Source of the DNA: a virus
Lineage: Duplodnaviria > Caudoviricetes
Reading direction: 5' to 3' (one strand)
DNA length: 32,749 bases
IMG/VR virus record: IMGVR_UViG_3300030430_002976
Location: 1 to 32,749 of that record
Part shown: one piece after another, positions 1-32,749 of the stretch
Numbering within the stretch: position 1 is the stretch's first letter
Layout: every line of letters begins with the position of its first letter
Notes under the pieces: generated by a model
What the model saw: the letters and a program-made list of their open reading frames with translations, nothing else
Told to the model about the DNA's origin: nothing
The model's database searches: none
Translations under genes and position numbers: made by a program

Positions 1-323
1 TCCACAAAGCCGAGCTGCTTGTTCATCTTCATTGCCTTAGCGTTACCCTCGCTGCACGTTACCAGCAGTCTGTTTGCACCAACCTGGATGAAGGGATAGG
101 CAAACAGCCCATAAAGAACAGACCGAGTTGCCCAAAGCGGGGAGGACGCCGCAATTGACGCCTCGATCTGCCCGTCTCTTAAGTCGTGATAGACGCAGGC
201 CGCAATGATTTCGCCGTCACGCTGCACGCCGATAGATGCACTAGGCCCAAACCCCTCAACGCCAATCCTAGAAGCCGCCCACTGCTTGAGGTAATCGTCA
301 GCACCGAAAATCATGCGGTTCAA
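1..323 (-). CDS. GNAT-family N-acetyltransferase (truncated at window edge; not in ORF track)
   Basis: Hand translation from TTG at 323 (AGGAG upstream, overlaps stop of 320..1036): MNRMIFGADDYLKQWAASRIG...IIAACVYHD...QVGANRLLVTCSEGNAKAMKMNKQLGFV. The N-x-x-A-x-x-x-x-x-x-LGF ending is the GNAT C-terminal motif. Confidence 0.75.
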   Translation of the reverse strand, partial: MNRMIFGADDYLKQWAASRIGVEGFGPSASIGVQRDGEIIAACVYHDLRDGQIEASIAASSPLWATRSVLYGLFAYPFIQVGANRLLVTCSEGNAKAMKMNKQLGFV

Positions 324-1036
324 TTTTGGCTCTCCTTGATGGCTTCCAACACGTCATAGACGTTGGGTGGCGGTGGCTGGTCAGGCTTCCACTGACACAG
401 GTATTCCCGAGGCTTCCACTCACCGTAATCAAAAAAAAGTGTTTCCTGACTGTTGTGCGCTCCTCTAAAGACGCAAGCCTCAGTGCGCTTGTCGATCTTC
501 ATGCATTTGACCAGGCGGCAGACGGTCATATCGTTGGCCCAATCATTTGCCTGGGCGGTGTGCGACTTCAGCAGCAGCACAAAGCCAGTCAGCGTGGCCA
601 GGCCGGCCCCGATGACAACAGTCCAGGCGATGTATTCGATGATTTTTTGCCTGCGCTGCTGAGCTGCATAGATAGCTTCTTGGCGCTGCTTACGAATTTT
701 GCCCTCTAGTGCGATTAATTCCTGCCAAGCTGCCGGCCCTCTTGTCAGTGAAATCATCTGCTTAAGTTGATAGCGCTGATCCTCAAGTTGCTTTTTGGCC
801 GTAAACGCTTCAAGCGCGAGTGATTCAATGCTTTTGCCCTTCGTGAGTTTAAGAAACAGTGACGGGTTCTTACTGCTTTTTTCTAGGTGGTCTACATCCG
901 AAACAGCCGACATCCACCTACTGAGATCCGCTGTCATCTGTTCAAGTTCTCTGCCGGCCTGAAAGCCACGTTGGAGAATCTTGAAGGCCCCTGTCGCCAC
1001 CTGGACAGCCGTGCCGATGGTGACTGGATCAAGCAT
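320..1036 (-). CDS. Hypothetical membrane protein (coiled-coil, one TM helix, Cys-rich C-terminal domain)
   Basis: 238-aa ORF; TM segment IAWTVVIGAGLATLTGFVLLL; 4 Cys in the C-terminal part; overlapping stop/start with both neighbours. Confidence 0.7.
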   Translation of the reverse strand: MLDPVTIGTAVQVATGAFKILQRGFQAGRELEQMTADLSRWMSAVSDVDHLEKSSKNPSLFLKLTKGKSIESLALEAFTAKKQLEDQRYQLKQMISLTRGPAAWQELIALEGKIRKQRQEAIYAAQQRRQKIIEYIAWTVVIGAGLATLTGFVLLLKSHTAQANDWANDMTVCRLVKCMKIDKRTEACVFRGAHNSQETLFFDYGEWKPREYLCQWKPDQPPPPNVYDVLEAIKESQN

Positions 1037-1215
1037 CAGTACACCTTTACCTTGTCTGGGTCTGTGAGTTTAGGCAGGCAATAGGCCGTAATCTTCCCCG
1101 CTTGCTTATGAAGCGCACGGGCAAAGTAGGTGCAGTCATCGATGTTGTAGAAATAGAGATCGTTTGAAACTAGCTTGCCATCCAAAAACACGAACAGCAA
1201 AAATGCGTGGATCAC
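1036..1215 (-). CDS. Small hypothetical protein, 59 aa (not in ORF track)
   Basis: GTG start overlapping previous stop; MIHAFLLFVFLDGKLVSNDLYFYNIDDCTYFARALHKQAGKITAYCLPKLTDPDKVKVY; TGATG coupling to next gene. Confidence 0.65.
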   Translation of the reverse strand: MIHAFLLFVFLDGKLVSNDLYFYNIDDCTYFARALHKQAGKITAYCLPKLTDPDKVKVY

Positions 1216-1385
1216 CCTGTAAGTAGCACGCCAATAAGTAGGACGATGGTTGTGCCGGCGCTGCCGACCATAATTGTTTCTAGGCGCTTGACGCGGCTAA
1301 GAAGCTCAATGAAGCGCTCCTGGCTGACAGCCGAAAGGGTGTCCAGTTCAGCTTTTACTGATGCAGCGGTAGGCTTGCTCATCAT
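1212..1385 (-). CDS. Small coiled-coil protein with C-terminal TM helix, 57 aa (XhlA/holin-like architecture; not in ORF track)
   Basis: MMSKPTAASVKAELDTLSAVSQERFIELLSRVKRLETIMVGSAGTTIVLLIGVLLTG; overlapping stop/start on both sides. Confidence 0.65.
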   Translation of the reverse strand: MMSKPTAASVKAELDTLSAVSQERFIELLSRVKRLETIMVGSAGTTIVLLIGVLLTG

Positions 1386-1561
1386 TGAGCGTCCTGTATT
1401 GTCAAGTCACCGGCTGCGACCTGTTTCATTATTTCGTCGTAGTGTTTGTTATCTGGGTCAAGAGGAACTGACCACACAACGCCATCAATCGTTGCTTTGA
1501 TGCTTTCGTTTTGCCCATCTTTTGCATAATACTGTGCTGATGTAATATTCATTTCGTTCAT
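1382..1561 (-). CDS. Small tail-fibre-associated protein, 59 aa (possible chaperone; not in ORF track)
   Basis: MNEMNITSAQYYAKDGQNESIKATIDGVVWSVPLDPDNKHYDEIMKQVAAGDLTIQDAQ; the VPLDPxNxHY motif and position directly after the fibre gene are typical of marine phages. Confidence 0.7.
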   Translation of the reverse strand: MNEMNITSAQYYAKDGQNESIKATIDGVVWSVPLDPDNKHYDEIMKQVAAGDLTIQDAQ

Positions 1562-1563
1562 AT

Positions 1564-2649
1564 CTACAACTCCGCATCAAAAATGTAGCCACCGTCACCC
1601 ATATCAAGAACTCCGGGGTCATTTTGTGCGCCGCCGGACGCTGTGACTACATCAAAGCCGCCAACCAAAGTGTTTGCACCTGAAGTGTTAATGCTTGATA
1701 CGTTCTGTGCAGCAGCACCTGTCTCAAAACGAGGGGTTCCAGTAATACTGTGAGAGGGTGTTGCTCTCATCGCTGTATTAAAAGGTATAATACATCTTGC
1801 CCCTGTAGCACTAGTTTTGGTGCCGATACCCACACGGCCATTGCTTACCCCTGTAAATCGTTGATGATACCTCTGGCACCGGAGCAACTCATCCTCAAAC
1901 GACCGATGCTCAAACGGCGTGGCCTGTTCGCCGATTTCAAGTTGAACCTCTGCTAAATAAAAATTGTTTGATGTGCTGTCCATCCAGTTAACTTGGTTTG
2001 TTGTAGAATAGTCATTTGCCGCAACCCAAGTGTCTGCAGTGGTATTAAAATCAGAACCCCAAGCAAGGCCAAAACCGACCTCAAGGCCAGCCCCGTTGTC
2101 GTTGTTTATAGCGCCTGCTGATGAAGTTATAAGAGACGTGCTACCGGCGGTGGGCGAGATTGTAATGATCTTCTTTTCCCAAGTGTTTGCACTGCTAATC
2201 GTGTACTCCTGCACATAATTGTAGGCAGTGTTGTCGCCTTTGTGGAGATTAATAGTATAAGTTCCTGTTTTGTTAGATTTCACATGAAATGAAAGCGTCA
2301 AAGATTTTGCAGATGATGTCCCGTAATTAAGATGCTGTAGATTTTGCGCTTCAATCTTTTGAAAAATATAGCAAAACTGTGCCGCCCCGATACTTGTGTC
2401 CGCAGTAGTAACTTGTGCCTTCAGTGAAAACCCAGTGCCTGATGGATGGTCAGAGGATTGTTCTGTTGTCATTGCGCCGTCAGTAGATTCAAAGGGTATC
2501 CAACGGTCAGCAGTCGTGTAAGTGGATGTTGCGGCTGTTGCTGAACTTGCCCTCTGAAAAATCTGATAGGCACCGTTGATAATCAGGTTCCTGTTCGACA
2601 ACGCCGACTGCGAACCAATCAGTGCGGCAAGATCTGCTGCCTTACTCAT
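1564..2649 (-). CDS. Tail fibre / receptor-binding protein with carbohydrate-binding-like domain
   Basis: 361 aa; motifs NRNLIING..QIFQR, YTTADRW, TLSFHVKS, QLEIGEQATPFEHRS..DELLRCQRY, characteristic of marine phage tail-fibre domains. Confidence 0.75.
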   Translation of the reverse strand: MSKAADLAALIGSQSALSNRNLIINGAYQIFQRASSATAATSTYTTADRWIPFESTDGAMTTEQSSDHPSGTGFSLKAQVTTADTSIGAAQFCYIFQKIEAQNLQHLNYGTSSAKSLTLSFHVKSNKTGTYTINLHKGDNTAYNYVQEYTISSANTWEKKIITISPTAGSTSLITSSAGAINNDNGAGLEVGFGLAWGSDFNTTADTWVAANDYSTTNQVNWMDSTSNNFYLAEVQLEIGEQATPFEHRSFEDELLRCQRYHQRFTGVSNGRVGIGTKTSATGARCIIPFNTAMRATPSHSITGTPRFETGAAAQNVSSINTSGANTLVGGFDVVTASGGAQNDPGVLDMGDGGYIFDAEL

Positions 2650-3029
2650 GCGAGGTCTCCGTGGATGACGAGTTCATTATTCGCTACATCTGCGCTTGTG
2701 CCACTGCTGTTCACTGTCTCAACAGCCAGCGTAGTCGTTGTTTCCATTATACAGGCCAAATTGTTGTTTGAAGGATTACTCGCTGCAAAAGCACAGGTGC
2801 CGACAGCCGCTTGATTAGTATTTTCCATCGCTGAAATTCCAGTAATCGTAAAATTACCGGCGCTGTCATCTGTCACAGAACTTGTTCCAAGAGAATTAGC
2901 GACAGCATATGTCCCAGAGTTAGTAACCATAGCAAAATACTTCGCACTGCCCTGTGCAACAAAGCTGGTGGCAATGCTGTTGTTCCCGCTGGCATCCTTC
3001 AGGGTGTTTACTCTAAGTTCACTAGCCAT
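2646..3029 (-). CDS. GDLA-family tail protein, subtype 3 (module B)
   Basis: 127 aa, ends IHGDLA; N-terminal SIATSFVAQGSAKYF resembles 5539..5925. Confidence 0.75.
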   Translation of the reverse strand: MASELRVNTLKDASGNNSIATSFVAQGSAKYFAMVTNSGTYAVANSLGTSSVTDDSAGNFTITGISAMENTNQAAVGTCAFAASNPSNNNLACIMETTTTLAVETVNSSGTSADVANNELVIHGDLA

Positions 3030-3433
3030 TATGCAAGGTCTCCGTGCATTGCGCTTTGAACATGGGTACTATCACCAAGTGAAGACCCATCATAAATCTG
3101 TATGTTGGAATTGCTGGTGTTTATGCCGGGAGTCCCGTCACCAGAACCTCCAAAGTGCCTGTTACCACCTGCCATACACGCCCCATAAAATGAATAGTTA
3201 TCACTACTCATATTGTTAGTGTAATTCATATCGTAACTGCCAGTTCCTCTGTCTGTAGCGGAACTGCCATTGAAACTGTCGGCAAAAGTTGTGCCAGAGC
3301 CGTCGTAATGAAACCAGCCTTTTGCCAGCCCCTGCTGCAAATTCGTTGTGGTCGAGTTGCCCTCGCCGGTAATCGCAATAGACCCCGCCGTGGCTACCCC
3401 TGTGATTGTATCGACCTTGAGTATGCTTGCCAT
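3029..3433 (-). CDS. GDLA-family tail protein, subtype 2 (module B)
   Basis: 134 aa, ends MHGDLA; TAGSIAITGEGNSTTTNLQQGLAKGW, DSFNGSSATDRGTGSY. Confidence 0.8.
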   Translation of the reverse strand: MASILKVDTITGVATAGSIAITGEGNSTTTNLQQGLAKGWFHYDGSGTTFADSFNGSSATDRGTGSYDMNYTNNMSSDNYSFYGACMAGGNRHFGGSGDGTPGINTSNSNIQIYDGSSLGDSTHVQSAMHGDLA

Positions 3434-3810
3434 TATGCGAGGTCTCCGTGTGACACTATATCCACTGTGTCCGTATCAAATTCAGCACCATCATGTCCGA
3501 CGCTTCTGAAACGTGTACCGCTTGCAGTTTTTACGGCGGCGTCCGTACCAATAAAAGTAAACGCCTCGTCACAGCCTACAGTAGCACCCGTAAGAGCAAA
3601 ATGAAGATTTGTGAAGGCATTTGTAAAAGTTACCGCGTACTGCCCTGTCCCATTATCTGTAAGTGATGCGTTGTTAAAAGACTCATCAACAGCCACAGTG
3701 CCTGTTCCATCAAAAACACAAAAATGTTTCGCCGCAGTCTGCTTCGTCAGTCCTACCGGCCCCGTACCCGCCTTATCCGCAATCGTGTCTACATTAAGAA
3801 CGCTAGTCAT
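3433..3810 (-). CDS. GDLA-family tail protein, subtype 1 (module B)
   Basis: Start revised to ATG 3810 (MTSVLNVDT; GGAG upstream, ATGA overlap); ends SHGDLA; GLTKQTAAKHF, ESFNNASLTDNGTGQY. Confidence 0.8.
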   Translation of the reverse strand: MTSVLNVDTIADKAGTGPVGLTKQTAAKHFCVFDGTGTVAVDESFNNASLTDNGTGQYAVTFTNAFTNLHFALTGATVGCDEAFTFIGTDAAVKTASGTRFRSVGHDGAEFDTDTVDIVSHGDLA

Positions 3811-4265
3811 ACGATGCTCCAATACCCGTTAACAGTGACGGTAGCACTCTGTGTAATCGGCCCTGCCGACACACCGTTCTCGTCGCTGTCAATCGTGATG
3901 TCTGCGCTGATGGTCTGACCGTTCAAGCGGATGATGGAGTTGTTGCCCTTGAAGGGGTAGCGTGTGTCGGACTCAGACTTGGTGTAGCTGTTTGCCACAG
4001 AAAAAGCATCATATACCACCATTTCGACAACGTCGTTCAGTGACGCCGCCGTGACCAGCACAACGGTTGTGCCTGTGGTGGCAGCGTAGTCTGTGCCAGG
4101 CTTCAACAGCACACCGTTCTGGTAGACATCCATGTACAGGCTGTCAGAGTAGGTCAGCACCAGTGAGTCAGAGTCTGATCCGCTGAAGCTCGTCTGCCCC
4201 GCCGTGGCTTGGTATACAAAGCGATTGCGGACACCAAACTCTGGGGATTTACCTATGTATGGCAT
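3807..4265 (-). CDS. Tail fibre-associated structural protein (MPYIG type, module B adaptor)
   Basis: 152 aa; ATAGQTSF / DVYQNGVLL..GTDY beta-domain; C-terminal RLNGQTISADITI...GPIT; paralogue of 6697..7146. Confidence 0.75.
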   Translation of the reverse strand: MPYIGKSPEFGVRNRFVYQATAGQTSFSGSDSDSLVLTYSDSLYMDVYQNGVLLKPGTDYAATTGTTVVLVTAASLNDVVEMVVYDAFSVANSYTKSESDTRYPFKGNNSIIRLNGQTISADITIDSDENGVSAGPITQSATVTVNGYWSIV

Positions 4266-4669
4266 TATGCGAGGTCTCCTGTAATCTGCACAAATGCTTC
4301 AGGAGGGTCGAAAACTCCAGTGCTTCCCCCCGCATTGAAGTTAGCAGTTACCCTTAATTGAGACGCAGACTTGGTGCCGCTGTCCCTTTGATACAAGGTA
4401 ATATTGCCATCTGTGGTGTCATTATTTCTTTTTATAGCAGTGGTATAGCAATAATTTGCGTTGCCCATATCGTTACCGATTGCAATCGTGTAGTCTCCTG
4501 TTCCATTGTCTGTAAGCCCACTGACATTGAAGGTGTCTAAAGTTGTTGCATCAGAAGCATCACCATCTATTGTGACCCAAGCCTTTATAAGCCCTTGAGC
4601 AAGGTTAATGGTTGCCGAGCCGCCCTCCGACCCGACAACCGTACCCTTTGTGAGATTGGTCAGCGCCAT
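4265..4669 (-). CDS. GDLA-family tail protein, solo copy (subtype-2-like)
   Basis: 134 aa; EGGSATINLAQGLIKAW, DTFNVSGLTDNGTGDY, ends ITGDLA. Confidence 0.8.
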   Translation of the reverse strand: MALTNLTKGTVVGSEGGSATINLAQGLIKAWVTIDGDASDATTLDTFNVSGLTDNGTGDYTIAIGNDMGNANYCYTTAIKRNNDTTDGNITLYQRDSGTKSASQLRVTANFNAGGSTGVFDPPEAFVQITGDLA

Positions 4670-4679
4670 CTCTTACTCC

Positions 4680-5051
4680 CTATGCGTAAGGGCTATCGCC
4701 AAGTACAGACGTATCCCAAGCTGCTTTCAGCTTTGCAATCGTGTCTGCGTCTGTGATTGCTTGTGCGGCAGGTGCATCACGCAGTGCCTTTTTCTTGGCT
4801 ACGGAAGCAGTCTTGGCAGACGCATCGTCAGCCTCAAGCGCCTTCATATACACCACGTCTTCTGCCTCAAGCAGTGGCTGACGTACTTCACGGATTTTGT
4901 CCTTGAAGATTACTTTGGCTGCGTCCATGTCCTCAGAAATGACTTTGCCAGAAAGCGACCATGCACCACGAAAGTGACGGTCAGATGGAACGGTAGCAGT
5001 AGACGCATCTATCTGATTACCGTCCTTATCAACGATGTAGGTGGTTGCCAT
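4680..5051 (-). CDS. Putative tail fibre assembly chaperone
   Basis: 123 aa; helical IREVRQPLLEAED...KKKALRDAP pattern typical of phage tail assembly chaperones; GGAG RBS. Confidence 0.6.
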   Translation of the reverse strand: MATTYIVDKDGNQIDASTATVPSDRHFRGAWSLSGKVISEDMDAAKVIFKDKIREVRQPLLEAEDVVYMKALEADDASAKTASVAKKKALRDAPAAQAITDADTIAKLKAAWDTSVLGDSPYA

Positions 5052-5062
5052 GTGGATTTCTC

Positions 5063-5542
5063 CTATGCGGCTTTGTTGTGGTGTGTGGCTAGGTCTTCAG
5101 TGATCTTCCAGGCGTTGCGCCACTCTCTAGTGCCGGGAAGCTGTTCTTTGCGGCAAATCACCATCTTTGGTTTGTTGCCCTCGTTCCACACCCGCCATAC
5201 GGATTGCGGTACGTCTTTCATAATCAGATACTCAATCGCCTGTTCTTCAGTCATTGCATCAACAGGCTTGGTGTTGTGCAACAGGTAACCGCGAGTGTGC
5301 TTTGTAAAGCCCTCTTCGGCTTCGTCCTTTGCCAACTCCCAGTACACTTCTACCGGCGGCAGGATGCCACCTTGCAATGCACAGGCCATCCAATTAGGGT
5401 CAGGCACCAGTATCTTGGCGCACTCGTCTAGGCTGTCTTCGTACACGACACGGTAGTCTGACTGCACACCCTCAAGGTTCTCTTTGGCCCAGCAGAGCCT
5501 GTCCCATAGATGTGTGCCTTGAAACTCTGGGGTCACTGTCAT
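5063..5542 (-). CDS. Hypothetical protein of the tail-fibre locus (possible chaperone partner)
   Basis: 159 aa, coupled to GDLA junction; C-terminal LPGTREWRNAWKI motif echoed in the next gene. Confidence 0.7.
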   Translation of the reverse strand: MTVTPEFQGTHLWDRLCWAKENLEGVQSDYRVVYEDSLDECAKILVPDPNWMACALQGGILPPVEVYWELAKDEAEEGFTKHTRGYLLHNTKPVDAMTEEQAIEYLIMKDVPQSVWRVWNEGNKPKMVICRKEQLPGTREWRNAWKITEDLATHHNKAA

Positions 5543-5925
5543 GCGAGGTCTCCACCAATCAATGTATATGTGCTGGAATCCGACAGAGCGTCACTAGCAG
5601 CAGAATTTGTTGTGTTAAATCGTCTACTACTTGTGGTGCTATCTGACCCAGCTTCGTAACCAACAACAGTTGTGTTAGCTGCCCCAACCCCAGAACCTGT
5701 GTGGGGTTCGTCGTCGGTGTTAAGATTATTTGTCAAATTTAAATAGGCTTCACCTGTCGCATTATCTGTAGCAGATGAAATGTTAAAGGTGGTGCCTAAC
5801 GTATCTGTAGATTGTGTATAAAAAGCAAATCCTTTTAAACTACCGTTCACCACAAAATTCGTAGCCAGCGAACCCGCAGTCGAGTGCGTCAGGGTATCTG
5901 CTTTGAGTGTACCGAAACTAGGCAT
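5539..5925 (-). CDS. GDLA-family tail protein, subtype 3 (module A)
   Basis: 128 aa; SLATNFVVNGSLKGF, TFNISSATDNATG, ends IGGDLA. Confidence 0.8.
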   Translation of the reverse strand: MPSFGTLKADTLTHSTAGSLATNFVVNGSLKGFAFYTQSTDTLGTTFNISSATDNATGEAYLNLTNNLNTDDEPHTGSGVGAANTTVVGYEAGSDSTTSSRRFNTTNSAASDALSDSSTYTLIGGDLA

Positions 5926-6317
5926 TATGCGAGGTCTCCATGTGCGCTACAATCAAATGCAAAATCTGATGTTCCACCAGAGTCTGTCACTATCTCCACA
6001 GCTAACAAACCGACTGTTGCTCTTGCTGGATTTCTCGTCACAATTCTTGCAGCGGCATTTCCTCTGCCTGTGGCTGTCATTGCATAATTCAAATTAGCAA
6101 AATTATTGGTGACAGTGACTGTGAAGTCTCCTGAACCGTGGTCGGTTCCAGCACTTACGTTCAAACTATCGTTTACTGTGGCTGTAGCTGTTGCATTTGC
6201 CCACGCCTTCGCCAATCCCTGCTGCAAACTTGTGGTAGTGCTGTTGCCTTCACCCGTGACTGCAATAGAGCCAGCAGTGCTAGTACCAGTCAGCGTGTTT
6301 ACAAGAATGGTACTCAT
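5925..6317 (-). CDS. GDLA-family tail protein, subtype 2 (module A)
   Basis: 130 aa; TAGSIAVTGEGNSTTTSLQQGLAKAW, ends AHGDLA. Confidence 0.8.
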   Translation of the reverse strand: MSTILVNTLTGTSTAGSIAVTGEGNSTTTSLQQGLAKAWANATATATVNDSLNVSAGTDHGSGDFTVTVTNNFANLNYAMTATGRGNAAARIVTRNPARATVGLLAVEIVTDSGGTSDFAFDCSAHGDLA

Positions 6318-6700
6318 GCGAGGTCTCCTGTCGATGTCAGAGACATGTGTTCAGAGTCAAAAGAAGAAGCCCCAGTGCCAGTGTTCTGTTTCACAAATAA
6401 TTTTGTAGAACTTGTCGTGACTGTTGACTGGGTATTGACGACACAACTTGCTGGATTAGATGCGTCTCCACTCTGACAGTTGGACTGTGGGGAGTATCCG
6501 GCATTTGCAAAATTATTAGTATAGTTTACTGTCTGGTCTCCTGTGCCGCCGTCTGTGACTGCACCGCAGTTAAAACTGTCACGAATAGTGGTTGTGTCAT
6601 CTCCATTGAAATTTATAAACGCTTTTGGTGCGACTTGGCTCGTCAGCGTAGCTACACCGCCGCTAGTCGATTGGATGGTATCTGCCTTTAAGGTACTCAT
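6314..6700 (-). CDS. GDLA-family tail protein, subtype 1 (module A)
   Basis: 128 aa; TLTSQVAPKAF, DSFNCGAVTDGGTGD, ends STGDLA. Confidence 0.8.
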   Translation of the reverse strand: MSTLKADTIQSTSGGVATLTSQVAPKAFINFNGDDTTTIRDSFNCGAVTDGGTGDQTVNYTNNFANAGYSPQSNCQSGDASNPASCVVNTQSTVTTSSTKLFVKQNTGTGASSFDSEHMSLTSTGDLA

Positions 6701-7146
6701 AGCGTCACCAATGTCCCACCGCTTTCAACGGTCAGGGTCACGCCACTGGCTACAGTGAACGGGCCTGTCACGTTTGCGTTCTCAGTTGCAAGGATGGTTG
6801 TGTCAGCGGTCAACGACTGTGCGTTGACGCGGAACAAACCGCCGGCCTTGAAGTTGCCTTTGTTGGCGGCAGCCGGTGTCACCGATGACGCCGCCACGCC
6901 AAGGTAAATAACAAATATATTGCCTGTGCCACTGGACGGGGCAGCAGTGAATGTCAGTGTGGTGCCATCTGGCACGGTAAAGGCATCAACGCTTTCCTGC
7001 ACAACCCCATCAACAGAAACGATAATATCCTCTTGCGTCACAGTTTGATTTAGCGTGAAGGTCGTGTCTGAGCCGTTACCATTAAACTCTTGTGTCGCGG
7101 GACGCGATTGGAACTGTGAAACTACAGGATTACCGATGAATGGCAT
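6697..7146 (-). CDS. Tail fibre-associated structural protein (MPFIG type, module A adaptor)
   Basis: 149 aa; FNGNGSDTTFTL / VSVDGVVQ / TLTFTAAP beta-domain; C-terminal RVNAQSLTADTTI...GPFTV. Confidence 0.75.
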   Translation of the reverse strand: MPFIGNPVVSQFQSRPATQEFNGNGSDTTFTLNQTVTQEDIIVSVDGVVQESVDAFTVPDGTTLTFTAAPSSGTGNIFVIYLGVAASSVTPAAANKGNFKAGGLFRVNAQSLTADTTILATENANVTGPFTVASGVTLTVESGGTLVTL

Positions 7147-7493
7147 TAGGTGATCTCCATTACCGATAGCGCTACATCTGTTGCACCGCTTGCAGATACT
7201 TTGATTTCATCTGTTGTTTCCAAAACCACTTTGTTGCCTGCCAAAAGTTCTAAACTAGACGCCGCTGGTATAGGTGCATTGGTTACAAGCTCGACAGCCT
7301 GGTTGGCCTCATCATTTGCGCCTGACCTGTTCGCAGTGTCTGTGTTTAGTGTCACAGTGGCGGTGACCTGGCTTGTCGTTGTGTTACCAAGAACAAGTCC
7401 TAAAACAACTGTCGTCGTTGAACTTGCAACCGTATAGATGACATCCAAAGATGTTACCCCAGCCTTGGTGATGACTTTGAAGGTATTGGCCAT
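7146..7493 (-). CDS. Small tail structural protein (MANTFK type)
   Basis: 115 aa, beta-rich, ends KVVLETTDEIKV...SVMEIT; lies in tail operon. Confidence 0.7.
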   Translation of the reverse strand: MANTFKVITKAGVTSLDVIYTVASSTTTVVLGLVLGNTTTSQVTATVTLNTDTANRSGANDEANQAVELVTNAPIPAASSLELLAGNKVVLETTDEIKVSASGATDVALSVMEIT

Positions 7494-7502
7494 TTTTGTC
7501 TC

Positions 7503-8729
7503 CTATCCAAGCGCTATGGCTAACGCAGTTGCCTCGTTTGCCGCAGCGGTGGCTGTGGTCGCGCCAATATCTGACAAAACCTCCGCATTTGACCGGCTCT
7601 CCAAACCATTCGAAGTAAATCTTGCATACTCATCGTCAGCAACAGAGGCGCTGTCGATTTTGACTGCGTTGGTATTGGATATGCCAAAAGTAAGCGTGGC
7701 TTGTGCGCCTATATCAGACAGCACCTCGCTGTTTGATCGACTTTCTAATCCGTTGGCCGTAAACCGAGCATATTCATCATCTGCAACGGATGAGCTGTCA
7801 ATTTTGACAGCGTTTGTGTTTGAAATGCCAAAGGTTAAAGCCGCTTGCCCACCAATGTCAGACAAAACTTCTGCGGCAGACCGGCCCTCAATAGCTGTGC
7901 CGTCAACCTTCAAAAAATCATTGTCAGCTACGCCGCTGGTAAACTTTGGCACGTTGTTGTTTGAAATGCCGGTGTCTAGCGTGGCGGTTGCTGTTATCGC
8001 CGTACCGTTTAGCGTCATTGCATCAGCTTCAAGCGTGCCATCAATGTCGGCGTCGCCACTGATATCCAGTGACGCAGCATCTAACTCGCCAGTTAGCGTC
8101 ACGTTGCGGAAGCTGGCAATGTCCTTGTTAGCGTCTACAACTACGGCCTTTAATGCTGTAACAGTGCCTGCGGTAACGCCGTCGATGGTTTCAAGCTCTG
8201 CCTCATTGATGACAGCGCCAGATCCAAGTGTTAGATCACCAGCAACGGTCAAATTGCCTGCAACCGCCGTGGTACTGTCAGCGACCGTAGCGTTAGGGGT
8301 GTGAGTGAGATAAGTAACAAACCCGCCCGAGATTTTGCTTTGCAGGGTCAGCACACCACCATCGGCAATATTGAGCTTGTGCTGGTCTGCGTTGTCATCG
8401 CCTTGATCGGCTTTGAGTACGATGCCAAGAGCCGCACCCTCTACATTGGCTGCAATTTCTAAGCTGTCATTGGTGGTCTCATCATATTGAATTGTGACAT
8501 CGCTGTTGGTGCCAAGCACGATGGTTTTGTTATCAGGCACAGTCAGACCTTGTGCAAACGGTATGGCAGCCGTGCAAGTCTGTGTGCCGTCCTTGAGAAT
8601 TGTTGTGCTCAAGCCGGTCGCAAAGCCATCAAGCTCAGTGTCGAACTTGCTGGCCAGGATCTTGACGCCATTGTCTCGATCCGTCGTGCAATCAAAAGTG
8701 CGAGAAAAAACGCCAGAGCTGAAAGGCAT
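7503..8729 (-). CDS. Proximal tail fibre protein with internal 48-aa repeats
   Basis: 408 aa directly after the nozzle gene; N-terminal attachment-like region (ASKFDTELDGFATGL); Gly/Thr/Ala-rich; ends ALAIALG. Confidence 0.75.
   Translation of the reverse strand: MPFSSGVFSRTFDCTTDRDNGVKILASKFDTELDGFATGLSTTILKDGTQTCTAAIPFAQGLTVPDNKTIVLGTNSDVTIQYDETTNDSLEIAANVEGAALGIVLKADQGDDNADQHKLNIADGGVLTLQSKISGGFVTYLTHTPNATVADSTTAVAGNLTVAGDLTLGSGAVINEAELETIDGVTAGTVTALKAVVVDANKDIASFRNVTLTGELDAASLDISGDADIDGTLEADAMTLNGTAITATATLDTGISNNNVPKFTSGVADNDFLKVDGTAIEGRSAAEVLSDIGGQAALTFGISNTNAVKIDSSSVADDEYARFTANGLESRSNSEVLSDIGAQATLTFGISNTNAVKIDSASVADDEYARFTSNGLESRSNAEVLSDIGATTATAAANEATALAIALG
7561..7976 (-). repeat. Three tandem ~144-bp (48-aa) coding repeats
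   Basis: TFGISNTNAVKIDSxSVADDEYARFTxNGLESRSNxEVLSDIG twice plus one diverged copy; the EVLSDIG codons recur every 144 bp. Confidence 0.9.
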
Positions 8730-10279
8730 TAGACTGGCCCTCCTGGTTGGAATGTATAGTGAGCGGAGATGAAACTAATTGTTTGCGTTGAGCTGCTAAC
8801 CTTTACCCGCAAAGCAGCCGAGTAGCCGAGTTTGTTGACAGCTTTTCTGCGTTTTGTGACGCCGGCTCCAGTCGTATCGCCATAAAAAGCCTCATCATAA
8901 GTGGCCACATCCCACTCAGCTAAGTTGCTGGCAAAGGTTACCGCTGTTACGTCAATGGCTCGTGCAGCGCCTAAATCGACGCCCACACCAAAAGAGAAGT
9001 CAATTGAGGTTTCACCCTCAAGTATTGGTTGCACAGAACTGAAACGCTTGATTGCAGCTCTGTCGGCAAAATAGTTGTAGCTTGTAACAAGGTCTGCAGA
9101 AATCTCTGCACCGTTGTCATTGTTGCCGGTAATTTTGAAAACTTTGCCGGATGCGCCGCCAAAATAAGTGTCTCCGTCATACTGACCCCACACATATGCG
9201 GGTAGATTTTCAAACACCGACCAGGCTCTAATGATCGGGTTAAATATATGCTGATTGAATGGGTCAGTGCCTTCGCCAGTCGGGTAGTTAAAATAGACCT
9301 TATCACCGTCAGGGCTAACAAAAACTTGCCACCCCGTTGAGCTTCCTGTGGCAGCCACCTGTGCAATCACAGTGCCTCGTATTTTCTCAGAAATCGCTGC
9401 TGCTTTGCTGCCGATGTTGTCTTGTCTGATGACTGCTGAGAGAGGCAGATAGCCTTCCTTTGTCATCACAATGACATCGCCGCCCAACTTGGCTATAGCC
9501 CTTTTTTCATTGACTGGCTCAGCAATTCTGAATGTGCCTATCAAAGCAAAACTTGACGAGCTTGGATCTGAGCCGCTGTAAACGAGCACCTCGCCGCTAC
9601 TCATGATGAGCGCCAGTAAATCATCCACACCTTCACCACCATCAACGGTAATGGTTTGGATCATTATGAGATTGCCGCCAAAGGTACCCACTAAACCAAC
9701 TGGAAACTTGGTAAAGTTGCCTTGGTGTGTGTCTACTGTGGCCGAGTAGTAAAAGTTTTGATCTGTGCCGGTAAAATAATACAGGCGGTTTTTGTAAGCA
9801 TGTACGCCGGTCAGCGTATTTGCGTTCGCGCTATCAGACAGCGTGATCGACAGATCGCTGGCGCTTGACCCGTTCCAGCTAAAAGGCACGTTTGCCCCTG
9901 ACGGCACAAAGATGGTGAGGTTATTGAACTCAACGGCTTCCGCTCTACCGTTGGCAAGCCCCGTTTTTTTGCTGACAGCCGAGCCAGTGTCAATTTGATA
10001 GAGCGTGCCGTTGCTGCCAATCGCCAAAAGCTGACGGTTTGCACCGGCATGATGCTCAACAAGAGTCTCAACATTGCCACTGCCCACCCCTGTGCAGAAC
10101 TGCGTGTAACCATCTCGTAAGGTCACTTTTTCCACAGTAGGGAAAAAATTCGACATGATGATTGCGTCAGTCGGTGGCATGGCGTCCAAGCTATCTCGAC
10201 TGTTTAAACCTCCAACTGGCGCAGGAATGGCTGACGCCTTGACTGTGAAGCGCCTGGATTGAGGAAGAGCCTGTAACAT
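8729..10279 (-). CDS. Tail nozzle / packaged-DNA stabilization protein (tubular protein B / P22 gp10-like)
   Basis: 516 aa, beta-propeller-like; N-terminal IPAPVGGLNSRD; follows the adaptor gene. Confidence 0.7.
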   Translation of the reverse strand: MLQALPQSRRFTVKASAIPAPVGGLNSRDSLDAMPPTDAIIMSNFFPTVEKVTLRDGYTQFCTGVGSGNVETLVEHHAGANRQLLAIGSNGTLYQIDTGSAVSKKTGLANGRAEAVEFNNLTIFVPSGANVPFSWNGSSASDLSITLSDSANANTLTGVHAYKNRLYYFTGTDQNFYYSATVDTHQGNFTKFPVGLVGTFGGNLIMIQTITVDGGEGVDDLLALIMSSGEVLVYSGSDPSSSSFALIGTFRIAEPVNEKRAIAKLGGDVIVMTKEGYLPLSAVIRQDNIGSKAAAISEKIRGTVIAQVAATGSSTGWQVFVSPDGDKVYFNYPTGEGTDPFNQHIFNPIIRAWSVFENLPAYVWGQYDGDTYFGGASGKVFKITGNNDNGAEISADLVTSYNYFADRAAIKRFSSVQPILEGETSIDFSFGVGVDLGAARAIDVTAVTFASNLAEWDVATYDEAFYGDTTGAGVTKRRKAVNKLGYSAALRVKVSSSTQTISFISAHYTFQPGGPV

Positions 10280-11001
10280 CAGCCGCTGATCCCGTAGCCA
10301 CTATCAGGCAAATTGTAGGAGTAAGGGCTGACCAGTAGACGCCTTGCATCGGTCATCGTTATGATTGGCGCACCGCCAGACCGACTAATCGCCTGACGCA
10401 ACTCTAGTTGATACTGCCGGAAGTCTTCATCATAGGTGAGGCCATGAGCCTGCTTGAAGCGCCAAGTAGCGCCCATCTCTATCAATGTTTCATCAAGGAT
10501 GCCGACATCGGAATCAGCGGCAAACGCATCTTGCGAGGTGCCGCCACTGGTCTGATTGAAGTGGCTTGAAACATATTCAAAGCCAATCGTTTCGGTCGCT
10601 GTTGGCGTTGGGGTGATGTCAAAGCGCAGCGCGTTGCTGCTGGACTTCAGACGAAAGCGATCAATGATGCCGGTGCTGGTCGTTCCAAACCTGTCGGCTT
10701 GGTACTGCTGCGGCGTAATAGGGCCGGTCATTTGGTCAAGATCACTGCGATTGTAAGCTGTGCCACTGACAAACCTGTCAAAGTCTGTCGGCAGCGCGTA
10801 ATTCTGGGTGCCATTTACCGTGGAGAAGGTGTGTTCCTTCATTAAGATCGGCCAGTTCGTTGACCGCATAAGCTGCTTGCCCTCACGATTAATCACGGCA
10901 AGGAGCTGACGCGCAATCGGATCTGTATTGCCTGACACACTTGTCGGGCGCTCAAAGCCGGTGAAGTCAGCTACGTTCTGGGCTATCGTCAGCAGGCTCA
11001 T
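10279..11001 (-). CDS. Head-tail adaptor (tubular protein A-like)
   Basis: 240 aa; MSLLTIAQ, NWPIL, GTQNYALPTDFDR, ITPTP motifs; synteny. Confidence 0.7.
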   Translation of the reverse strand: MSLLTIAQNVADFTGFERPTSVSGNTDPIARQLLAVINREGKQLMRSTNWPILMKEHTFSTVNGTQNYALPTDFDRFVSGTAYNRSDLDQMTGPITPQQYQADRFGTTSTGIIDRFRLKSSSNALRFDITPTPTATETIGFEYVSSHFNQTSGGTSQDAFAADSDVGILDETLIEMGATWRFKQAHGLTYDEDFRQYQLELRQAISRSGGAPIITMTDARRLLVSPYSYNLPDSGYGISG

Positions 11002-11404
11002 CAGCCGGCTCCTCTATTGGTTCTGCCGCTGGTTTGCGGCTTCGCTTGGGCTTTGCATCAATGTGTAGCCCGGCAATTTTTTTGAGCTGCACATACGGCT
11101 CACCCATATTGCGTAAAAGCACTTCATCAGCAGAAGCAAGCTCTTCAATGGTTTCAATGTCGGCAAGCTCAAGCTCAACGCGGCGCGGCTCAGATATGCC
11201 TGGCAAATCCTTGAGGTTGCCGCCTTTCTTCTTGGGCCTTTTCTGCTGCTTCTTGTATTCGTCCCATTCGTCAGGGAACCGACTTAGGTCTTGGGGCCGC
11301 ACTGGCCCCTCCCAGACATCGCGGATGCCCTGCACAGAAATGCGACAAAAATCTCGTTGTTCTCCATTCAGCTCACGCTGAAAAAATATAGCCTTGGCTG
11401 GCAT
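10967..11404 (-). CDS. Hypothetical protein with helix-hairpin-helix-like motif
   Basis: Start revised to ATG 11404 (GGAG upstream); LKDLPGISEPRRVELELADIETIEELASA. Confidence 0.6.
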   Translation of the reverse strand: MPAKAIFFQRELNGEQRDFCRISVQGIRDVWEGPVRPQDLSRFPDEWDEYKKQQKRPKKKGGNLKDLPGISEPRRVELELADIETIEELASADEVLLRNMGEPYVQLKKIAGLHIDAKPKRSRKPAAEPIEEPADEPADDSPERS

Positions 11405-11426
11405 GATCTCTCCCTTGATCATGGTG

Positions 11427-11452
11427 AAAACGGGGGCGGCCGAAGCCGCCCC
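11427..11452 (-). terminator. Rho-independent terminator after capsid and decoration genes
   Basis: Minus strand GGGGCGGC-TTCG-GCCGCCCC-CG-TTTT: 8-bp GC stem, cUUCGg tetraloop, short U tract. Confidence 0.85.
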
Positions 11453-11464
11453 AGTCGGAGGAAG

Positions 11465-11935
11465 TTAGAAAGGAAAATCGCAGATGATTTCCTTGTCGCT
11501 GATGTCACCCGCATATGCGACCACTACACTGGTCACGTCAGCAGTAACATCTAGCTTTCCGTCTGAGCTTCCGGTCGCTGTCAGAGGGTCGCCGTCCGCG
11601 CCAGCAGTGAGAGCTGCTGCCATCGTTGCGGCACCTTTGATCTGAATCCAGCAATACTGACCATCAGTCGGAGCGGACTGCAGTATGCCAGCGCCAATCT
11701 CTACCGAGTCACTAAGATCGCTTGTGACCTGGTTGAGCTTGTAGCCGTCTAAGGTATTGTAATAACATGCGTTTCCGCTCACCGCGGCGACGCTGCCAGA
11801 CCCTACCTTATACTCGACATACTTGTAGATTTTGGTCACGCCGTTGTTGCTAACGACGGCACCAATCTGCCCCACTCCAAACTCAGGTGTGGAGGAAACG
11901 GCTGTCGGATCAATACCGATAACTGATGCAAACAT
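11465..11935 (-). CDS. Putative capsid decoration/cement protein
   Basis: Start revised to ATG 11935 (AAGGAGG RBS); 156 aa, YKYV...GQYCWIQIKG; lies between MCP and terminator. Confidence 0.65.
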   Translation of the reverse strand: MFASVIGIDPTAVSSTPEFGVGQIGAVVSNNGVTKIYKYVEYKVGSGSVAAVSGNACYYNTLDGYKLNQVTSDLSDSVEIGAGILQSAPTDGQYCWIQIKGAATMAAALTAGADGDPLTATGSSDGKLDVTADVTSVVVAYAGDISDKEIICDFPF

Positions 11936-11946
11936 CTCAGACCTCC

Positions 11947-12888
11947 TTACACATGAATGACGCCCTGAAGGGCGCGGTTGGAACAAGTCAGGTTTCCTGA
12001 CCAGAACATCGGAGTGACCAAAGCATCTTGGTTTACCGACATCTTTGCCTCACCAGGAACAAAGTCCCTGCCCTCTGCAACCTCTAGACGCAAATACTGA
12101 GTGTTCAGGAAGTACATCTTGTTGGTTGGGCATTGGTCGTCATAGACGACATCAGAGTTCAGATACTGAACGCTGGTGAAACCAGACCGTGCGAGATCAT
12201 CGCTGGTGATGCGCTGGATTGCCTGCAGGCTTCCGAGGAAGGCCTTATAGGCGTTGGCATCTGCCATGATCAGGTCAGGCGCGTCGGCACCGCGAACAAG
12301 CAGGAGATACATATTGTTCATATCTGCCTGCACGTTTGCCGTGCTGAAAGCACTCGACGTTGCAGTGGTCTGCTGGTTTTGCCAGAAGGTAAAGGTTGAG
12401 GAATTGATGCCACCGACCGTGCCGGTGCCGCCATCTGCAATGATTAGTTGCAGACCACCGATTTCTTTACCATCTGTCCCTGTGCCGTCTGAGTACAAAG
12501 AGGTCGCGAGGGTGTTCATCAAGCTCTTTTCAAGCACGTTGATGCGCGCCTCAAGAAGATTGATGATGGCCTGGACGCCTGAGTTTTTGATTTGCTCAAG
12601 CCCTGAAATTGTTACATTTCCAGCCATTTGTTTGTAGTCGAAAACGGCTGCGGACAGCACGTCTGAAGGCTCAACATTCAGAGTTTCATAGCCCTGATAG
12701 AATTGAACCGTTGAGTTTGCGGCATACTCCAGCTCGCGCACGATATCGCGACCAGTTACAGTTGTCTGGTTGCCTTGTTCGCGCATCCGCTGAAGCAACG
12801 CATTATGGTTGCTGAGGTTGTCAGCAAGCTGTCGAGATCGGTTCCGCAGAGTCGTGGTGACGATCTCGGAGAGATTTGGACTAGCCAT
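11947..12888 (-). CDS. Major capsid protein
   Basis: 313 aa after scaffold; TTTLRNRSRQLADN, SLYSDGTG, MYFLNT, GNLTCSNR..QG; AGGAG RBS. Confidence 0.85.
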   Translation of the reverse strand: MASPNLSEIVTTTLRNRSRQLADNLSNHNALLQRMREQGNQTTVTGRDIVRELEYAANSTVQFYQGYETLNVEPSDVLSAAVFDYKQMAGNVTISGLEQIKNSGVQAIINLLEARINVLEKSLMNTLATSLYSDGTGTDGKEIGGLQLIIADGGTGTVGGINSSTFTFWQNQQTTATSSAFSTANVQADMNNMYLLLVRGADAPDLIMADANAYKAFLGSLQAIQRITSDDLARSGFTSVQYLNSDVVYDDQCPTNKMYFLNTQYLRLEVAEGRDFVPGEAKMSVNQDALVTPMFWSGNLTCSNRALQGVIHV

Positions 12889-12891
12889 AAT

Positions 12892-13974
12892 CTAGCTCCT
12901 GTTGCTTTCAAGTTGACGGATAGATGCTTCTATTGTGTCGCGAACAGACATCTTTGCTGGAAGCGTAGGTTGAGCGGGTGCTGCACTGCCTCTGACCGTT
13001 GACCGCTGGGCCTTCTTGGCTTTTTTCACCGCCTCTTTCTTGACTTCGCTCTGAGACTGCTTGGCGGCGAACCGCTGCAACTCTTGCTGGCGCAGATTTG
13101 GGTCGGCATATACCGCCATCTCATACGCTGTCTTAAGGTCTGGTGCGTTGCCGGCATTGATGAGCGTCCCCATAACATTCCGCACTTGTTCAAAATGCGG
13201 GTGAGCTGGATTGCCATTGTCATCGGTCTGCGCGGCAAACTGGTCGATCATCGACTGTGTGCTTTGCTGTACGCTTTGCTGTTGTTGTGTCTGTTGGTTT
13301 TGGATGAAGCCGGTGAGCTGATTTACTTGTTGCTGCAACGCCTTCACCTGTGGGTCTGCATATTCATCCTCTGCGGCTGGATCGTTACCGATTGCCCCAA
13401 TATCCACGCCATACTGGTTGGCCAACCAGGCAATAGCGTTTAGAGGGTCTTTCTGCAGATAATCGTTGGCTGCCAACAGTTGCCTGACAGCAGCCACGTC
13501 ATCCATGCCAGCCCGTGCAAAGGTTTGCCGGTGCGGGGCAAGGAGTTCTTCAAAGGCATCGGCTTTCTTTTTAAAAGCTGCAACGCCTTGTGTTTTTTTG
13601 GTGTAGTCGCCCTCCATCTGACGATAGCGCGACATGAAGAGTTGCTGCGCCTCTGGCGGCATAGCTTCAAACTCTTCTTTGAAGTCTTGCGGCCAGTGCT
13701 GAGGCGCTTCTATCGCCTGCGGCTCCTCTGGCTCTGCATCCTCTTCTGGCTCATCTTCAGCCTCAGCAGGCGCTTGCTCTTCCTCTGGCTCATCGTCCAT
13801 CGGCGGCGCTTCAGGCAGCGTGTCCTCTTCTGCCTCAGCTTCAGGTTCTAATTCTTGCAAAGTGCGTGCGAGTGTCTGTGCAACGCTTTCCGACTTTGCT
13901 GGCTCGACTGGGGCGGCAGCATCGGCTGTGGCCTCAGCTTGAGTGCTATCAAGCGGGAGTTCTTGTTCAGTCAT
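12892..13974 (-). CDS. Capsid scaffolding protein
   Basis: 360 aa, acidic N-terminus, coiled-coil and Q-rich, EGDYTKKTQ motif; directly upstream of MCP. Confidence 0.75.
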   Translation of the reverse strand: MTEQELPLDSTQAEATADAAAPVEPAKSESVAQTLARTLQELEPEAEAEEDTLPEAPPMDDEPEEEQAPAEAEDEPEEDAEPEEPQAIEAPQHWPQDFKEEFEAMPPEAQQLFMSRYRQMEGDYTKKTQGVAAFKKKADAFEELLAPHRQTFARAGMDDVAAVRQLLAANDYLQKDPLNAIAWLANQYGVDIGAIGNDPAAEDEYADPQVKALQQQVNQLTGFIQNQQTQQQQSVQQSTQSMIDQFAAQTDDNGNPAHPHFEQVRNVMGTLINAGNAPDLKTAYEMAVYADPNLRQQELQRFAAKQSQSEVKKEAVKKAKKAQRSTVRGSAAPAQPTLPAKMSVRDTIEASIRQLESNRS

Positions 13975-14186
13975 TTTTCAAATAAGTGGTTTTGCTCGTT
14001 TCCTACTTCGACAAAGTTGTTGCGCCGCAAAAACTCGCGGTGCTGCGAACGGCTGGTGATCCAGCCGAAATCTTTCATGTTTTGGTAAGGCTCGATGTCG
14101 CGCATAATATTGAGGCTGGCTCTAGGGCCAGCCTCTGACTTCGCGACGATTTTGCCATCACGATACACAAATGTCTGCTTGCTCAT
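13971..14186 (-). CDS. Conserved head-operon hypothetical protein
   Basis: 71 aa; DIEPYQ..DFGWITSRSQHREFLRRNNFVEVGNE; coupled to neighbours. Confidence 0.7.
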   Translation of the reverse strand: MSKQTFVYRDGKIVAKSEAGPRASLNIMRDIEPYQNMKDFGWITSRSQHREFLRRNNFVEVGNEQNHLFEK

Positions 14187-14395
14187 CCCATCAGCATCCT
14201 TGCCGCCATCTGCTGCTGCGCTGCATCCATCTTGCGGCGAGGCCGATTGAAACTGCCGAGTGAACGCATCAGCTCAGGAAAAACCTTGGCAAGCACGCCT
14301 GCCAGAGGACTGTCTAAAGCCTCGCGGATCAATTCTTTCTCTTGCTCAGACAGCGCTTGATAGGCGGCATCAGCAGCTTCAAGGTCAACTTCCAT
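14183..14395 (-). CDS. Hypothetical protein
   Basis: 70 aa; TAATG and ATGA overlaps with neighbours. Confidence 0.6.
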   Translation of the reverse strand: MEVDLEAADAAYQALSEQEKELIREALDSPLAGVLAKVFPELMRSLGSFNRPRRKMDAAQQQMAARMLMG

Positions 14396-15414
14396 TACAC
14401 AAAGTCCCTAGGGTTTCCGAATAGATTAAGGTTGGCCGCAGCCTGTTGTGGCGGTGTCATGCCGCGCGTCTGCAGTAGGTCAACCAAGGTGCCGCCGGCG
14501 TATCCGTAGGGCTGAAACAGATTGCCCTGACCGCTGTAGAGGAAAAACGGATCTTGCAGATAGTTCACAGCTAAATCATCGATAACCTCAGGCGGCGTTG
14601 TGCCAGGATCAACTGGGTCTGCCGGCGCTGCCAATGGTGGCGTTGCACTCTCATCGCTACCGCCGCCACCGACTCCGGTCATTGCAATATTGCTACTGGC
14701 CGGCACAAATGTTGGGTCTTGCTGCATACGCTGGCGCTGCCCAAAGGCAAAGGCTGCAGCGTCTGCTGGGTCGGGCGCATTGAAGAGATTGCCCAAAAGA
14801 CCACCGCCAATGATCGCGTTTATCGCTGTGCCTGGCGCTGTCACTGGCGCGTCGTTGGGATCTAGCGTGCCATAAAGTTCATCAAAAGCATCTGCAAAGA
14901 AACCGCTCATTGGGGATCGCCGGCCGGGTGCCATCGTTGGTGTCACCGGATCTGGGCGATTTGGACGAGACAAAGATTCTGCAACTGCGCGATTTATCAA
15001 CCCGGTGACGTCTTGTGCGCCGACAGGGATTTGATTGATTGCGACGGTTTCTCTGACGCGATCTCTCACATTGTTTTGTGGGTCATCAATGTCGCCTAAA
15101 ACAGACGGCTTAAAACGCACTCTGTCTCGCAAAATCTGCTGTTGTACGGGGTCAGCGTCGGGGTTCACAAGCGTTGCTACCGTAGCTATTGCTTGCTCTC
15201 GCATCTGACTAACGTCTTCGTCCTCCTCACTTGCACCAATCGGAGGCAAAATCTGACGGCTTGCGTCGATTACATTAGTCGTGCCACGAACAAGCGGACG
15301 GCCTTGATCATCAGTTTGCGCTGGCGTTGCGGTTTCACGCGCTTCATCAGCAGCGCTGCCGCCGCCGTCGCCTTTGTAGCATATGCGGTTTTCAATCAGG
15401 TAACTGCGAACCAT
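14395..15414 (-). CDS. Putative virion/ejection-type protein with N-terminal CYKGDGGGS motif
   Basis: 339 aa, low complexity (P/A/G/Q/D); overlaps the end of the acyltransferase gene by 19 nt. Confidence 0.6.
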   Translation of the reverse strand: MVRSYLIENRICYKGDGGGSAADEARETATPAQTDDQGRPLVRGTTNVIDASRQILPPIGASEEDEDVSQMREQAIATVATLVNPDADPVQQQILRDRVRFKPSVLGDIDDPQNNVRDRVRETVAINQIPVGAQDVTGLINRAVAESLSRPNRPDPVTPTMAPGRRSPMSGFFADAFDELYGTLDPNDAPVTAPGTAINAIIGGGLLGNLFNAPDPADAAAFAFGQRQRMQQDPTFVPASSNIAMTGVGGGGSDESATPPLAAPADPVDPGTTPPEVIDDLAVNYLQDPFFLYSGQGNLFQPYGYAGGTLVDLLQTRGMTPPQQAAANLNLFGNPRDFV

Positions 15415-15797
15415 AACTTGCCTCTGTGTTCACGATTTGCACGCCCGAGCACGCCCCTGCCCAAAACAGAGCGCAGATGCTGTCTGCCCTCGCGCACCAT
15501 CTGACTGACGCCGCCGAAAGGTGCAATAAAATCCACCAGCCAAAGCCTGTCACCTGCGTTCCAGTCGTCGGGCTGTATCTTACGAGAGCCGGCCAGATAA
15601 CCAGCCTCAGTCTCTTCATTAAACAAGCCCCAGGTCACAAACCCGACTGGCTGATGCTCTACTTGCCAGATGCGAAACTGCTGCAGTGCTACCGGCGGGA
15701 TGATCAGCCTGTGAACATCTTCTATAGTCCAGTTGCAGTGCTGTTCGCTTTGACCCATAAGCCAGGTCATCATGCCAACTGCCTCGGTGTTCTTCAC
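15396..15797 (-). CDS. hlyC: RTX toxin-activating lysine acyltransferase (HlyC/RtxC family)
   Basis: 133 aa; SxxH (QSEQH), PPVALQQF, PVGFVTW and DWNAGDRLWLVDFIAPFGG match HlyC-family signature motifs; GTGA overlap with portal stop. Confidence 0.9.
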   Translation of the reverse strand: MKNTEAVGMMTWLMGQSEQHCNWTIEDVHRLIIPPVALQQFRIWQVEHQPVGFVTWGLFNEETEAGYLAGSRKIQPDDWNAGDRLWLVDFIAPFGGVSQMVREGRQHLRSVLGRGVLGRANREHRGKLWFAVT

Positions 15798-17764
15798 TGT
15801 GTGACCACCTTAGCTGCATCAATCTCTAGCTTCTGCTGCTTGAACTGTGCGTCTTGCGCGGCCTTTTGCTGATCAAGCTGCAGTCTGGCAACCTTGACCT
15901 GGGCATCGGCAGCCGCCTGCTGTGTTTGCGCCTGTACCTTTGCAGCCTCAACCTCAACCAGTTTATCGCTTGGGCTTGGCCCAGGCTGTGGCGGCTGAAT
16001 GGCCTCAAGCGTCTCTTCAAGGTCACGCGCCCCAGGAAACGCCTTGGCAGCAAACAGAAGCATCTGCTTGGCTTGCTCAAAGCCCACCGCACCGCTGGCA
16101 ATCAACGGGCCAATCGCCTGCAGAAACTGCACTGTAGCCGTCAAAAACTCTGTGCGGCGCTGTTGTTCTATGGCTGTGTCAACAGCAGCAGATTCTTCTG
16201 TATCTACCGAAATGCGATAGTTGCGCGTGCGCTCATCACGCATCAGCGCCACCATCTCTGGCGTGACGACAACGCTGGTGACCTTGCTCAAAACCTCCGG
16301 CTCTAGGTTTTCAACCATCAGCTCAGCCTTCAGCTCCATGATCTGGTCAAGGAACTGTTCAACCAAGCGCTGCCGGTTCATCAGCCGCATAGCGCCAAAC
16401 TGGCCTTTGATGCGCTGGGCAGTGGCAGTCTCGCGGCTAGCACTTGTGCCGCGCATAATGTCCGAGATGCCGGTGATCTCGTAAATCGTTTGAATGACGA
16501 TCTGGCGTGATTGATAGAGTTGCCCCAGCGCCTTGATAAGATTATCAAGCGGGGCCTCCTGCATGACGTTGGCAAGACCACCGCCAGCCTGAAGCATGGC
16601 CATGTTATCGACCGGGACAAACTCGTTGTCACTTGCCTCTGCTAGACGTTGCAGCTCCTGGAAGCTGGCATCGTAGACGCCGCGCCTTTTGAGCGCTTCT
16701 GTCAGGCTGGCAATCCGCTGTGTGATTAGATCCAGTTCGTGTATCTGGTCTTCATAGCTAAATATCTCAGGAACAGGCAGCGAGGTGTCGGTGGTCGATA
16801 TGGCGTAAAGAGGCTCCGGCATAGGCCAGAAGCCATCAAGATTATAAGGATCGTCAAACTCGTCCAGTATCTCGTCATGGTTCAGCACCACAAAAAGCTG
16901 CTTTTGGCTGCGCCTGTCCCAGATCTCATAGACCTCAGCACGATCCGGCTGCTTGTCGTCATCATAGCCGCCATCATCGCCATGATAGCTGAGCGGGATC
17001 ATCTCACCTTTCGCGCCATAGACTTCAACCAGCTCATCGCGGGTCATCAGATGCCGGAAACCAATCCATGAGGTGTCATCCCAGCACCGTGCCGGTGACA
17101 TTACAAAATCTTGCCAGTGGACATATTCACAGCGCACTGATTGCTCAGCCACAAACTCAACCGGGTCACCGAGCATGAACGGCCCCATCGGCCCCTGCTG
17201 TACCTGGCTTTGCTCTACCTCATTGCCTTCAGCGTCCACGAAACGCTGGCCGATTTGCACTTCACCCAGTTGCCCAGGGGCAACCTCCCCCACACCCGTG
17301 ATTGGCGCAACCCTCAGTGGGAGAACTTCTCGGTCACCCTCAATCACCACCGGCTCGTATACCAGCCTGATGACGCCGCGCCCTACTATAAGCATGTCTT
17401 CGATAGCCCTGCGAACAGTGGCATCGAAGTTGTAGACATCAAGCTGATATTGGAGCGCCCGTTCGAGTACCGTGCTTACTGAACGGGCGACTGGATCAGC
17501 GTCTCTAAAACGCCGCCTCACCTTGGGCTTTGGCGTTTTGAAGTACAGCGCTGATTTCAAAGTATCGACATTGCTATAGAAGATGTTCATCCGCACGTCA
17601 CGCTGCATCCGCTCTGGATGATCGTCGCGATAGCGCTCAATGATATCGTGGCAACGGTTGCGCCAGTTCTCTTCGAACCGACGCGCACGCATAATCTGAT
17701 GATGCCAGAACCGCGCCCGTTCTAACTTGTCGGTCGGCTCTTTTTCAAAGCTGTAGCTTTCCAC
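15794..17764 (-). CDS. Portal protein
   Basis: 656 aa directly after terL; NIFYSNV, GRGVIR, YEITGISDIMRG...ETATAQRIK; Q-rich C-terminal barrel-like coiled coil. Confidence 0.85.
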   Translation of the reverse strand: MESYSFEKEPTDKLERARFWHHQIMRARRFEENWRNRCHDIIERYRDDHPERMQRDVRMNIFYSNVDTLKSALYFKTPKPKVRRRFRDADPVARSVSTVLERALQYQLDVYNFDATVRRAIEDMLIVGRGVIRLVYEPVVIEGDREVLPLRVAPITGVGEVAPGQLGEVQIGQRFVDAEGNEVEQSQVQQGPMGPFMLGDPVEFVAEQSVRCEYVHWQDFVMSPARCWDDTSWIGFRHLMTRDELVEVYGAKGEMIPLSYHGDDGGYDDDKQPDRAEVYEIWDRRSQKQLFVVLNHDEILDEFDDPYNLDGFWPMPEPLYAISTTDTSLPVPEIFSYEDQIHELDLITQRIASLTEALKRRGVYDASFQELQRLAEASDNEFVPVDNMAMLQAGGGLANVMQEAPLDNLIKALGQLYQSRQIVIQTIYEITGISDIMRGTSASRETATAQRIKGQFGAMRLMNRQRLVEQFLDQIMELKAELMVENLEPEVLSKVTSVVVTPEMVALMRDERTRNYRISVDTEESAAVDTAIEQQRRTEFLTATVQFLQAIGPLIASGAVGFEQAKQMLLFAAKAFPGARDLEETLEAIQPPQPGPSPSDKLVEVEAAKVQAQTQQAAADAQVKVARLQLDQQKAAQDAQFKQQKLEIDAAKVVTQ

Positions 17765-19195
17765 TTACAATCTCCAGCCCTTGGGCTTGCTGGCATACTC
17801 AAGCCCAGCCATCATTTCTTCGATGGTCGGCTCCCGCCACGGGTCTTCCTCAATCTCTGGAGCGCGCCGCTGATACGGCCGCGCCATGCAAGCGTAACGA
17901 ATGTCATCCGCCGCATGATCTTCCTGAGTCGTGTCAATGTCCTCAACCCTGTGCTTGTCGTGCGTGAGCACTGGCAAGGTGCGGATCGTGTCCGTACACT
18001 CGCTAGAAACAAAAAGCATTGGGCAACCATCATCACCAATCAGGCGCTGGCGTACCTGATCCCAACCAGCCACCCTGCTGTTGTCAGCCCTGCGGAAGCG
18101 TATCCCCATCTTCGACAGCCGCTCACCGATCGAGGGGCCGCCATCAAACTTCCAGATGCTTGGATCACCGACACTGAAATCAATCCGCTCATGCCCCTCA
18201 CGGCTGCGGATGCCAGCGCCGACCTCTTCTGCAGTCATTCTCAAGCCCCGATTAGGGCCGGCAGCGCCATACCATTCCCGATATCTAATCAAGGCCCCAT
18301 CAGGAAAGTCTGGGTCATCATCAGCAACCGCCCACCAGCCAACGCTGAAGGGCGAGGCAGAACCCCAGTCAAAGCTGCGGAACTTCGTCCAATGCTCCGG
18401 AATATCAAACGGCCTGATGACATGCAGATCGCGGTTCCAGACATCGCCAAAAAACGAGCCAACAACCAGATCCCAGTCGCCCTCACGCAGCGCCCTGGCC
18501 AACTCCTCCGGCAGTGCCGAGAAGCTAGAGGCATATGAAGGGTCGATATACTTGTTGTCAGCCATCTTAGCCGGGATGTACATCGTCACCCAGCCTTTAT
18601 CAGACGGATCATTCGGATCACGCATCGTGTGATCGTAGAAATACTGTTCTGCCGGCGCAGGGTCGATATACAGCGCCTTCAAATAATTGTGGCTTTGACC
18701 ACCAGGGTTGGCCGTCATCACCAGCCGGGGCAAAAAGCCCTCCTGATTGGGCTGGAAGTTGCCCAGACGCATCCTCGACTTGATGTAACCCAACTGATAA
18801 GGCGTCATCTGACCCGCCTCATCAACCAGCGCTATATGTATCTCAGTTCCCTGAATACGGTCACAATCACTGTCCCGCTCCAAATACTGGAACTGAATCG
18901 AGCTGCCATTGAAGAACTCATAGCGCTTGCGCGTCTCATTGTAGTTGCCAAGCTCTCGCGGCAGCTCACGCTTCAACGGCTGTATATGGTTGGCATCCAG
19001 CTCAGGCAGTGACCGCCTGAAAATGAACGCCTGCAAGCCTGGGTTCTCAAGACAAAAGCCAATTAGGTCATAACGCCCCGCATGGCTCTTGCCGCCACCA
19101 GCAGCGCCGCCAAACAAGATCTGCTTGGCACGACACTTGTGAAGCAACGCCTGCTTTGGCTGCGGGTCATAGTCAATCTTGATGGTTTTAGGCAT
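17765..19195 (-). CDS. terL: Terminase large subunit
   Basis: Walker A GGAAGGGKS, Walker B IALVDEA, motif III TANPGG, nuclease FDWG and EDHAADDIRY. Start probably MPKTIK at 19195 (ORF track 19228). Confidence 0.95.
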   Translation of the reverse strand: MPKTIKIDYDPQPKQALLHKCRAKQILFGGAAGGGKSHAGRYDLIGFCLENPGLQAFIFRRSLPELDANHIQPLKRELPRELGNYNETRKRYEFFNGSSIQFQYLERDSDCDRIQGTEIHIALVDEAGQMTPYQLGYIKSRMRLGNFQPNQEGFLPRLVMTANPGGQSHNYLKALYIDPAPAEQYFYDHTMRDPNDPSDKGWVTMYIPAKMADNKYIDPSYASSFSALPEELARALREGDWDLVVGSFFGDVWNRDLHVIRPFDIPEHWTKFRSFDWGSASPFSVGWWAVADDDPDFPDGALIRYREWYGAAGPNRGLRMTAEEVGAGIRSREGHERIDFSVGDPSIWKFDGGPSIGERLSKMGIRFRRADNSRVAGWDQVRQRLIGDDGCPMLFVSSECTDTIRTLPVLTHDKHRVEDIDTTQEDHAADDIRYACMARPYQRRAPEIEEDPWREPTIEEMMAGLEYASKPKGWRL

Positions 19196-20714
19196 CTGGG
19201 AAGATCGAACCTTCCTCATCGCCGCCACGCTGGGTGGCCGCTACAGCCCCGCCGGTGACCAATACAGGGCCGACAATGCCGTACTTCTCTAAGATTTTGA
19301 CAGCCTTGTCGTCAAAGATGACATAGTTGCGCTCTGCGGCTTCATCAGTAACGCCAGCGCCTCTGGAGCCTGATGCACGGTATTTTAGGCCGGGAATACC
19401 GTACTTGTTCAGTAACTCCTCACCAGCATTGTCTTTGCCGCGTATTGCAGCCCAGTTGCCGAGGAAAGTGTCCACTTTCGTATCGTCGGCCAGCATGAAC
19501 TCTTTTGCCCTGTCTAGGCCCAAATCTTCATAGCCTAAATTTACGGCGTCTGCTTCAGTCAGCTCGTTTTCAACAAGATCGCGCAATTTCTTTTTGATAG
19601 CGGGATTTTGATCTCCAAAAAATTCGTCATAGTCCAGCAGCTCGTCAGGCTTGGGAGACAGCCCGACCTTGTAGACTTTGCCGCGCTCTGGGAGCGTAAT
19701 CTTGGAAACTATTTCTTCCGCGTTCTCTGGAATCCTGTCAGATTCTTTGACATTCGCCATTAAGACCTTTGCTCTTTCAATCAGAACATCTTGGGGCGCA
19801 TCAGGGTCTATGGTGAATTGACCTAAATAACGGTCTGCAAAAAGGGCCGCATCTTCTCCATAAAATTCAGCAAACTTGTTGCGGAAGCCAGTAAAGTTGG
19901 CAGCAGTTTCTGTTCCCCCGCTTGGGGCTTCAATTTTTATGTTTTGCGCTGTTTTAAGAACATTAGCGCCGCCTACACTGTTCCGATAGAACTTGGCTAT
20001 ATCCTCACTGTCAGTGAAGTACAGCCCATAGCCATACGCCTGTGCGCCCTCACCAGTGCCGATCATCTCCAGCCGGAACTCATCAAAGTCCGCGCCAGAT
20101 CCATGAAACGCTATAATGCCAGGCTCAGTCTCAGTCGGCAGAACCACCGAAACAGGGTTCTCAGCAGTCGGCGGCTCAAAGTTGCCAGTCTCAAAGTAGC
20201 GTGCCTGCGCCTGTGCCAGCGCATCGCCCATTCGCTGATTAGGGTCAACCTTGGCAACATCAGCCGCAACGTCACCAGCCTGGCCAGCAACCCTTGCAGC
20301 CCTTGGTGCCTTCAAAGTGGTGCCTATTAGCGCAAGTGGCGGGATAATCGTACCGCCAGCCATCATCACATCGCCGGCACCACCCAACGCCTGTAACCCA
20401 GCATCGAGGTAGTTGCCTTGAGTGATGTTCTGACCAAAGCTGGGCAAGAACTCGCCTGGCTGTGCCGGATCAGGAGCAAAACCCATGATGTCAGTCACGC
20501 CAGCCCCAGGCGCAAACAAACTAGCAGTCGCACCCGTCGCATAAGCCGGCATCGCCATGTCGCTGAACCGCGCAGGCTCAGCTATGTCCTGCATCGACGG
20601 CCTAATGCGACCAGAGAAAAACCGACTGTCGCTGAACGGGTCTTCCCGCGCATCCGACATCAATCGCTGCGCCATCATGCGACGCGCAAAGCCTGTTCTC
20701 GCTGTTTCGGACAT
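19188..20714 (-). CDS. Protein with ADP-ribosyltransferase-like (polyvalent-protein ART) domain
   Basis: 508 aa; AFHGSGADFDEF..IGTGEGAQAYGYGLYFTD and GIPGLKY...NYVIFD motifs; A/G/M-rich N-terminus. Confidence 0.6.
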   Translation of the reverse strand: MSETARTGFARRMMAQRLMSDAREDPFSDSRFFSGRIRPSMQDIAEPARFSDMAMPAYATGATASLFAPGAGVTDIMGFAPDPAQPGEFLPSFGQNITQGNYLDAGLQALGGAGDVMMAGGTIIPPLALIGTTLKAPRAARVAGQAGDVAADVAKVDPNQRMGDALAQAQARYFETGNFEPPTAENPVSVVLPTETEPGIIAFHGSGADFDEFRLEMIGTGEGAQAYGYGLYFTDSEDIAKFYRNSVGGANVLKTAQNIKIEAPSGGTETAANFTGFRNKFAEFYGEDAALFADRYLGQFTIDPDAPQDVLIERAKVLMANVKESDRIPENAEEIVSKITLPERGKVYKVGLSPKPDELLDYDEFFGDQNPAIKKKLRDLVENELTEADAVNLGYEDLGLDRAKEFMLADDTKVDTFLGNWAAIRGKDNAGEELLNKYGIPGLKYRASGSRGAGVTDEAAERNYVIFDDKAVKILEKYGIVGPVLVTGGAVAATQRGGDEEGSIFPDA

Positions 20715-20822
20715 GCAACCTGAGAAACCTGTTTTTTATGGAAGCGCGGGTGTTCATATAACGCATACGTCGCCGCGCAAGCCGGCCCGGTGGGGCCAGG
20801 CCCAGGGGGCCATATCGTGCGA

Positions 20823-20850
20823 ATGTCGCATAACGTTAATTATGGAAATG
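20823..20850 (+). other. dif-like XerC/XerD recombination site
   Basis: ATGTCGCATAA-CGTTAA-TTATGGAAATG: 11-6-11 layout with inner CATAA/TTATG inverted repeat, intergenic. Confidence 0.75.
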
Positions 20851-20918
20851 GTATACCTTGCATAAACAATGGTTTAGCATTGCAACGCAGGCCATGTGCC
20901 AAAAGTGTCGCTGTTAGG

Positions 20919-21554
20919 CTAGGATTCGCCCTCGATTACGACACCAGCTGTCGCGTCTGCGCTATTGCGCTCAATGTTGATCTGGACGTTGACAGCGCCG
21001 CCCTTTGAGTTGTCGCTGCCAAAGCTATCCCTTTGAGTTCGTTCAAGAAACCAGCTATCTGCACGCCAGTCCCGCTCTCCGGCCCGGCCGATCCGGCGCA
21101 CCCTGAGTGCCACAGCGGCGCTTTCTGCGGCGCGTACCTCAGCACCAAATACTTCATCATCATTTATCCAGCGAAGCAGTGTGCTTTCACCTATCCCAAC
21201 GATCTGCGCTGCGTGCTTGCGAGGCACGCCATCCCTTAGCAGCTCTAGTGCTGCGCCTTGCTTGTCATCCCTTGCCATGACTGCAGCGCTTGGTTCAGCC
21301 ACTGCTTGCGGTTGCAGGGTTGCAACTGGTTGCATTGCAACCTCATCTGGTTGCACCTGGTTGCGCTTACGCAACTGGCGGCGTATGGCGGTCGTTACTG
21401 GCGTATGCTCTACCCAGCCCTCACGCTGGCAACGCTTCTGTATGGCCTGGCGCGAAACCTTGTAATCCTTAGATACTGCGTTGAAGCTCTCGCCGGCTTG
21501 TATGCGTTGCTGTATCTCAGGCCAATCAACTTGCGCTGGCTGGTACTTACGCAT
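20919..21554 (-). CDS. terS: Terminase small subunit (putative)
   Basis: 211 aa; two HTH-like segments, WRADSWFLER motif, VNVQINI tail; upstream of terL. Confidence 0.7.
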   Translation of the reverse strand: MRKYQPAQVDWPEIQQRIQAGESFNAVSKDYKVSRQAIQKRCQREGWVEHTPVTTAIRRQLRKRNQVQPDEVAMQPVATLQPQAVAEPSAAVMARDDKQGAALELLRDGVPRKHAAQIVGIGESTLLRWINDDEVFGAEVRAAESAAVALRVRRIGRAGERDWRADSWFLERTQRDSFGSDNSKGGAVNVQINIERNSADATAGVVIEGES

Positions 21555-21697
21555 GATCTACCTTTGCAATGAATCCCCAGCCACCGGCACCAAAGGCAAA
21601 CTGACTTAGCCTATTGTCGGAAGCTGGGGAAGGGTTGCGCAACCAGATATGGTTGCAGTCTATCAGAACCGTACCAGATTTGGAGACAGTTGCAACC
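21310..21697. repeat. Cluster of ten GGTTGC/GCAACC hexamers in and upstream of terS
   Basis: GGTTGC at 21310, 21318, 21328, 21349, 21359, 21633, 21651; GCAACC at 21337, 21639, 21692. Confidence 0.8.
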
Positions 21698-21741
21698 ACC
21701 TTGTCGAAAAAGATCAATTAAGTTGCTCGGAAGCACCACGC

Positions 21742-21779
21742 CGGACAAGGACACCCCTATAGGGGTGTGTCCATGTCCG
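21742..21779. repeat. Intergenic palindrome
   Basis: Perfect 18-bp ACACCCCTATAGGGGTGT (21751..21768) extended by flanking CGGACA / TGTCCG arms. Confidence 0.9.
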
Positions 21780-21798
21780 TCCGCAGATGGTGTGAAAA

Positions 21799-22209
21799 CT
21801 ATGCAGGGACATTTGCACGACTTGAACTTTCTAACTTGTAATGCAGCTCAATGAGAGCGTGCCGATAGTTGCGTTTGACGATGCGCGGATCGTGTAGCCC
21901 TAGCATGATAGCCAGCTTCTTCCATGCTGGCCCTCTGGCTCTAAAGGCAGCGCTGTGCGCTACAGCCCAGACCAGGCGGCGATCATCTTCTGGCATGATG
22001 CTTGTGAGGCGCATAGCCTCATCAAAGTCACTGATCTGCTTTGAGGTCGGGTGCAGTCTTGTCGGCCCGATCTGCGTCCAGCCATAGCCATGCCAGTCGA
22101 GTGGGTAGTCTGGCCACGAACTGAGCTTTTGCTTGCGAGTTGCCGGCGGTAGCCGTCTGTCAGTCTCTGCTGCTTGGAGAAACAGGTCGTGAAGCTGTTC
22201 TACGTTCAT
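21799..22209 (-). CDS. Putative late transcription regulator (alphaproteobacterial phage family, DUF6362-like)
   Basis: Start revised to MNVEQ at 22209 (GGAG upstream); AAETDRRLP, SSWPDY, RRLVWA..WKKLA; last gene before the late operon. Confidence 0.5.
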   Translation of the reverse strand: MNVEQLHDLFLQAAETDRRLPPATRKQKLSSWPDYPLDWHGYGWTQIGPTRLHPTSKQISDFDEAMRLTSIMPEDDRRLVWAVAHSAAFRARGPAWKKLAIMLGLHDPRIVKRNYRHALIELHYKLESSSRANVPA

Positions 22210-22486
22210 AAAAATACGTCTCCCAGTGATCGACAAACTTGCGCTGTTGGAACGGCCCCATATGCCAGTAGGCTTTCCGGATCTCTTTGTAGCGGTCAAG
22301 GCTGTGCATTTCCTGCAGTGAGGCAAAGACCTTTTGCTGCCTGACTAGGAACTCATTCTTCTTCCGTTTATCGACGGCAGTGCGATAAGGGTGTTTCGCC
22401 CTTTTCGCTACGCGGCCTATAAGTTGTTGAACTCGTTGCCTTTGCAACTTTTCGCTTGACGGATTTTCGGGCCTCGATAAAATCAT
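22160..22486 (-). CDS. Hypothetical basic protein
   Basis: 108 aa, GAGGAG upstream. Confidence 0.55.
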   Translation of the reverse strand: MILSRPENPSSEKLQRQRVQQLIGRVAKRAKHPYRTAVDKRKKNEFLVRQQKVFASLQEMHSLDRYKEIRKAYWHMGPFQQRKFVDHWETYFYERRTASRPVSPSSRD

Positions 22487-22531
22487 GGCTTAAGCAATCT
22501 CCTCGCTTACGCGCTCTCGATAGCGCTTTTT

Positions 22532-22723
22532 TTAATCAAGATTTTTGGTTCTTAGATGGCTTTGGTGATGGCCTTTGGTTAGGGTCATTAACAACGCCAT
22601 ATATAGCTGTGGGGCGGGTTTGCGTTGCGAATCGTTTCGCCTTTTGTCCCTCTTTTTTTTCTGTCGTCTGCGCTTCATAGCTTCAATCGCTGGAGTGGTG
22701 CGCGGATAGTTTTTGTATCTCAT
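22532..22723 (-). CDS. Hypothetical basic protein
   Basis: 63 aa, ATGA overlap with upstream gene. Confidence 0.45.
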   Translation of the reverse strand: MRYKNYPRTTPAIEAMKRRRQKKKRDKRRNDSQRKPAPQLYMALLMTLTKGHHQSHLRTKNLD

Positions 22724-22983
22724 GCAGCCCTCACGATCTTCAGCCGTGGCACAAGCTGGTCTGCTAGTTCTTCTCTCAGATAGTCCAGCGTCAGTGTTCC
22801 AGGCTGTCCCTGTAAGTACTCCGGCAGCATGAGATGCTTGCTGTCGATGCTGGGGAAATGCCTGGACTGATGTCGGCGCACTGGCACGCCATACAGCTCG
22901 GCTATGTAGAACAGGCCGCGTCCGTCAGCGACAAGGCGGCTGATCTCACGATCTGCATCTGCGAGTGCCTCATCCCTCGTCAT
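22720..22983 (-). CDS. Hypothetical protein
   Basis: 87 aa in a chain of overlapping genes. Confidence 0.55.
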   Translation of the reverse strand: MTRDEALADADREISRLVADGRGLFYIAELYGVPVRRHQSRHFPSIDSKHLMLPEYLQGQPGTLTLDYLREELADQLVPRLKIVRAA

Positions 22984-23209
22984 CGTCTTCTTCTTCCGGT
23001 AACTCTACATGGCCCCTGCCCTCGCAGACAGGACACTGGCCAAGCCCTGTAGTCAGGTCGCCACCGCGCAGATAGTCCGGCACAGCGATCTCGACCTCGC
23101 ACTCGCCAGAGGCATCGCAGTGTTCGCACTCCAGCACTTCGCGCCATTCGCCTGGCACGGTTGAGATGCAAACCCTCCGCGCCAGCGTGGTGCTGAAGCC
23201 TCTAACCAT
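22970..23209 (-). CDS. Small zinc-finger protein (DnaJ-type CxxCxGxG motifs)
   Basis: CEHCDASG and CPVCEGRG; start revised to ATG 23209. Confidence 0.6.
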   Translation of the reverse strand: MVRGFSTTLARRVCISTVPGEWREVLECEHCDASGECEVEIAVPDYLRGGDLTTGLGQCPVCEGRGHVELPEEEDDDEG

Positions 23210-23522
23210 CCTGGCCGCGCAACAGAAAACAGTAATCATCAAGGTCAAGTACCACTAGCGGACGCTTGTGGTCAGCCTTCAGCACCAGCGCATCAGCGCC
23301 TTCCATCCATTCATAAATTTGCTTGAAGCCGTTGGCGCGGCACTTAACCTCCAGCTCCCACGCATCAACTGGCAGCGGGTCTCCCTTGCGGATCACAAGG
23401 TCGTTTTTGATGGCGGCACCGCCTGACAGCGGGACGCGGTAGCAATCCAGGCCGTTGGCTTCCAGCTTCTTGCGGATGCTATTCTCGGCCCTATAGCCTT
23501 TATCGCGTGACGCCTTACCCAT
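23202..23522 (-). CDS. Holliday junction resolvase (Hjc-like PD-(D/E)XK)
   Basis: SRDKGYRAE, RVPLSG, ND, LEVKCR motifs. Confidence 0.8.
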   Translation of the reverse strand: MGKASRDKGYRAENSIRKKLEANGLDCYRVPLSGGAAIKNDLVIRKGDPLPVDAWELEVKCRANGFKQIYEWMEGADALVLKADHKRPLVVLDLDDYCFLLRGQDG

Positions 23523-23733
23523 CGGCTGGCATCGGAAAAAAGTCGTTAGGTGTGACCTTCCCGCCAGTCAGGTTGATGATACGTTGCATATAGTCTGGAC
23601 TTGGCACAGACCGCCTTGGGTCGTGGAGGGGATGGCACCACCGAGTGACAGTAATGGTTTGTGGCACGCCGAGCTGACGCGCCAACAATGATTTCGACCA
23701 ACCCTGCTCATTTCGCCATTGTTCTAAGGTCAT
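23515..23733 (-). CDS. Cro-like HTH regulator
   Basis: 72 aa; MTLEQWR..LARQLGV..TVTRW...PSPDYMQRI..LTGGKVTPNDF. Confidence 0.85.
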   Translation of the reverse strand: MTLEQWRNEQGWSKSLLARQLGVPQTITVTRWCHPLHDPRRSVPSPDYMQRIINLTGGKVTPNDFFPMPADG

Positions 23734-23739
23734 AAGCGA

Positions 23740-23781
23740 AACATAACTGGCTTGACATCAAATGACAACGTAAGATAGTAC
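23740..23781. promoter_or_regulatory. Overlapping divergent sigma70-type promoters
   Basis: Minus strand TTGTCA(23768-63)-N17-TATGTT(23745-40). Plus strand TTGACA(23752-57) with a weaker -10 near 23774-23781. Confidence 0.65.
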
Positions 23782-23808
23782 CGATATTTGTTTACTGAGG
23801 TGTTTTGT

Positions 23809-24729
23809 ATGTCGTTCACCATTCTGCCCACTTGGGCAACAGAAAAACATTATTTTCATCATTCCAACCCGGAATCCGTGCCGGTTTGCAAAAAGTTTTA
23901 CGACAAGTGCGTAATACGCCCACTTGTGAACAGGTGCTGGCAGATTCTGAAAGATGAGATTGTTGGAGATAAGGATTACGCCAGGCAGCTAATTGAGATC
24001 TACAAAGACGACAACGCCAATATGATGTCAGGCCGTGTCGTGCAGGACATTGCCAACAAACACCTTGTCGATGACATGACCTTTGATGAGGCGCTGCGGC
24101 ACGGCATGGCGGCTTTCGATGAGTACGAGCCGCGCAAATGGGATTTTGGCAAAGACGCCGACAAGCTGGCCATTAACCGAAATGAGCTGGCAGATGTAGC
24201 GCAGCACGCCGTTGAGGGCGTGATGGCAGCGCATCGAGAGTTAGGGCTAAACCGGATTACCGGCGAGAGCGAGGTGCTGACCCGCTTGCCGGGGTTGGAG
24301 CTGCCCTACAGCGGTTTTCCAGACTTCAGTGGCCAGGTCGAATTGAAGACCAAGTGGTCGAAGATCAACATCAAAGCCAAAAACGGCAAGTCAGCAACAA
24401 GCCTGCCATCAAATCCTGATTGGTCGCACATTTGTCAGGTCGCTGGCTACTGGTCTGCCACCGGCAAGCCTCAGCTTATCGTTTACGCCAATGCCAAAGG
24501 CCACCGCGTCTTCAGCGCCGCCAACTGCGACCGCCTCACCACTGAGGGTATGCAGGCCGCGCTGAACCAGATCACTGCAAAGTGTCAAGTGCGCGAAAAT
24601 CTTCTCAAAAAAGCAGATTCCGTTGAGGAGCTGCTGACGCTGGTCGAGCCTGATTTCGGCCATTTCTGGGCTTGGGATGTCCGTCCCGAGGTTCTCAAAC
24701 AAGCAAAACAAGCATGGGGGTTCCGATGA
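23809..24729 (+). CDS. PD-(D/E)XK exonuclease-like protein
   Basis: GFPDFSGQVELKTK and QVAGY motifs; start at ATG 23809 with GAGG RBS. Confidence 0.7.
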   Translation: MSFTILPTWATEKHYFHHSNPESVPVCKKFYDKCVIRPLVNRCWQILKDEIVGDKDYARQLIEIYKDDNANMMSGRVVQDIANKHLVDDMTFDEALRHGMAAFDEYEPRKWDFGKDADKLAINRNELADVAQHAVEGVMAAHRELGLNRITGESEVLTRLPGLELPYSGFPDFSGQVELKTKWSKINIKAKNGKSATSLPSNPDWSHICQVAGYWSATGKPQLIVYANAKGHRVFSAANCDRLTTEGMQAALNQITAKCQVRENLLKKADSVEELLTLVEPDFGHFWAWDVRPEVLKQAKQAWGFR

Positions 24730-24893
24730 ACAGAAACCTTATCTGGCTTCATGTCGATGAAGCTGGCCGCCCCTTGCGTCCATACAGCCGTTTGCGCGAA
24801 GCGCTGCGGGTCATGGGCGTCGTGGTTGGCTGTCTCTTTGTACTGTTTTGTCTTTGGTGCTTTGTCGTCCTTCTTTCACTTTTGGGAGGTTAG
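24726..24893 (+). CDS. Small membrane protein
   Basis: MNRNLIW... with C-terminal hydrophobic helix; ATGA overlap. Confidence 0.55.
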   Translation: MNRNLIWLHVDEAGRPLRPYSRLREALRVMGVVVGCLFVLFCLWCFVVLLSLLGG

Positions 24894-24894
24894 A

Positions 24895-25245
24895 ATGGTG
24901 CAACAAGATTTACTCGAATGGCCTGGTCGCGCCGGCCCAAACGTCCACAAAGATGCTAGAGACACAGAGATCGAGGCCGCTGAGTTTGTGGCCCCGAAAG
25001 TGACGGGCCTGCGGCTCAAGGCTCTCATAGCGCTCAAAGACGCGCCAGCGGGGCTGACCGGTAGTCAAGTGGCCCAGAAAATGGGCGCTTGGATCTACAG
25101 CGTGAAGCCTCGCCTGACAGAGCTTGACCGCATGAAGCTGGTTGAAGACAGCCAGCGTCGCGAGAAAAACGACCGTGGCCGCAAAGAAGTCGTCTGGCAG
25201 ATTACAGCAGCCGGTCGTGAGTTTTTGGAGACGCTGAATGACTGA
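24895..25245 (+). CDS. Winged-helix DNA-binding protein
   Basis: GLTGSQVA..SVKPRLTEL..LVEDS.RR..GRKEVVWQIT; GGAGG RBS before ATG 24895. Confidence 0.75.
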   Translation: MVQQDLLEWPGRAGPNVHKDARDTEIEAAEFVAPKVTGLRLKALIALKDAPAGLTGSQVAQKMGAWIYSVKPRLTELDRMKLVEDSQRREKNDRGRKEVVWQITAAGREFLETLND

Positions 25246-25894
25246 AAGCAGCAAAATAAATACTGCCATAGCAAGGGCAATGGGAGAGGTGCAAAAGCTG
25301 CCCAAGGATGACCGCAATGAACACGGGAAATACAGCTTTGCTTCAATTGACAGATTTCTTGATGCGTGCCGGCCGATATGCGCGGCGCACGGCTTACATC
25401 CAAACATCGACGGCGTAGCCTCAGACACATTCATGGCTGGCAGTAATAAGCTGTGGGGCAAATTTAGCTACCGCATCTCGATGCACCATGAGTCGGGTGA
25501 AAGCACTGAGCCATCCGGCTTGGATGTCATGTTGCCTTTGACCGGCGCGCAAACTAGCGGCTCTGCACAAAGTTATGCGCTGAAGCAATATCTGCGCGGC
25601 TTGCTGATGATATCTACTGGTGAAAAAGACGATCCTGATTTTAATCAGCCAGCACCCAAAGACGGTGTCGAGGCTTCACCAGCGCCGGTTGTCCAGCAAC
25701 CGGTGAGCGAGAAAAGCCCTGAACAAATGGAAACAGAGATAAAAAAACAAACGACTTTGGTCGGGTTGAACACCTGGCAGCAAGAAAATCTTCATTGCTT
25801 GTCGGCGCTGCAACAAAGCGATTACGACCTATGGCAACGTCTTTACAATGTGTGGCTAGAGAGAGAGAAGGAGATCCGAAATGGCAGCACCTGA
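25238..25894 (+). CDS. erf: ERF-family single-strand annealing protein
   Basis: KDDRN..KYSFAS.D, HESGE, QTSGSAQSYALKQYL.GLLMISTGEKDDPD signature. Confidence 0.85.
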   Translation: MTESSKINTAIARAMGEVQKLPKDDRNEHGKYSFASIDRFLDACRPICAAHGLHPNIDGVASDTFMAGSNKLWGKFSYRISMHHESGESTEPSGLDVMLPLTGAQTSGSAQSYALKQYLRGLLMISTGEKDDPDFNQPAPKDGVEASPAPVVQQPVSEKSPEQMETEIKKQTTLVGLNTWQQENLHCLSALQQSDYDLWQRLYNVWLEREKEIRNGST

Positions 25895-26270
25895 CTTTAA
25901 AAACGGCAAGCTGCAGCTCATAAGCGGGTTCAGTGTATCTGATCGCGTTAGCATGAGCTGCTGGTTGAACATTACAGATCCAGCGCTACTGGAAGCGGTG
26001 ATGGCGCATTACCATTCCACTGGTGAGCGCCCTGGCTTCTCAATGCAGAAAAAGGTCAACGACCGTTACGAGGACGTGGCAAAAGCCAAAATGTTCAACG
26101 ACGTGCTCGATCCGTATGAGGGTCAAAAGCAGCAGCCGCCACAGCAGCAGGCACCGCAGGGCTTTGCCCCTCAGCAGCCAGCGCCGCAACAGCCAGCCCA
26201 GGGCGGCTTTGCACCTCAGCAACCAGCCCCGCAAGGCGGCTTCAGCTACCAGCAGGCCAAGAATGGCTAG
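25881..26270 (+). CDS. Putative ssDNA-binding protein with Q/P-rich tail
   Basis: Follows erf; C-terminal GFAPQQPAPQ repeats. Confidence 0.5.
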   Translation: MAAPDFKNGKLQLISGFSVSDRVSMSCWLNITDPALLEAVMAHYHSTGERPGFSMQKKVNDRYEDVAKAKMFNDVLDPYEGQKQQPPQQQAPQGFAPQQPAPQQPAQGGFAPQQPAPQGGFSYQQAKNG

Positions 26271-26487
26271 GCAGGCTTTGTTGCCCCTGAGTGAGGCGTG
26301 CGTGCTTCTTCTTGGTCAATACAACGAGAATGAGCGGCGCAGAGTGAAGCGCTGGATTGAGCGAGGCGTCATTAAGGCAGTCAAGGATGGCGCAAGGTTC
26401 TACATCCCGCGTGCAGAAATTACCCGACTAGCAGGAGATTCTGATGGGCAGGAAATGGACGCCAGAAGAACGTGCGCGTCAGAGTGA
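26263..26487 (+). CDS. Excisionase-like HTH protein
   Basis: From ATG 26263: LSEAC..VKRWIERGVIKAVKDGARFYIPRAEI. Confidence 0.7.
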   Translation: MARQALLPLSEACVLLLGQYNENERRRVKRWIERGVIKAVKDGARFYIPRAEITRLAGDSDGQEMDARRTCASE

Positions 26488-26674
26488 GGCTATCAAGGCT
26501 TACTGGCAGCGTAAAAAACAGAAAGAGGCAATTCAGCAAGGCCAAGCTGCACAAAAGCAAACTCCATCGTATGACTGGTATCGTAAATACCGGCAACAGT
26601 TGGATGAACACAAAAAAGATCCATATGGTATTCTCAAATATTGGAATTGGTTGCGCTTGAAGCGCGGAAAATGA
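26444..26674 (+). CDS. Hypothetical protein
   Basis: 76 aa, AGGAG RBS; KWTPEERARQSEAIKAYW. Confidence 0.65.
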   Translation: MGRKWTPEERARQSEAIKAYWQRKKQKEAIQQGQAAQKQTPSYDWYRKYRQQLDEHKKDPYGILKYWNWLRLKRGK

Positions 26675-26675
26675 C

Positions 26676-26700
26676 AGGGGCGCGGTAGCGCCCTTTCTTC
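26676..26700 (+). terminator. Rho-independent terminator of the plus-strand operon
   Basis: GGGCGC-GGTA-GCGCCC followed by TTTCTTC, directly after the stop and at the strand convergence. Confidence 0.7.
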
Positions 26701-26764
26701 TTACGACTGCTTTGTCTTTTAAAGACAATTTAGACGCACAAAAAAGATATTGTTTGCGGTGCGG

Positions 26765-27055
26765 TTAGGCTTTTTTCGTCTTCTTCTTCGCGCCGCCTTT
26801 AAGCAGATCCGCATCTGCCTTGCGCGCCCCGCCGCGCCCACTGACAAACGAATTTACACGGCCTCTTGACCAACTCGTCATGTTTGTGCCTGGTCTGCTA
26901 CCGCTCGACAAAAACGCTGCCTTGCCGCGCTGCAGAACCTTGCGAAGAGTTGAAACGCTGAACCGGCTTTCGGCTGCTTTCTTGCGCAGGAAAGCCTCGT
27001 CAGAACTACCGCCGCCGCGTTTTTTTGCGGGTCTTTTTTTTGCCTTGGTTGCCAC
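26765..27055 (-). CDS. Small basic protein
   Basis: K/R-rich; TLRKVLQRG..SSGSRPG..WSRGRVNSF; likely GTG start at 27055 (ORF track 27064). Confidence 0.65.
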   Translation of the reverse strand: MATKAKKRPAKKRGGGSSDEAFLRKKAAESRFSVSTLRKVLQRGKAAFLSSGSRPGTNMTSWSRGRVNSFVSGRGGARKADADLLKGGAKKKTKKA

Positions 27056-27224
27056 GAGCTTCATTCACCTTTTTCAAATCAATTTTTTCACCACGTCGGT
27101 AAGCGGCTGCAGTGCGTTTAATCTCTGCAGCCTGCTTCGACGGATTACGCGCCCCGCGAACATACTTGGACGGAAGTCCTGTCTTTTTGTCCTTGGGAAC
27201 GCGCTTGAACTTGCGACGAGGCAT
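27006..27224 (-). CDS. Small basic protein
   Basis: 72 aa; VPKDKKTGLPSKYVRG. Confidence 0.65.
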   Translation of the reverse strand: MPRRKFKRVPKDKKTGLPSKYVRGARNPSKQAAEIKRTAAAYRRGEKIDLKKVNEARGNQGKKKTRKKTRRR

Positions 27225-27344
27225 TTAGTACATACGCCCCATACGACCAGTCCGACGCATTGCCGGCTTTTTCTTTTTCTTTGCCGACGCCTTGGTGGGC
27301 TTCTTTTTCTTCATCATCATTTTTTTCATCGTATGACCTGGCAT
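27225..27344 (-). CDS. 39-aa Lys/Met-rich peptide (not in ORF track)
   Basis: MPGHTMKKMMMKKKKPTKASAKKKKKPAMRRTGRMGRMY; AGGAGG RBS. Confidence 0.7.
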   Translation of the reverse strand: MPGHTMKKMMMKKKKPTKASAKKKKKPAMRRTGRMGRMY

Positions 27345-27353
27345 GGAAACCTC

Positions 27354-27512
27354 CTATTTGCCGACCTTACGCATCGCCGCTCGATGCGCTTCCTTAAATG
27401 TCTTGCCAGCACGCATTGACTTACGCATTTCTGACATATGCTTTGCGGTGTGATGCACCTTGTGCCGCTTAAGTGCCGCCTCCTGGCGTGCTGTTAGCTT
27501 TTTCATCTTCAT
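27354..27512 (-). CDS. 52-aa basic His-rich protein (not in ORF track)
   Basis: MKMKKLTARQEAALKRHKVHHTAKHMSEMRKSMRAGKTFKEAHRAAMRKVGK; TGATG coupling. Confidence 0.7.
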   Translation of the reverse strand: MKMKKLTARQEAALKRHKVHHTAKHMSEMRKSMRAGKTFKEAHRAAMRKVGK

Positions 27513-27781
27513 CAGCAGTCCCACTTTCTCAGCGCCTTGTTGATCCGGCTGTTAGGATCACGCGCCGTCTTTTTACTGGTCAGCTTCTTTTTCATGCCCA
27601 GCATCCTCGCGCAGAAAGACTTGCGACGAGCTGCAGCTTTGGGACTGCGCTTCGCCTGCTTTCTTGAAACGGGTGCCTTGAGGTTCATGCCCTGGCGGCG
27701 TGCAGATGCCCTGCCCTTGCGGTTCAGGCCACCAGATGGAGACTTGCCAGCCGACCGCTGCCAAGTGGGCGTCCTAGCCAT
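27512..27781 (-). CDS. Small basic phage protein (DUF6321-like)
   Basis: GGLNRKGR, NLKAPV, RRKSFCARM, DPNSRINKALRKWDC. Confidence 0.7.
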   Translation of the reverse strand: MARTPTWQRSAGKSPSGGLNRKGRASARRQGMNLKAPVSRKQAKRSPKAAARRKSFCARMLGMKKKLTSKKTARDPNSRINKALRKWDC

Positions 27782-28226
27782 CTGCGACGGCTCTGATACG
27801 GTCGCTGATGCGATAGGCGCGGTGCGGTGTTTGCTCTTTGGCCCAGCGGCTGTCGAGGATTTCGTCGGCTAAAGCCGACCAGTTGCCTTCGTTGGCGTAA
27901 GCAATTGATCGTTTGAATTTGCTTAAAGACGGGCGTCCTAATTGAAAGGCCATATTTGCCAGGCACAACTTTATTTCTTCCGGCATGTTGTCAAAATCTT
28001 TAAAGATCATACGGCAGTCGTCAATCGTCACCGCAATGTCACTTTCAAACGCTTCGTCGATTCGGTCGTCGCTGACCTCTGTGCCGACTGGCAACGGCCA
28101 CTCAGGATCATCAAGAGTCACGAGATGGCCCACGCCCATAGTTTTGTGCCCGAGTGAGCATAAATACAAAGAGTTTACGCGCCCCTCGTCGCTGGCAATT
28201 TGTTCGCGTAGCAACTCAATATTCAT
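27774..28226 (-). CDS. Endolysin, T4-type lysozyme (GH24)
   Basis: DEG..LYLCSLG..TMGVGH catalytic region, NMAFQLG, DSRWAKEQTP.RA. Confidence 0.9.
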   Translation of the reverse strand: MNIELLREQIASDEGRVNSLYLCSLGHKTMGVGHLVTLDDPEWPLPVGTEVSDDRIDEAFESDIAVTIDDCRMIFKDFDNMPEEIKLCLANMAFQLGRPSLSKFKRSIAYANEGNWSALADEILDSRWAKEQTPHRAYRISDRIRAVADG

Positions 28227-28354
28227 GCGCGCCTCGTCTTTTTCTTTTTTTTCTTCTTGTTGAGAGCTGTGAAGTCAGCGCGAGTGATCTTGTTACGCGG
28301 CTTGGCAGCGGCAGCCAGGCGCTTCTGCTTTGGGGAATACTTGGAAAACGGCAT
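28223..28354 (-). CDS. 43-aa basic peptide (not in ORF track)
   Basis: MPFSKYSPKQKRLAAAAKPRNKITRADFTALNKKKKKKKTRRA; TAATG and ATGA overlaps fill the holin-endolysin gap exactly. Confidence 0.7.
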   Translation of the reverse strand: MPFSKYSPKQKRLAAAAKPRNKITRADFTALNKKKKKKKTRRA

Positions 28355-28749
28355 TACTTGGCAATCCCTTTTGTTTTTTCAAAGGTACGCAGAGTGCCTA
28401 GGCCCAACATGCCCATCAGGACTGTCAGCAAAGACGACATATCGAAGGTCGGTAACTCAGGAATAGTCACGCCGATGTAGGCGCATACAAACATCGTTAG
28501 GGGCGCTAAAACGAAATGCCATGCCAAGGCAATGCCGCACGTCCAGCCCACAAAAGGACGCCAGCCAGCTACAAAGATGCTGCGGTGCTGTGCCTCTGCT
28601 TTATTGATTTCAAGCTGCCCTTTAGCCAGCTCCTGAGCGTGGTTCTGTGCCATCGTGGCGACTTCATGTGCCAGCCGCGCCTTCTGGTCTTTGTCCTCGA
28701 TGAACTTGTCCAGCAGGCCAGTTACCGGCCCAATCAATGCTTGGATCAC
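28354..28749 (-). CDS. Holin (3-TM / GTA-holin family)
   Basis: LLDKFIEDKD, QLEINKAEA, FVAGWRPFVGW, GMLGLG.LRTFEK. Confidence 0.85.
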   Translation of the reverse strand: MIQALIGPVTGLLDKFIEDKDQKARLAHEVATMAQNHAQELAKGQLEINKAEAQHRSIFVAGWRPFVGWTCGIALAWHFVLAPLTMFVCAYIGVTIPELPTFDMSSLLTVLMGMLGLGTLRTFEKTKGIAK

Positions 28750-29066
28750 TTTTTATCTCCCATTTGAGTGAACCCCATGTACGCGCCCACAACGCCGCTC
28801 AGCGAGATGTACAGCAACGGGCTGACCTCGCTCAGTAGCTTAATGCGGCTGTCGGGTATGAACGGCATAAACAACAAAATCGTGTAGACGCCCATGCCAA
28901 TGAGCGCGAACCTGGCAAGCCGGAGCTGCGCTAGGTGCTTGCGGCTCTTGTCTTCTGTCTCTCGGATCTCGCGTGCGCGTTCTATCTCTGCGTCAGAGAC
29001 AATCCCATCATTGTCGAGGTCATAACGCTCAAACTCGCTAGACCTCTCCAGCTTTTTCTGGGCCAC
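28746..29066 (-). CDS. Two-TM membrane protein with EF-hand-like loop
   Basis: DLDNDGIVSDAE loop followed by two hydrophobic helices. Confidence 0.7.
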   Translation of the reverse strand: MAQKKLERSSEFERYDLDNDGIVSDAEIERAREIRETEDKSRKHLAQLRLARFALIGMGVYTILLFMPFIPDSRIKLLSEVSPLLYISLSGVVGAYMGFTQMGDKK

Positions 29067-30667
29067 TAGGGTGCGCTGCTTCCCATAAGCATTTCTGCCA
29101 ATAATTGGTTGGGGTCTTGAGCTGATAAAGCCGGCACCGCAGCCCTTGTGCCACGGCCCAAAGTGCTGACAGCGCCCCGCGCAAGAGGGACGCCAGGCTG
29201 GGTGTATGCGCCTGGGATCAGAGTCGTTGCTGCAAGGGTGGTTGGCTCCAGCGTCTGCAGCCCCATGCCACCCGCGCCACCAGTCACAATTTGGCGTGCA
29301 ACTTGACGCTGTGACGTGCCACTGTCAGGCACGACGCCGCCAATGACATCTTGAGCATCTTGCGCCAGCCGCTGCATACGAGCCTCGCCTGCACTAAACT
29401 TTGACTGTCGTTTTGTATTGTCGCCCTTGGCCGCAGATTGCAACAGATCACCAGGCGTGAAGCCTTCAACTGTCTTGCGTCGCAGTTCTGCGTTTCTGAC
29501 GATTTCAAACTGACCATAAGCCTGGTCGATTTGGTTAAGACGCGGTGCAAGTTTTGGGTTTTCACGGCTGATCGCGGCGTTCAATACGCTACGCAAATCC
29601 TCTAACGCATCAGCTTTTCGCAACGCCTCTTCTGATCCATCGCGATTCAGACGACTGATGAATCTACGCAAACTCGACTGAGCAAGTTTGAGGCTTTTGC
29701 CCGAAAGCTCACCCTCTGGGTTGATGCGATTGATGATGTCCTTGAAAGCACGATTGTCTACATATGCCTTCACGTCTGGGTCTACGCCTTTGGTCACCGT
29801 TATTAATTCATCAAGCAAACCAGAGGTGTCTTTGACAGTCATCTTGCCAAGGGTGCGGTTGTAATTGGCGGTCAAGGCGCGTTGGCCAAAACCTATGAGA
29901 GATTTACCCTCTAAACCTTTAGGTATCTTGATGCCTAGGGGCGCTAAAGCCTCAGTCACAGCAGCTCGATTGAATCCAACTTGTGCGCGATCTAAAGCGC
30001 CTCGCACTGCATCACCGACGATGAACACATTATCTGCAACGCCTTCCTCAAGCCGCTTCAGTCCGCGCCCTATCACACCGCTCTCTCCGACCGCTTGGCC
30101 TGGCGTCAGCGGGATACCCTTTGCTAACAGGTCTTTTGCTTTTGACGTCACACGAGGGGCAACTTTGTCCACGACCGGCCCAGCAACGCCGCTGATAATC
30201 GCGCTCGTGGCCGCGTCGTCAAGTCGCTCAATCGGATTGCCTTCCGCTGCGCCAAAGCCATAAATCCCGCCCTGCGCCGCTGATGTTGTGCCAACTTGGG
30301 CAGCGCGTTGCCCACCAGAGCCAAGCCCCGCAGCACGAGCAAGCTGCGTAACTCTGCCGGCTGTAGCGGTTTGCCCAACGCCGGGAATAAAATTAGCTGC
30401 AACTGTTGGCAGTATTGCCGCTGCGATCTCCGTGCCAAAAGCTGCGCCTGGGTTGCGCTTTCTGAAATCGTCAATTTTGCCGCGCACTTCCTTTACTGTT
30501 TCTGCGTAAGTTTTGTTGCTGTCCAGCGCAGCCCGAACCACCGCCTCTATCTCATCAGCGAAACCGAACGTAACTCCTTGTGCGCCGGCACGGCTGAAAT
30601 CGGCCACGACATCACCAGTAGTGCGCTCAACTGTCGGTGCAGTTTTTGATTCTCTTGGTAATGGCAT
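29066..30667 (-). CDS. Putative DNA ejection (internal virion) protein
   Basis: 533 aa, A/G-rich; QGVTFGFADE, LTPGQ, VPDSGT motifs. Confidence 0.65.
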   Translation of the reverse strand: MPLPRESKTAPTVERTTGDVVADFSRAGAQGVTFGFADEIEAVVRAALDSNKTYAETVKEVRGKIDDFRKRNPGAAFGTEIAAAILPTVAANFIPGVGQTATAGRVTQLARAAGLGSGGQRAAQVGTTSAAQGGIYGFGAAEGNPIERLDDAATSAIISGVAGPVVDKVAPRVTSKAKDLLAKGIPLTPGQAVGESGVIGRGLKRLEEGVADNVFIVGDAVRGALDRAQVGFNRAAVTEALAPLGIKIPKGLEGKSLIGFGQRALTANYNRTLGKMTVKDTSGLLDELITVTKGVDPDVKAYVDNRAFKDIINRINPEGELSGKSLKLAQSSLRRFISRLNRDGSEEALRKADALEDLRSVLNAAISRENPKLAPRLNQIDQAYGQFEIVRNAELRRKTVEGFTPGDLLQSAAKGDNTKRQSKFSAGEARMQRLAQDAQDVIGGVVPDSGTSQRQVARQIVTGGAGGMGLQTLEPTTLAATTLIPGAYTQPGVPLARGAVSTLGRGTRAAVPALSAQDPNQLLAEMLMGSSAP

Positions 30668-31927
30668 TTATCCCTCGTAAATTTCAAAGGTTCCAAGCAG
30701 GCCGTTGAAGTACAAATCGCCGTTTTTCAACTCCCCTTCGTCAACCGCTTTGTCAAACTCTGCATCCGTCATGTACGCCTTCAATGCAGGCGCTACATTT
30801 TGATCTGCATATTCAGCAAAACCTATGAGGCTGTTATTTTCTTTCGCGTAAGTTTCCATTGCCTTTAGAATGTTAGCCCGCCGTTCAACCAGAGCCTGCA
30901 TAGACTTGACCAATGCTTTGTTAGCTTCAGGCGTGTTGCCCATGTTGGCTGTGGCGCTTGAGAAAAGACGCGCCTCAAAGTCTGACGTTGCGCCCGATCC
31001 TGCCACTCTCATGCGTGGAATAATGTAGTTAAATGCCGCTGTCAGAACCTGTTGGTTGTTTAAGTCGCGGATTTGTTCGTCGTTTAGGAATCCAAGCTGC
31101 TTACCTAAATTACGAATAGGCATGGTCAGATTAGTGACTGGGCCTGTTTCTGTGCCAGCCTCAAGCAAGCGGTCTGCAATGTTGAGCCTAGTGATAAGGT
31201 CAGCCTCACTATTCACTTGCTGACGCAAATCCTTAATGGTTGCGACAGCGGCTTTCGCTTCTTCTGTTGCAAAGGTTTGTGCTTGCTCATTTGCAATGTT
31301 GATAGAAGGGGTCACTGAAACGCTTGTTCCGGCCCCCGGACGCTCAATGTAGCCTTTATCGAGTAATGCCTGCGCCTTCGTTTGAACCGCTGGATCAGTG
31401 GTTAAGATGGATTTCACATCGCTGGGATCGTTAGGATTCACAAAGTTTAAAACGTCTGCTTTAGGCGCGGCTTTCGGCTGCACAAGATTGCTAAGCGTCG
31501 TTGTTTGACGCTGAGTGACCGGATTGGTCACAGTTGTCTCAACTGCCTTCAATCCGTTTTGGTCAACTATCTTAGATGTCGTTGTCGGCTGCAGCGAGGC
31601 AGTCATCAAAGCCTGTTCTGCGGCGCTTGGGTTAGCTGCAAACAAAGCCGCCACGCCAGGAGTGAGGTTCTGCGGCAGCGCAGCCTGCAGCGCCTCTGTA
31701 GCCTGCGCCTCACGTTGCGCCTGAGCGTCCAAAGCGTTGCGCTGGAGGTAAGCGCCAACGAGTGCGCTGGACAGCCTGCCAAGCCCTTGCAGAGGCGTCC
31801 TGACAGGCGCTGTACTGGCACCCTGGCCCATGAGCTGCTGGCCGAGGATGCGGCGCGGGTCAGATTGAAAAGCAGGGTTCAGTCGTTGAAACTGAAACGT
31901 AGGCATTGCGCGTGGTCGTAGAACCAT
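30668..31927 (-). CDS. Putative DNA ejection (internal virion) protein
   Basis: 419 aa; PLQGLGRLSSALVG N-terminus, GSGATSDFE motif, helical. Confidence 0.65.
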   Translation of the reverse strand: MVLRPRAMPTFQFQRLNPAFQSDPRRILGQQLMGQGASTAPVRTPLQGLGRLSSALVGAYLQRNALDAQAQREAQATEALQAALPQNLTPGVAALFAANPSAAEQALMTASLQPTTTSKIVDQNGLKAVETTVTNPVTQRQTTTLSNLVQPKAAPKADVLNFVNPNDPSDVKSILTTDPAVQTKAQALLDKGYIERPGAGTSVSVTPSINIANEQAQTFATEEAKAAVATIKDLRQQVNSEADLITRLNIADRLLEAGTETGPVTNLTMPIRNLGKQLGFLNDEQIRDLNNQQVLTAAFNYIIPRMRVAGSGATSDFEARLFSSATANMGNTPEANKALVKSMQALVERRANILKAMETYAKENNSLIGFAEYADQNVAPALKAYMTDAEFDKAVDEGELKNGDLYFNGLLGTFEIYEG

Positions 31928-31930
31928 TTT

Positions 31931-32749
31931 TTACCCCAGTAAGTAAGCTGCGCCAAGATTGCCGGCGAGACCAAATAGACCGCCAAGATTTGCAGAACGG
32001 TTGGCCATAGCCTGGTTGAAAGCGTTTTGCTGTGCGGCTTGCTGCGCGCCAAACGCGCCCAAGACATCAATGCCAGACGGTGCAAAAAAGCTGGCCTGCT
32101 GCACCTGTGGGCCTCCAAGCAAGGCTGCAAGCTCATTAAAGCCTTGACTGCGCAGCGCCTGTCTTTCAGCAATCTGACGCTGACGGCTTTGGTTTGCAAT
32201 CTGATTGCTAAGAAGCTGATCAGCGATCTGCTGCTGCCTGGCTGCGTTTGCAAGCTGCGTGTTGGCTGCGGCTTGACTGAACGCTTGTCCCTGTCGCGCT
32301 AGACCAAACTCACCAGTGGCTGCCCGTTCACCAAACTGCTGCGCCCTGATGTTGCGTGCTTGGTTTACAAGGCGGTCTGACTCTTGACCAGCCGCCAGTG
32401 TGGCCTGCTGCGCCAAGCGCTGTAGTTGCTCATTCTGCTGTGTTTCAAGGCGATTGATAGAATCATCATAAGCCTCAGACGTGATAGGGATGCCACGGTC
32501 TGCTAGGTTTTGCTCAAGCACGTTCCGTTGTCGCGTAAACTCTGGCTGCAACAAGCCGAGCTGCCTGTTAAACAGCGTTTGCTCGATGTTTGTGCGAAAG
32601 CCCTCTGGATCGCTTGTAAGGGCTGTCAGGCCGCTTGTGTCGAGCGCAGATGGTAGCGCTGCATCAGTGCTGATATTCTGCTGGAACGCCTGCAGACCAG
32701 CGGTCGGATCTGTTTCCTGTGCGGCCGTGATGCCGGCCAACGTGGGCAA
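31931..32749 (-). CDS. Putative DNA ejection/pilot protein (5' part outside window)
   Basis: Q/A-rich, LADRGI...SEAY, C-terminal GGLFGLAGNLGAAYLLG glycine-zipper-like helix. Confidence 0.65.
   Translation of the reverse strand: MPTLAGITAAQETDPTAGLQAFQQNISTDAALPSALDTSGLTALTSDPEGFRTNIEQTLFNRQLGLLQPEFTRQRNVLEQNLADRGIPITSEAYDDSINRLETQQNEQLQRLAQQATLAAGQESDRLVNQARNIRAQQFGERAATGEFGLARQGQAFSQAAANTQLANAARQQQIADQLLSNQIANQSRQRQIAERQALRSQGFNELAALLGGPQVQQASFFAPSGIDVLGAFGAQQAAQQNAFNQAMANRSANLGGLFGLAGNLGAAYLLG

Follow-up and report, generated by a model that had tools for sequence, protein, structure and literature searches.

The small GDLA genes of this tail-fiber locus from a marine phage are composed of two parts that follow different rules: a leader tied to the place of the gene behind an adaptor, and a head that moves freely among places and among viruses. 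We consider it reasonably likely that each slot gene yields its own homotrimeric, lectin-like mini-spike, and that its position-specific peptide docks on a three-site socket of the adaptor. The preliminary description of this DNA had proposed an obligate 1:1:1 heterotrimer of three chains; however, this is unlikely, because the heads carry no slot signal and are shuffled mostly by single swaps, foreign trimer-forming passengers occupy single slots, and in phage SI2 a lone GDLA head sits on a plain fiber. The rule of "one of each" probably applies to whole spikes, not to chains.

Organization of the tail-fiber locus

The window (the whole stretch of DNA analyzed, 32,749 nucleotides) contains seven related genes of 125 to 134 aa, all on the minus strand and placed as first described (Table 1). 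A T, a K, TD, a G, and the terminal GDLA are invariant in all seven, none of which has a Pfam match above the cutoff. Six of them trail two adaptor genes of ~150 aa, in an order that is identical in both modules, and each slot gene joins a leader of 24 to 36 residues to a GDLA head of ~98 residues. The earlier reading of the locus as a tail-fiber locus, whose proteins have conserved N termini and variable distal parts, is supported. The slot-2 leaders of the two modules are identical at 26 of 32 residues, with different codons for 15 of the 23 identical residues at positions 14 to 39, and the GDLA heads of the window are 18 to 35% identical pairwise.

Table 1. Features of the tail-fiber locus and the annealing protein gene in the window
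Feature	Length (aa)	Coordinates	Strand	Basis or remark
Proximal tail fiber, probable	408	7503..8729	-	Position after tail genes and repeats; weak PHROG match only; putative role
Hinge or hub protein, probable	115	7146..7493	-	Putative role
Adaptor A, C-terminal socket	149	6697..7146	-	PHROG tail fiber, E 1.9e-31
Slot A1, leader + GDLA head	128	6314..6700	-	
Slot A2, leader + GDLA head	130	5925..6317	-	
Slot A3, leader + GDLA head	128	5539..5925	-	
Partner gene of GDLA heads, conserved	159	5063..5542	-	Putative chaperone or cap
Partner gene, conserved	123	4680..5051	-	Putative assembly chaperone, from position only
Solo slot, GDLA head in the window behind a short N-terminal peptide of its own	134	4265..4669	-	
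Adaptor B, socket at end	152	3807..4265	-	
Slot B1, leader + GDLA head	125	3433..3810	-	Start is the ATG at 3810
Slot B2, leader + GDLA head	134	3029..3433	-	
Slot B3, leader + GDLA head	127	2646..3029	-	
Eighth slot, own conserved leader	361	1564..2649	-	PHROG tail fiber, E 1.7e-54
ERF-family DNA annealing protein		25238..25894	+	Pfam ERF, 56.9 bits (cutoff, 25)

Genes 41 to 28 of HMO-2011, a cultured phage isolate of SAR116 (Puniceispirillum), have a layout like that of the window, with adaptors 70% (adaptor A versus gene 41) and 85% identical and partner genes 87% and 77% identical; the window capsid protein, however, is of another lineage than that of HMO-2011, its best match among those listed being to a Bradyrhizobium phage (50%). 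Adaptors A and B are 40% identical across 43 C-terminal residues, and adaptor B has a median identity of 89% in relatives. In a Pfam search, adaptor A scored 21.2 bits against PF03906, the T7-fiber-like N-terminal anchor expected of trimeric adaptors of the K1-5/SP6 type, under the cutoff of 25.2, and adaptor B did not match this family. The socket also occurs in 20 longer proteins, forming the C-terminal end in all 11 that were inspected, and some of these long socket-ending fibers carry PF03906. The 115-aa protein is ~50% identical to pelagiphage proteins annotated "virion structural protein." The 159-aa partner gene (median identity among relatives, 85%) lies after the GDLA gene or genes in HMO-2011, Mel-JY33, Nsp-JY18, and SI2, and family searches (Pfam, PHROG, and Atlas) gave no match to it. 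The 123-aa gene (median identity, 88%) belongs to phrog_20196, of unknown function, with neither a Pfam chaperone match nor a significant pairwise match to a tail assembly chaperone.

Leaders, heads, and their places

Unsupervised clusters of leaders track the place of the gene after its adaptor: first place after adaptor B is taken by all 115 members of the B1 cluster and first place after adaptor A by 88 of 89 members of the A1 cluster, whereas 183 of 193 slot-2 leaders are in second place and 93 of 100 B3 leaders are third after adaptor B. This cross-table is the fair test of the link between leader and position; the leader tree (3 position changes versus 79.8 when shuffled; 12 slot changes versus 112.6) and nearest-neighbor classification (148 of 150 correct) are partly circular, since the slot labels were derived from the leader clusters. 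Position predicts the N-terminal type, as had been proposed, but the leader classes number five rather than the three subtypes first described, because identity between the window modules is as low as 44% for slot-1 leaders and 36% for slot-3 leaders. The triplet order is also conserved: 171 of 177 distinct IMG/VR modules read to their end have three slots, the other six having one, two, or four slot genes, and gene order in modules is far beyond chance. Some interchange between modules, another part of the original proposal, was seen for slots 2 and 3 (L094/L097 and L143). The solo gene was considered as a spare slot-2 subunit and rejected, since it fills its own docking slot.

The heads behave differently. 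The expectation that a tree of the family would cluster by position held for the leaders but not for the heads, where 114 slot changes were counted versus 116.8 ± 4.0 after shuffling (180 of 502 non-redundant heads) and median identity was 0.27 to 0.30 inside slots and 0.27 to 0.29 across them; a weak position signal is present (75 changes versus 85.4 ± 4.2, reached by 2 of 300 shuffles). Among head pairs that are at least 90% identical, 35 of 72 are cross-slot. In the window itself, the B2 head shares 99% identity with an A2 head, that of locus L004; the B1 head is 86% identical to the B2 head of L079, and the B3 head 61% identical to the A3 head of HMO-2011. The junctions are sharp: in 37 cross-slot pairs, the conserved Lys codon marks the onset of identity (-21 to +39 nt) and the stop codon its end (-20 to +8 nt), so that heads move between two short DNA anchors. 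Heads are mostly replaced one at a time: among 36 same-type module pairs that have near-identical heads in common, the number of such heads is one in 28 pairs, two in 4, and three in 4. Median identity inside one module is 28% (146 triplets), and all heads have a conserved core in common. The pool is large, with 550 sampled heads falling into 483 clusters at 90% identity and 414 at 60% (312 of the 414 are singletons), whereas adaptors and partner genes are 82 to 89% conserved.

Heads are probably exchanged by short-homology recombination during coinfection, for which the ERF protein is a candidate agent. In invertible fiber switches and shufflons, inverted sites flank cassettes that face in opposite directions, and a site-specific recombinase or a reverse transcriptase is expected with such systems or with a DGR. 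A programmed inversion switch of the Mu G or P1 C type was rejected, since the seven genes have the same orientation and their shared anchors are direct repeats; neither enzyme was found among the 37 window ORFs scanned with Pfam, on a contig that may be incomplete. Most loci are metagenome contigs, in which chimeras at shared anchors may occur; however, chimeras are not the whole explanation, because rare chimeras would leave the tree signal in place and because the isolate HMO-2011 itself has mixed modules and cross-slot-related heads (its B1 head is 84% identical to the A3 head of L191).

Sixteen of the 177 modules are of mixed families: an unrelated domain of the C1q, S74, or G2 chaperone type rides as a passenger on the usual leader of one slot, and the remaining two slots are GDLA. 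Examples are Peptidase_S74 in slot A2 of L055, Peptidase_G2 in A2 of L032, and C1q in B2 of HMO-2011 and A1 of L141. The other 161 modules are unmixed, and most of these are all-GDLA triplets, which are also found in Mel-JY33 and Nsp-JY18. C1q and G2 domains are probably obligate trimers. The self-cleavage of S74 depends on trimerization (PMC11058221). Five heads of HMO-2011 are GDLA, and none of its triplets consists of GDLA heads alone; both of its modules contain a passenger, and neither slot-2 gene has a GDLA head, the heads there being accompanied by chaperone genes of their own. In HTVC115P, a socket is accompanied by three leader genes; their heads are not GDLA, and two have C1q/TNF-type matches. 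The single GDLA head in the SI2 genome ends a plain 491-aa fiber that is followed by both partner genes. A GDLA head fills the solo gap in 30 of 107 distinct versions, most others having unrelated passengers, and the eighth slot in 11 of 85 distinct relatives.

A proposed branched fiber with exchangeable heads

We postulate that the socket at the C terminus of a trimeric adaptor would receive three different spikes, one at each position, each docked through approximately the first 10 residues of its leader, so that the socket would have three non-equivalent occupants. That each spike is a homotrimer, as expected of a K1-5/SP6-type system, is suggested by the trimer-type passengers and the single-copy head in SI2. 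The 159- and 123-aa proteins may be shared folding or capping partners, and one virion could carry up to eight different heads, drawn from the shuffled pool, that putatively bind host surface glycans. Assembly, virion location, and binding of the GDLA proteins are given here as the genes suggest them.

The B2 head is predicted to be a β-sandwich whose top fold matches are the heads of phage spikes (VIA Z of 7.5, rmsd 2.9, 90 residues aligned, to the 5js4 C-terminal domain), followed by Z scores of 5.6 to 4mtm and 5.0 to SLL-2 and discoidin; these are middling scores, all under 8 and in the range of common arrangements. Foldseek of the predicted head against the PDB returned nothing at an E value of ≤0.001, PDB sequence searches gave nothing meaningful, and an Atlas search gave viral clusters without names and leads below 0.9 to K1-lyase_C and Gp53-like_C. 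The head is best described as a predicted lectin-like β-sandwich resembling the C-terminal heads of trimeric tailspikes. Complex predictions for three adaptor B C termini (residues 88 to 152) with three B1 chains scored 0.87, 0.15, and 0.02 in separate runs, with the median below the mark and the controls unfolded, and were given no weight in either direction; the adaptor monomer model (pLDDT, 53.5) was too poor for a structure search for a T4 gp10-like D2/D3 branching domain.

Separate homotrimeric spikes are not the only arrangement that accommodates these data. Slots 1, 2, and 3 could each contribute a single chain, zipped by the leaders into the trimeric socket, with the heads forming mixed trimers through their universally conserved core or hanging as monomers; such an assembly accounts equally well for the all-GDLA triplets and for HTVC115P with its three similar heads, and it suits the near-constant count of three and the prevalence of single-family triplets, and a virophage provides a biochemically shown tripartite heterotrimeric fiber with positional clades (PMC12724248). 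The heads also retain their weak position signal, and a symmetric socket with three different trimers would require hypothetical spike-spike contacts. Nevertheless, we regard the chain heterotrimer as unlikely: the trimer-dependent S74 and other foreign domains stand beside two GDLA genes and in both HMO-2011 modules, the heads of a module are dissimilar and mostly swapped singly, and a GDLA head stands alone both in SI2 and in the solo slot. Slightly more doubtful is the specific version in which leaders 1 to 3 zip in one socket and bring three different GDLA heads into one mixed trimer with composite binding grooves; if true, such a trimer, with the free shuffling of several hundred heads, would give some of the most abundant phages of the ocean a combinatorial repertoire of receptors comparable to that of antibodies.

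It is improbable that the three paralogues compete for one site, with one homotrimeric spike per adaptor trimer and mixed virions as a result. The short pattern common to the leaders, the six modules that depart from three slot genes, and the extra leader gene of L080-type loci would suit this competition, but the leader classes have stayed distinct and ordered in spite of heavy recombination, and unrelated phages, among them freshwater isolates and a pelagiphage whose heads are different, keep the count of three. Most improbable of all is that the small proteins are decoration, capping, or nonvirion accessory proteins. Their "Tail fiber" names are indeed annotation only; however, the same domain or fold is found in long tail fibers, the heads are hypervariable beside conserved adaptors and partners, and the C1q passenger is named among the putative host recognition proteins of marine phages (PMC3909814).

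Comparison with known systems

Host recognition in the abundant phages that infect SAR116 and SAR11 is largely unexplained beyond the term "hypervariable island." This locus breaks the island down into docking slots that stay fixed and small heads that recombine freely as one shared pool, in a module common to phages with different capsids and to freshwater isolates. It predicts a many-headed fiber that can be checked directly in the cultured HMO-2011, and the predicted binding heads, at ~100 residues, would allow specificity to be mapped one by one. The metaviromic islands of marine phages likewise contain hypervariable host recognition genes, including C1q and tail fibers; the available text on them covers variability but not slot architecture or head exchange among paralogues (PMC3909814).

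The best fold matches of the head (Z of 4.8 to 7.5) are the C-terminal lectin-like tailspike heads of phiAB6, Pam1, and LKA1, AP22 gp53, R-pyocin fibers, and H-type lectins, among which the lectin-like head AP22 gp53 is homotrimeric (PMC11058221). Unlike these, the putatively sugar-binding GDLA heads are encoded by stand-alone mini-genes, with ≤18% identity to them and no Pfam match. The tripartite tail of the virophage DSLV2 resembles the window in its three consecutive paralogues of conserved order; there, whole proteins cluster by position and copurify 1:1:1 (PMC12724248), whereas in the GDLA family only the leaders follow position and the slots admit unrelated folds. The heterotrimers in PMC10966104 and PMC13450770 were rejected as parallels, being baseplate wedges in the text available.

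The closest likeness is to the gp37 adaptor of K1-5, K1E, and SP6 with its two tailspikes, and with it to the anchor-branched systems of G7C, CBA120, KP32/KP34, Menlow, and K64-1, where a small adaptor carries several receptor-binding proteins. In K1-5 and SP6, these attach through short conserved N-terminal peptides and their bodies are exchangeable (PMC6872550); in the window, likewise, several such genes combine a short conserved N-terminal peptide with a body that is exchangeable and unrelated to the others. It differs in having three ordered slots per socket, in two modules with two further slots; heads of ~98 aa without a β-helix, of which one family moves freely among all slots; and a putative C-terminal socket in place of a demonstrated T4 gp10-like domain. 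What is likely to be new is the elaboration of a known adaptor or branched-fiber principle with ordered slots and a single head family swapped between slots and viruses, in a system that is larger and recombinationally more open than the K1-5/SP6 adaptors.

Genome setting and slot order in relatives

The window covers the greater part of the genome of a tailed phage; Pfam and PHROG profile searches identified genes for the portal, terminase, capsid, and tail, and its sequence was matched in marine metagenome runs. The minus-strand fibre region runs from a 408-aa fibre gene through a 115-aa protein, adaptor A, its three GDLA-type genes (slots A1 to A3), two partner genes (159 and 123 aa), a solo paralogue (the solo slot), adaptor B, and slots B1 to B3 to a 361-aa gene. 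The cultured SAR116 phage HMO-2011 has an identical fibre-region layout; the capsid protein of the window is of another lineage. Judged from the fibre module only, the host would be a marine alphaproteobacterium. The seven paralogues, with their motifs and order, are as the preliminary description gave them, as is the identity of the slot-2 leaders (position-specific N-terminal parts) of the two modules at 26 of 32 residues. No RTX toxin gene was found among the window ORFs scanned.

Coordinates of features in the window
Feature	Position (nt)	Strand	Observation
Seven slot genes	2646-6700	-	G+C 0.45-0.49, lower than adaptors (0.53-0.54) and window (0.525)
3' exchange anchors (examples)	2649-2660; 3436-3447	-	GDLA codon run
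Solo slot	4265-4669	-	In the window and L006-L222, N-terminal peptide of ~5 residues constant although passengers vary widely (most of them 117-433 aa)
ORF directly after portal gene	15396-15797	-	HlyC RTX-toxin acyltransferase family match, 114 bits (cut-off 25)
508-aa protein between small and large terminase genes	19188-20714	-	Sub-threshold ART-PolyVal match

Relatives comprised 74 IMG/VR loci fetched with B2 as the query, a sample biased towards B2-like genes, and 80 loci per adaptor, both adaptors serving as queries (the collection is estimated to hold ~950 and ~820 matching stretches). Up to five genes were followed downstream of each adaptor, giving 107 distinct A and 118 distinct B modules; those ending at a contig edge or at the five-gene limit were left out of the slot count. 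Among modules readable to a terminating gene, three slots were present in 85/88 A and 86/89 B modules, and unsupervised clusters of gene starts closely tracked position, which bears out the earlier expectation that triplet order and number are conserved. Exceptions are somewhat undercounted, since modules of the L080 type, which have four leader genes, are among those dropped. In L080, L089, L154, L157, and L162, two non-GDLA leader genes and a chaperone sit between A1 and A3, and because the gene walk ended at five genes, these loci fall outside the completed-module count. In L094 and L097, modules A and B appear to have reciprocally exchanged slots 2 and 3.

The socket, the C-terminal part of the adaptor, also formed the C-terminal end of all 11 proteins inspected from a set of 20 longer ones. 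Exactly three leader genes come after it in each of three phages: Mel-JY33 and Nsp-JY18, with GDLA-family heads (C-terminal parts), and HTVC115P, with no GDLA head and with C1q or TNF matches in two of the three genes. The rule of three is a property of the socket and leaders, not of the head family. The Microcystis phage, Mel-JY33, and the Nostoc phage, Nsp-JY18, have fibres that are near-identical but bear three different heads each; a single head carries the annotation "putative alpha amylase," probably wrongly.

Leaders, heads, and head exchange

We divided each of 550 distinct GDLA proteins at the conserved lysine; the leaders have median lengths of 24 to 36 aa in the six main slots, and the heads measure ~98 aa. 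Heads from different slots had the same median identity as heads from one slot, and of the 72 head pairs with at least 90% identity, 35 joined different slots, including 22 that joined different positions. The proposal that these proteins cluster by position held for the leaders (12 slot changes on the tree versus 112.6 after shuffling and 3 position changes versus 79.8, in part a product of how the labels were made). It failed for the heads with respect to slot: a tree built from 180 heads out of a non-redundant set of 502 gave 114 slot changes versus 116.8, with 87/300 shuffles as low. Their position signal was weak (75 changes versus 85.4; 2/300 shuffles as low) and is read as exchange being commoner between like leaders.

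The B2 head in the window and the A2 head in locus L004 share 99% identity, and in the DNA alignment the A2 leader switches cleanly into the common head and then back to the A3 gene. Across 37 cross-slot pairs, common DNA starts -21 to +39 nt from the lysine codon and stops -20 to +8 nt from the stop. The next gene's ribosome-binding GGAG also lies within the 3' anchor, and GDLA is kept at the DNA level: among 513 genes, GGA occurs in 507, GAC in 473, CTC in 294, and GCA in 486, versus a background of 22%, 36%, 7%, and 39%, respectively. Of the 36 module pairs that have any head in common, 28 have just one. Metagenome contigs from three of the four runs compared span anchor to leader over five of the six triplet heads (short sides, 25 to 58 nt; 90% likeness); as weak evidence, they fit co-occurring phages that carry other heads. 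The window also encodes an ERF annealing protein, which may act in head exchange.

The predicted B2 model (pLDDT 75.5) is a beta-sandwich over residues 36 to 132. Its best structural matches were the C-terminal heads of the phiAB6, Pam1, and LKA1 tailspikes and AP22 gp53; H-type lectins and pyocin fibres scored slightly lower (Z 7.5 to 4.8 overall, a middling range). A Foldseek search of the PDB gave nothing significant; predicted viral structures yielded 49 at E <= 0.001, among which were several long tail fibres. The GDLA head is predicted to be lectin-like.

Assembly of the slot proteins

An unrelated domain, or passenger, sits on one slot leader in 16/177 modules, the other two slots still being GDLA. 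These mixed modules are not an assembly artefact, since both modules are mixed in the isolate HMO-2011. Profile scanning of 28 passenger-type proteins, some from modules outside the 177, found one Peptidase_G2, one Peptidase_S74, and four C1q matches (one below cut-off), together with seven accessory genes matching a phage tail assembly chaperone family. C1q is trimeric, and G2 self-cleavage is trimerisation-dependent. Self-cleavage of S74 likewise needs trimerisation, according to passages of PMC11058221.

Given fixed slots with their own leaders, heads exchanged between anchors, and foreign passengers, we favor, with moderate confidence, spikes that are each a trimer of one slot protein, docked on the socket and bearing recombination-shuffled heads. 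Each slot protein would trimerise by itself, perhaps aided by the 159- and 123-aa partners or a passenger-specific chaperone, and would dock via its first residues on the socket, next to two other spikes. The virion could then show up to eight heads, their combination reshuffled by recombination.

A heterotrimer at the chain level would accord with the single-family makeup of most triplets, and a conserved core common to the heads could permit mixed trimers; passages of PMC12724248 document a heterotrimeric fibre in a virophage. However, heads do not cluster by slot, and an unrelated passenger can stand beside two GDLA genes. Furthermore, the head is self-sufficient, since the phage SI2 record has it only once, at the end of a 491-aa fibre whose gene precedes the two partner genes, and since it occurs in 30/107 solo-slot versions. 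We consider a chain-level heterotrimer unlikely and mixed trimers of heads slightly more so; that the slot proteins are competing tips is quite unlikely, and that they are not receptor binders at all is highly unlikely. Although the SI2 record (HQ332136) bears the name Dunaliella viridis virus SI2, its class is Caudoviricetes and it has a phage-type fibre with a GDLA head.

Comparison with known systems

The variability of marine host-recognition genes is already known, as passages of PMC3909814 describe. Searches of the open full-text literature found no description of a socket with three slots or of heads exchanged between the paralogues that follow it. In the K1-5/SP6 adaptor and anchor-branched systems, receptor-binding proteins attach via peptides of 7 to 11 residues, according to passages of PMC6872550. 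The slot system would appear to work like these systems and is a candidate member of their class.
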